Below are positions 1 through 64,000 of a DNA stretch of 64,000 nt, piece after piece. This DNA is from Mustelus asterias. Its lineage: Eukaryota. The notes beneath the pieces were generated by a model. The model saw only the letters and a list, made by a program, of their open reading frames with translations. It did not search any database and had not been told where the DNA came from. The translations under genes and the position numbers were made by a program. Position 1 is the first letter of the stretch. Each line of letters opens with the position of its first letter. The stretch spans positions 150,226,001-150,290,000 of the forward strand of contig NC_135801.1 of NCBI RefSeq assembly GCF_964213995.1, read 5' to 3'.

Positions 1-14
1 AAGGTGTTAACATT

Positions 15-215
15 GGTGTGGTAGTGGTTATGTCATGCGTTTAAGAATCCAATAGACCCAGATGAATGATCCAGTCGAGAATGAACTCCACTGTGGCAGA
101 TTGAGCAATTTAATTCAGTTTAAAAAACAAAAAGGGAAGCTTTTACTGTCCTCACCTGGTCTGGTCTATATATGACTGCAGCCCAACACCAAGGTGGTTA
201 CTCTGAAGTGACCTA
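15..215 (+). mobile_element. Degraded tRNA-head SINE, called family B here
   Basis: gtagtggttatgtca...tcctcacctggtctggtctatatatgactgcagcccaacaccaaggtggttactctg resembles the better-preserved copies at 31960-32222 and 62910-63615. Confidence 0.55.
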
Positions 216-310
216 GAAATGTGTTAGAAGAGAGATCATGAATTATTGATTTTGATGTGATAAACATTTTAAGGCAACTCACATGAAACTTATGCATCAT
301 GGTTAAAGTT

Positions 311-421
311 AGAACATAGAACATAGAACAGTACAGCACAGAACAGGCCCTTCGGCCCACGATGTTGTGCCGAGCTTTATCTGAAACCAAGATCAAGCTA
401 TCCCACTCCCTATCATCCTGG
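311..421 (-). mobile_element. CR1 LINE extreme 3' end (5'-truncated), subfamily C
   Basis: Reverse complement of the 3' UTR and (ttctatg)n tail of the copy at 8600-8910. Confidence 0.85.
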
Positions 422-979
422 TAAATTATAATCCACTGTTAACGTATCCATAATTTAAGTTATAATCCATTGTTAACGTTTTCATTTTTAATGCTAATTT
501 ATCAGCATTTTAGTTACATTGCTCAGTTTAAAGAACCATCATGAGCAGAGCAGACATTTTGATTACCCGCCCTGTGGAGAATGCACTTTGAAATACAAGG
601 AGTGATGATCAAGTATTAAATTCAAGGCTGTTGTGGCTCTAAATAAAATTCATTTTGCCAGAGAATTAGTCAGCAGGTACAAACCTATAAATCTCCAAAT
701 GTTACAGATTTTGTCATTGATATTTATCACTTTGTCAATTGACTTTCAACAGGTTTGTTTACTCATGTCTCACCATGTTCAGACTGATGTTACAATCCAG
801 TGGAATAAATCTCTAGCAAAAGCAGCCACACCTAGAATCGCAAAATCTTACAGCACAGAAAACGACCACTCAGCCCATACATTTTTCCAAATTTATCCCT
901 TTATATTTGCACTCAATGAATAGCCACATTGACAAGGTTCCAGAGAGTAACCAGTACTCATGCAACAGTACTTCAGATC

Positions 980-1270
980 ATAGAATCCCTACAGTGCAGA
1001 AGGAGGCCATTGGCCCATTGAGTCTGCACCAACCGCAATCACACCAATCCCCACATATTTACCTTGCTAGTTCCCCTGACATGAAGGGGCAATTTACCAT
1101 GGTCAGTCAACCTAACCAGCACATCTTTGGACTGTGGGAGGAAACTGGAGCACTCAGAGGAAACCCATCCAGAACACACAGGGAGAACGTGCAAACTCCA
1201 CACAGACAGTGACCCAAGCTGGGAATCGAACCCAGGTTCCTGGCACTGTGAGGCAGCAATGTTAACCACT
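980..1270 (-). mobile_element. HE1-type V-SINE
   Basis: tRNA-like B box (gggttcgattccc), V-domain gtgtggagtttgcacgttctccc and CR1-like tail (tggcctccttctgcactgtagggattct) on the minus strand. Confidence 0.9.
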
Positions 1271-1389
1271 TCAAGATTTTATGGGTTAGCACTGGAGGTC
1301 TTAGATCAGTTGGTAGGTGGAATTAGATTGTTAAAATTAATCCGATCATTCGAAGGGTGAAAACCGTTATAAAATCAATGAATGCTACA

Positions 1390-2462
1390 GGGTGGAATTT
1401 TATGAGATTGATTCCAAGTGTCCAGCTATTATGAAAATGGGAGAGGTCCTGATCCAGTTTTTGGGCAAGCTTTCACCCCCAATCTTATGCACTTAATATG
1501 GGCTAGACTGTTCCTAGCTGCTGCAAAAAGTGGGCTGGGCTTAATTCGCCAGCCAGCCTGCAGACCTCTGTCTGCACATGCGTAATAGCAACTGTAGAAG
1601 GAGCCATTGCACATGTGCAGACCTCTAATGCTGCACATGCAAAATTCCAACAGACACTGAGACCTGTTAGGCCCTTGCTGCTGCAAGCAGCCTCACACAC
1701 TTTCTCCACTCGCCCCCCCCCCTGCCCCCCCCCACACCACAATTGTGGGGGCCCATGGCTGATCACACCCCCCTAACCCTCAATCAGGCCACCCCTTCAA
1801 GCCCCATCCCCAGGCACTGCCTGCTGGGCAGAGCCAAGGTGCCAGACTGGCATTGCCCTCAGCCTCCCATTTCACCGACTAGGCCAACATCCCCCATTCA
1901 TGGGGAGCAGGTGTTTCCCTCGTAGCACAGTGGTTAGCACTGCTGCTTCACAGCTCCAGGGACCTGGGTTCGATTCCCGGCTTGGGTCACTGTCTGTGTG
2001 GAGTTTGCACATTCTCCTCGTGTCTGCGTGGGTTTCCTCCCACAGTCCAAAGATGTGCGGGTTAGGTTGATTGGCCATGCTAAAATTGCCCCTTACTGTC
2101 CTGGGATGCGTAGATTAGAGGGATTAGCGGGTAAATATGTAGGGATATGGGGGTAGCGCCTGGGTGGGATTGTGGTTGGTGCAGACTCGATGGGCTGAAT
2201 GGCCTCTTTCTGTACTGTAGGGTTTCTATTTTGCCAGAGAGAACCTCTCCTGGTGAAGCCATAAAAGACAAGTGAGTCCGGTGCTGGGCTTGCTAAACAG
2301 ATGTAAAAGATTTAAATGAATTTAAATAATTTATTCAGCCTCTCGCCCATTTCTAGTGAGAGGCTGACTTCACTGGAAATCTGCCTTGCGTAAAATCACG
2401 AGAGATTGAAAAACCGTGGGTGATCCCATTGTTGTGCGGGGTGAACCCGTAAAATTCCATCC
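1390..2462. mobile_element. Non-autonomous TIR element (PIF/Harbinger-like MITE) with a nested HE1 SINE
   Basis: Terminal inverted repeats gggtggaattttatg ... cgtaaaattccatcc, flanked by a 3-bp direct repeat aca/aca (1387-1389, 2463-2465). Confidence 0.65.
1921..2228 (+). mobile_element. HE1-type V-SINE
   Basis: gtagcacagtggttagcactgctgcttcacagctccagggacctgggttcgattcccgg head, V-domain and CR1-type tail; near-identical to 33471-33805. Confidence 0.92.
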
Positions 2463-2994
2463 ACATTCCCCTGTTGTTAATGGAGCAGAAACATGAAGCA
2501 CCAAAATCTCAAGATAAGCAGTGGTTAGTGAGTGACAGTTACAAGTGTGCTTCTTTTGTTTTTAAAGAGAATACACTGACAAATGCTACTTTTAAAAACT
2601 AATTTCTTCAAAAAAAACCTGAGGGATGCAGTGTTGTCTTATATAAAGCTTTAATGATAACCGTTTTGCAATAAGGAGGATGTTCATTTGTGTGATTATA
2701 ATAACTGGCATTTTCACTCGTTTCAATTAATGGAAATAAAAGTTCAAGATGCAGAATGTTGAAGTGTCAAATGGTTGGTCCAATGTAGATTCCAACCAAA
2801 GCCCCCAACATCAGCATCCAGCTCATTTGGTTCACCCGTATGATATTCCAATACACTTGGAATAGCAAAGTTATGACAATATCACAGCTGTAATACTGAA
2901 GACAATGGCACACAAGCTAGTTACGTTCCATTATCCTTATGACACAGACATATTCAAGTCTGTTGTGACTGTTTTGATTGGTCAGTTAAGGGTT

Positions 2995-3360
2995 TTATTT
3001 CTATTTGTTGGATGTGAGCATTGCAGTCTGGGCCAGCATCTATTGTCCATCCCTAATTATCCTTTAACTGAATGGCCTGCTAGGCCATTTAAGAGACAAC
3101 CACATTCCTGTGCATCTGGAATCACATGTAGGCCAGACCAGGCAATGACGGCAGATTTCCTTCCCTAAAAAGGGAATGCAAACTAGATGAGTTTTTAAAT
3201 GACAATTGATAATGGTTTCATGGTCAGTAGATTAATTCCAGAATTTTATTGGGTTCAAATTTCACCCCTTTGTCATGGTGGGATTTGAACTCAAGTTCCA
3301 GAGCTTTAGCCCGATTCCCTGGATTATTAGTCCAGTGACAGTGCCACTACCTCCCTCTAT
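2995..3360 (-). mobile_element. tRNA-head SINE family B
   Basis: Same blocks as 25490-25790 and 36865-37235 (tctggaatcacatgtaggccagaccagg, ggcagatttccttccctaaa, ggtgggatttgaac). Confidence 0.75.
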
Positions 3361-3522
3361 CTCCTATATCTCAGGGTGAGTTTACTTGGTCGGCAATGCC
3401 TATGTGGTGGTGGTAGCAGTGGACCAAAGTTACCCTGGCTGGAGAGGTTGCTACTGTTGTGAGGTTAGCATTTTTTAAAAATGCTAAAAGCAGAAGGCAT
3501 TACATTGTCCCTTTAAAAGGTA

Positions 3523-4565
3523 TGTTTTTTCTGTTAAAAAATGCAAGTACATTAGGAGCCCAAAATGAAACATTTGTATTGGAGGGACAGGCAGCAGTGT
3601 TGCCAGGACAACAAAAAAGCTTTTGAATTTTTTTTTTGAGTTCAGCCAATTTGTATCAGAACAGTCTTTTGAAATTAGCCAGTTTAAATCAGGCACTTGG
3701 ATACCAGCAACCTATCAGATTTAAATTTGACAGTTTTGGCAACCTGAGACCAACCCTATTGTGGGGGATATTGATAATGTCACCACAGGTATAAAAGGCG
3801 GCAGCAGTGGGACAATAAGCAGAGAGAGCAACTGCCATCTGACAGAGTAACAGCCTCATTCATGTCTTAGAGAAAGCTCCATCTTGATAGCGTAGGTACC
3901 AAAGGTAGAAGAATCAGAGAAAGCCCAGAATATTCCAGAAGACACTAAACCTGGTTGTAATTCAGAGTGACTACAATTCTATTGTGGGAGTTGTATTTAT
4001 CTAAACAGCATTCCATTAGAATAGTGTTTATTCTGTTTGTTAATATTTAGTTAACTTGTTCACTGTTAGATAAATAAATTACTTGTTAGCTTTAAACAGA
4101 GTATCAGGGAGGCATGGTGCGGGCAGCACAGTAGCACAGTGGTTAGCACTACTGCCTCTCAGCTCCAGGGACCCAGGTTCGATTCCCGGCTTGGGTCACT
4201 GTCTATGTGCAGTTTGCACGTTCTCCCCGTGTCTGCGTGGGTTTCCTCCGGGTGCTCCGGTTTCCTCCCACATTCTGAAAGATGTGCTGGTTAGGTGCAT
4301 TGACCCGAACAGGTGCCAGAGTGTGGCGACTAGGGGAATTTCATAGTGACTTCATTGTGAGCCTTACTTGTGACTAATAAATAAACTTTAAAAAAGGGAG
4401 TTATTTTGATTTAACTACTTAAGTTGAAGAAGTGTGGATTGTACCACTTCACACTCACTTTAACAGATTATGAGGAGAGGTACTCCTCTTTGGGAGGGCT
4501 AGGGTGAAATTGTGTGGCACAGAAAGTGTGGGTAGATGATGGAATTGGTTAAATGTGGCATAACA
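3523..4565 (+). mobile_element. Possible solo LTR interrupted by a SINE
   Basis: TGTT...AACA ends with a 4-bp flanking repeat ggta/ggta; internal tataaaag (about 3790) and aataaa (about 4073); no coding sequence. Confidence 0.35.
4120..4390 (+). mobile_element. V-SINE with HE1 head and an alternative 3' tail
   Basis: HE1 head and V-domain followed by ggtgcattgacccgaacagg...ccttacttgtgactaataaataaacttt instead of the CR1-type tail. Confidence 0.85.
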
Positions 4566-5129
4566 GGTACAATAATTTATTGAAAAACAATTTTGTGTTA
4601 AAAATTATTATTCGCTAGGTCTGAATGAAAAACTTAGAAGAGCTGTCAAGTGAATTATAGGAATACATCAGCATTGATTCTTTATGAACAAAGGAGATGA
4701 TCACAGTCTATATCCTTAACTTCCAATGGGCATGCCACACCATAATCTGTTAAAAAACTGGAATCCTAAATGAGGACTTTGTCATGAAACAGGATTGACA
4801 GCTCAGAAACTGTTTCTTCACTGATACTTGAAAGTTATAGCAGACAGATTGAGGATACACATTGATTGATGTTGCACCCATCAGATGTAAACCTGCCTTT
4901 CAAATCCAGAAATAACAATTTCCAATTAGATTTTCACTTCTATAAAGTGACAAGGTTAGAGTCAGGCCTGTTTTCACACGTGGACACTCTATGTAGCTTT
5001 TTCCGGAATGAGAAGTTTTGATTCGGTTAAAGTTGGGTGAAGGAATACCTGGAAATCTTTGTATTTGAAGAAGTACTGATGCAAAAGGATACTAATTCAA
5101 CTGCAAATGTTTAACGACTCTCAGCTAGT

Positions 5130-5760
5130 ATCAAATAACATAGAAGATTAGCCATATATCTCCCATTGATAATGAAAGGGATAAATCTATCCTAGCCAAT
5201 TGCCACCCTATCAAATCCTCCAAAAATCAAGAAGAAACAGAAGGAGTCATCAATAACACTAGCAAGTTACACCCGCCCACTAAATAACCTGCTCATCAAC
5301 ACTCAGTTCAATTTTCACCAGAATCATTCAACTCTGGACTCCACAGTATCCTGATCCAGATATGAACACAAGAACTGGCTGTTAGAAGAACTAGAATAGC
5401 TGCCCTCCACATCAACTCAATTTGACATCAAGGAACCCTTGTAAAACAGGCATTGGTGGGAGCTGAGAGAGAGAGAAAACTCCAAGAGGCAGGAGTCATT
5501 CTTGACGCAAAGGAAAGTTGGTGTAGCTGTTGGAGACCAATCAAAAGAACTCTAAGACATCACTGCCAATTTCCTCGAATAAACATCTTCGACTTCATCA
5601 TCTTTCTTCCATCAAGAGATGAGGAGTAGGACTTACGATTTAGTGTTGGGCTCCACTTACAACCTTCTTGTGATAAAGCAGTCCTTGCAGGACTTAGATG
5701 TCACCTTGACTTGAACTGACAAGAAGCAGCTAATAATTGCACCATGCAAGTGTCAAATAA
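5130..5760 (+). mobile_element. Old LINE RT-region fragment (family distinct from the young CR1s)
   Basis: Degenerate DNA for NYRPI-like and ALDI-like RT blocks; probably the same family as 36075-36745. Confidence 0.45.
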
Positions 5761-5777
5761 TAACATGGGGCACTCTA

Positions 5778-7530
5778 GAACAAGAACAGTACAGCACAGT
5801 AACAGGCCTTTTGGCCCATCAAGCCTGCATCGATCACTTTGTCCTATCTAGACCAACCGCCTGTATCCCTCTATTCCCTGCCGGCTCATGTGTCTATCCA
5901 GATAAGTCTTAAATGTTGCTAACATGTCTGCCTCAATCACATCACTTGGTAGTGAATTCCGAGCCCCCACCACCTTCTGTGTAAGACACTTCCCCGCACA
6001 TCTCCACTGAATCTTCCCCCCACCCCCCCATTATCTTGAACTTGTGCCCCCTTGTAATTGCCATTTCTGCCTTGGGAAAAGCTTCAAGCTGTTCACCCGA
6101 TCAATACCTCATAATTTTATAAACTTTTATCAGGTCGGCCCTCAGCCTCAGTCTTTCCAGGGAGAACAATCCCAGTTTATTCAATCTCTCCTCATAGTTA
6201 ATATCCTCCATACCAGGCAACATCCTGGTGAACCTTTTCTATACCAGAAGGATGTGGAGGCTTTGGAGGGAGTAGTGTGGCAACCAGGGTTGGACACAGT
6301 ATTCCAAATGTGGCCTAACCAACATTTTATAACATAAAATATGTAATAATTTGCCAACTTTTATACTTGATGCTCCATATGATGGCAAGCATACCATATG
6401 ATGTCTTCACCATCTTTTCCATCTGTGGTGGATCGGTGGAACTGTCCTCCCAGATATCTGTGTGCCTATGCTCCTGCCATTTATTTTATAGCTCCCAACT
6501 GAATTTGATCTACCAAAATGTATCACCTCGCATTTGTCCAGATTAAATTCCATCTGCCATTTCTCCACCCAGTTTTCCAGCCTATCGAGATTCTGACAAT
6601 CTTCATCACTATCTGCAACTCCAGCAATCTTAGTATCATTTGCAAATTATCAGACCAGTATGATTTCTTCCAAGTCATTTATATATATTATAAACCGAGG
6701 TCCCAGCACTGATTCCTACGAAGCACCACTAGTTACAGACCTCATTCAGAAAAACACCCTTCCACTGCTACCCTCTGTCTTCCATGGCCAAACAAGTAAG
6801 AAGTCTCACAACACCAGGTTAAAGTCCAACAGGTTTACTTGGTAGCACAAGCCACTAGCTTTTGGAGCGCTGCACCCTGATCAGGTGAGACCATGGCCAA
6901 GCCAGTTCAGAATCTAGCTAGTTCACCCTTGATATTTAACCTTTTGCACCAGCTTGCCATGAGACACCTTGGTAAATGCTTTACTAAAGCCCATGTAGAC
7001 AACATTCATGGCCCTTCCCTGGTCAATCATTTTTGTCACCTCAAAACATGACCTCCTTTGTACAAAACCATGTTGTCTGTTGCTAATAAGACCAGTCCCA
7101 AATGTGTATAGATCCTATCCCTAAGAATCTTCTCCAACAGTTTCACTATCATTGACATCAAGCTGAGTGGCCTATAATTACCCAGTAAATAACGAGACAA
7201 CATTGGCTATCCTCCAATCCTCTGGGACCTCACCTGTGGCCAATGAGGAAACAAAAGATCACTGTTAGAGGCCCAGCAATTTCCTGTCTCCCTCAGTAAT
7301 CTGGGATAGAGGCCATCAAGCCCCAGGGATTTGCCAACCTTAATGCTTTTTAATACACCTAACACTTCCTCCCTCGTAATGGTGTCTTGCTCCAGAGGGT
7401 TTACATACCCTTCCGAGACACCATCAATCAATCGTGTCCCTCTCCTTTGTGAATATTGATGCAAAGTACTCATTAAAGATCTCACGCACGTCCTTTGGTT
7501 CTATGCATAATTTCCCTCCTTTGTCCTTTT
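5778..7530 (-). mobile_element. Degraded CR1 ORF2 and 3' UTR
   Basis: CR1 tail at 5778-5830; minus ORF 7207-7485 encodes ITREEVLGVLKSIKVGKSLGLDGLYPRLLRE, homologous to ORF2 at 45.3 kb. Confidence 0.85.
6792..6890 (-). mobile_element. Short Penelope-type terminal-repeat insertion with a degenerate hammerhead core
   Basis: Minus strand cacCTGATCAgggtgcagcgctccAAAAgctagtg...aaacctgttggactttaacctggtgttgtgag; perfect 10-bp flanking repeat ccatggccaa (6782-6791, 6891-6900). Confidence 0.65.
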
Positions 7531-8299
7531 TTGCAACCCAGCAGCGATTTGCTAATCAGCCCCAGCTCTCAAAATGAATTGGTTCTGTTGAAGACTACTA
7601 AATGGCCAATTGGATTGCTTCACCTGCTCAGGAGGAAGAGCTATCACACTGACATTAAAAAATTATAAGTGTATTTCATTCAAGATGGATAAACTGATTT
7701 GATTACTTCAGTTTGATTGATGAGGTCTAAATTCTAATTGCCTTGACACAGTCAATTGATCTTGCCCAACTTCACGGACAATTTGTTAAATTTTTTTTTA
7801 ACATATTAACATTTCCTCCCTTTAGACTTCATTGTACGTTTAGGTAATTTTGTCACCCAACATTTGTTATCTTAATGAGTTCAGTGCTCTTGGTAGATAA
7901 ACACGAACACATCAATGAAGGTACAGCCTTAATATTCCCAAAATTGAAAATCACAGCAACCAACATGATGTTGCAATTAAACAACTGCTGAACAAACATC
8001 CAAGGATAGCTACAGAAAGTCACATCATGCATGGAGTCTTTATCATCTCATAAAAGACGAGCTGTTACCATTAGAATTCATCCGTCTTCCTATTCACATG
8101 ACCTTTCGTTACCCTTTTTGTAATTCTCCTGCGTTTCCCATATCACTGGAGCTGACAGCAGCTGCAGACTGCATGAAAGCACTCTGGGTAATTTGACCAT
8201 CTCTAAACTGTCCCCTTGAAGAGCCTCAAATAACCAATGTATGTATGCATTTTTGTTTGAAAAGACTTGCTGTTAAAGGGACTTTGTTGACTGGCTTAC

Positions 8300-8320
8300 C
8301 ATGCGATATGATTTGTCAGG
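8300..8320 (-). other. Candidate 21-nt microexon of an unidentified host gene
   Basis: Minus strand gattgacgTGCtttggtgttttcAG|cctgacaaatcatatcgcatg|GTAAGc: branch-like ttgac, UGC at -17 to -15, strong donor, length a multiple of 3. Confidence 0.55.
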
Positions 8321-8599
8321 CTGAAAACACCAAAGCACGTCAATCCGGTGAAAACATACATCTCAAAAATTAGAATTGTGGATGTGAAACATCTGCTGCA
8401 GCAGAAGATTTCACGAAGTATGACAGCGTTACAGTGGATGTTTCTCGAAGATGCTTATGAAAATAATGGGTTGGATTTTCATTCCCGAGTTTTGAAAGTG
8501 CAGGTCAGGAATGCCCATATATCAGGCACACATTCCAGAGGCCGATTGTCAAGGAAGCCATCAAGTAAGTGTTTGGTTCTGGGAGCCCCATCCAACTGA

Positions 8600-8910
8600 A
8601 GAGTGAGACTATTTCCTCGGGTGGATGGAGCTATTACAAGGGGGCATAACTATAGGGTTCATGGTGGGAGATATAGGAAGGATATCAGAGGTAGGTTCTT
8701 TACGCAGAGAGTGGTTGGGGTGTGGAATGGACTGCCTGCAGTGATAGTGGAGTCAGACACTTTAGGAACATTTAAGCGGTTATTGGATAGGCACATGGAG
8801 CACACCAGGATGATAGGGAGTGGGATAGCTTGATCTGGATTTCAGATAAAGCTCGGCACTACATCGTGGGCTGAAGGGCCTGTTCTGTGCTGTACTGTTC
8901 TATGTTCTAC
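8600..8910 (+). mobile_element. CR1 3' fragment, subfamily C
   Basis: ORF LFPRVDGAITRGHNYRVHGGRYRKDIRGRFFTQRVVGVWNGLP (CR1 ORF2 C-terminus) and (ttctatg)n tail. Confidence 0.92.
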
Positions 8911-9900
8911 GAGAGTCTATCGGATCAGCAGCTTCACTGTCAGAGGTGGGAGCTGACAATGTAGGAGAATGAGGGCACCTCAAGATGAAGGTGCCCACTG
9001 AAGAATTAAAGATAGTCTCAAAGTAAAGAGTGGCCACCATTTGGTGGCCTGTAGCCACAGCAGATCTAGATCTGCTGAGTTTTACCAGCTGCTCCTCTGT
9101 TTTTATACAAGATTTCCAGCATCTGCGGTATTTTATTTTTATATTTAGTTTGATTCACTGGGCAGGAAAATAAAGTTTGCAATATGTGGGATTACAACAC
9201 GTGTTCTTATTGGTCCTAATGCATGCAGTAAGTTTGTGTTCTCTATCCTTGACTACTTAAAACAGAAACCAACAAAACCTGCTGTCTACAGTACCACCTC
9301 AAATTATGTCATCTAGTATCAGAAGTGAAAGTTTTCCATTCAAAGCTCTTTTCTGAACTTAGTCAATGGCCTAAAGAGTTTATTCACAACACATTTTAGC
9401 TGTGTAGTACAAATCAGTGAGGTGCAAAGTTTTGATCCCAGCCATCTGTTGGATTAACTGAGATCAGCCAAGTGGCAAGAGGTGCATCACAATTGATTCC
9501 TGCACCTTGGGTTAGACTGGGGTAGAGAGAGATGGTTAAAGGGCAGTCATGGCACCTAACAGGCACATTTCTTGCTGTTGATCACTGTCAAGAAATCAGT
9601 TAGAAGTGTTGATGTATGGGTACTGGCATGAAAACAGGATCAAACTCAGCTGTTGAGCTATAGTTAGGTATCATGCTGAAGGCTCAATCAATAGTGGTTA
9701 CTTGAGCAACATAATGAGAGATAATTGGTGCTCACTGAATTTATCTTCACAAGCAATACCATATTGAGGAGTACAAAGTGTGGAAAGTGAGTCGAGAGAA
9801 AGCATCAGGCTGGGGAAGACAGCAAGAGCCAAATATAAAAGGAGAGGAAAGCAATCAAAACAATCTTCCAATACACTGAAGTCAATGCTTGAAGAACAAA

Positions 9901-10708
9901 CTGATAAATGCGAAGTGATGCATTTTGATAGAACTAACGTAGGGGGGAGCTATACGATAAATGGCAGAACCATAAAGGGTGTAGATACGCAGAGGGACCT
10001 GGGTGTGCAAGTCCACAGATCCTTGAAGGTGACGTCACAGGTGGAGAAGGTGGTGAATAAGGCATATGGCATGCTTGCCTTTATAGACAGGGCATAGAGT
10101 ATAAAAGTTGGGGTCTGATGTTGCAGTTGTATAGAACGTTGGTTCGGCCGCATTTGGAATATTACGCCCAGTTCTGGTCGCCACACTACCAGAAGGACGT
10201 GGAGGCTTTAGAGAGAGTGCAGAGGAGGTTTACCAGGATGTTGCCTGGTATGGAAGGGCTTAGTTATGAGGAGAGATTGGGTAAACTGGGGTTGTTCTCA
10301 CTGGAAAGACGGAGGATGAGGGGTGACCTAATAGAGGTGTATAAAATTATGAAAGGCATAGATAGGGTGAACGGTGGGAAGCTTTTTCCCAGGTCAGTGG
10401 TGATGTTCACGAGGGGTCATAGGTTCAAGGTGAGAGGGGCGGGGGGGCGGGGGGGGGGGGGGGGGGTGGCGAGGTTGAATATGGATATCAGAAGGACGTA
10501 TTTTACCGCAGAGGGTGGTGGGGGCCTGGAATGCGCTGCCGGGCAAGGTGGTGGAGGCGGACACACTGGGAACGTTTAAGACTTATCTAGATGGCCACAT
10601 GAACGGAGTGGGAATGGAGGGATACAAAAGAATGGTCTAGTTTGGGACCAGGGAGCGGCATGGGCTTGGAGGGCCGAAGGGCCTGTTCCTGTGCTGTATT
10701 GTTCTTTG
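9901..10708 (+). mobile_element. Young 5'-truncated CR1, subfamily B
   Basis: DKCEVMHF...LYRTLVRPHLEY...ERRRMRGDLIEVYK; highly similar to 28277-29320; premature stop at 10095-10097; G-run expansion at about 10435-10467. Confidence 0.95.
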
Positions 10709-11827
10709 AGCATTGGTGGATCTAGGAAACATTGATTTGTTAACTTTCAAATTATATCCCTGTCCCATTCTGGAGGAAGGTGAATAGAGACAATTTAAAG
10801 TTAAACCTTACCCACTCCCATTCACCATAAATGCCAACCAACCATGCCATTTGGTTTGTGTGACTGGTCTTCATTGGCTTTCTTCTGCCAATTATTCATC
10901 ATTAGTTCTGGGGCTCTGAATTCTATCTACTGGGTCATGCAAGTTTTTCCACAATATTATCATGACACCTGCATAAACTGTGTTCATTACAGGGAAACTA
11001 ACTTGAAGACGTTATTGAGCTAGGCAATGGACCACAACTCTGCACCACCCTCTTTACTGTATCTGAAATTAAACCCACCACTAGGAATGAATCTGCATTC
11101 ATCAGCAATTGTATTCATTCATCATCCTTAAACTGCCATGTCATTTCAGCAGTATGTGTGTTTTAATCAGTCTCGTCATGCTATTAGATGTAGTGATGGC
11201 TCTAAGGCACATCATTCAGTAATATTAATGCTGACTGCTGAACAATTAAAGCCATTCAAGAGAGACAGAAAACTAATTATTACGCTGTTGGCAAGGTATC
11301 ATTCACTTCAAGATTTTATTTAAGGTGTTAAATAGCTTTAACCTATTTAATTTTTAAAAATCTTTTTATACTGAAACTTATAAAGTCAAGAAATAATAAT
11401 CTATTATCATGGCTACTTATGCTTAATGATCAGAGCTGTTTAATCAATGTTTAGATATGAAGAATTTAAAAATGCTGTTCAGAGAATTCAATGCACCAAA
11501 GATAATCTTACTCAAAGAATGTACTACAATTTTAGTATGATAAATTCAGCTTGAAAAGTTGTGTAATACTGTATTAGATCAGAGGTACACCTGGATCTAT
11601 AATTTGTTATGGGAAAAATGTCTCAAATACCTCCATCCATTCAAGAACACTTCCTTCAGTTCTTCTGAAAGAAGGGAATGCAGAAAGAATAACCCACTCT
11701 CAATGCATTTCATGTTAGATCTTTCATGAGATCAATCCTTTAACTGAGGATTTACCTCTGCAGCAACAACCCAGAAGTAACTGAATAGCTCCCCAAAAAT
11801 TAGGCTAATTGGATATTTCATGTATTT

Positions 11828-12290
11828 CCCTGGGATTGGAGGGATTGTCTTATGAGGAAAGGTTAAACAGGTTGGGACTCATTGAAATTTAGAAGAATGA
11901 GGGGTGATCTCACTGAACCAGAGAGGATTCTTAAGGGACTTGACAGGGTAAATGCTGAGACGATGTTTCCCCTCATGGGAAAGTCCAGGACCAGATGGCA
12001 TAAACTCAGAATAAAAAAGGGGCACCAGTTTAAGACTAAGATGTGGAGGAATTTCTTCTGAGGGTTGAGAGTCTTTGAAATTCTGCCAGAGAGTTGTGGG
12101 GGTAGCGTCCTTGTGATATTCAAGGCTGAGATAGATTGATTTTTGATCAGTAAGGGAATCAAGAGTTACGGGGAAAGGGCAGGAAAGTGGACGTGAGGAA
12201 TGTCAAATCAGCCATGATCCTCCATGAATGGTGGAGCAGGGTCAAGGGGCTGAATAGCCCACTTCTGTTCCTATTCATTATGGTCTTTTT
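11828..12290 (+). mobile_element. CR1 3' fragment
   Basis: tcttatgaggaaagg...agaagaatgaggggtgatctc...gatcagtaaggga...cagccatgatc CR1 3' blocks. Confidence 0.8.
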
Positions 12291-12487
12291 AAAATGTGAT
12301 AACTGAATCAAACCTGTAGTTTTCCCCACAACAACTGCATCTCAATGGTTTCTTTACAAACACTCATGTTAATAGAATGAGGTGTAGTTCTGAAATTGTA
12401 TGTTGTGTGGGGGTATCAGGGTGGTACAGTGCACTTGGGTTTTGAGCTTGTATAAAATGCAGCAGAGAGAGAAGGATTAGCACATGT

Positions 12488-12615
12488 GGGTCGGAATTTT
12501 ATCGCCTCGCCTGTCCCAGAGTCGGGGTGGACACGGCTTGCAGAACGGCATTCTCCTTTGGCCTCGGGCGGGATCTTACGAGCTTTGGGTGGGCGAGGCA
12601 GTAAAATTCTGACAA
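12488..12615. mobile_element. About 130-bp MITE (Harbinger-like TIR)
   Basis: TIRs gtcggaattttatcgcctcgcc ... ggcgaggcagtaaaattctgac. Confidence 0.75.
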
Positions 12616-14140
12616 TAATGTCTCACGAGTTCCCAATCTCATCATTGGAAGGCAAAATACTCCCCAAGTAGGGACGGAGAGTTACCCTAATGCTGGCCTT
12701 TGCATACCTCCTAGTGACCAACAGCCCACCATCTGAGTTATAGATGCTGAAAATGATGTGAACCACCATAAAGACTTGCATAGCACCTTATCATGTCCTC
12801 ATGTGCCAATGGGTTACATTGAACAGTTCTTAAGGTGAACGTTGATAAGGAGAAAGCAAAATCATGTAGAAAGAGCCTGGTACTTTAATGAACAGTTTTC
12901 ACCTGTAGGATCTGGCATGTTAAGTGTGGTATTGTCATAACTCCATTTCAAATCCAAGATAGCTACAAGTCAGACTTGTGAAACTTCTGAGAGCCAATGA
13001 AATAGCAAATGAACAAGATTCTGCATCCTTATCTCATGTCCATGGCAAAATTATCTTGGTGTCTTCAGTAATATGAATGGTCTTTGAGGCTCTTATTGGA
13101 TGAATTGAGGAGATAAGATTAATTTCTTAGCCCTTGGCAGTAGCCCCGTAGATGGTGCTTGTAATGGATAACCATGCTCTGTACATGTCAGACTCCATCA
13201 CTCTCCTGCGCCACTCCTCCCCACACCCTGATTAAATAGTTTCTCCTCAACTCCCCCTTTAATCAATCATTCTGCCTTTTACTTGTAACCTATGGCCCCT
13301 GGTGACTCTGCTTTCAGAAATCCTTACATATTCCCTCTGAAGGCCCCCTCATTATTTTACGTACTTCAGTTAAATTTTCCTTCAGCCTCCTCTACCTCAA
13401 AAAATAAAAACCCCAGCTGATCCAATCTTGAAGCTTGGCAGAGTTAAAATCAAAATCAGTAAGAAAAAAAAAGCAGTAATATGGAGCTTATGGGTTCAGT
13501 GAGAAGCTTTGCAGGTGAGAAACAAGGTATTAAAAAGCACATCTGCTTTCTAGGAAGGATCAAAGACTTGAAAAGAAATTGCAGTATTAAAAAAAAATGG
13601 AGCCAGACAGAGCAGGTGTGAGGAAGCACTTCAGGCTTAATGGAGCGTCAGCCCTGGAGCTGTCAGTCAAAAAAAAGTCAGCAGTTAATGGACCATCAGT
13701 TCTTTATTTAAAACAAAATTGGGCTAATCCCCTCTTTGGTTCATTCAAACTAAAAAAAGGAAAATCCCCTTAGTGAAAATGAATGCTCCTAGCCATCAAA
13801 GCACTTGAGGTTTCAGAGCAGCTCAGGCTTATGGGAGAAAGCAAGGGGATCTCCCCAGTGAAACTGACATTCCCGTCACTCAAAGCACTTCAAGTCTGGT
13901 TACATCTGGGACATCTGAAATGAACTGAGGGCAATTTCTACTGTAGAATATAGAGTGCTGCTATGATTTGTAAGGCTTCAGGTGTTCAAGAGCTATGCAT
14001 ATTAATGAGACCAGGCTGTTTCAATGGTTGTACAGAACACAGATGATTTTTTAGCAGAAAACATCCTGGGAATATGCTCATAGGTCAACCTCTCCCTAAC
14101 AGCCCAAGACCCTCGAGAGTTTCCCCTATCCTGCAGCAGC

Positions 14141-14196
14141 AACAGGGGAACCCATGGGCACAGTTGGAAACAGGGGAACCCATGGGCACAGTTGGA
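14141..14196. repeat. Perfect 28-bp tandem duplication
   Basis: aacaggggaacccatgggcacagttgga x2. Confidence 0.9.
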
Positions 14197-16029
14197 GACA
14201 GAACCCCTCCCCCCACCTCCTCAGAGTCCCTGGCACCTGGTTCCCACTTGTCATGACTATGAGAGAATGGCATCCTCTGGACTTCCCGTTCAGGTGAAGG
14301 GGGTGGGGGGGGGGGGGGGGGGGTGCAGCAGGAGGATACAGGGAGGCCAGAACACCTGGCCTCAAACCCAGTACTTGCATTTAAATGGATTCAAGTCAGC
14401 TTTTAACTCGGGTTCTTGCCCGGAGTGGGTAAGAACCTGAGCGGGCCAGGGGCAGTGGTCCAGTAGACTTGCAATATGTTTTATGCCCTATTTGGCCCTC
14501 TCATCTGACTAATGATTCTCATCAGTGACACTTGGGGTGGAATTGTCCTAGTTTGAGCGAAAACTGACATGAAGCTGTCCTGCTGCACAGGAAAGTCTTG
14601 TCTCCATATTCTAGGCACTCTGCCCTGGCAGCGTGGTTTGCAGCACTGGGGCAGGACCACAAAGGATTCCCTCCCCCGCCCCCACCACAAGCATCGTCGA
14701 TACCCCCTTTCCCACATGCATTAGGCTACCCAACTCCAAATGGTGCTCCCCAGAGACCCACCTCAGCATTGCCTATGCATGTCCCTCACCATTTGGGGGC
14801 TATACGTGTGTGCCCCCAGGCTGGTCATCACAACTGGTTGTTTTTGAAAACAAGTAGTGATTCGTGCCGGTGTGATATCACGCCAGCTTTGTGGGGAAGG
14901 TATGTTGAGGGCGGAAGTGGCGGGTCAAGCCCACTAATGATATTCCATCCTGGGCGTGAACCTGATCCTGCCATTGAAGGGAGCGGGGGGAGTGGGGGGA
15001 ATCCCAAACTAAAATCTCACCAGCACAAATCCTGTTTTTGGCCTCCGGATTCAGCAGCCACTACAGGATTTACATCCGTGGCTAATGCAGCCTCGAGATT
15101 TGCTGTGTGAGCACATTGTAAGGTAAGTGAAGGCCCAAACTGGTGCAGGAAACAAAAGCCGGCTTTATTACATCAGTTATGGCATCAGTTATTAACAGTG
15201 CATTAGGGGAGAGGGATTCAGCAACAAGATCGGCTGGTGCTCCAGACATTTATTACTGGACATTTGATTCTGAAACAAGCAACTGAAATATGTATAATTT
15301 CAGTATGAACATTTCAGCACAACGTGAGGCCGCCAAGTCCTATGGGACTAAACTGTTTACTGTATCCGTTTCTCCTTGGTTTGCAATGTGACCGTTACTG
15401 ATAGCTTCGGAAATTCCCAAAAGCCATTAGTCCTTAGCTAGGATTCTGAATACACCTTAAATTAAAAACTTCATACTGGTGGTGCTTTTTTTGAACAGAG
15501 TAAAAGCAGCAATATAGAGATCCAAGAAAGAATAGTCAAACAGTTGTCATATGCCAGGGTTCACAGCAGAAACCACAGATTTACATTGTGGCTTCCATAA
15601 CAAGGCAGCATCATTACATGTGTAATCATCCTCAAGTCTTGATGGTAGTGTGTGGGCTTGCCCAGCAGCAGGGAATACTTCATTGGTGATGAGCAAGTGA
15701 GCAGACTTTCAGAATATTGATTTTGAAGTGATGGTCAATAACAACAACAAGCCATGTTACTGACTGAGTGCCGCTGTCTCCACAAAGGAGAAAAATAACT
15801 TCACTGGAGGTGAAGTCAGAGTGGAAACCGATGACAGTGGTGTGATGCAATTACAATATCAGCCTGCAGCTTACATCATCCAAGAGTACCTGATACTGTC
15901 AAAATTGTTCCATTTTCATACACTGGTTTCTTTTACCTTTCTGGTTTAAAATGTCAGCAAAAATATAAAAATAAAATGTACTACATTATATATGCAGCAC
16001 AGAAACAGACCATTCGGCCCAACTAGTCC

Positions 16030-16460
16030 ATTGGGTTTGCATTCGTTGGAATTTAGAAGGCTGACGGGGGGATCTTATAGAGACCTATAAGATAATGAAG
16101 GGGCTGGATAGGGTAGAGGTGGAGAGATTCTTTCCACTTAGAAAGGAAACTAGATCTAGAGGGCACAGCCTCAAAATAAAGGGGGGTCAGTTTAGGACAG
16201 AGTTGAGGAGGATCTTCTTCTCTCAGAGGGTGGTGAATCTCTGGAATTCTCTGCCCACTGAAGTGGTGGAGGCTACCTCGTTGAATATGTTTAACTCACG
16301 GATAGATGGATTCCTGATCGGTAAGGGAATTAGGGGTTATAGGGATCAGGCGGGTAAGTGGAACCGATCCACTTCAGATCAGCCATGATCTTATTGAATG
16401 GTGGGGCAGGCTCGAGGGGCTAGATGGCCTACTCCTGCTCCTATTTCTTATGTTCTTATG
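16030..16460 (+). mobile_element. CR1 3' fragment, subfamily D, inserted into an older minus-strand CR1 3' end (about 15993-16870)
   Basis: ORF MKGLDRVEVERFFPLRKETRSRGHSLKIKGGQFRTELRRIFFSQRVVNLWNSLP; (ttcttatg)n tail; matches 63110-63422. Confidence 0.9.
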
Positions 16461-19061
16461 TTGGTGTTTCTGGTCCACATGAGCCTCCTCCTATCTTTCT
16501 AAATCTACCATTATGGCCATCTACTCCCTTTTGTCTCCTTACATACACCTATACTATTCACTTCAACCACTGCCTGTGGTAACAAGTTCCACATTCTCAC
16601 CACTCTTTGGGGTAAAAAACTTTCTTCCGAATAACCTATTGGATTTCTCTTGATTGTCTCCAGATATGCCCTTAAAAAAAAATCATCCTCGCTGCATCCA
16701 ATTAGAAATCATTCTCTCTGTATCCAATCTAAGAAAACATTTCATTAGATCACCTTTCAGTCTTTTTCAAGGGAAAAGAGATCCAGTTGGTTAATCCTCC
16801 CCTGAAATATATATCCACACAATCTTCTCTGGACCCTTTCCAGTGCACCTATATCCTTTTATTAACATGGCAGGTGCAGATGTGTTTAGCCAGTTTGTTG
16901 TATATTTTAAGTGTACAACAAGTTTAGTGCTTTAGAATGTCTGTACTTGTGCTCTAGTTTCTAGTAGCTTCTCTGCTTACATAGTTCTGAGTCAGCATTC
17001 AGGCTTAACCAATCAAGTGCAGTGAGCGTAGGTAAGTTAGCAGACTAATGAAATTGAACACAGAACAATTAAACTGCTGCAGATGCCCTGTCCACTGGAC
17101 AGAAAGTCACATGCTATCCCAGTGTGACCATTTTTAGAAGCCCTAAAGGAATTCAATGCCAATCAGAGGGCCAGCACAGAGCATGGTGGGTAATGCTGGG
17201 ACTGCAGCAGGCCCCAGAGCAGCCAGCAGTGCAGATAAGCTGGCCGGGCACCTGGGGTCAATTAGGCAGGCCCCAGAGATGGAGACAGTGGGGTTTTGCA
17301 GTGTGATGGAACCATTCTGAGCAGGGTAACCCTTGCCCAATCATGAGGGTCCCCTCCCCTGATTCCCACAGGCAGGCCACCAGATTTTACATGGTGGCCT
17401 CCTCACATGGTGTTACCCACCCCCTCCCCAACAACTTATAAAATACTAGTAATGGTGGGATGAGGTCTTTAAGTGGCTTCAGTTGGCCTCTGGGCAGGAA
17501 AGCCATCGTCTACCTTCCCCGCTCGACTTAGAGGGAGCCGGAAAGGTGCTTGACACACTCATCCCACCTTCCCTCCCTATTCTACACCACCCATCCTCTT
17601 TCTCCCATTCCCACCATGGAAAGCACCCCAAAAGTTCGAAGTTTAAAAATCACAATCTGGAGAGTTGTTGCATCACTAAATTTAGTTATTTTGTAGGCAA
17701 GAAAATGAAAACAGTTATTAAAGCAGGCCAACTGTTGTAAACATCAACATGTTCAGTAATGTCCTTCAGGAGTGAGAACTTGCCACCTACACATGATTTC
17801 TGCACCATGTTGTGTGTTTTCAGGGCAAGAAGGAAACCAATGCTGCCTAGCCACATCCTGCATCTCTTGCATCCCAGGAAGTTTAAATAATTCTGCCTCT
17901 ATTAAATCAGACAAGCTTGTATCTAATGTTCTAATTTCAGAACCTGCCATGTGATAGCCTCCAAGCACCATCCAGTGGGGTTGGGTTGAGAATGGGGAAG
18001 GAGGCAGGGAGCAAATGCATTCAAACAGGGAGATAAATGAGTGTTGCTCCTAAATACACTGATGCATCTCCAGTAACCTTACTTCTGGGGGTCAGTTTGC
18101 TCTTGGCCATAATCATGGAAAATGATAAGTCACCTGGAGAGATTTGAGGAAAGTTATAGAGCGCAGAGAACTTTTTGACAACATAATTCCTGGACATAAT
18201 TATCTTTACATTTTAAATTGTGTTGATGCAGAACAGCACAGTACACTGGTTCAGCTCAGGAAACACAAATTAATGGAAGCATGCTTGGCATGAGCCTATA
18301 TCAACAGAGAAAAATAATACATTTTGTGATAGCATTAGGACTTCAACAGTCAAGTGGATATGTTACACATGTTTCCTGTATTTATACATTAGATTTAACA
18401 ATGTTACACTAAGTATCATATAATTTAGGAGAAACACAATTATATAGAAGGAGCTGCATGTTTCCAGTTAGCATTGCTGGCAGTGGAATTGTTAATATTA
18501 TTCCATCACTAGCAATTTGACAAATACAAATATTTCAAAACCAAAAAAAAAACTAGGGGCAAGAGGAAAGTTACGCAGGAAACATAGATGATGCATTGGA
18601 TTGGTGTATACTGTTCCAAGGTTAAATCTAACATAGACTAATGGAATGAATGTTTCCTATCTTTCTGCAGGACACTTTGCATCAAATAAGTTTTGGAATT
18701 CTTAATCCGGTTCCAATTCCAAGTGAGAGTGAGGCATCAGCACACTACCTCTGATTTGCATCGATCGACAATCCTACCAGACTGGCCTCAAGGATAAACC
18801 AGACAGCCAGTCATCAAGAGCAACATTCCTCTGGTAGTAGGTCGTACAACATTTCACTGGTAGTAGGTAGTACAATGATAAATACAATTAATATAAATTA
18901 GTGTAATAATAATGTACAAATTTAAGACATTAATTTCCAAAGGCATTCATCTTGATATATGTGACATGGGTTTTAAATAAAGCAATATTATTCTTTGTAA
19001 TTTCCTTGCTCTTGGGTTGATATCACATATGGAAATAATAACTCAGATTTAAAACAATTAA

Positions 19062-20405
19062 TAAGAACATAAGAACTAGGAGCAGGAGAAGGCCACCTGG
19101 CCCCTCGAGCCTGCTGCGCCATTCAATAAGATCATGGCTGATCTTTGTGGACTCAGCTCCACTTACCCGCCCACTCACCATAACCCTTAGTTCCTTTACT
19201 GTTCAAAAATTTATCTATCCTTGTCTTAAAAACATTCAATGAGGTAGCCTCAACTGCTTCACTGGGCAGGGAATTCCACAGATTCACAACCCTTTGTGTG
19301 AAGAAGTTCCTCCTCAGCTCGGTCCTAAATCTGCTGCCCCTTATTTTGAGGCCATGCTCCCTAGTTCTAGTTTCACCTGCCAGTAGAAACAACTTCCCTG
19401 CTTCTATCTTATAACATTATGAAGGGAATAGATATGTTTCTATAAGATCTCCCCTCATTCTTCCGAATTCCAGTGAGTATAGCCCCAGTCTACTCAGTCT
19501 CTCCTCATAAGCCAACCCTCTCAACTCCGGAATCAACCTAGTGAATCGCCTCTGCACTCCTTCCAGTGCCAGTATATCCTTTCTCAAGTAAGGAGACCAA
19601 AACTGTACACAGTACTCCAGGTGTGGCCTCACCAGAACCTTATACAGCTGCAACATAACCTCGCTGCTTTTAAACTCCATCCCTCTAGCAACGAAGGACA
19701 AAATTCCATTTGCCTTTTTAATTACCTGCTGCACCTGCAAACCAACTCCTTGTGATTCTTGCACAAGGATATCCAGGTCCCCCTGCACAGCAGAATGCTT
19801 CAATGTACCACTTAAATAATAGTCCATTTTGTTGTTATTCCTACCAAAATGGATGACCTCACATTTACCACTGTACTCTATCTGCCAGATCCTCGCCCAG
19901 TCACTTAGATTATCTATATCCCTTTGCAGACTTTGAGTCCTCTGCACACTTTGCTCTGCCACTCATCTTAGTGTCATCTGCAAATTTTGACACACTACAC
20001 TTGGTCCCCAATTCCAAATCATCGATGTAAATCGTAAACCGTTGCAGTGCCAACACTGATCGCTGAGGCACACCACTAGTCACTGATCGCCAACCAGAAA
20101 AAACACCCATTTACCCCCACTCTTTGCTTTCTGTTAGCCATTCCTCTATCCATGCTAATACATTACCGTAACACTGTGCACCTTTATCTTATGCAGCAGC
20201 CTTGGTGCAGCACCTTGTCAAATGCCTTCTGGAAATCCAGATACACCACATCCACAGGTTCCCCATTGTCCACTGCGCATGGAATGTTCTCAAACAATTC
20301 AACCAAATTAGTCGAACATGATCTGCCCTTCATGAACCCATGCTGCATCTTACCAATAGGACAATTTATATCCAGATGTCTCGCTTTGTCTTCCTTGATG
20401 ATAGA
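19062..20405 (-). mobile_element. 5'-truncated CR1, subfamily E
   Basis: Minus ORFs with GVPQRSVL, KFADDTK, LVRPHLEYCVQFWSPY, FFTQRVVNLWNSLP; (ttcttatg) tail near 19062. Confidence 0.93.
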
Positions 20406-21533
20406 TTACCATTTAGCATGGTGAAGAAGTCATCAAGTGTCACAAGATCTCTGTCAAAAGTCCTATTCTAAAATGCCATAACCCTCGTAGTGCAACTGCT
20501 GCATTTTACCTCTAGCTGGCAGTAATTTTTAAAGTTGTCATCCCCATTATGGCATGAAAACACACCAACATTTGCTCAGCTACATTGGGAATCTGTAGAT
20601 TAATCTGCATTCTTAATATTCTTGATTCTAGAACAGTCTGTCATTTATTTTGCAATATAGTCTGCAAGGAATACAAGAACATAATGCAAGGGAAGGGTTA
20701 AAGGATGGGCTAAGAGTTCAGCAGTGTTTATTCTGTGGAAAGTGGATGAATGCAATACTTGCTAATTGCAATAATACGACTGAAAAATAGAACAATTTGA
20801 TTTGAACTATGAATCACGGCAAATTGATTGAAATCAGCAAAAGATTGATTGAAAGGAGACATTGGGATGGGAGGAAGTCCTTATATGGCTAAGCCAATGG
20901 AAAACAACTTGGGAATATGCTAACCAACCAATAACCGATCGTGCAAACTAACCAATCACATCCAGAAGAGCTCTTTCACAAACTCTTGGGTAAGCCTGTG
21001 AAAAGACATACATAGTGGCACTTAAGACAGAGGGTAGGTATTGATGGGAAGTCCTCGAAGCAAAAAGGCAGAAGATGTGTATTGACTGGAAAAATTCTGG
21101 TGAACCAAGCAGGAAGACCTCAAATCACAGGTCACCCCTAAGCAACTTAGTCATCTCAGATTGACCACTCGAGATGCAATTAAGATTTAATTGAAACTGT
21201 TTCATTTAAAGTTTCTCAATGCAAGTGTTGGGTTTAGTGCAAGGTTGTGTCAATTATAATTCTCTTCTGCAAAACTAGGAAAGAGGTAAAATCAACAATA
21301 AGGAATAGAAGCAGGAAAAAACCATATGGCCCAGCAAGCCCGCTGTGTTATTCAATACGGATCATGATCTTCAACTCCATTTTCCCACTGGGCTAGGAGA
21401 ATCCCAGCCATAGTCTCCAACTTAGAGAGAAAGGTAGAGAGAGACAGCAGAGAGAAGAGGCTGCAGCTTTCTTGCAAGCTGGATACAGAAGGGAGATGGT
21501 CTCTAACCAAACAAATGCATTCTGCAGCCAACC

Positions 21534-21922
21534 GGTCGGTAATTTCCCGGGCTGTCCCTGTTCCCTTTCTTGAATATAGGGACCACATCTGCAATCCTCC
21601 AATCCTCCGGAACCTCTCCCGTCTCCATCGACGATGCAAAGATCATCGCCAAAGGCTCCGCAATCTCCTCCCTCGCCTCCCACAGTAACCTGGGGTACAT
21701 CCCATCCAGTCCCGGCGACTTACCAACCTTGATGCCATTCAATAGTTCCAACACATCCTCTTTCTTTATGTCCACATGCTCGATCCTTTCTGTCCACCGC
21801 AAACCAGCAGTACAACCACCCAGATCCCTTTCCACCGTGAATACCGAGGTAAAGTATTCATTAAGCAGCTCCGCCATTTCTAACGGTTCCGCACAAACTT
21901 TTCCCCCTTCACCTTTTAAGGG
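21534..21922 (-). mobile_element. Internal ORF2 fragment of young CR1 subfamily A, with no 3' end
   Basis: Near-identical to about 45118-45510 (MAELLNEYFTSVF...GNYRPV); stops abruptly. Confidence 0.9.
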
Positions 21923-21924
21923 TC

Positions 21925-22138
21925 ATAGAAATAGAATCATAGAAACCCTACAGTGCAGAAGGAGGCCATTCGGCCCATCGAGTCTGCACCGACCACAATC
22001 CCACCCAGGCCCTACCCCCACATATTTTACCCACTAATCCCTCTAACCTACACATCCCAGGACTCTAAGGGGCAATTTTTTAACCTGGCCAATCAACCTA
22101 ACCCGCACATCTTTGGACTGTGGGAGGAAACCGGAGCA
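21925..22138 (-). mobile_element. HE1-type SINE, 3' half
   Basis: Reverse complement of the 33600-33805 region. Confidence 0.9.
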
Positions 22139-23350
22139 AAAGGCAGGTACCTATAGACCAGTTAGCTTAACTTCTGTACTAGGGAAAATGCTTGAATCTA
22201 TCAAGGAAGAAATAGCAAGACATCTGGATATAAAAATGGTCCTATTGGGAAGACGCAGCATGTGTTCATGAAGGACAGATCATGTTTGACTCATTTGGTT
22301 GAATTGTTTGAGAACATTCCATGCGCAGTGGACAATGGGGAACCTGTGGATGTGGTGTATCTGGATTTCCAGAAGACATTTGACAAGGTGCTGCACCAAG
22401 GCTGCTGCACAAGATGAAGGTGCACAGTGTTACGGGTAATGTATTAGCATGGATAGAGGATTGGTTAACTGACAGAAAACAAAGAGTGGGGGTAAATGGA
22501 TGTTTTTCTGGTTGGCGATCAGTGACTAGTAGTGTGCCTCAGGGATCAGTGTTGGCACTGCAACTGTTCACGATTTACATAGATGATTTGGAGTTGGGGA
22601 CCAAGTGTAGTGTGTCAAAATTTGTAGATGACACTAAGATGTGTGGCAGAGCAAAGTGTGCAGAGGACGCTGAAAGTCTGCAAAGGGATATAGATAGTCT
22701 GAGTGAGTGGGCAAGGATCTGGCAGATAGAGTACAATGTTGATAAATGTGAGGTCATCCATTTTGGTAGGAACAGCAGCAAAATAGATTATTTAAATAGT
22801 AAAAATTTGCAGCATGCTGCTGTGCAGCGGGATCTGGGTGTCCTTGTGCAAGAATCACAAAGTTGATATGCAGGTGCAGCAGGTAATTAAGGCGGCAAAT
22901 GGAATTTTGTCCTTCATTGCTAGAGGGATGGAGTTTAAAAACAGGAACGTTTTGTTGCAGCTACACAAAATGCTAGTAAGGCCATGCCTGGAGTACTGTG
23001 TACAGTTTTGGTCTCCTTACTTGAAAAGATTGATTCAGGAGTTGAGAGAGTTGGCTTATGAGGAGAGACTGAAACTATACTCATTGGAATTCAAAAGAAT
23101 GAGGGGAAATCTTATAGAAACATAAGAGTATGAAGGGAATAGATAAGGTAGAAGCAGGGAAGTGATTTCCACTGGCAAGTAAAACTAGAACTAGGGGGCA
23201 TGGCCTCAAAATAAGGGGGAGTAGATTTAGGACTGAGTTGAGGAGGAACTTCTTCACCCAAAGAGTTGTGAATCTGTGGAATTCCCTGCTCAGTGAAGCA
23301 GTTGAGGCTACGTCATTGAATGTTTTTAAGGCAAGGATAGATAAATTTTT
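22139..23350 (+). mobile_element. CR1 ORF2 fragment, subfamily E
   Basis: YRPVSLTS start, SVPQGSVL, KFVDDTK, LEYCVQFWSPY; inverted relative to 19062-20405. Confidence 0.92.
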
Positions 23351-24065
23351 CTGCACTCTAGTTCCAATCTCTACTTGAAGCTGTCAGAGTTGCCGAGTAT
23401 TCCTAGCATTTGCTTGTTTCATTTTAACCAGAAGCATGTTCTCTTTTATTGTGTGAAGACATTTTTATTTATCCCCTGAACTCCATATGGTTTTCAACTT
23501 CACATCAACGTGGATTGCTTAGCAGAGACTTCCCAAATAAAACGAGATACAGGAGTACCTCTAGGTTATCATGCAGCATAACCAAATTTGAAAAAGATCC
23601 CCTTGAATTTTAACAAAAATTTGAAGTATCTTCTTTAAAACAAAAAAACCAAGAAGATTTGACCAAGATTCTCAAAGATTCCTTTTGTCTGACTGGAAAG
23701 TGATGTGTGACCAGCTGTACAACTGGTATCATCAGACTGTACAGTCTGTGGTATAATCATGCCTCGATCTCCCCGGGAATGATATGATTTTGAAAGCACA
23801 GGATATTGTAAATATTCTTTGCAACAAATTTAATTTCCTGTGCTGCACCACATTTCCAGAGTGAAGTGACAGTGATTTTGTGATCTACAGACTGAAAGAA
23901 TATTGGATTGGATTTGAGAGAGACAGTCTGCAAAGGATGGAGCATCTATATAGTGTAGACCCTCTGGTATTACAGACACGTTTAAACAGCAAGTCATTCT
24001 GAACATATGCAAAGGGTTCAAACGAAGTCCTAAACACCAAGAACAATGCTGACATTTTCCAGCAA

Positions 24066-24330
24066 AGTTAAAAGTTAAAGTTGATTTATTAGTCACAAGT
24101 AAGGCTTACATTAACACTGCAATGAAGTTACTGTGAAATTCCCCTAGTCGCCACATTCCAGTGCCTGTTTGGGTCAATGCACCTAACTAGCACGTCTTTC
24201 AGACTGTGGGAGGAAACCCACGCAGACACGAGGAGAATGTGCAAACTCTGCACAGACAGTGACCCAAGCCAGGAATCGAACCTGGGTCCCTGGCACTGTG
24301 AGGCAGTAGTGCTAATCACTGTGCCACCAT
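24066..24330 (-). mobile_element. V-SINE with the alternative tail
   Basis: Reverse complement of the 4120-4390 type, ending in aacttt repeats. Confidence 0.88.
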
Positions 24331-25333
24331 GCAAACTATTATGTTCCACATGAATATGCTTTTTGCATGTTCTTCCTCTTCCCTGCATATGTGTTAATAC
24401 AGCTCCGTATGCTTTCTTCTCAATCTCACCCTTGCAGGATGTCAGAACTGTGGATAGCCTCCTCTATATTGAATATTGCTTCCTTCTGCATGTTATCGGT
24501 TTTTAAAAGGTTATCTAATGACCGGCTCTTGGATATGCTTCTTTCAGAGCTGATGCTGTACCATAGGTCTTGGATTATACCTCTCAACATTCTCAATTAA
24601 GAATAATAACTGGCCACAAAATTGGAGTACTGCTGAAACCAGAGAGAGGTAGCATCGTGGGTTGAAACATACAGCTGGAACTTGGACTTAAAACTGGTGA
24701 ACATCAGATGTAAAGTGGACATCCCAATGTTGCTCAATGGTTAGGGCCTTCTGAAAGTTTGTCCTGCTCAAATAGAAAAGAAAATAGGCCATCGATCCAT
24801 TACCACCCGTTTCTGCAACCTCGCAAGGCAAACTTAGACCTCATTGATTCATCCTTTAGTAACCTCTGATGGAAGTTCAGATTTTTGTCCAGTAAGTGGA
24901 TGAGATTTCATCAGCGTGAAAGGCCTATAACTCATGAATGCCATAGGCAAGAACAAGTTGTCAGCTCTTTCTCATGAGTGAATTAAACCCAGTAATGTAC
25001 CGCGACCAGTGCAATATTCTATTTATTATACATCTGTTACTGTTTAGATGTGGGAAAAGATAATAAAAAACAAGCATTTTAAGCTCTAAAAAGGTAGTTG
25101 GAAGCTCAGAAAGCTTAATAAAAATCTTGTGGGGATTTAGAATGTTTTGATAGTTGTGTGGTGCACTTGCCGATGGCACAGGCAAGCACGGTGTGTAGTA
25201 CAGGCACTGGGTGATATTTTGACAGGTGTGCAAGATGATCTGGCCTTTCACTGCTGTGAAACCTCACTGGCTGTATTGTAATAGGTTTTTATCTGCCACA
25301 ATATGGATAACTGAGTGGAGCTCTAGAAATGTT

Positions 25334-25458
25334 GGGTGGAAATTTCCAAATCTGCCAGTGCCAGGTGTCATGGTGGGTGGGAGAAACAGGTTCAGGGAGA
25401 GGCCCAAAACAAAAAATCAGATTCCCACCAGCAGGAATGCAGTTTGGAATTTTCACCT
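25334..25458. mobile_element. About 125-bp MITE (Harbinger-like TIR)
   Basis: TIRs gggtggaaatttccaaa ... tttggaattttcacct. Confidence 0.6.
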
Positions 25459-25489
25459 TCAAGTCTTCAGTCAAAGAAAGATTTTGGGA

Positions 25490-25790
25490 CATGGATATTG
25501 CTGGCTGGTCCAACATTTGTTGCCCATTCCTAATTGCCCTTGAACTGAATGAGTGGGGCATTTAAGAGTCAACCATATTGCTGTGGGTCTGGAGTCACAT
25601 GGGCCAGACCAGGTGAGGAAGGCAGATTTTCTTCCTTAAAAAAGGGCATTAGTGAACCAGGTGGGTTTTTAAAATAATTGACAATTTATGGCCATTGGAC
25701 TTTTATTTCCAGATTATTCAATTCAAATTTCACCACTTAACGTGGTGGGATTTGAACCCTGGTCCCCAAAGCATTATCCTGGGTCTTTGA
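25490..25790 (-). mobile_element. tRNA-head SINE family B
   Basis: catttgttgcccattcctaattgcccttgaactg...gagtcaaccatattgctgtgggtctggagtcacat...gggatttgaaccc. Confidence 0.8.
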
Positions 25791-27139
25791 GCAGAGGCTT
25801 ATGGCAGTTCTGGTGGTCTGTCTGAATCTGCTTCTGCTTGTAACAGAGCAGGTAGATTTAGTTTGAGCAGGAAGAATATGGCAGGTCGCAGTGATCATCT
25901 CATGGAGGGCTTGTCCATACTGACTTGCTGGGAGAGGCCATTCTTGCCTTTCCTATTGGGGTAATCTTTATATTTGCCCGTCAGCTCAACAGTATCCTCC
26001 TAGAAGTAGGACATCTCCTGAATGTATGCTGTTCCTCCTGCAATCTGGGATATGACCCTATGGTTGTGGGCTGGTAAATGAAATGGAGCACAAGAGATGG
26101 AGGAGAAGTTGGGAAGCATGCATGTGTGCTTTGTGTCCCAAGCCTTCCTTAGTAAAAGCTGGGGATGGGGTTCGTGCAGCACGATAGAGGAAATGCTGAT
26201 GTTAAACGTCAGTACTGATTGTGGGAATCCCTGAGCAATGTAACCTGCGAGTGTCAAGACATCACCCTGGATAGAGAAATATGCTCAGTGCTCTCTCAGA
26301 AACTGAAGTTGTTTGTGTGATCCTGACCAGAAGGAGCTACCTGGCAATATTAGAGAAATTTGCACCTGGTTATCCCTGATGAAACACTAACAACCCCCTT
26401 GTGGGCTGCACACAGAGCTCAAATTCAAACAGACCGATACAAAAGACCATCTGCATTTCATATCCTGGGCTGGCCAACTGAAATCTACTTATCTGCTAAG
26501 ACTAAGGGCCCTGTAATCTTCCTTCAATTCTAAATGAATGAGGTATCTCAGGGACCCAGAAAGACAGTGTGAAGACTTAGCTGAAAGTGGTTGAATAAAT
26601 AAGAAAAAATTCACCACAAAATCTTTCCCTACAATTATCAGATAGTGAATACAGATCAAAATCTGAAATCAGATATTAATGTTTCATCTTTTCATCTGTG
26701 TGTGTTTCTCTGACATGTTATTTGCTAACAAGAGTTTGAGCTCATATGCCACTGTGGGGGTGTTCTGTTCTGCTTCAGCCCACAAAGCCCAGCTATTTTG
26801 TGTTTGGAACCTCTCAGATAGGCACCTGTAAATGAGATTTGATCACCTAAACTTCACTATTACCCGGGGGCCTGACAGTTTGATGGCATATTGAAACTTG
26901 ACCGGATGGATGCAACTCCTTTCTGGCAGGGGTGCAGTCTCTACTGCTTCCATTGGAAATCCAGGCACTTCTGAAAACTAGGCTGGTACATAGGTTATTA
27001 GGGAGTGTAGGCATCTCTCTCTCTATTAGAGAGTCAATTGGTTTTATATCTGCACTTTATAATGCACTTGTGCATTAAGCATAGGGCAAGCAGGGGAGGT
27101 GGATCCTGAGTCCACCTCAGCCAGAACTGGAATTAAAAT

Positions 27140-27390
27140 CCCAGTACAAAAGGAGGCCATTCAGCCCAAAGAGTCTATACTAACCACAATCCCACCAAGG
27201 TCCTATTCCCATAACCCCCACGCATTTACCCTGCTAATCCTCCCGACACTAGGATCAATTTGGCATGGCAAATCAACCTAACCCGCACATCTTTGCTCTG
27301 TGGGAGGAAACCGGAGCACCCGGAGGAAACCCCCGTAGACACTGGGAGAATGTGCACAAGTGACCCGAGGCCGGAATTGGACCCAGGCTG
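27140..27390 (-). mobile_element. HE1-type SINE, partly deleted
   Basis: ggaggaaaccggagcacccggaggaaacc V-domain and CR1-type tail. Confidence 0.8.
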
Positions 27391-27651
27391 TTAGCATTAT
27401 TCTGAACCAGGTCCATGGCCATACTATACCCACTTACAAATAGCTGGATACATAATAAACACCTTGAATATGGAGGTGGAGCTGGAGGACTGGAGAATTG
27501 CAAATAGTATACCTTCCAAAGGAATAAGCTCAACAACTATAGCTGATCAGGTTAACCTTGTTGGAAACAATAACCTGGAAAATAATCAATCACTTGTACA
27601 AGGGTAGATTAATGAAGGAAAACCAGTACAGATTTGTAAAAGACAAACTAT

Positions 27652-28094
27652 GGGTTGGATTTTACATGGGATGCAGTGTTCATCACCTGGCAAAAAGATT
27701 TGCGGGAGGTGGGGGGGGGGGCCTGTCGTACTTGACCAGCTACTGGGAATTTCATTGGCTCACAGCTCTTGGAGGCAAGAAGCCCACCTTCAGCCAATGT
27801 GTGCACGTGTGCATGCACAGCTGGTGGACAGGGAGAGAAATACTGTTGGGGCATCTTCAAATGGGCACAGGACCAGGAACCACCCTTCCAGAACAGGGGC
27901 TTTCATCTAGCAGTTTAGACACAGGTTCCGTTGTGGGAGGAGGCCCTTCATTTGTCATTAAATTGGTCGCAACTCTCAATGAGCCCACTGGAGTGGTAAA
28001 ATATATGCAGGGGCAGGATGCTGCTACCATGCATCTAAATTGATGTCCTGCCTCACCTACCAAGCCACCCATGGGGAGAAAAGAATTCCAGCCC
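27652..28094. mobile_element. MITE (Harbinger-like TIR) inserted in an old CR1 fragment
   Basis: Ends gggttggatttt ... agaattccagccc; the flanks rejoin as CR1-like gtaaaagacaaacta|tatttaactaacttg. Confidence 0.55.
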
Positions 28095-28276
28095 ATATTT
28101 AACTAACTTGTATCGCTAGACCAGAGGTCTCCAAACTACGGCCCGCGGACCACATCCGGCCTGCAACGGGCTAACATCCGGCCCGCAGCCAGTGGGGCGG
28201 GACGGGATTCCCGCTGCCGAAAACACTCCCGTGTCCGGAACCCGCCGCTGACTCAGGATCCGGACGCGGGGACGGA

Positions 28277-29320
28277 ACAACAAAGAACAAAGAACAATAC
28301 AGCACAGGAACAGGCCCTTCGGCCCTCCAAGCCCGCGCCACTCCCTGGTCCAAACTAGACCATTCTTTTGTATCCCTCCATTCCCACTCCGTTCATATGG
28401 CTGTCTAGATAAGTCTTAAACGTTCCCAGTGTGTCCGCCTCCACCACCTTGCCTGGCAGCGCATTCCAGGCCCCCACCACCCTCTGTGTAAAATATGTCC
28501 GTCTGATATCTGTGTTAAACCTCCCCCCCTTCACCTTGAACATATGACCCCTCGTGAACGTCACCACCGACCTGGGGAAAAGTTTCCCACCGTTCACCCT
28601 ATCTATGCCTTTCATAATTTTATACACCTCTATTAAGTCTCCCCTCATCCTCCGTCTTTCCAGGGAGAACAACCCCAGTTTACCCAATCTCTCCTCATAA
28701 CTAAGCCCCTCCATACCAGGTAACATCCTGGTAAACCTCCTCTGTACTGTCTCCAAAGCCTCCACGTCCTTCTGGTAGTGTGGCGACCAGAACTGGACGC
28801 AGTATTCCAGATGCGGCCGAACCAACGTTCTATACATCCGCATCATCAGACCCCAACTTTTATACTCTATGCCCCGTCCTATAAAGGCAAGCATGCCATA
28901 TGCCTTCTTCACCACCTTCTCCACCTGTGACGTCACTTTCAAGGATCTGTGGACTTGCACACCCAGGTCCCTCTGCGTATCTACACCCTTTATGGTTCTG
29001 CCATTTATCGTATAGCTCCTCCCTACATTATTTCTACCAAAATGCATCACTTCGCATTTATCAGGATTGAACTCCATCTGCCTTTTCTTTGCCCAAATTT
29101 CCAGCCTATCTATATCCTTCTGTAGCTTCTGACAATGCTCCTCACTATCTGCAAGTCCTGCCAATTTTGTGTCATCCGCAAACTTACTGATCACCCCAGT
29201 TACACCTTCTTCCAGATCATTTATATAAATCACAAACAGCAGAGGTCCCAATACAGAGCCCTGCGGAACACCACTAGTCACAGGCCTCCAGCCGGAAAAA
29301 GACCCTTCCACTACCACCCA
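28277..29320 (-). mobile_element. Young 5'-truncated CR1 (subfamily B) nested in the hAT 5' subterminal region
   Basis: Open frame 28355-29413 with GVPQGSVLGP, KFADDTK and the ORF2 C-terminus; (ttctttg)n tail. Confidence 0.95.
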
Positions 29321-29593
29321 GACATTTCCACAGGCCGGACATTTGCTGCCGCTCCGTGCGGTGTCTGACGGACCCATGGGAATCCCTGCCCTCTTTACCG
29401 GCCTATTGTCCAATCAGAGCTGTTGTCCTATGTCTGACAGTTCATTAAACGAATCAGCAATTGAGACATCTGTTATCCAATTGCCGCTCTGCATTGACTG
29501 AGTGACAGCTGCTTTATCCAATCTGTAAACTCCATCTGTCTGAAATGAGCGAGAACAATGACAATGATGGCGGCAATTCACACCAATTCAGTT

Positions 29594-31402
29594 ATGGAAG
29601 GAAAAAAGAAAAGAAAAGTGGACAGTGAGTGCCGCCTGTTTAATGAAGAATGGGGTGTAAAGTACTTCTTTGTACAAGCAGGTGATAAAGCCTTGTGTGT
29701 CATATGCAACGAAACTGTTGCAGTTTTGAAGGAGTACAATGTACGTCGGCACTATGAGACCAAACATGAACCAAGTTATTCCCAATTCACAGGAACACAG
29801 TGTTCAGAAAATTTTGAATCAATGCAACGCAGGTTGCTTTCCCAACAAGCTTTTTTTTTTAAAACGCAGAAGATAACTGAAAATGAAGCTTTAACCAGGG
29901 CCAGTTACAAACTAGCTTATGTGTTGGCTAAAAGAGGAAAGCCATTCACCGATGGAGATCTCAAAGAGTGTATAATGGAAGCAGTGGAAGAGTTATGCCC
30001 AGAAAAAGCAAATCTGTTCAAAATCATCAGTCTTGCACCAAATACTGTTGCTCGTAGAATTGAGGATATAGAAAGCAATATATTTCATCAAATTGCAGAC
30101 AAAGCAAGAAATTTTCAGTTGTATTCTCTTGCACTTGATGAATTGACTGATGTGTGTGGCACATCACAACTCCTAGTAATCATCCGTGGCGTCAACAGTG
30201 AATTTAATCTGACACAAGAATTAGCATCAGTGCATAGCATGCACAGCACAGTAACTGGAGAAGACATCCTCAAAGAATTGCAAAAAAACTGTTAGAATAT
30301 AACCTGGAGTGGAATAAACTGCAATGCGTGACAATTGATGGAGAAAAGAACATGTCTGGGGTGAAGAAAGGTTTGGTTGGACAAATCACAAAAGCTTGTG
30401 AGGTTGGTGGATTCTCAAAGCCCATGTTTCTGCATTGCATTATCCATCAACAAGCATTGTGCAGAAAATATGTGGATATGTCTTGTGTTCTGAAACCTGT
30501 TGTTTCAACAGTGAATTTCATTCGATCTCACGGGCTTAATCATCGCCAGTTTCGTGATTTTCTGAAAGAAACTGATTCTGAGTTCAGTGACTTGCCATAT
30601 TATACAGCAGTTTGATGGCTTAGTTGTGGAAAGGTTCTATCACGGTTCTTTCAGCTCAGAGAGGAAACTGATTCCTTTCACAGAGAAGAATCAACCCGAA
30701 CCACTTTTATCAAACACTGACTGGCTTTGGAAATTGGCATTTTTTGCAGACGTGACAGGCCATATGAATCAATTGAACCTGAAGTTGCAAGGTGAAACAA
30801 ATTTGATTTGTGATCTATTCGCGCATGTCAAGGCATTCAGGGCAAAACTGATGCTATTTCAAGAACAGCTGAAAGTTCATAACTTGGTTCATTTTCCATG
30901 TTGTGAAAAATTTCATGAAGAAAGTGAAGCAGAATTTCCCTCTTCATTTGCAACAGAAATCATTAAGGACTTGCAAAAACAATTTCAGGAACGATTTTCT
31001 GATCTTGATGGAAACACAGATGAAATAAAGCTGTTTCAAAATCCATTTGGCTGCAATGTTGAAACACTCCCAAGTCAATTTCAAATGGAAATTATTGATT
31101 TCCAAACAGATGACATGCTGAAAGACAAGTATAAAGAAGGAAATCTGATCCAATTTTATAAATCTTTGCAGCCTGAGCAGTTTCCAAATTTGAAGCGAAT
31201 TGCTTGTGGATTTGTATCAGTTTTTGGTACAACGTACCTGTGTGAACAAACATTTTCAAAAATGAAGTATGTCAAGTCCAAATATCGAGCAAATTTATCT
31301 GATGAGCATTTGAAGTCCATTCTAACAATTGGCTCCTCAAGCTTGAAACCTCAGTTCTGCAATATTTTGAAATTAAAAAAGCAGTTCCATCATTTCCATT
31401 AA
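29594..31402 (+). pseudogene. hAT transposase pseudogene (SPIN/GTF2IRD2/Buster-like)
   Basis: KRKVDSECRLFNEEW, CVIC...HYETKH zinc finger, SLALDE, TIDG, HCIIHQQALC, FGTTYLCEQTFS; frameshifts at about 30285 and 30675; V-R-W codon CGA>TGA at 30613-30615. Confidence 0.93.
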
Positions 31403-31959
31403 TCTTGTGCAAAACTTCATGATTTGTTGGTTACGATTGAAAACTCCAATTGCCAGAATTGTGTAGAAAGGTGCAGACTGAATTTATTTTTGTTCGACCT
31501 TTATTAATGGCTCAAGTTTATTTTGAATTTCTTTGCTTTGTTTTACTGAAGTTCTTTCTTGGGGCGTGTTTATTTTTCCTTATTGTGTGCCACAAAATTG
31601 GGCAAATTCTCATTTCAAGTAAACATTTGTAAAATTTCAGTAAATAAAAATTAAAAAATGAATAGCCTGCTTTTCTCATCTGCAGTTAAGTAATTGATTA
31701 TTTTGTCAGAGCATTTGCTAATGTTTGACATTTTTACTCATTATATATCATGTGTAAGCACGGCATTGTTTCTTTGTAATTGTCACATTTCTCTTTTGTT
31801 CTGAATCATATCATGCTGATTACAAAGATGATCCAAATAAAACTTATTCATTCATTTAAATTTTATTCATTTATTTATAAAACTAATTTTTCTTCTTTGG
31901 CCCCCGAAAGTGTAAAATATACGATGTGGCCCTCGTACTGAAAAGTTTGGAGGCCCCTG

Positions 31960-32222
31960 CACTAGACTATTAATCCACAAACCCTTAGCTAATGTCCTGG
32001 GGACCTGGGTTCAAATCCTGCCATGGCAGATGGTGGAATGTTAATTCAATAAAAGATCTTGAATTACGAATCTATTTCCCATTGTCGGAAATCTGCTGTC
32101 CTTACCTGGTCCAGATGTGACAAGACTCCAGAGCCACAGCAATGTGGTTGACTCGACTGCCCTTCAAGGGCAATAAATGCTGGCCAACCAGCAATGTCCA
32201 TGTCCCCTGAATGAATAAAAAA
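31960..32222 (+). mobile_element. tRNA-head SINE family B whose head was the hAT target (5' stub at about 28109-28121)
   Basis: actagactattaatcc...gggacctgggttcaaatcctgccatggcagatggtgg...caagggcaataaatgctggcc. Confidence 0.8.
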
Positions 32223-32224
32223 AG

Positions 32225-34450
32225 GGTGCAAAATTGGCCGAGTGACAGGAAAGGAGATAGTGGTGAATAGGTGTTTTTCCTAACTGAAGGAAGGCAAACA
32301 GTGGCATTCCCCAAGGGTCAGCACTTGGATTACTGTTTCGCTTGATGCATTGGTGTGCAAGGCACATTTCAAAATTTTAAGTGACAAAATTTGGAAGTAT
32401 AGTGAACTCTGTGGGGGAGTGATGGATTTGAAGATGACTCAAGACAGGTTGGTGGAATGAACAGACATAGATGAACTTTAATACAGAAGTGTGAAATGAT
32501 ATACTTTGGTAGTAAGAACAAGGAGATGATATGGGCCATAGGAGACCACACCATTTTAAAAAAAAACAGCACTGGTTGCATAAAACAGCTAAGTTTAAAA
32601 AGCCTCCAGTAAAATTGACAGGCCAGGGAGAAGAGGATGGTAGAGTTGGTGTTTACAATGCTCAGCCAGTTAGAAAGAGGTTTTAATTCTAACACTGAGT
32701 AAATATAGGTACAACTCTGGCAGAACCACCCAAAGTTTTCAGTAAAAAAATAATGCAGTTTCGGATGGGTCCCAGCAAAGGAAATTGTTGCCTATATGTT
32801 CCAAAAGGGATTCCCCAGCACATCTTTGGGGTAAGCTCCAAATCTGATACTGGAGTGCTCTGGTCCAAAAGGGCAACATTTCTAGAGGAATGTAAGAACA
32901 GAGGCCTGGGGATATATGTTCATAAATCACTGAAGGTGTCAGAGAAGATTGAGAAAGCAGTTAAAGGCAAAATGGAGAGTGAAAAAAAAACAACACAATT
33001 TATGATGAAACTATAAATGATGTGTTCAGAGTTCATATATCCATTTCTGGACACCACATAAGGAATTATGAAAGCTTCAGAGAGGGTGCAGAAAATGGTT
33101 TCAAGGATGAAAGACTTCTATTGGAAGTTGGAGTTATTCTCCTTGGAAAAGGATGAAATGGGATTTAATTGTGGTAATTAAAATCTGGACAGGGTAGATA
33201 GGTAAACTGTTCCAATCGGCATAATAGTCCAGAACCAGAGGACACCAAGGTGATTGGCAAAAAGAACCAAGTGAAATTTATTCAAGGGTAGCAAGGATAA
33301 GCCAGATAATTACAGGCCAGTTAGTCTAATGTCAGTGGTAGGAAAATCATTGGAAAAAAATGTTCAGAATTAATCAATATCTGAAAGGCAGGGATTGATC
33401 AGGGATAGTCAGCATGGATTTGTTGGTGCCAGATCCTAACTAATTTAATTTTTTTGAAAAGGTAACCAAAGGGCGGCACGGTAGCACAGTGGTTAGCACT
33501 GCTGCTTCACAGCTCCAGGGTCCCGGGTTCAATTCCCGGCTCGGGTCACTGTCTGTGTGGAGTTTGCACATTCTCCTCGTGTCTGCGTGGGTTTCCTCCA
33601 GGTGCTCCGGTTTCCTCCCACAGTCCAAAGATGTGCAGGTTAGGTTGATTGGCCAGGTTAAAAATTGCCCCTTAGAGTCCTGAGATGCGTAGGTTAGAGG
33701 GATTAGCAAGTAAATATGTGGGGGTAGGGCCTGGGTGGGATTGTGGTCGGTGCAGACTCGATGGGCCGAATGGCCTCCTTCCGCACTGTAGGGTTTCTAT
33801 TTCTATGAAATATAGGATATACACAATGAATGGTAGGTTCCTAGAGAGTATTGAGGAACAAAGGGATCTTGGTGTACAAGTCCATAGATCCCTGAAGGTG
33901 GCAGCACAGGTAGATAGGGTGGTGAAGGCAGCATACAAAATGCTTGCTGTTATTAGCTAGGGCACAGAATGTAAGAGCAGGGAGGTCTTAGTACAACTTT
34001 ATAAAACATTGGTTAGGCCACAGATGGAGTATTGCATGCAGTTCTGGTCACCATACTATTGGAAGGATGTGATTGCACTGGAGAAGGTGCAGAGAAGATT
34101 CACCAGGATGTTGCCTGTCAGCTAAGAGACTGGATAGGCTGAGCTGGTTTTCCCTGGAGCAGGGGGATCTGATAGAGATATACAAATCATGAGGCATAGA
34201 TAGGGTAGATTGTAAGAATCTTTTCCCCATGGCAGAGGTATCCAAGACCAGAGGACATAGGTTTTAAGATGGAGTAGTAAGTGGTTTAGAGGGGATCAAA
34301 AGAAAACATTTTCCACCCAGAGTAGTGGAAATATGGAACATTCTGCCTGAGGGTGGAGGAGGCAGGTACTTTCACAATATCTAAGAAGCATCTGGATGAG
34401 CACTTAAATCACCAAAGCATAGTCGGCTTTGGACTAAGTGCTGGAAATTT
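32225..34450 (+). mobile_element. Stack of degraded CR1 ORF2 fragments
   Basis: Blocks ggcattccccaagggtcag, aattacaggccagttagtct, QRDLGVQVHRSLKVAAQVDRVVK and CR1 3' region. Confidence 0.75.
33471..33805 (+). mobile_element. Full-length HE1-type V-SINE
   Basis: gggcggcacggtagcacagtggttagc (A box), gggttcaattcccgg (B box), V-domain, CR1-like tail ending in ttctat repeats. Confidence 0.95.
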
Positions 34451-34930
34451 GGCATGTCAGCTACAACTCTCACCAACTTTTACAGATGCACCATAGAAAG
34501 CATTCTTTCTGGTTGTATCACAGCTTGGTATGGTTCCTGCTCTGTCCAAGACCGCAAGAAACTACAAAAGGTTGTGAATGTAGCGCAATCCAGCCTCCCA
34601 TCCATTGACTGTCTACACATCCCGCTGCCTCGGCAAAGCAGCCAGCATAATTAAGGACCCCACACATTCTCTCTTCCACCTTCTTTGGTCGGGAAAAAGA
34701 TACAAAAGTCTGAGGTCACGTACCAACCGACTCAAGAACAGCTTCTTCCCTGCTGCTATCAGACCTTTGAATGGACTTACCTTAAATTAAGTTGATCTTT
34801 CTCTACACCCTAGCTATGACTGTAACACGATATTCTGCACTCTTGTTTCCTTCTCTGAATGGTATGCTTTGTCTGTATAGCATGCAAGAAACAATACTTT
34901 TCAAGTATACTAATAAATAATCAAATCAAA
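34451..34930 (+). mobile_element. Rex1/Babar-type LINE 3' fragment
   Basis: TLTNFYRCTIESILSGCITAWYG and RTNRLKNSFFPAAIR C-terminal motifs; (aaatc)n tail. Confidence 0.85.
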
Positions 34931-36074
34931 ATGGATTTGTGTTATTTGATAGTTGGCATAGACATGGTGGGCTGAAGGGCCTGTTTCCTCATTTCTTCAT
35001 CGTATGGAAACTTTTTCAAAGCAAGTGTTTAGGATCTGGAATACACTGCCTAAAATGTGTGGAGGAGGTACATTTAATCATAGTTTACAAAAGGAATTGG
35101 ATAAGCACCTGAAGAGAAGATATTTGCAGTGCTACAGGACTAGCTGAATTACCTTTGCAGAGAGGCTGAATGGCCTCCTTCTGTGCTGTAACCATTTATC
35201 AACAACATAAATTAGGAAACACATCATAACCGGATACAGAAATCTCTGGTGTCTGATGCAGAGTACCTCATGGAAATAACGGGCAGGAGAAAGTAATAGG
35301 ATCCTTCCACAGTCCCACAAGCCTGCTTGGTACTTTAAAATTCTTCCCATTGCATTCTTGTGACCCCTCTGCATTATGAAACATAATTGGCAAGATTATT
35401 CTACCTTGCCCATTTAATCTTCAGAAAATGAAGAGGTAAAATTAGTAACCACACCACATGAAAAACTCAGTAATTGGATTACATGATTTGCATTCCAATC
35501 AGCCATGTTCCCTTCTACATTGTGATAAAAATTCTTAGCAGGGACAAACGGTGACTGAGGCACATTATTCAGGCTTCATAAAACTACTGGTACAGACGGT
35601 TAGCACAGTACAATCTGAAAAAATCCTACAACTCAGACAAATATATTCAAGCATCGTTAAGTGCCAAGCAATTTCAATTTAGTGTTACAAATAGGCTGCA
35701 ATGAAGTTACTGTGAAATTTAATTGTGGTTTGCTATGTTTCTGTACTGAATAAATAGAAGGCTTCCCCCCGCCACCCCCCAGCAAACAGAAACAAAGCTG
35801 CAAGCTACAATTACTACAGGATCATTTCTGCTGCTTGCCCTCCAGCTCTGACCAGCCAGGATGCACAGGATCTTTGGGAGGAAGCCTCATTTGCATGGGT
35901 CTGGCAGACATCCATGTCGCTACAAGTGTATTTCTGTGCTCACTTCTCCAATGCAGCTGGAAAATCTGTCATACACCAAAGTGGTTGTCAAGGCTTTTCC
36001 TAAAAGCCCCATTCTATCCCTCCTGGAGGAGGGACTAGTGCTTGCAAACACACTGCACAAGTGAGAAGGAATAA

Positions 36075-36745
36075 CCATCTCCAATAAGAGGGTAACTAAC
36101 TATCTCACCTTGATATTCAATATCATCGCTGAATCCCCACCATCAACAATCTCTGGATTATAATTGACCAAAACACTGAACTGGGCTAGCCCTATAAATA
36201 GTGGCTACAAGAGCAGGTCAGAGCTTGGGAATTCTGCATTGAGTAACTTGCCTCTCCATCTTCTACAAGGCACAAATCAGAAGTGTAATGGAATCCTTTC
36301 CTGGCTGAGTGTGCCTTTAGCAACACTCAAGCTTGACATCATCCAGGACAACAGGATCTGCACCCATCCACCACCTTAACATTCACTCCCTCCACAATGG
36401 CAGCAATGTGTACCACCTACAAGATGCACTGCAGCAACTTACCAAGCCTCCTGTCCAAACCCACAACCTCTACCACCTATGACAAGGGCAGCAAGTGCAT
36501 GGGAATACCACCTAGAAGGGCAAGGGCAGCAAGTGCATGGGAATACAACCACCTGCAAACTCCCCCCCATGACTTTCAATCACCATTCCTTCAATGTCAC
36601 AGGGTCAAATCCTGGAATTCATCCCCAACAGCACTGACTTTGGCTGACTGCAATGGTTCAAGGCAGCTCACCACCACTTTCTCAAGGGCAACTAGAAGTG
36701 GGCAACATGTTCTGGCCATGGCAACATCACTCACATTCCAAGGGA
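36075..36745 (+). mobile_element. 3' part of a LINE, putative partner of SINE family B
   Basis: tacaagatgcactgcagcaact...caagggcagc...aggcagctcaccaccactttctcaagggcaactag; same family on the minus strand at about 59995-60355. Confidence 0.7.
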
Positions 36746-36864
36746 TAACAGTGAGTGGGCAAAGATCTGGCAAGAAATTGCTGAGCTCAGATGCAGAAGG
36801 ATCTGAGTGTTGTGATGCATGAAGCAGAAATGCTAGTTTATAGGTACAGCGAGTAATTTTGTTT

Positions 36865-37235
36865 TTTATTCATTCATGAAATGTGGGCATCACTGGTTGA
36901 ACCAGCATTTGTTGTCCATCTCCAACTGCTCTTGAACTGAGTGGCTAGCTAGACCATTTCAAACGGCATCTTTAAGTGTCAACCATATTGCTGTGGATCT
37001 GGAGTCACATGTAGGCTAGACCAGGCAAGGATGGCAGATTTCCAATCCCAAGGGACGTTAGCAAACCAGATTGGTTTTTCAACAATGGTTTCATGGTCAT
37101 TAGACTTTTAAATCCATATTTAAAGTTAATTTTTATTGAATTCAAAATTTTACCATCTGCTACGGTGGGATTTGAACCCAGATCATTAGCCTGAGTCTCT
37201 AGATTACAACTTCAGCGACAATGTCACTGCCTACC
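36865..37235 (-). mobile_element. tRNA-head SINE family B
   Basis: Same blocks as 2995-3360 and 25490-25790. Confidence 0.8.
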
Positions 37236-39834
37236 TTAAGAAAACTCATACAAAGCTGCTGTTTGTACAAAACACTGGTGAGACCATACCTGGAGTACAG
37301 TATTGGTCTCCTTATTAAAGGAAGGACATAAATGCTTTAGCAGCAGTTCAGAAGAGGTTTACCAAACTAATACTCGGAACGGGCAGGCTAAAAGGAGGAA
37401 AGATTGGAAAAGATAGGCTTCCATCCACTAAAATGCCAAGACCCCAAGTTGTCTTGACAGGGAGAATGTGGAGATGTTTCCTCTTGTGGAATAATCTAGA
37501 AATAAGGGTCATCTATTTAAGACAGATGAAGAGAAATTTTCTGATGAGTCTTTGGAACTCCCATCTTCCAAAAGGCAGTGGAAGCAGAATCTTTGAATAT
37601 TAAAAGGAAAAGGTAAATTCATCCACTTGAAATGAGGGACCAATCAGAAGTCAGCAATGTTGTTCTTGACAAGGCTAACCAAATCAGACCAATTACGCAA
37701 TTGTCTAACCAATCACATGGAAACACTGGTATTTACTCTGTCGGAGATTCACAATAGAAGGCAGAGCCACAAGCAGCAAAAATAAGTTCCCAGTTCCATG
37801 AGAAGTCCAATAAAATGGGATGCTTAACTATTATGTGCATTTCATTTGGTTAAACATCATGATGCTGCCAAGGTGGACAGTTAAGTAGCAGTAAGAGGGA
37901 GAGTTACTTTTCTGTATGTAGTAAGTTAGGAGTTATCTTCTGGTTCGTGTTTATGAAAACCTATTATGGTGATCATTTTGTAGTCTTAAGAGGAAGATGT
38001 TACAATTATGAGGTTCATTAGATTGGCCTGAATTTTTGCCCTCTTTGAGAAAATGGCACTGGAAGTCCCACCCCCATCATTATTGTAGGATTGTTGAACA
38101 TGGGTCAAACTTTGTGAAGAGGCAGTTAAATTACAGCTGCTTTCAGTCTGATCTGATGGCGAATATTTAAACTCAAGTTCTTTGAGAGGTAGGATACCCT
38201 TTGGAAGACCTTTTTGGAGAAGCAAAGGTCCCCATTGGGATTGTTAAAATTAGACATAAATGTGTTTTAAAAAATGGATAAACAAGTCAGAAGGAAGCTC
38301 TCAAGGCATTTACATCTAAGTGTTGGAATAAAAAAATTAGTACATGCTATCTGTGTTGACATAAACCTGAGATCTACCATTACAGGATTAGTGCCGAATG
38401 GCTGATTCCATAATCATTATCAGTGGGTGCCTGGAAGTTCTGATTGGTTCACAGTTCAAGTGCTTATAAAGTCTTTGAACAAGGATTATGAATGCAACTA
38501 CTTGTACTTAGAAGTTAAAATGTAGTGAATGTGTTTTTAATAACTCAATGGGAATTCATTGGAGAACTTTAGTTTATCACCAGCATGGATCTGGATATTG
38601 GGCAAGTTGGCATGAAGGGAATAAGGGCAAAGGGTGGTGGATATGGGTTGGCACTAAGTTGTACAGGGGCTAAGGGCCATGAGGGTGCATAGGTTGGCAC
38701 TGGAGTGTATAAGGAACAAAGGTGGAGTGATTAGGGGCACAAGTGCAGCATAGAAATTTGGGGGGGGGGGGTGATGAGTTCCACAGGGATGTTTTGTTTG
38801 TTCAGTTCTTTACTCCACATCTGGGACAAAGTACTGAAGCACTGAGGTGGGTCTTTCACCTACCCCACAGATCATGGTTGCCAATGAATGCTTTCCAGGA
38901 GCAGTGGCACTCTCACATCTGTGAATAGGGGATCCTATTGTTTTACTCAGAAGAAAGTGCTTACAATTGGAGACAGTGGCAATCTGTGTGCTAATAGTGG
39001 ATAGACTGCAAGTTTACAAATTCTCAAAGTGTTGAAAACATTGCATTGTTAACATGCATGCTTTAAACTGTCCATTTATTTCTTGGATTAAAAAAAGTTA
39101 GGATCTCAAGGATAGCTCATTAATGTTTCTACCTGGATACAGGGCCCATCTGATTCATGTTGCCATGGAGATGGGCTTTTGGGTAAAGGTTTTTAAGATA
39201 TCCCAGAAACTCACACTGAGATCTTCCAGAGGCTGGGAGAGAAAGGGCAGCTTAGCTCACCATGCAGGAGAGAGTGTGCACTCGGATTGGTAGGACCAAA
39301 TTTGTAAGGCAAGTAAGGATAGCCAATTTCCTTTCCCAAGATGGAAAAGAACACAATAATCACAGTTGAGTGGTTCCAGGAGAATTGAATCAACAATATA
39401 ACATATGCCTGTTATTGGGTTGTATTAAAAATTGTTTTAATTTCCCTTCCCCCCACAATTCTCATCCTGTTAACTCCTAATCCCAAAATGGGCATACACA
39501 ATGAGATGGACTGGAGATTCTTCTTCCCTTTAGCTAAAGCTTGGTGAATCTTCCAGTGTGGTACAAATACAGTTTATTCTATCTGACCATGAGCACCCAC
39601 CTGATTTTCTCTCAGAATCCATTGTAAATTGATTCACAATTGGCCATGTATCCAGGTAGGAATGCTATAACCTTTTAGATCCCCAACTTCATTTTATTTT
39701 GGAATTATATAGACAGTTTAAGATAAAACGGTTTACAAACTGGATATTCCTCACACCTCAGGCTTAACAGTTTACCCATCAGCGCAGCTCTGGTCATTAT
39801 TTATTAAATGTGAAAAACTTGCATCTTCTTCCCA

Positions 39835-40050
39835 GAAAATCATACGGCCCATTGAGTCTGCACTGAAAGAGGGTCCCATCCAGGCGCTAGCCTCATAACC
39901 CCACACATTTATCTCGCTACTCCCCAAACCTACACATCATGGGACATTCAGGGGCAATTTACTGTGGCCAATCCACCTTCCCTGCACATCTTTTGATTGT
40001 GGGAGGAACTTGGGTCTCTGGTGCTGTGAGGCAGCAGTGCTAATCACTCC
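39835..40050 (-). mobile_element. Degraded HE1-type SINE
   Basis: ggggcaattt...ggccaatccacc...gctgtgaggcagcagtgctaatcact. Confidence 0.7.
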
Positions 40051-40162
40051 ACTGCTTCCCCAGGTCCACCTTCATATTTGCGACAAGATACTGACAGGCA
40101 TGTTGTAAATTTCCAACACTTATGCTTATTTTGGAATGAATAAAAGGTACAGAAAATATAAC

Positions 40163-40423
40163 GTTTATTTGTCACAAGTAAAGCTTACATTAACACTGCA
40201 ATGAAGTACTGTGAAAATTCCCTAGTTGACACACTTTGGCACCTGTTTGGATCAATGCACCTAACCAGCATGTCTTTCAGACTCTGGAAGGAAACCGGAG
40301 CACCCAAAGAAAACCCACGCAGACACGGGGAGAACATGCAAACTCCACACAGACAGTGACCCAAGCCGGGAATCGGACCCACATCCCCGATGCTGTGAGG
40401 CAGCAGTGCTACTGTGCTGCCCA
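40163..40423 (-). mobile_element. V-SINE with the alternative tail
   Basis: Reverse complement of the 4120-4390 type. Confidence 0.88.
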
Positions 40424-41290
40424 TAAATTAGGTGATTGGTTTTTAAACAGGCAGGTAAAAGAAAGACAGTTTGAAATGGCATCAGTTCAAAGGTATTCAT
40501 CAATGTAGTTCAGGAATTATTATAGTAACAAAATACTCTGATATTTGACCGGCTTAACTAATGTTCCATTGTGCAAAGTTACAAAACTGGCAGACCCAGA
40601 GACAAAACCATTAACTACCACTTGTCAAATTGTTAAAAACAAGCATTCCTGTGAAAACTGCATCACAATTAAGTGCTGTGAGCAGAGAATGATTCTGGTC
40701 AACATCATGATCACTTTGAAACGGAGTTTGAGCAGAGAACATGCTGCTCCAAAAAGCAACATGGCCTCCCTTAAAGTTATCTGGAAAGCTTTGAAACCGA
40801 GCTCTTAATTTTTCTGATTAGTTAGATCAGTCTATTTCTCTTGTCACAGAAAGTACATCAAGAGATACTGAAATCTGCTCTAACCTGGAAGCAGTTAGCC
40901 ACTTCTGGTTTGCGATATTGTGAGTGCACACCAGTTGTTCATCATATCACCAAATGCATCAATCAACCTATCACCACATGATGAACATCAGACAGTCAAT
41001 GTGTATCTGAACAAAGAAATATCTATTTCCATGCAACATTTAACTCAAAACTGCTTGTTTAATGTGGTACAAATATGAAGAGCATTCAGCAAACCACAAT
41101 CAGTGATGTTGGTTTTGATAGAGGATACCCTGGTCATCCGACACAGGGAAGTAGTGTTTCACTTCTTAGTACTCCGAAAGTGTGATAACAGCTGGATTGA
41201 GTTATCATACCAGGAAGGGTTGTCGAAGCCAGGGTACCGAACTTCAAGAAAAGGGTAGATGCTTTAATGAGAGTTCAATATTTCAAAAAA

Positions 41291-41500
41291 TTCCAAGATG
41301 GCACCGGAACGAGGCGACTTCTTGCAAGCTGTGCCCAGCATACCTTCTAATTCTCTCTTTTACTCTCGTTCTTTCTCTACACCCTAGCTATGACTACATT
41401 CTGCACTCTTCTTCTGTGAACGGTATGCTTTGACTGTATAAGCGCACAAGAAATAACACTTTTCACTGTATACTATGTATGTGACAATAATAAATCAAAT
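41291..41500 (+). mobile_element. Bipartite Rex1-derived short element (5'-end-like part plus 3' UTR)
   Basis: ttccaagatggcaccgg start joined to tctttctctacaccctagctatgact...tgtgacaataataaatcaaat, which matches 34795-34930. Confidence 0.6.
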
Positions 41501-41569
41501 ATGGCTGGTTTTTGGAAAGGAGTAAGCTGAAGAACTTTTTCATTCTGAATCTATTCTGTAGAGTGCCGT

Positions 41570-42350
41570 AAGATTCAATGCTGGGGCTTCAGCTATTTGT
41601 ATTCAATATTAATGACTTTGTTGATGAGACTAAAAAGGGTATCCAAATTTGCTGATGATACAAAGCCGGATGGGATGGGAGGAACAACAAGGTTGTAGAT
41701 GAAGTATAATACAAGGAAAAAAAAGTTGCTGTTCTGAGAGACTTGGGTGTACTTCTGCAAGGATCATAAAAAGTTACATGCAGAGACAGCACACAATCAG
41801 ATTGTCCTATATTGCACGGGATAGGAATCAAAGAATAAGGAAGTTTAGCTACAATTATACAGGCTTTAGTGAGACCATACGTGGAGTACAGTTTGCAATT
41901 TTGGTCTCCATAGTGTAGACTTACATTGGGAGTGGAGCAGCAAAGGCTCACTGGATTGGTTCCTGGAGAGGTTTGCCCTGTGATTGGATGCTGAATAAAC
42001 TGGGCCTATCCTCACTGGAGTTAAGAATGAAAGGTGATCATTGAAACATACAATTTTCTGAAGGTGTTTGACAGAAGATGGTTTGCCCTGGCTGCAGAAT
42101 TTAGAACATGCGGGCAAACCTGGAGGAAGGAGCCAAATCTTCAGCTTGAGGACCCATATCTTTGAAATTTTCTATCCTAGAGGGTGGTTGTTAATGCTTC
42201 ATCATCAAGTATACTCAAGGCTGAAATTCACGTGTTTTTGGTCTCACGGGAATCAAGGGATTTGGGAAGCAGGCAGGAAAGTCAAGACTAAAGATCATAT
42301 TGAACCACAGAGCAGGCTTGATGGACCATTTGGTCTGTTCATTTTCCTAT
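41570..42350 (+). mobile_element. Old degraded CR1 RT and 3' region
   Basis: tccaaatttgctgatgatacaaag (SKFADDTK) and gtgagaccatacgtggagtac. Confidence 0.75.
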
Positions 42351-42448
42351 TTCAAAATTAGCAAGAGCATTTAACATCATTCTTTCATTTCTGAAGATAA
42401 TGAGAATATCATAAAGGCATGAGATAGAGCCAATAACTAAAAAAGGTT

Positions 42449-42577
42449 AATTAAAATACTGTGGATGCTGGAAATGAAAATAAAAACAAAATACTGGAAA
42501 ATCTCAGCAGGCCTGGCAGCATCTGTGGAGAGAAAGAGTTAACGTTTCGGATCAACAGGATTCTTCCACAGAACTCA
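42449..42577 (-). mobile_element. Penelope-type terminal-repeat remnant with a degenerate minimal hammerhead
   Basis: Minus strand agttCTGTGGAagaatcctgttgatccGAAACGTTaact...cacagatgctgccaggcctgctgag; flanking repeat aaaaaaggtt (42439-42448, 42578-42587). Confidence 0.6.
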
Positions 42578-42983
42578 AAAAAAGGTTCAGTTTATTTTAC
42601 TGGATGGACTATTACTTTTACCTAGATATCAGAACACAGAGCATTCTTGAAAACAGTGAGCTGGATCCCCAGAAGAGGAGCTAGAAACAAGTAAGCCAAA
42701 AATATCTATGACCTAAACACAACTGTCAAGAGCACAAGTTACCATCACTGTTTTCCATGGGAGCACAACAGTACATTCAATTGATGCTTATTATTGGCAA
42801 ATTTGATGACGGGCCTTGGTCATGGTTGAAAGCTATAGGAAATAGAGAATACACGTTAAGAATAGCAGTGAAGCTAAGCTTTGGTTTTCTATCTGTGGAT
42901 GCAGAAGGACCTAACACTTGATTTTGTTTCTAAAAACAGAATGAGTGCAATGAATTTTGAATCTCAACACAATAAAATGAAAT

Positions 42984-43874
42984 GTGACCAGGATGTGGGA
43001 GGTCCTGGAGGCTCCTAGCCTCCCAGACGACCATATCTGTGCTGGGTGTGTTGAGCTGCGGTTCCTAAGGGACCATGTTAGGGAACTGGAATTGCAGCTC
43101 GAGGACCTTCGCCGGGTTAGGGATAGTGAGGAGGTCATTGACAGGAGCTATCGGCAGGTGGTCACACCGGGACCACGGGAGGAGGGTAACTGGGTAACAG
43201 TGAGGAAGGAGAAAGCTCGGGTGATGGTGAGCACCCCGGTGGATGTGCCCCTTAATAATAAGTACACCTGTCTGAGTACTACTGGGGTGGACAGCCCACC
43301 TGGGGGAAGCAGCGGTGGCAGTGTCTCTGGAGCTGAGCCTGGCCCAGTAGTGCAAAGGGGTAAGGAAAGGAGGGTAGTGCTAATTGGGGACTCTACGGTG
43401 AGAGGGTCAGATAGGCGTTTTTGCGGACACAGACGGGACTCTCGGATGGTGGTTTGCCTCCCTGGTGCAGGGGTCCGGGATGTCTCTGGTCGAGTCCCAG
43501 AAATCCTGAAGGGGGAGGGAGAGGAGCCCAAGGTCGTGATGCATATAGGTACTGCTGACATCGGTAGGAAGAGGGAAGGGGTCATGAAAAGAGAATATAG
43601 GGAGTTGGGTAGACAGCTGAGAAAGAGGAATGCAAAGGTAGTAATCTCGGGATTGCTGCCTGTGCCGCGGGAGAGTGAGAACAGGAATCGGTGGAGAATT
43701 AATGCGTGGCTGAGGGACTGGAGCAAGGGACAAGGATTTGGGTACTTGGATCATTGGGACCTCTTTAGGGGCAGGTGTGACCTGTTTAAAAAAGACGGGT
43801 GGCACTTGAATCCCAGGGGGACCAATATCCTGGCGGGAAGGTTGGCTAAGGCTACTGGTGAGACTTTAAACTAG
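42984..43874 (+). CDS. CR1 ORF1p: zinc-finger remnant, coiled coil and SGNH esterase domain (first CxxC missing)
   Basis: HICAGC, LRDHVRELELQLEDLRRV, IGDS, LPGA, HIGTAD and DGWHLN motifs; compare the intact N-terminus CSSCQMWE at about 48826. Confidence 0.9.
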   Translation: MTRMWEVLEAPSLPDDHICAGCVELRFLRDHVRELELQLEDLRRVRDSEEVIDRSYRQVVTPGPREEGNWVTVRKEKARVMVSTPVDVPLNNKYTCLSTTGVDSPPGGSSGGSVSGAEPGPVVQRGKERRVVLIGDSTVRGSDRRFCGHRRDSRMVVCLPGAGVRDVSGRVPEILKGEGEEPKVVMHIGTADIGRKREGVMKREYRELGRQLRKRNAKVVISGLLPVPRESENRNRWRINAWLRDWSKGQGFGYLDHWDLFRGRCDLFKKDGWHLNPRGTNILAGRLAKATGETLN

Positions 43875-46800
43875 AAAGGTTGGGGGGAGGGAATCGAAAT
43901 GAGGGGACTGAGAGCGAGGAGGTTAGCTCGCAAATAGATAAGGAATGTAGACAGGGTAAGAGGGAGGTTAGACGAGTGAGGGAGAAGGGAAGTGCTCAGG
44001 CTGAAGGTCTGAGATGTGTCTATTTTAATGCCAGGAGTGTAGTGAATAAAGTGGATGAGCTTGGAGCGTGGATTGCTGCTTCGAATTGTGATGTGGTGGC
44101 CATTACGGAGACTTGGATGTCTCAGGGACAGGACTGGGTGCTTCAGGTGCCGGGTTTTAGATGTTTCAGGAAGGACAGGGAGGGAGGCAAGAGAGGGGGG
44201 GGAGTGGCACTGTTGATCAGGGATAGTGTCACGGCTGTAGAGAAGGTGGACGCCGTGGAGGGACTGACTACGGAATCTCTGTGGGTGGAGGTTAGGAACA
44301 GGAAGGGGTCGGTAACTTTGCTGGGTGTTTTCTATAGGCCGCCCAATAGTAACAGAGATGTTGAGGAGCAGATGGGGAAACAGATCCTGGAGAGATGTAG
44401 GAATAACAGAGTTGTCGTGATGGGAGATTTTAATTTCCCAAACATAGATTGGAATATCCCTAGGGCTAGGGGTTTGGATGGAGAGGAGTTTGTTAGGTGT
44501 GTCCAGGAGAGTTTCCTGACACAGTATGTGGATAAGCCTACTAGAGGAGAGGCTGTTCTTGATCTGGTGCTGGCTAATGAACCTGGACAGGTGGAGGATC
44601 TCTCGGTGGGTGAGCATCTTGGGGATAGCGATCATAATTCTATCTCCTTCACGATAGCATTGGAAAGAGATAGGGTCAGGCAGGCTAGGAAAGTGTTTCT
44701 CTGGAGTAAAGGGAAATACGGTGTCATCAGGGAGGAAATTAGACGGGTAAATTGGAAGGAGGCATTCTTGGGGAAAAGTGCCGAAGGAAAGTGGAGGATT
44801 TTCAAGGAATGTTTGTCTGGAGCTCTGCATGACAACGTTCCGATGAGACAGGGGGGTGTTGGTAGGGTACGGGAACCGTGGTGCACGAAGGTTGTGATGA
44901 ACCTGGTGAATAAGAAAAGAGAGGCGTACAGAAGGTTCAGAGAGCTAGGAGGTGTTAAGGATTTAGAGGAGTATACGCGATGTAGGAAGGAGCTTAAGAA
45001 GGAAATTAGGAGAGCGAGAAGGGGTCATGAGAAGACCTTGGCGGGTAAGATTAAGGAGAATCCCAAGGCTTTCTACAAATATGTCAAGAGTAAAAGGATG
45101 AGATGTGAAGGCATAGGACCCTTAAAAGGTGAAGGGGGAAAAGTTTGTGCGGAACCGTTAGAAATGGCGGAGCTGCTTAATGAATACTTTACCTCGGTAT
45201 TCACGGTGGAAAGGGATCTGGGTGGTTGTACTGCTGGATTGCGGAGGACAGAAAGGATCGAGCATGTGGACATAAAGAAAGAGGATGTGTTGGAACTATT
45301 GAATGGCATCAAGGTTGGTAAGTCGCCGGGACCGGATGGGATGTACCCCAGGTTACTGTGGGAGGCGAGGGAGGAGATTGCGGAGCCTTTGGCGATGATC
45401 TTTGCATCGTCGATGGAGACGGGAGAGGTTCCGGAGGATTGGAGGATTGCGGATGTGGTCCCTATATTCAAGAAAGGGAACAGGGACAGCCCGGGAAATT
45501 ACCGACCGGTGAGTCTAACCTCAGTGGTTGGTAAGTTGATGGAGAGGATCCTGAGAGACAGGATTTATGATCATCTAGAGAAGTTTAGTATGATCAAAAG
45601 TAGTCAGCACGGCTTTGTCAGGGGCAGGTCGTGCCTTACGAGCCTGGTTGAGTTCTTTGAAAATGTGACCAAGCACATTGACGAAGGAAGAGCGGTGGAT
45701 GTGGTCTATATGGACTTCAGCAAAGCGTTCGATAAGGTCCCCCATGCAAGACTTCTTGAGAAAGTGAGAGGGCATGGGATCCAAGGGGCTGTTGCCTTGT
45801 GGATCCAGAACTGGCTTGCCTGCAGAAGGCAGAGAGTGGCTGTGGAGGGGTCTTTCTCTGCATGGAGGTCAGTGACCAGTGGAGTGCCCCAGGGATCTGT
45901 TCTGGGACCCTTGCTGTTTGTCATTTTCATAAATGACCTGGATGAGGAAGTGGAGGGATGGGTTGGTAAGTTTGCTGACGACACCAAGGTAGGTGGTGTT
46001 GTGGATAGTTTGGAGGGATGTCAGAAGTTGCAGCGAGACATAGATAGAATGCAAGACTGGGCGGAGAAGTGGCAGATGGACTTCAACCCGGATAAGTGTG
46101 TAGTGATCCATTTTGGCAGATCCAATGGGATGGAGCAGCAGTATAAAATGAAGGGTACCATTCTTAGCAGTGTAGAGGATCAGAAGGACCTTGGGGTCCG
46201 GGTCCATAGGACTCTTAAATCGGCCTCGCAGGTGGAGGATGCGGTCAAGAAGACGTATGGCGTACTGGCCTTCATTAATCGAGGGATTGAGTTTAGGAGT
46301 CGGGAGATAATGCTGCAGCTTTATAGGACCCTGGTTAGACCCCACTTGGAGTACTGCGCGCAGTTCTGGTCACCTCATTACAGGAAAGATGTTGAAGCCA
46401 TTGAAAGGGTGCAGAGGAGATTTACAAGGATGTTGCCTGGATTGGGGGGCATGCCTTATGAGGATAGGTTGAGGGAGCTTGGTCTCTTCTCCCTGGAGAG
46501 ACGAAGGATGAGAGGTGACCTGATAGAGGTTTACAAGATGTTGAGGGGTCTGGATAGGGTGGACTCTCAGAGGCTATTTCCAAGGGCTGAAATGGTTGCT
46601 ACGAGAGGACACAGGTTTAAGGTGCTGGGGGGTAGGTACAGGGGGGATGTCAGGGGTAAGTTTTTCACTCAGAGGGTGGTGGGTGAGTGGAATCGGCTGA
46701 CGTCGGTGGTGGTGGAGGCAAACTCGTTGGGGTCTTTTAAGAGACTTCTGGATGAGTACATGGGATTTAATGGGATTGAGGGCTATAGATAGGCCTAGAG

Positions 46801-46876
46801 GTGGGGATGTGATCGGCGCAACTTGTGGGCCGAAGGGCCTGTTTGTGCTGTGGCTTTCTATGTTCTATGTTCTATG
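42989..46876 (+). mobile_element. Near full-length young CR1 LINE (subfamily A), clipped at the start of ORF1
   Basis: ORF1 plus ORF2, short 3' UTR and (ttctatg)3 tail. Confidence 0.97.
43862..46792 (+). CDS. CR1 ORF2p: APE endonuclease plus reverse transcriptase, uninterrupted; the open frame begins at 43862 and the start mechanism is uncertain
   Basis: YFNARS, ITETW, GDFN, SDH (APE); KSPGPDG, NYRPVSLT, QHGF, DFSKAFD, GVPQGSVLGP, FADD (RT); no stops over more than 970 codons. Confidence 0.96.
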   Translation, partial: DFKLERLGGGNRNEGTESEEVSSQIDKECRQGKREVRRVREKGSAQAEGLRCVYFNARSVVNKVDELGAWIAASNCDVVAITETWMSQGQDWVLQVPGFRCFRKDREGGKRGGGVALLIRDSVTAVEKVDAVEGLTTESLWVEVRNRKGSVTLLGVFYRPPNSNRDVEEQMGKQILERCRNNRVVVMGDFNFPNIDWNIPRARGLDGEEFVRCVQESFLTQYVDKPTRGEAVLDLVLANEPGQVEDLSVGEHLGDSDHNSISFTIALERDRVRQARKVFLWSKGKYGVIREEIRRVNWKEAFLGKSAEGKWRIFKECLSGALHDNVPMRQGGVGRVREPWCTKVVMNLVNKKREAYRRFRELGGVKDLEEYTRCRKELKKEIRRARRGHEKTLAGKIKENPKAFYKYVKSKRMRCEGIGPLKGEGGKVCAEPLEMAELLNEYFTSVFTVERDLGGCTAGLRRTERIEHVDIKKEDVLELLNGIKVGKSPGPDGMYPRLLWEAREEIAEPLAMIFASSMETGEVPEDWRIADVVPIFKKGNRDSPGNYRPVSLTSVVGKLMERILRDRIYDHLEKFSMIKSSQHGFVRGRSCLTSLVEFFENVTKHIDEGRAVDVVYMDFSKAFDKVPHARLLEKVRGHGIQGAVALWIQNWLACRRQRVAVEGSFSAWRSVTSGVPQGSVLGPLLFVIFINDLDEEVEGWVGKFADDTKVGGVVDSLEGCQKLQRDIDRMQDWAEKWQMDFNPDKCVVIHFGRSNGMEQQYKMKGTILSSVEDQKDLGVRVHRTLKSASQVEDAVKKTYGVLAFINRGIEFRSREIMLQLYRTLVRPHLEYCAQFWSPHYRKDVEAIERVQRRFTRMLPGLGGMPYEDRLRELGLFSLERRRMRGDLIEVYKMLRGLDRVDSQRLFPRAEMVATRGHRFKVLGGRYRGDVRGKFFTQRVVGEWNRLTSVVVEANSLGSFKRLLDEYMGFNGIEGYR

Positions 46877-46989
46877 ATGTCACAAGGCACAAATTGTGGA
46901 TTTAGGATTGCTGACTTTAGTTGTACTCTTTATGACGAATATGATATTGCTTTTTTCATACTGTGCATTGAAGAACTACTTAAAGATAA

Positions 46990-47310
46990 TTTATCCATGC
47001 CTTTGTTACCCTTGTCTGGACTATGCCAATGCACTCTTATCACTACCTATAAACCCAAGCTCATTGCTACTGGTATCCTATCTCAAGTCCAGTTTACCCA
47101 TTATCCCTATGCTTACTGACTGATATTTGCTGCTTTTCCAGTAATTCTTCTACATTAAAATTCTCATCCTCATTTTCAAATCCCTCTATGACCTCACCCC
47201 ACTGATCTGTTAGCTTTCCAAGCCTTACGAGATCCCACTGTTACTGGCTTCCTGTGTATCCCCAATTTTAATCTCACCACCACTGGCAGCAGTGTCATCA
47301 GTTACCTTTA
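46990..47310 (+). mobile_element. Old L2-like LINE 3' fragment
   Basis: ccatgcctttgttacc...ctggactatgccaatgcactc and ttaaaattctcatcctcattttcaaatccctc, typical of L2 ORF2 C-terminal coding DNA. Confidence 0.55.
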
Positions 47311-47979
47311 AAGGCTTCCCTTCAAAAATATTCAGGTAGAGTTTAAAACAGAAACATGTTGCTGAAGTATTTTGTCTTGCACTCTTCAGAACAAACAGAA
47401 GAATGTCAAATTTCAAACGATCACAACAGTTTATATTACCAGTAGGAAAATGATGCTGATTACAAGTACAGAGGCACTGCCATGGAAAAAGCAATAGGGA
47501 ACCACAAGTTCCCGGGTAATTCAAAAAGGCACATCTTACTTTTATTTGCAGTGAATGTACGTCATTTCCAGCAAATGTAAATGAGCCACACTACATGCCT
47601 AACTGATTACCTTAAACTAGGGGCTACTGCACTCTAGGATTGTTCAGCAAGTATTGTACAATTGCCAAATCACATCTATAATTTGATGTTTTGTTTTCGC
47701 TTCTTCTAGTGCAGGCTGGTTAGGTACAGCCTGTGCTCTGCCAATTACAAACCAACAACAGGAACACGCCTTTGATTAGATTACCCAATTGCTGGGATGT
47801 GCACCCCATGTACCTGACATTGTAGTTTACACATGAAGTTGCTCAAATGTGTGGTAGGTAAAACATTGGACTGACAGCAGAATCATGTTAGAGGAAAATA
47901 TCACCTATGTAGCCATTGCATAGAAGTAACGCGAAACAGTTTTCTTAGCCAGTTGTTTAAATGTTTGAGATACCTTAAT

Positions 47980-50900
47980 CTATATAAAGGGTAAGAGGTT
48001 AATGAGGGAAAGTGCAAGACCCATTAGAGACCAAGAAGGTAATCTGTGTGTGAAGCCTCAGGCATTAGAAGGGTGTTAAATGAATACATCCCAGAAGGAG
48101 AACATTGCCCCATTTCCTGAATCTGTGTCTATGAGAACCTTGAGCAGTTTGACATAGAAACAGGCTTAAAAATGGACAAATTCAAAAACTGTTGTGGGAG
48201 CAAGGCAAGAAATTGTAGGGGGAGGGGATGCCAGAGGATGGCTAATGAGGTTCCACTTTTCAAGTGTGGTAGAGAAGGACCAGGGAATTACAGACCAGTG
48301 AGTCTCACACCTGTGGTAGGGAACCGATTGAGAATATTCTGAAGGTGAGAATTAATGGTTGTAAATTGAAAGAGGTGGATACTCAGCAAGACCTTGGTGT
48401 CCTTGTGCATCAGTTGCTGAAACTAAGTGTGCAGGTACAGGGGGTAATGAAGGAGGCAAATGGTATGTTGGCCTTCATAGAGAGAGGATTTGAGTATAGG
48501 GATGTTTTTCTACAATTGTATAGGACATTGGCGAGGCCACACCTGGAGTAGACTGCAGCAAAGGTTTACCAGGCTGATGCCTGGGATGGCAAGTCTGTCA
48601 TATGAGGAGATACTAAGTTGGTTAGGATTATATTCACTGGAGTTTAGAAGAGTGAGGGCGGATCTCATAGAAGCTTATAAAATTTTAAGTGTAGATTCAG
48701 AAAGAATGTTTCCAATGGTGGGGGAGTCCAGAACTTTGTGGATAAGGGGTATACATTTTAGAAAAGAGGTGAATCTGTGGAATTCACTACACATAATGTG
48801 GTTCTTAAGTGTTCATGGGCAGAGATGTCAGTTAGGGCAGTGATATGCTCTTCCTGCCAGATGTGGGAGATCCAGGAGTTTTGTAGCATCCCTGACGACT
48901 TTGTCTGCGGGAAGTGTGACCAGCTGCAGCTCCTCATAGACCATGTGGAGCAGCAGCTGAATACACTGCGGAGATACAGGGGACAGAGAGTGTAATAGAC
49001 GCTAGCTTCAGAGAGGTGGTCACACCACAGGGTGACTGCTAGGAGACGTAGACAAGGCAGGAGTCTGAAACAGGTTGAAAGAGACCTGATAGCAGTCTTC
49101 AAAATTATGAGAGGCATAGGCAGAATGGATGGTCAGAGTCTTTTTCCAAGGATGGAAGTGTCAATTACAAGGGGGCACAGATTCAAGGAGAGAGGTGGAA
49201 GTTTAAGGAAGATGTGCAGGGGAAGTTTTTCATGCAGAAAGAGTGGTGGGTGCCTGGAACATGCTGCCAGAGGAGGTGGTGGAAGCAGGCACATTAGCAA
49301 TATTTAAGAGGCATCTGGATGGGTACATGAATAGGGAGGGATATGGACAGAGTAAGAGCAGAAGGTTTAAGTTTAGTCAGAGCATCATGATCGGCACCAG
49401 TTTGAAGGGCCAAAGGGCCTGTTCCTGTGCTGTACTTTGTCGTCCGACTTCATATAGATATGGCTCTCGGGGCTAATTTCTTCTTGTTTATCTCTACTTC
49501 TACTTGGAAAGGCACAAGTTAATTACAGATAATCAGCATGGTTTTGTCAGAGGGAGATGTTGCCTAAAACATTTCATAGAATTTTTCTGAAAATGATCAG
49601 TGTGTGGATGAGGGAAGTATAGCTAATGTCATTTAAATGGATTTTAGCAAAGCCTTTGACAAGATCCCACATGGGAAACTGATGAGAAGGTTGAAGCACG
49701 TGGAATTCAGGAAACTTGGGTGCGAGATGGTTCAGGGCAACTTGGCAAGCTGGATCCGAAACTGGCTTAGTGATAGGAAAAAGGAGGGTGGTAGAAGTCA
49801 ATTTCAGTGATTGGAGGCCAATGTTCAATGGCATATCACAAGGTTCAGTGCTGAGACTTTTATATACATAAATGATATAGATGAGCATGTGGGACGGGGA
49901 AATGAGAAGTAAATTTACAGAAGATTGGTAGGGTGGTTAATAGTGAAGGTGGTTGTAGATTACAGCAAGCTATACATGGTTTGATCAGAAGAGCACAGCA
50001 GTGGTAGAGGAAATCATAGAATCCCTATGGTGCAGAAAGAGGCCATTTGTCCTTCCACCAACAAAATCCCATCCAGCGCCTATCCCCACACGCCTATGCA
50101 TTTACCCTGCTTGTCCCCTGACACGAAGGGACAATTTATCATGACCAATCAATCTAACCTGCACATCTTTGGACTGTGGGAGGAAATCAGAGCATCTACA
50201 GGAAACCCACACAGACACGCGAAGGACATGCAAACTCCACACAGACAAACAGTGCCCCAAGGCTGGAATTGACCCTGGGTCCCTGGTGCTGTGAGGCAGC
50301 AGTGTTAACCACTGGCGTTGTGCCATGAGGTGATGCACTTTGGAAGAAGAAACAAGACAAGGGATTAATGAATGCAGGACACTGGGAAGCTCAGAGGAAC
50401 CAATGGATCTTGGGGTACTTATTCAGATTCCTGAAGGTGGCAAAGCAGGAGACTAGGGTAGTTAAGAATGCATGTGGGACACTTGCTTTTATCGGCTGTG
50501 GCATAGAGTACAAGAGCAAGGAGGTAATTAATGCTGGAGTTGTACAGAGTATTGGTTAGGCCACAGCTGGAGTACTGGTCACCTCAATATATTTCATTTG
50601 AGGGGGTGCAGAGGAGATTCAGTAAGATGTTGACTTGGATGGAGTATGAGCTATAAGAGACTGGATCGGCTTGGACTGCTTTCTTTAGAGCAGAGAAGAG
50701 ACATGATTGAGGGGTATGGACAGGGTGAATAGGGAGCAACAGTTCCTCTTGGCTGAGGGGTCAAGGGAGCATAGTTTTAGGGTGAGAAGCAGGAGATTCA
50801 GGAGAGACTCGAGAGAAAAAAAAAATCACAGACCGGTGAGAATTTGGAATGCACTGCCCGGAAAGGTAGTGGTATCTCAAACTTATTTGAATGAGCACTT

Positions 50901-51030
50901 GAAATATCATAACATTCAAGGATATGGGACAGGTGCTGTAAAACTGGATTAGCGTGACTTTAATGGTAGTTATTGTTGGTGCAGATTCAATGGGCCAAAG
51001 GGCCTTTTCTGCGCTGTATGACTATAATCT
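47980..51030 (+). mobile_element. Cluster of degraded CR1 fragments, including an ORF1 N-terminus at about 48826-49040
   Basis: MSVRAVICSSCQMWEIQE...FVCGKCDQLQLL (CR1 ORF1 zinc finger); several ORF2 C-terminal pieces and 3' UTRs. Confidence 0.8.
50015..50325 (-). mobile_element. HE1-type SINE nested in CR1
   Basis: ctgcacatctttggactgtgggagg...caaactccacacagac...gtgaggcagcagtgttaaccact. Confidence 0.85.
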
Positions 51031-51519
51031 TGACGTTCAAGGATAATTTGAAGACTGAGCACTTTCCAGGCCCAAATGTGGCAACCTTTGGATCATTTGT
51101 GTGACAAAGTGAACAGTAATCTGATCAGTATAGCTAATCACCCACAGTATAGTTTGATGAGCTTGATTTCTGAATCAAGATTGCAAGGGCGGCTCAGGCC
51201 TTATTTACAAGATTGCTCATTCAGTCAATCTTCTATCTCAGAGCTATAGGAATCTCAATACGCATCTTGTCCTGTAAAGGTAGGTTTACGGTAGACAATA
51301 GTGAAGAACACATTAGCCTGGTCTACCTCAGATTACCATGGAATGGCAAAATGTCAATAATTGAAGCAATTTCTTACAGTTAAGTGTTATTTTCCACTAA
51401 CAGGATGCAGCCTGTCTATAAAGTAAATTTGCCTACTGTACAATTAAGCAAACTCACATGAATTTCAGAGCTGATGGGATCCTAGGCATGTAGGCCATTG
51501 ATTGGCTGATGACATGTTC

Positions 51520-53480
51520 CTTTGGCTGTTCATAAACCGTTTTCAACCCTGCATTCGCCACTATCGGGGCTCATGACCCTCTAGAGAAACATTTCTCCTC
51601 ATTTCCATCTTAAATGGAAAGCCCCTTGTTTTTGAACTATGTAACCCTGTTCTAGTCTCTGCCACAAGAGGAAGCGTCCTTTCAACATCCACCCTGCCCA
51701 GTCCCCACAGAATCTTTAAACTGTTTTTAAAAAAAAACAGCTTTCATTTGTCTAACCCCAATGGATGCAGGCCCATCTTGATCTATCTTTCCTCACAAGA
51801 ACGAATCTTGCTGCTAATGCATTTACATTTCCGCATCACTTGCTGTACTTGGACACCCAGATCCCACTGTATCTCAAAGAGTTTGTAATCTCTCTTCGTT
51901 TAAATAATCCAAATTTTCCCTAATTATTCTCCATCTGACCACTCACTCAACCTATCCATATCCCTCTGCAGTACGTCCTTTTCACAACTTACCCAAATTT
52001 AGTCTCCACGGATATAAATTGCAAATAGTGGAGGCCTCAGCACAGATCCCTGTGGCACTCCACTCGTTAAATCTTGCCAACCTGAAAAAGACCCATTTAT
52101 TGCTACTCTCTCATGCTAATTTATGTTACCCCCAACACCACAAGTTCTTATTTTGTGTAGTATCCTTTGAAGTGGCACCTTGTCAAGTCCCTCCTGGAAA
52201 TCCCAATACATGCACGAACAGTTTCTCCTTTATCCACATTAGTCAGATAATTTCTTTCATGTTGACACTGCCAGATTTACTTGAGATTTTCTAAGTGCCC
52301 TGCTATAACCTCCTTAATAATAAATTCCAGCAATTTCCCCATGACAGATTAACTTCTCTGTAGCTTCCTGCTTTCTTTCTTGAATAAGCTGTCACATTCA
52401 CCTTTTCAGAATCTAGGAAACTTTGGAACATTAAAACCAGTGTATCTACTATCTCAGCAGTCACTTTTAGACTCTAGGATGAAGTCCAACAGGACCTGGA
52501 GACTATTTTTCTCAGTACCCCGTCCCTAGTTGCTGTAAATTATTTTAAGTTCCTTCTTCACCTCCTGGCTCACAATTATTTCTATCTGCTACACTGAAGC
52601 GAGATGCAAAATCTGTTCTTCTACTATCTTCCATTCTCAAGAGGACCAACACAATATTTCTTTACAAATGCCTGTAAAAACTCTATGTCACCTCATACTC
52701 TAATTTCTCCAACCTTTTGGCATTCTTTGCTGTTTCCAATATTCTGACCTGCTACTCATTTGAGAGAATTATATGTGAGAATTTAACTTCCTTAGTTAGC
52801 CACGGATGCTGCACCCTTTCCTTCCTCCTCACGAGAATATATTGAATATTATGAAATAGCTCTTTAAATATTCATCATTGTGTCTCTACTAACTTATCCA
52901 CCCACCCCCCCCCCCCCCAACTTAATTTCCCAGTGCACTTTAGACAGCTGAGTCTTTGTGCCCTCATAATTGCCCTTATTTAAGTTTAAAAAACTCACCT
53001 CGGATCCATTCCTCTCTCCCTCAATACAGAAGGTGAAATTTAATCATATTATGATCACTGTTACCTAGGGGTCCCTTCACTATGAGGTAATTAATTAATC
53101 CAGTCTCATGCTCTCTGGTTGGTGCTACAATGTGATGACCGAAGAAACCTTCTTGAAAAGTCACTTGAATGAATTGCTCATTCAGGCTACCTTTGCCAAT
53201 CTCATTTGTCCAACCTGTATGTCAATTGAAATCACCCATTATTATCAGTGTACCTTTCTCACAAGCTTCCATTATTTCTTGGTTACTGTTATCAGGCCTA
53301 TAAACCACTCCCGTCTTACCTTTCTAATCTCCACCCAAACTGATTCTACATTTTGATCTCTAGAACCAAGTCCATCTTTTTCTATTGTACCAATGTCATC
53401 TGACTAAACAGAGCTCTCTACCACTTCACCTTTTCCTGGCTTCCTGTAATTATATTCAGGTCCCACTCTTTGTCCCTATG
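51520..53480 (-). mobile_element. Highly degraded CR1
   Basis: CR1 3' blocks reversed (tctagtctctgccacaagagg) and APE-region blocks (atattatgatcactgttacctagg). Confidence 0.6.
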
Positions 53481-55544
53481 AGAAGCAACATTTATAAGCA
53501 GGGACCCATTCATTGCAAACAAAAGGAATACATTCACTGCACCCGATCAGTGTAGCAATCAGGGAAAATAACAGATGAGGCCAAAACTTCTTAGCATCAG
53601 AGTACCTGGATTTCTATATCACCTCTCCAGTGAGATGTCATGCCAGTGTGAATCACTACTGCTCTCCACCAGCTGAAGACTACCCACCTGGCACCATTGG
53701 TTGGGCTCTAAGTGCTGGCAACCCATGTCAGTGTGGCAGGACAACATGCTGTTGATGAAGGGGAGTGGGAGGAGGTTGGGGTGCCAAGCGCTCTAACGCT
53801 GGTTTCACCAGCATGTGTAGGCTCCATGCCCCACCACCCAGCTGTCAATTAAAGTGTGACCGTGCTGGAAGATTGTAGTGTGGAGCTCTGTTCCCCTATC
53901 CTTAAGCTTGAAAAGATGACTGTGGTCTTTCAATGACTTCCAAAGGTTTCAATGTATTCAACTCAATGCTTTGGTTCCAAAGCTGTGCAATGGAAGTCCA
54001 TTAATGCAGTTCTGATACCACTAATGTTTTCTGCTCAGCAGGGGTTGATGATGCAGCTATGAAGGGGCTATGTGTCTATTTATCTTCAAAGTTTTATGAT
54101 TAGTTATGTTTTTTGACTGAATATTTGTTTATTTTGACAATTCCAGATTTCCCAATCTTTTCATTGGGCTCAAGCATTCTTTTGTGTAATTTAAAGTTCT
54201 TTCACAGGATGTGAGCACCATTGGCTAGGTTAGCATTTGTTGCCCATCCCCAATAGCCTTTGGTGGGTGAGAGAGCATGGAGAGGTAAAGGGGTATGAGT
54301 GAGTGGGCATAGGGCGAGGGTTAGAAAGCCTCATTGATCTACTGAACTAATGGCCCAGCAAACAGAGGGGGGACTTTCTAACCTGGTCTTGGCATCATCC
54401 CATCTCCATTTTGGGAGGCATCAGTTCCAACTTCAGCCTGTTCTCTTCTCTTGGGGGGCACAGCCACTCATGAAGCAAAATCACAAACCTGCTTGTTCTG
54501 AATTGTATGTTCTTCTGGCAGGTCACAATGTGACACTGAAGCAATCCGTTAGCTCACCATCCCCTCTGCTGGATCGATGGAGGAGATAGAAGAGGGAAAA
54601 GGTTGAAAAAAATAAGCCATAGCATGATTGCTTATGAACTCTGAATTTACTGAAGAAAATGCCTGCTTATCTTCGTAAAGTGGAGAGCAACTAACCGAGA
54701 CATCTCAATGACCTAATCAGCATTGGGAAGAAAGAACTATGTCTGACAGAGTTAGTGGGTATTAAGTTACATGGCACAGTGGAAAAATAACACAAATATT
54801 TTCTGTGATATTATCTATGTTAATTTTTTTTTAAAGTGTTAATAATGAGTTGAAAACAATTATTTTCACCTCTCCTAGCCTTGGATTACTCCTTAATTGG
54901 CCAATTAACTAACCACTTAAGAGTCATCTGAAAGCAGTTAGCGGATTCCATTTGGATTGTGCATGGAGTTGTCTCAACATTTGGACGCTTGCCCTTCAGC
55001 TGCATTTATCCATCAATTCTATAACTTGATCAGTTTGCAACTTCATTTACTCTCATCATCCCCAGGGCATTGCTGCGATTCCTCCACCAATCTATTTTCA
55101 TTTTAATTATTGTTTTCTGCTGCTTCTACAAACAGGAGGAAATATTATAAAATAGCAATGGTCAATTAGTTCGCTGACTATTGGAGACTGAACCTGCATT
55201 TTAGATCCAAGAGGCAAAAGGTAGACAGAAACATAATCTCTTCCCTCCTGTGGTATCCCCCAATTGCTCTCCATTCCCTTCCATATAAAATCGTCACAAA
55301 ATTAACCATAATACCATGTATGATTATGGAATTTTAATATAGCAGAAAACAAATGTCATCTCTGAACAGCATCAGCTGATTCTGTCCAGATGCACTTTTG
55401 ACTGTTTGAAACTTTGGAGTGCATTAAAATCAGAGGCTATTATATTCTCAGTATTTTTAACTGTAAAGGCTTCTCTTCATGACAGTTTAGGGTTTGTGAT
55501 GTTACGGCTGCTTGCCTGGTCATTCTCTCTCCTTCAACCCTCAC

Positions 55545-55625
55545 CGGAGTGTAGCAACATGCATATATGTTAGACCAGCACTGGCAAAGACCTGGGGAGC
55601 TGTTTGCCCAGCCTGCCTTTTCTGG
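55545..55625 (-). other. Candidate 81-nt internal exon of the host gene
   Basis: Minus strand ttattccctctcttctAG|ccagaaaagg...ctacactccg|GTGAGg; symmetric and open in phase 2 (QKRQAGQTAPQVFASAGLTYMHVATL). Confidence 0.4.
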
Positions 55626-55843
55626 CTAGAAGAGAGGGAATAAAGTGATTGCAAACTTAAAAGCTTTTACGCAGCATTAGCCAGATCTTTCAGCTTGAAT
55701 CAACGTCGAGGTAGAATTCCATTCTTCACACCACCGCCCCCCACCCGCATCCAATTCATTCTCCAAGAACCTCTCCTAACTGATCAGCACCATAAGATTT
55801 AAAAATCAGTAAAATATATATAGTTAAATACAGCTTCGGTTTG

Positions 55844-55871
55844 ATGCAAATTGCGAGAACCATATTTGCAT
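55844..55871. promoter_or_regulatory. Inverted pair of perfect octamer (POU) motifs
   Basis: ATGCAAAT-(12 nt)-ATTTGCAT in repeat-free DNA. Confidence 0.4.
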
Positions 55872-57053
55872 GCTATTTCAATTTACTGAAAGTGGGATCT
55901 AATACTGTTTTCAGAGGAAACCTCAAATAAAAAGGGTCAAGGTACAAGATAGGAGTGTCATTAGACAGCAAATGATGCTGCATCATTTTGTCTCTGGAGC
56001 ACACAGGAATAGGGCATCATCGCCAGGTTCTGCAGGTCCATTTTCTACAATAGGTCTCTCTACACGTTCACATACTATTCCACAACATGCCTTTGGAAGC
56101 TGCGCCGAGCAAGTATCACGGTGAGAAGTTGCTGAGTTCACGCTTGGGGAGCATTTGCATTGTGCCAGGGACTGAAGCCACAGAAGATTAGGATCCTAGA
56201 TAATTACAGCAAGGAAACGAAGACCCTCACAACATCACATGCAGCTTTTGGACAAAAGCTTCTCCCTTTCATCATATTCTAACAAAAAAAACGCACACCA
56301 CTTCTTTTAAAAAAAATAACTGCAATAAATCATAAAATTGAACCGCAGCCACAGTTATTATTCATTGGTGTTAAAAATGTCTGGTGGCATATTTTTCGCT
56401 GCAATCCACCTTGCAAGTCATTTTTGGAGCACTTCCACTCCAAGCTACCCTTTTTCAGCCGTGCAAACAGGGCTGCCTCTCACAGTTCCCCATTGACACA
56501 TCCAGAGAAAACCTCCGTCTTTCCCACTTCTCACAACAACCTTCTTGTTAACCTTCATGTTGCAGCCAGCTGCAAAATAATTGCGCTTATAAACTACTCA
56601 AATAATTCGCGTCACATAGAGGAAGAGAGGATTTCAGACAAACCTTGCCAGGGATCAAACTTAATATAACGTTAGTATAAAATCTCAGCATCAATGTGAG
56701 ACACATGAAAGAGTCGATACCAACGTATATATGCCACAGATATTTTACAGACACATGGCACGATTAAACTGTCCAAAAGCAACAAGCTGAATAAAACGGG
56801 ACACATTCTCACTCAGTTATACTGAGATACTGCATAAGAGATTAAATATTCATTCATCGCCTACCCCGAGGGCCATTTTTTTTGTTGCTTTCCAAATAGA
56901 TGTTATGATCCTGGTAAACAATAACATTTTTTCTTGTAAACACCTGCCAGTACAGGCGATTACAGTGAATTTGTGAAAGGAGTGACTCATATACCATGTC
57001 ATCCCATTCTGAATCACAGCGCTCATTAAAAATATAGCACAGAATAAAATTAC

Positions 57054-57360
57054 CTGTAGATATTTTCCACAGAACAACTGAATAAATGGGTTGTCATCCC
57101 TATTAAATGGTAACACTGCAGCGTCCGGGAAGGCCTCTTGACTTTACCGGAAAATTAATAAAGGTCAGTCCAAAGGGACAGACAGTTCCTGAAGCCTCTC
57201 CATCTCAAATGCACCGAGTCCCAGTTTCAACACTTAGCCTTCAGTCCACCCACCCCTGACTCTAAAAGCATCATGTTTGGAGAAATAAAGAAAACAGGAT
57301 ACTCTAAAAGCTGCTGGCAGCTGGATTTTTAAAAAAAATCCCCTTCAGCCTGCATTTATA
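57054..57360 (-). promoter_or_regulatory. Candidate TATA promoter and first exon (ATG at 57097, MTTHLFSCSVENIY, phase-2 donor)
   Basis: TATAAAT at 57360-57354; donor ctacag|GTAATT at 57054/57053. Confidence 0.35.
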
Positions 57361-57994
57361 TTTGCTTGAAAGCTTTTTCTTCGAACTGACTAACGGTCGT
57401 GCCCTGCTAATAAACGGCGTTGGGAGATTAGCAATTAGCAGCTCGCAGTGATAAGCTAAACAGTCCCTTGATCTGAAGGTTTTTGGAAGTAATAGAGCAC
57501 TAGCAGGGGGAAAAAAAAGAGGAAAAAGCAAGAGGATTTCCGCTAAATCTAATCAATCAGGAATGCATAATAGCTTCCATGCAGAACTGCTGACACTGGG
57601 TCACCAGCTTCTGTGACCCCTAAACACAAGACCAGCACTACAAAAAAAGATGAGAGAATCCGAGCTAATTGTCTAGCAGTGCAGTGCTTTCTTCACTTTT
57701 CACCCAGCAGTACAGCTTCAACCACACCCGCACATTTCATGACAATCCAGTGAACATCTTTCATCCTCATTATTTCAATTTATCGCTTGGCTTTTTTCCC
57801 ACTAAACTCCCTCTACCTTCTCAGCAAACGCACAGGCAAAGCAGGAAATAGTACAGTATTTAAATTAATGCATTTCTAAGCCAACATTGTATAATTGTAA
57901 AATATAATGCACAGCATCAATAAAGGAGACTATATATAAATATATATATATATAAGCAGCACATTCAAGCTTGTTGTCATTTTATCTCACTTAC

Positions 57995-58200
57995 TGAAAA
58001 CGCTCTCACAGTAGCACCTCTCAGCAGAAGAGAAAGTTGCCAGTGTTGCCAGATTATTGCTACTTTGCCACCAGCTGCTCTGCACTGGATGCAGATTAAA
58101 GCACTTTTAAACTCCAGAGCCTCACCATGTGACCAGGCAGTCATTTATGATGGGCAGAATAAATTATCAGGCGAGCCTTGCACCCCCTAGCCAATGTTTG
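57995..58200 (-). promoter_or_regulatory. Candidate alternative promoter and non-coding first exon
   Basis: CCAAT near 58191, TTTAAAA near 58105-58111, donor tca|GTAAGT at 57995/57994. Confidence 0.3.
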
Positions 58201-59994
58201 GGGAAGTGTAGCTTTCTCACTAGTGTCTGCCAAACCTCCTAGAGCACAGTCTCCAGTCAAGCAAAGGAAGATTAAATATATTTTAAGTACACATATTACA
58301 AATATGTATCTGCTTTTCCAATATTGACTGTTTTTTGTTAGGAAGCGTAATGTGGGGGGTGTTGACAGTGGGTGAGGTTGGTGGTGTTGGAAGTTTAATT
58401 GATTGGGGAAGTCTTAAGTTTATTTCTTTGTGTGTGTTTATTTCTCGCTTTAACCCTCTCTGCTTGGAATGCAAGCTCCGAGCCGCTTTCTAAAGCACAG
58501 CAGCTAAACACACAGTACACATTAACAAATCAATACAAACAAAGGTCCTTGAGCCTCTGCATAAAACATGAGGCTCTTCTGAGGCTCTTTATCCTAATTG
58601 AGCTCTGATCCTGCCACCTCATTCAGAATGCACTATCTGATGTCTCAGCTGACAAGCATGGGGAGATTATATATATGCATACACACATATATAAATATAT
58701 ATATATACACGTATGTGCCAGAAATATGGAAATGATATCAATTTTTCGATGACTGCTCCATTTTTTCCCGCACAGCTGCTGCATTCATTTACTCAAAATA
58801 ATTTAGAGTGCTGTTTATTTGAACTGTCTTAAAATTTGACATTCCTTTAAACATCTTTGTCCCGTGGCTCTCTGACCGACTTTCCTCACAGAGTTTAGCA
58901 CACATTTAACCATCAGCAATGGAATTATCAGAAAAGTTAGGCGTTAGTTTGATGCGATGTGGTCTGGCCCCCAAGAACAGATTCAAAAAAAGCCAAGTCA
59001 ACTTCGTGGATACTGTTAAGCACTACAAAGATGTTCCAGTGTCCTGAAACGCTTGACAGATCCTTTATTTTACCCTTTCTTCTTTTCTCTTCTCCCTTTG
59101 TTTCATTTTCTCAACTGCTCTTTTCAACGTTACTGGAGGTCTGCTTAATCCTTCGTCTATACGTTTCTCTAAAAACTCAATAAAACTGGTGTGAAGTACC
59201 TGGATGGGTCACAGATAAAATTGGTTCCTATCTGCTGGAGTTGCTACTTGTGATGGTTGTAGGAAGAATTTTGCCCTGCAATACTATTATCATTGGGAGT
59301 TTTGTCAGGGTCAGTAACGTTTTCCGTAGGATATCTGAAAATAGCACCCGATTAGAATCTTTCTCTAACCCACTCTTGCTGCATTGGAATCTGATAAATG
59401 TATAGCCATTTTGCCAAGAAATGCTATGCTTGGCTGGGGATTTTTAATCTTCAGAATGAAACAGCCAATTTGCAAATCTTTATCTGCATTTAATCATTCA
59501 CTCAGCTATTCAATCTAAACAGTAATAGCAGAAAACACTTAAGAAATCGTATTTCACACAAAAGTGATTAGACTTCTAAAAGCATACTTGAAGTTTGGCA
59601 GCATTTTGTGTATTTAATGTGCTGATCATTAAAGAAAATCTCTAAGCTAAATTACTAACAGGAGAACTATTAAAACTCAAACATGTAATTGATGCTCAGA
59701 GCGGCAATACGCTAATACCGCTGCCGGACTTTGCAATAATACATCAAGACTCTCTCATGTTATCTGCTCCACTTTGCACATGCCTATGTTCATACACTTT
59801 TTGCACCTCTGGTATCTTTCCCCATCGTAATGGCATTGCTCATAGAACATCCTAAACAAAATGTAATAAAAGTAAGGATTTCCTTGATGGATAATTACAT
59901 AGTAGGTAACTGAGCCATACAGAATAGTGGAGTATTATGGCAGGCATGTGCTGAGTTACCCAACTTCGATTATTTTAAATGCACTTATGCGGTT

Positions 59995-60355
59995 TGGGCA
60001 TCACTGGCTCAGCCAGCATTCATTGTCCTACCCTAATTGCCCCGGGGAAGGTGATAGTGAGCTGACCTCTTGAACTGCTGCAGTTCCTGTAGTTTAGGTG
60101 CATGCAGTAGCACAGTGCTCTTAGGGAGGGAGCTCCATAATTTTAACCCAGCAACAGGGAGGAATGGCAATTTATTTCCAAGTCAGGATGATGAGTGACT
60201 TGAAGGGGAACTTCCAGGTGGAGGTGTTCCCATATGTCTGCTGCCCTTCTCCATCTAGATGGGAGTGGCCAGGGTTTGGAAGGTGCTGCTTAAGGAAACT
60301 TGGTGAGATCCTGCAGTGCATTTTGTAGATGGTACACACTGCTGCCACTGTTTGC
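59995..60355 (-). mobile_element. LINE 3' end (same family as 36075-36745), followed by a Penelope-type tail at about 60369-60415
   Basis: ccagcattcattgtcctaccctaattgccc...gaaggggaacttccaggtggaggtgttcccatatgtctgctgccctt. Confidence 0.7.
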
Positions 60356-62164
60356 TGGTGTGGATGACAATAAACCTGTTGGACTTTAACCTGGTGTTGT
60401 TAGACTTCTTACTGTGGGTGAAGGTGCCAGGAGACAGGAGTGGAGATGCAACAGTTGACCTCATCACCTTTGCACTAAGGAGGAGAGAAATATCATCCTG
60501 CTTTTGATTGTGACTTCTCGCACCATGCTGCAAAGTACAGATATATGAATATTGAGATGTGGGCAATGTTTGGTATACCTAAGACACATCCCATGGTCAA
60601 ATAGTCTCTTGATGCTGTTTAGTCTGATCTTTAAAGAATTGTCACATGGACGAGATTTTTAAATTACTGGAGAAAATTTATTCTACCTTGATTAACTGTT
60701 CTCACATGATTGTGGATGAAAAGGGAATAAAATGAATAGGGAAAAGGGACGTTCCGTCCTGTGTGGTTTCAATTGTATTATGAGTTCTTTGTTTTTCTAT
60801 GATTTCAATGGACTCCCAATGTGTTCTAATCCAGGTCTTAGCCACATTTCCTTCAGTTTGTAGCTGGAGTACACACAGAAGTTAGCAAATAAACTAATAG
60901 AAAATAAGCTCAAAACACTTGAACTTTTAATAATTAGATGTGAATATGATTTTCTTTCAATTTTCCCATTTCCACTTTGAGACATTAACTCCAGATGCAA
61001 ATCACACCCTAGTGCCTATTCTGCAAATATAGTAGAAAATAACTTCAGGCTAATGAACGACCAAGGGCATTGTGTGGTCCAATATTGCCCTCAGCCAATG
61101 ACAACATATACCCATCACTGGTGTCACTGAATAGATGATCGAGAGCAGAACTTGCATTGTCTATCCCCAGTTCTTGGGACATTAGAACCCCAACACTGCC
61201 TTGGTTGAGATCAGAAGGCATGTCACAGATGTGGCATCAAAGCTCGGGCCTTATGGTCTGTGGCACAGTATCACACCAAACTAAGGCTAGCTAAAGTAGT
61301 CAGGATTTAAAATCACTGATGGGACCATCTGATTTAAAACATTATGGTTTATTTTAACATTGTTGCTTTATCTGGTGTCAGCTGATTCTAAGTTTCTCAA
61401 TAAGAAAACATATTAGGGCTGTGGTGACTGGGGTGGGTAGGTAGAGATGGGGTGGTTGAGGGTGGGGGGGTGGGGGGGTCTGCTTGTTCTGATACTTGCA
61501 CAATATACCAAGGACCGTGAGTGGTTCATGGTACAGACTGGTCGATGTAAAGGAAGAGTCTTGCTGTGCTCCAAATTTGAAACTGTTATACTCTTACTCT
61601 GGTGATTCCAGATGAAAGCCAAGACTTTTCCTGTGTGTGGATAAATCCCTTACCAAATCTGCATAAAGGAACTACTCCTGGTGCGTTGTAAACTTCAAAT
61701 AATGTATGGGTGACTATTCTCAGTAAGCCACCGCACCTTTAATATGTGCTGGTAAAACAGCACTAGTTCAGCTCTAGGCAGGTTAAACCACTGTACAATG
61801 ATGAGAGAGAAACGTGCACATGTGGTTCCGATAATGCCTGACTCTGTTCTAGATATATACTCCATAGGAAAACAATTGGATGACAGCCTGATTGTTTCCC
61901 AGCCAAATTGGTATATATGGAGTGAAGAGGAAATGGGTTGGCACTGGAATTCTCCTGGATCAGTATTATTCCTTTATTTGATGTCAGCGATATGTATCTT
62001 TCATCAATGATAGGCGGTATGGTCCCATTGTCTGGGAGATTGGTTCAGATGCAGATGTAGAATTCAAGTATTGTAGACATTCCATGCCGTAAGGATTAGA
62101 AATGTCCCAGGATCAAACCTTGGTCCATGTTAAATCAACTGATTTCAGCAGGCGGCACAAGGCC

Positions 62165-62535
62165 TGGGCACATAATCCAGGCCGATGCTCAGATGCAGTA
62201 CTGAAGGAGTACTGCTGCAGTGTTGAAGGTGCCTTCTTTTGAATGAGACCTTAAACTTAATTTTGGTCTACCCTCTCAGTTTGATGTAAAGGATCCCATG
62301 GCAACATTTGAAGAAGAGCAGAAAAATTCTTCCTTGTGTCTTGGCCAATATTTATCCCTCAGTCAACATCACATAAAGTAGAATATTTGGTCATTACCAC
62401 ACATTGCTGGGTTACAAAGTGGCTGCCATGGGCCCAAATTGCAATATTAGCTGCACTTCAAAATTACTTCAATGGCTGTAAATCACTTTGGGACATTCTG
62501 CATTTGTGAAATATGTTATATAGAAGCAAACTCTC
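62165..62535 (+). mobile_element. Deu-domain SINE (SacSINE/AmnSINE-like) with an L2-type tail
   Basis: gcagtactgaaggagt...gatgtaaaggatcccatggc...gaagaagagc...ggccaatatttatccctca...cactttgggacattctg...atatagaagcaa. Confidence 0.7.
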
Positions 62536-62909
62536 TCCCTAAATGGAATGGATGCTACATTTGACTTCAGCGTCTTCAGCTGCAGAGGAAAAACATGAGC
62601 TAGGACTATGGCTTACCCTTATGGCTATGCAACCCCTTCTGGAGGTTATAATGTGCAAACACTGAGTGAGGATAGGGATAGACTCAATTAAGTTGTTCCC
62701 AATGGCCAAATAATCTGTCAATATTTACAGTCTAATCTCACATATGCAGATTGGCCGGTTGAGTGAGGTGACATGAGAAGAAACAAACAGGAAGAAAGAA
62801 CAAAAATTAATGGAAAGGAGAAACAAAAAGATGAAGATAATAAGGGATGATGGAAGTGTGCCAGACAGTAATAGAGAAAATTTCTACAATCCAGTAATTG
62901 AGCAGGGTT

Positions 62910-63615
62910 GGTTGCGTAGTTGTATTACAGCTGGACTGGGAATCTAGAGACTTCAGGGACATGAGTTCAAATCCCACCATGGCAAATGAGGAATTTAAAT
63001 TCAATTAATTAATAAGCAGGAATAAAATATTAGTCTCAGTAATAATAACTATGAAACTACTGGATTGTAATAAAAAATATTTCTGGTTCACTCACATTCT
63101 TTAGGGAAGTCAAGAACTAGAGGACACAGCCTCAAAATAAGGGGGAGTCAGTTTAGGACAGAGTTGAGGAGGAACTTCTTCTCTCAGAGGGTAGTGAATC
63201 TCTGGAATTCCCTGCCCATTGTAGCAGTGGAGGCTACCTGGTTAAATATGTTTAAGTCACAGGTAGATAGATTTCTGATCAATAAGGGAATTAAGGGTTA
63301 TGGGGAATAGGCGGGTAAGTGGAACTAAACCACTATCAGATCAGCCATGATCTTATTGAATGGCGGGGCAGGCTCAAGGGGCTAGATGGCCTACTCCTGC
63401 TCCTATTTCTTATGTTCTTATGCCGTCCTGACCCAGTCTGGCTTATATATGACCCCCCATGCAGACCACAGTAATGTGGTTGACTCTGAGCTCTCCTCTG
63501 AACTGGCCTAGCAAACCAATCAGTTGTACTAAGCTGCTACAGAAAAGTTACAGATCAGGAAGGTGGCCGCTCACTGCCCTCTCAAGGGCAATTAGAGATG
63601 GGGACGAGTGACACT
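62910..63615 (+). mobile_element. SINE family B interrupted by a CR1 3' fragment
   Basis: Head gagttcaaatcccaccatggc; split at tttagggaag|...|gccgtcctgacccagtctgg; tail ctcaagggcaattagagatggg. Confidence 0.8.
63110..63422 (+). mobile_element. CR1 3' fragment, subfamily D
   Basis: Near-identical to 16150-16460; (ttcttatg)n tail. Confidence 0.92.
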
Positions 63616-64000
63616 TGTTCTGAAAATGAATTTTAAACATTGAGCGTTAGATTGTTGGGCTTATGCCAATCATTTTCAAAGGTTGTCTCAATGGTACAAA
63701 TTAACAGCTTTAATCCACTACCTGTAAGTGCAAGGCAAGTGACATATGGACCCCAACTCAATGTTTTGGTGCATGTATAACATGTATTTTACAAGTCTTT
63801 CATGCAAGCATAAGAACATCAAAAATGCACTATTCTTGATGAGATATTGTACTAATTATACATATCCTGCTCATGATAAAGTGTGCAGTCATAGGATGCA
63901 ATATAGATGAATTTTTAAGAATGTCGTTGCTGTTCTTTTTGCGTGGTTTCATTCATTGGGGACTGAAGAACAAGGTAACAGAACTCAGAGAGAGTGCTAT

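Follow-up and report, generated by a model that had tools for sequence, protein, structure and literature searches.

The window analysed here, a stretch of 64,000 nucleotides from Mustelus asterias (contig NC_135801.1), contains a CR1-type LINE whose second open reading frame lacks an ATG ahead of its endonuclease motifs. CR1-group elements are described in a passage of PMC13343379 as the dominant retrotransposons in most vertebrates, and a passage of PMC3708506 states that the translation of ORF2 in LINEs other than L1 is unclear. The initial annotation had proposed that a slippery heptamer at the end of ORF1 joins both genes by a -1 ribosomal frameshift.

The CR1 copy and its ORF1/ORF2 junction

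The following features, all on the + strand, were delimited in the window.

42990..46876 (+): young CR1-type LINE copy, 5'-truncated, ORFs otherwise uninterrupted (sister-copy alignment)
42990..43874 (+): ORF1, SGNH/GDSL esterase, ending ...GETLN-stop (PF13472, E 5e-13)
43865..43871 (+): slippery heptamer T_TTA_AAC in the ORF1 phase (sequence; X_XXY_YYZ phase)
43872..43874 (+): ORF1 stop directly 3' of the heptamer, TAG in this copy and TAG or TAA in all lineage representatives
43862..46792 (+): ORF2 in the -1 frame, with a linker of about 50 codons without ATG, an APE endonuclease (PF03372, E 2e-22) and a reverse transcriptase (PF00078, E 1e-33)
43882..43891 (+): conserved G-tract G5-N2-G3, candidate stimulator, with its first base exactly 10 nt 3' of the heptamer
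43914..43931 (+): small gcgag/ctcgc hairpin, present in the window copy, outside the signal
46856..46876 (+): 3' tail (TTCTATG)x3, no poly(A) (sequence)

The element has the features expected of a CR1 LINE, i.e., an SGNH esterase in ORF1, APE and RT domains in ORF2, and a 3' tail of short repeats without poly(A). Two sister lineages, F and D, look like consensus rows labelled LINE/CR1 when compared by eye. Sister copies align to the window CR1 from position 42990 onward at 99.5-99.9% identity and contain, in addition, the 5'UTR and the first 13 codons of ORF1 that are truncated here; ORF1 comprises 294 codons in the window copy and 307 aa in full-length sister copies.

Re-reading the sequence confirmed the junction coordinates, the heptamer phase and the -1 geometry that the initial annotation had given. 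ORF1 ends with the codons gag (43860), act, tta (43866), aac (43869) and tag (43872), and the ORF2 frame, -1 relative to ORF1, opens at 43862, after a TGA at 43859-43861. This frame is indeed open, although for 976 codons up to 46792 (975 from 43865) and not for 970 as first counted. Its first ATG is that at 44117 (codon 85), located 3' of the YFNARS (codon 53) and ITETW (codon 80) motifs, and position 43880 is a TTG and not an ATG, as had been noted. The 13-nt overlap between the ORFs is real in this copy, but it is lineage-specific; other lineages keep the -1 frame open for 1-37 codons upstream. The T_TTA_AAC at the junction is the sole in-phase slippery heptamer of ORF1, and ORF2 holds four chance ones. 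The junction 10-mer is not rare by itself (the window contains it once, and it turned up in 20 of 100 shuffles), and thus the case for a signal rests on its conservation, which is strong.

The junction in the Mustelus asterias genome

The motif TTTAAACTAG was present in 60/60 loci of the window family (family A; two of these loci are the window copy), with ORF2 in the -1 frame in 56 of them, and the genome contains 1,621 exact copies of the 32-nt junction (815 + 806), while a reversed control gave 0. The junction is a genuine geometry of the family and not a lesion of one copy. Diverged ORF1 proteins were used to retrieve five further sets of loci from the same genome (groups B-F), where TTTAAAC followed by TAR was found at the colinear place in 118/130 loci and within 12 nt of it in 4 more, whereas 8 differ. 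ORF2 was in the -1 frame in 101 of the 123 loci of these groups where it could be placed; the remaining ones look like decayed copies. The protein P0189, used as query, retrieved no family in this genome at E 1e-30.

Four public sequencing runs from four studies yielded 22 variant rows in 43830-43900, none of them within 43865-43875, and no variant at a level of at least 10% in the heptamer. Copies that have lost the stop (TGG or TCG) were considered as a natural experiment and discarded as uninformative: they form no clade of their own, are intermixed with TAG copies, and belong with an older subfamily about 87% identical.

Conservation beyond the amino acid sequence

We compared the junction among 17 lineage representatives whose ORF1 C-termini share 24-95% identity (median 51%, 16 aligned). 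The heptamer is identical in 17/17, synonymous sites included, within nine consecutive invariant columns (TTTAAACTA); the representatives are mutually related, so these are not 17 independent trials, and some search queries carried their own terminal LN, a small bias. The terminal Leu is encoded by TTA in all 16 aligned representatives, compared with 25/227 Leu codons (11%) elsewhere, and the terminal Asn by AAC in 16/16, compared with 31/89 elsewhere. The base preceding this TTA is T in 17/17 although the residue encoded there varies, and just 1 of 19 other conserved non-Trp columns uses a single codon. Therefore, the heptamer is conserved at the nucleotide level beyond amino acid need, and together with the stop and the -1 geometry it passes the conservation check that the initial annotation had proposed. 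The ORF2 linker is open in 16/17 representatives and variable in length, and 6 of the 12 representatives from the M. asterias genome have no ATG ahead of the first APE motif.

The region downstream of the heptamer

The G-tract pointed out in the initial annotation is likewise a conserved element at a fixed position: eight G columns are kept in 16-17 of the 17 representatives, three of them at third positions of ORF2. Its role as a G-quadruplex (G4) is a candidate one. A two-tier G4 appeared in the minimum free energy fold of 6/17 representatives, with a spacer of 10 nt, and the G4Hunter-style score lay within the top 1% of the windows of the element in 11/17. We found no CCC-NN-CCC partner for the tract anywhere in the element. 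Within the window the tract pairs best with a pyrimidine stretch near 46484, but this candidate was rejected: the stretch encodes the GLFS motif, 9 other copies vary in the codons used there, and the best partners in L062 and L066 are different ones.

The gcgag/ctcgc hairpin that had been suggested as a stimulator did not withstand the analysis, since it lies 42 nt downstream, its fold z is -1.21, and it was not seen in other lineages. No conserved stimulatory hairpin was detected in the 70 nt after the stop of the 17 representatives (fold z from -1.75 to +1.36), and an Rfam search returned no family at threshold and one miRNA match at chance level. The fold scan of the 17 representatives, which covers nested structures, showed no stable stem-loop 5-9 nt downstream of the heptamer. 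Given that heptamer, frame and conservation are those of a classical -1 programmed frameshift site but the stem-loop is not found, the junction would work like such a site without being classed as one.

Distant relatives and published consensus sequences

Among eight distant metagenome loci with a recognisable ORF1 end (about 30% ORF1 identity), seven carry TTTAAACTAG and one TTTAAACAAG. The junction motif is also found in published CR1 consensus rows labelled shark, coelacanth, frog and crocodilian in the part of the PMC13343379 supplement searched, and in a table of this supplement 17 of 20 motif matches sit at ORF1 ends, as judged by eye. The supplement of PMC7140322 gave 0 motif matches and PMC4316615 two in the 3' part of ORF2, the material searched in these sources not covering the junction.

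At the protein level, a distant ORF1 set of 150 cluster representatives contained 96 with an intact C-terminus. A tripeptide compatible with X_XXY_YYZ just before the stop ends 60 of these 96, compared with 502 of 10,847 internal positions (4.6%). LN is the terminus in 51/96, and in 50 of those 51 the residue ahead of it has a codon ending in T. GN ends nine proteins, every one as QGN, which could encode G_GGA_AAC, and SKN ends one, which could encode A_AAA_AAC, both known from proteins alone, and searches of viral contigs and, with alignment A1 as query, of genome contigs yielded no DNA for them; QGN or SKN replaces LN in one clade. A passage of PMC5009743 lists four heptamers as those on which mammalian ribosomes shift most readily, and three of them are U_UUA_AAC, G_GGA_AAC and A_AAA_AAC. 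The other 36 of the 96 have no compatible terminus, including two entire clades of 7 and 8 proteins. The terminal LN follows the stop and not the protein fold: it lies 25-39 aa past block V and is found in several deep clades of a quick tree that serves only for this purpose. A search for longer proteins gave two matches, one of which, P0055, reads esterase-GGFKLD-APE in a single frame; this may stem from the gain or loss of one base in a dead copy, or from a correction made in the gene model, and it is not counted as evidence for function.

Alternative explanations for the junction

The main rival to frameshifting is termination-reinitiation, whereby ribosomes would restart at an AUG or a near-cognate codon at or just past the stop (such as the UAAUG of SART1 or, here, the UUG at 43880) and release a free ORF2p, while the heptamer would act as a pause signal or provide a minor additional route. 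The -1 frame is the frame of UAAUG as well, a TAATG overlap exists in 2 of 12 representatives from this genome and in three published consensus rows (ScyCan_CR1-1a, SquAca_CR1-17a and SquAca_CR1-6c), TAG-NN-ATG occurs in 3 of 5 distant representatives, and an NUG or AUN codon lies within three codons in 15/17. However, the candidate start shifts position and varies (ATG, ATA, ATT, GTG, TTG, or nothing better than AAG/AGG), whereas the heptamer is constant. UGGGA, a TURBS-like 18S-complementary motif, does not occupy a fixed upstream place, since its offsets range from -117 to -37 and it is absent from the 5 distant representatives. Neither is there a conserved AUG near the stop, as SART1 and TURBS would lead one to expect: the window lineage has none, and an AUG at the stop or 2 nt past it is found in 5/17 representatives. 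Near-cognate starts lower TURBS reinitiation to 45% or less in the part of PMC10275272 consulted, so that AUG should be what is conserved, and it is not. SART1 does use UAAUG with a downstream RNA element (PMC3708506; PMC10275272), and L1 ORF2 starts independently of AUG (PMC5009743; PMC1965478), as described in passages of these sources, but reinitiation gives no prediction of the LN, QGN and SKN termini, and we regard it as an unlikely explanation.

The heptamer might also be kept for another cause, with ORF2 expressed by an unrelated route: ORF1p may have to end in Leu-Asn, or the heptamer may serve as a binding site in RNA or DNA. The C-terminal N is in fact the sole invariant residue past L280 in alignment A1, and the G-tract also codes for G-x-G in ORF2, but the choice of TTA and AAC and of the T ahead of them is beyond the reach of protein constraint, the G-tract is conserved at third positions, and LN stands at differing distances from the catalytic block and gives way to QGN or SKN in one clade, all of which makes this explanation very improbable. 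Even less credit can be given to joining at the RNA level, by splicing into the junction (with the TAG or a nearby CAG as acceptor) or by polymerase slippage, which would bring ORF2 into frame or give it an mRNA of its own. Splicing of the family RNA seems to occur, since one copy (L047) precisely lacks an intron-like segment of the 5'UTR. Nevertheless, no pyrimidine tract precedes the junction, the TAA lineages have no AG, and the TTTAAA run is short for polymerase slippage. Of the 22 copies found with a changed stop A, 20 were fetched and none was spliced (18 point mutants and two 5' truncations). Public contigs showed no joint at the junction, a weak test, as they come from other organisms and their RNA origin is mostly guessed; the joints 638-1891 and 1289-1618 seen in them were set aside because of their short sides and because they look like other families.

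Comparison with known systems

A close parallel to the CR1 junction is the viral U_UUA_AAC site (IBV/coronavirus 1a/1b), with the same heptamer and phase and the polymerase ORF in -1, and the viral G_GGA_AAC and A_AAA_AAC sites correspond to the alternative heptamers implied for CR1 relatives (passages of PMC5009743). In contrast to these viral sites, that of CR1 is hosted by a LINE, has the stop directly 3' of the heptamer, and shows a G-tract at a 10-nt spacer where no pseudoknot or stem-loop was found. The PRRSV frameshift site also has a 10-nt spacer, followed by a C-rich motif. There, with nsp1beta and PCBP, a short low-complexity downstream motif is used and not a fold (PMC5009743, in part), but the CR1 motif is G-rich, and the likeness is an analogy only. 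G-quadruplexes stimulate shifting on UUUAAAC with downstream G-runs in PMC3919603, where the parts consulted report a peak at 6-8 nt with three-tier G4s and 0.4% without structure, and leave open whether natural sites use G4s; for CR1, the prediction goes no further than a two-tier G4, in 6/17 representatives.

Among LINEs, the APE-type elements TRE5-A and TRE3-A of Dictyostelium are stated in a passage of PMC5911963 to need a -1 frameshift for ORF2, with neither a shift site nor an experiment given there; they belong to a different lineage with an amoeba host, and the passage describes no esterase ORF1. SART1 and L1 share with CR1 a bicistronic mRNA (PMC3708506; PMC10275272; PMC5009743, all in part), and in SART1 ORF2 lies in the relative frame that it has in CR1 and depends on an RNA element downstream, but both yield a separate ORF2p, whereas CR1 conserves a slippery heptamer and no AUG. 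The canonical vertebrate CR1 elements of PMC13343379 have the esterase ORF1, the APE-RT ORF2 and the same junction in curated consensus rows. In the parts of this source covered, the words "overlap", "start codon" and "translation" do not appear in the text, nor "frameshift" and "slippery" in the supplement. Our literature search, which did not cover three older CR1 papers, found no published report of -1 frameshifting in CR1.

Proposed mechanism and implications

Taken together, the junction is probably a programmed -1 frameshift site, through which ORF1 and ORF2 are fused into a protein of about 1,280 aa. Most ribosomes would halt at the UAG and release the 307-aa esterase ORF1p, while a small fraction would move back by a single nucleotide, from UUA/AAC to UUU/AAA, and continue as ...GETLN-LERLGGG... 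across the variable linker into APE-RT (307 + 973 aa), setting a high ratio of ORF1p to fusion, in the gag-pol style. More speculatively, the pause promoting the slip may come from the stop codon and the G-tract, and not from a pseudoknot, the tract acting either through a protein that binds it or by folding into a weak G-quadruplex of two tiers. No classical stimulator was found, and the 10-nt spacer of the G-tract differs from the published optimum of 6-8 nt for G4s. CR1-group elements without ORF1 are reported (PMC13343379, in part), and hence ORF2p need not be fused.

On a wider scale, vertebrate CR1 and several more distant clades of LINEs with an esterase ORF1 may all make their RT as a gag-pol-like fusion by -1 frameshifting, with a signal older than the split between sharks and bony vertebrates, a heptamer that has changed between the forms U_UUA_AAC, G_GGA_AAC and A_AAA_AAC, and, in vertebrates, a stimulator of a new kind formed by the adjacent stop and the fixed G5N2G3 tract without pseudoknot; we consider this broader proposal evenly balanced.

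Frameshifting would explain how CR1 elements read their second gene. If true, the ORF2p of CR1 would carry esterase, APE and RT in one fused protein, tethered to the coiled coil of ORF1p, and this could give cis-preference and RNP assembly a physical basis; annotations that start ORF2 at a nearby or internal Met would have to be revised, and constructs expressing ORF2 alone would lack part of the protein. The G-tract would then be a candidate natural stimulator, bearing on the question left in PMC3919603 (in the parts consulted), and in CR1 a shift site of the coronavirus type would have been in cellular use for a very long time and at very high copy number.

The ORF1/ORF2 junction of the CR1 element

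The young CR1 copy of the window (42990-46876, + strand) is 5'-truncated at 42990. Its CR1 anatomy is recognized by an ORF1 that encodes a GDSL/SGNH esterase and an ORF2 that encodes APE and RT domains (Pfam), as well as by a 3' end made of (TTCTATG)x3. Most of the named ORF1 relatives come from sharks and rays. The initial annotation had read a candidate -1 frameshift site into the junction, and the sequence confirms this geometry: the last ORF1 codons are gag act tta aac tag and contain T_TTA_AAC (43865-43871) in slippery phase, and ORF2 occupies the -1 frame as an open stretch (43862-46792) whose first ATG (44117) is located past the APE motifs YFNARS and ITETW. The junction 10-mer was present in 20 of 100 shuffles of the 64 kb; by itself, its chance occurrence is not improbable, and therefore the case had to rest on conservation.

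The window also holds at least eight other decayed CR1-like 3' fragments:

10285, + strand, fragment with LFSLE-type motif
23068, + strand, fragment with LFSLE-type motif
33127, + strand, fragment with LFSLE-type motif
48621, + strand, fragment with LFSLE-type motif
four further places, - strand, fragments with LFSLE-type motif

Copies in the Mustelus asterias genome

The CR1 family of this copy is very young, since 40/40 scored matches are 100% identical over 451 nt. Each of the 60 family loci compared carries the identical heptamer and stop, and the 32-nt junction is found without mismatch 1,621 times in the genome; the junction geometry is not a lesion of one copy. The genome was also searched with diverged ORF1 proteins, five of which gave loci and a sixth none. 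With ORF1 ends placed by an alignment omitting the last ten residues, and with a small bias from the terminal LN carried by the query proteins, TTTAAAC plus TAG/TAA was found at the colinear place in 118 of 130 loci, at most 12 nt away in 4, and the end was different in 8; ORF2 is in the -1 frame at 101 of the 123 placeable loci. At window 43872-43874 and in all the lineage representatives, the heptamer is followed by either TAG or TAA as the stop.

TGA is never the stop at this place in 190 own-genome loci, though the -1 frame would still read Leu. An older subfamily (loci L215-L234 and L248-L262), about 87% identical in ORF2 DNA, shares a 24-29-mer of the junction and includes most of the stop-mutated (TGG/TCG) copies. 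Stop-less copies were considered as a test of junction function and proved uninformative.

The 5'UTR of full-length sister copies includes a segment of some 120 nt bounded by GT...AG (L010:631-750), ending just before the ORF1 ATG, that the window copy lacks. Among 29 loci with the upstream exon, the segment is retained in 25, has 5 nt missing at its start in 3 and is precisely absent, as in spliced RNA, in one (L047), suggesting a putative 5'UTR intron in this family.

Conservation in other genomes and codon constraint

A metagenome scan yielded 24 loci with an ORF1 identity of about 30%, which we take to be bird-like. An ORF1 end is recognizable in 8 of them (TTTAAACTAG in 7, TTTAAACAAG in 1), and ORF2, when present, reads FKL in the -1 frame; among the 16 others, L071 continues without an ORF1 end and 15 end too early. 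In the contigs of four public runs, drawn from four studies, none of the 22 variant rows across 43830-43900 falls in 43865-43875.

The 400-character sequence cells of the PMC13343379 supplement gave 20 motif matches, 17 of them ORF1 ends by eye and 3 not, in rows chosen by the motif itself, so that neither 17 nor 20 has a denominator. The labels of these 17 read as alligator, crocodile, coelacanth, bullfrog, bowfin, chimaera, sharks, rays and one teleost. Many CR1 consensus rows of this supplement (about 3.0-3.4 kb) extend no more than a few hundred nt 5' of the junction, and therefore the elements scored as ORF1-less may include 5'-truncated consensus sequences.

The 17 natural representatives of the junction (12 own-genome and 5 distant), which are mutually related and thus not independent trials, agree at every base of nine successive columns (TTTAAACTA). 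The third position preceding TTA is T in 17/17, despite the varying residue. Among the 16 alignable representatives (identity 24-95%, median 51%), TTA encodes the last Leu in 16/16, versus 25/227 Leu residues at other positions, and AAC encodes the last Asn in 16/16, versus 31/89 at other positions; of the remaining 19 conserved non-Trp columns, just one is restricted to a single codon. The TTA, the AAC and the preceding T are thus conserved beyond amino-acid constraint, the check that the initial annotation had proposed.

ORF1 C-termini of distant proteins

A profile search gave 150 ORF1 representatives (50% clustering). We kept the 96 whose catalytic block lies 20-45 aa ahead of the C-terminus; the other 54, being fragments or unplaced, were left out. 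The termini include LN (51), GN (9, all QGN) and SKN (1). In 60/96 the terminal tripeptide is compatible with an X_XXY_YYZ immediately 5' of the stop, versus 4.6% of internal tripeptides, and the residue before LN is unable to end in T in only 1/51 (background 12%, binomial p ~0.01). Judging from the proteins alone, QGN fits G_GGA_AAC and SKN fits A_AAA_AAC; together with U_UUA_AAC, they make up three of the four that PMC5009743 lists as most shifty on mammalian ribosomes. LN lies 25-39 aa past the catalytic block and is found in several deep clades of a quick tree, where the QGN clade additionally includes one FLN, one SKN and two EN ends. A compatible end is absent in 36/96 proteins, and wholly so from two clades (7 and 8 proteins).

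The distant ORF1s P0105, P0117, P0140, P0170, P0145 and P0178 end in FFH/FFR/FFN or LEN/QEN, are placed in the tree next to proteins with LN or QGN ends, and may carry imperfect heptamers. In the ray protein P0055, mislabelled as hydroxyacid oxidase 2, a single frame runs through esterase-GGFKLD-APE; this annotated joining of ORF1 to ORF2 probably comes from a G-run indel or a model correction. P0023, a CR1 ORF1 esterase, is filed under Pseudomonas aeruginosa as an SGNH hydrolase; host sequence has likely contaminated this bacterial record.

Sequences downstream of the heptamer

The G-rich tract already pointed out downstream of the site is conserved as G5-N2-G3 in the 17 representatives. It begins 10 nt past the heptamer and is indel-free in 17/17, with eight G columns at 16-17/17, three of them ORF2 third positions; by eye, the spacing appears shorter in a few of the PMC13343379 rows. 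The hairpin also proposed as stimulator did not hold up, being private to the window lineage. No stable fold was found downstream of the heptamer (the z-score is -1.21 for the window sequence and ranges between -1.75 and +1.36 across the 17 representatives), nor any Rfam family at it, and a long-range pairing partner for the G-tract was tested and rejected. According to PMC3919603, -1 shifting at UUUAAAC can be stimulated by G-quadruplexes (G4s), with an optimum of 6-8 nt and three tiers. The CR1 site has the same UUUAAAC, but its tract lies at 10 nt and the predicted minimum is a two-tier G-quadruplex in 6/17 representatives; the G4 fit is thus only partial, and protein binding is equally plausible.

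Proposed mechanism and alternatives

As the most likely mechanism, and a rather probable one from these sequences, we infer that a minority of ribosomes would slip -1 on U_UUA_AAC, yielding an ORF1-ORF2 fusion of ~1,280 aa (307 + 973), and that the majority would release ORF1p at the stop; the G-tract may have a role in this process. The serious rival is termination-reinitiation, in which ORF2 would be started anew near the ORF1 stop. SART1 is a precedent that uses UAAUG (PMC3708506, PMC10275272), and L1 ORF2 needs no AUG (PMC5009743, PMC1965478). UAAUG appears here in 2/12 own-genome representatives and 3 PMC13343379 rows, TAG-NN-ATG in 3/5 distant representatives, and an NUG/AUN codon at most three codons away in 15/17. 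However, this candidate start codon wanders whereas the heptamer is fixed, in 6/12 own-genome representatives no ATG precedes the APE motif, and the LN/QGN/SKN termini are not what reinitiation predicts. Frameshifting and reinitiation could exist side by side in some lineages. Splicing at the junction found no support in own-genome copies or public contigs.

No report of a CR1 frameshift was found in the literature searched, three older CR1 papers being outside its reach. The frameshift proposed here resembles the -1 frameshift asserted for Dictyostelium TRE5-A/TRE3-A in PMC5911963; for Paramecium elements, +1 shifting or reinitiation has been suggested. The junction is a genuine signal of great age under strong constraint, followed by a conserved G-tract that is unexplained, and -1 slipping on it, known as a mechanism, would be acting here in a type of element for which it is not established.
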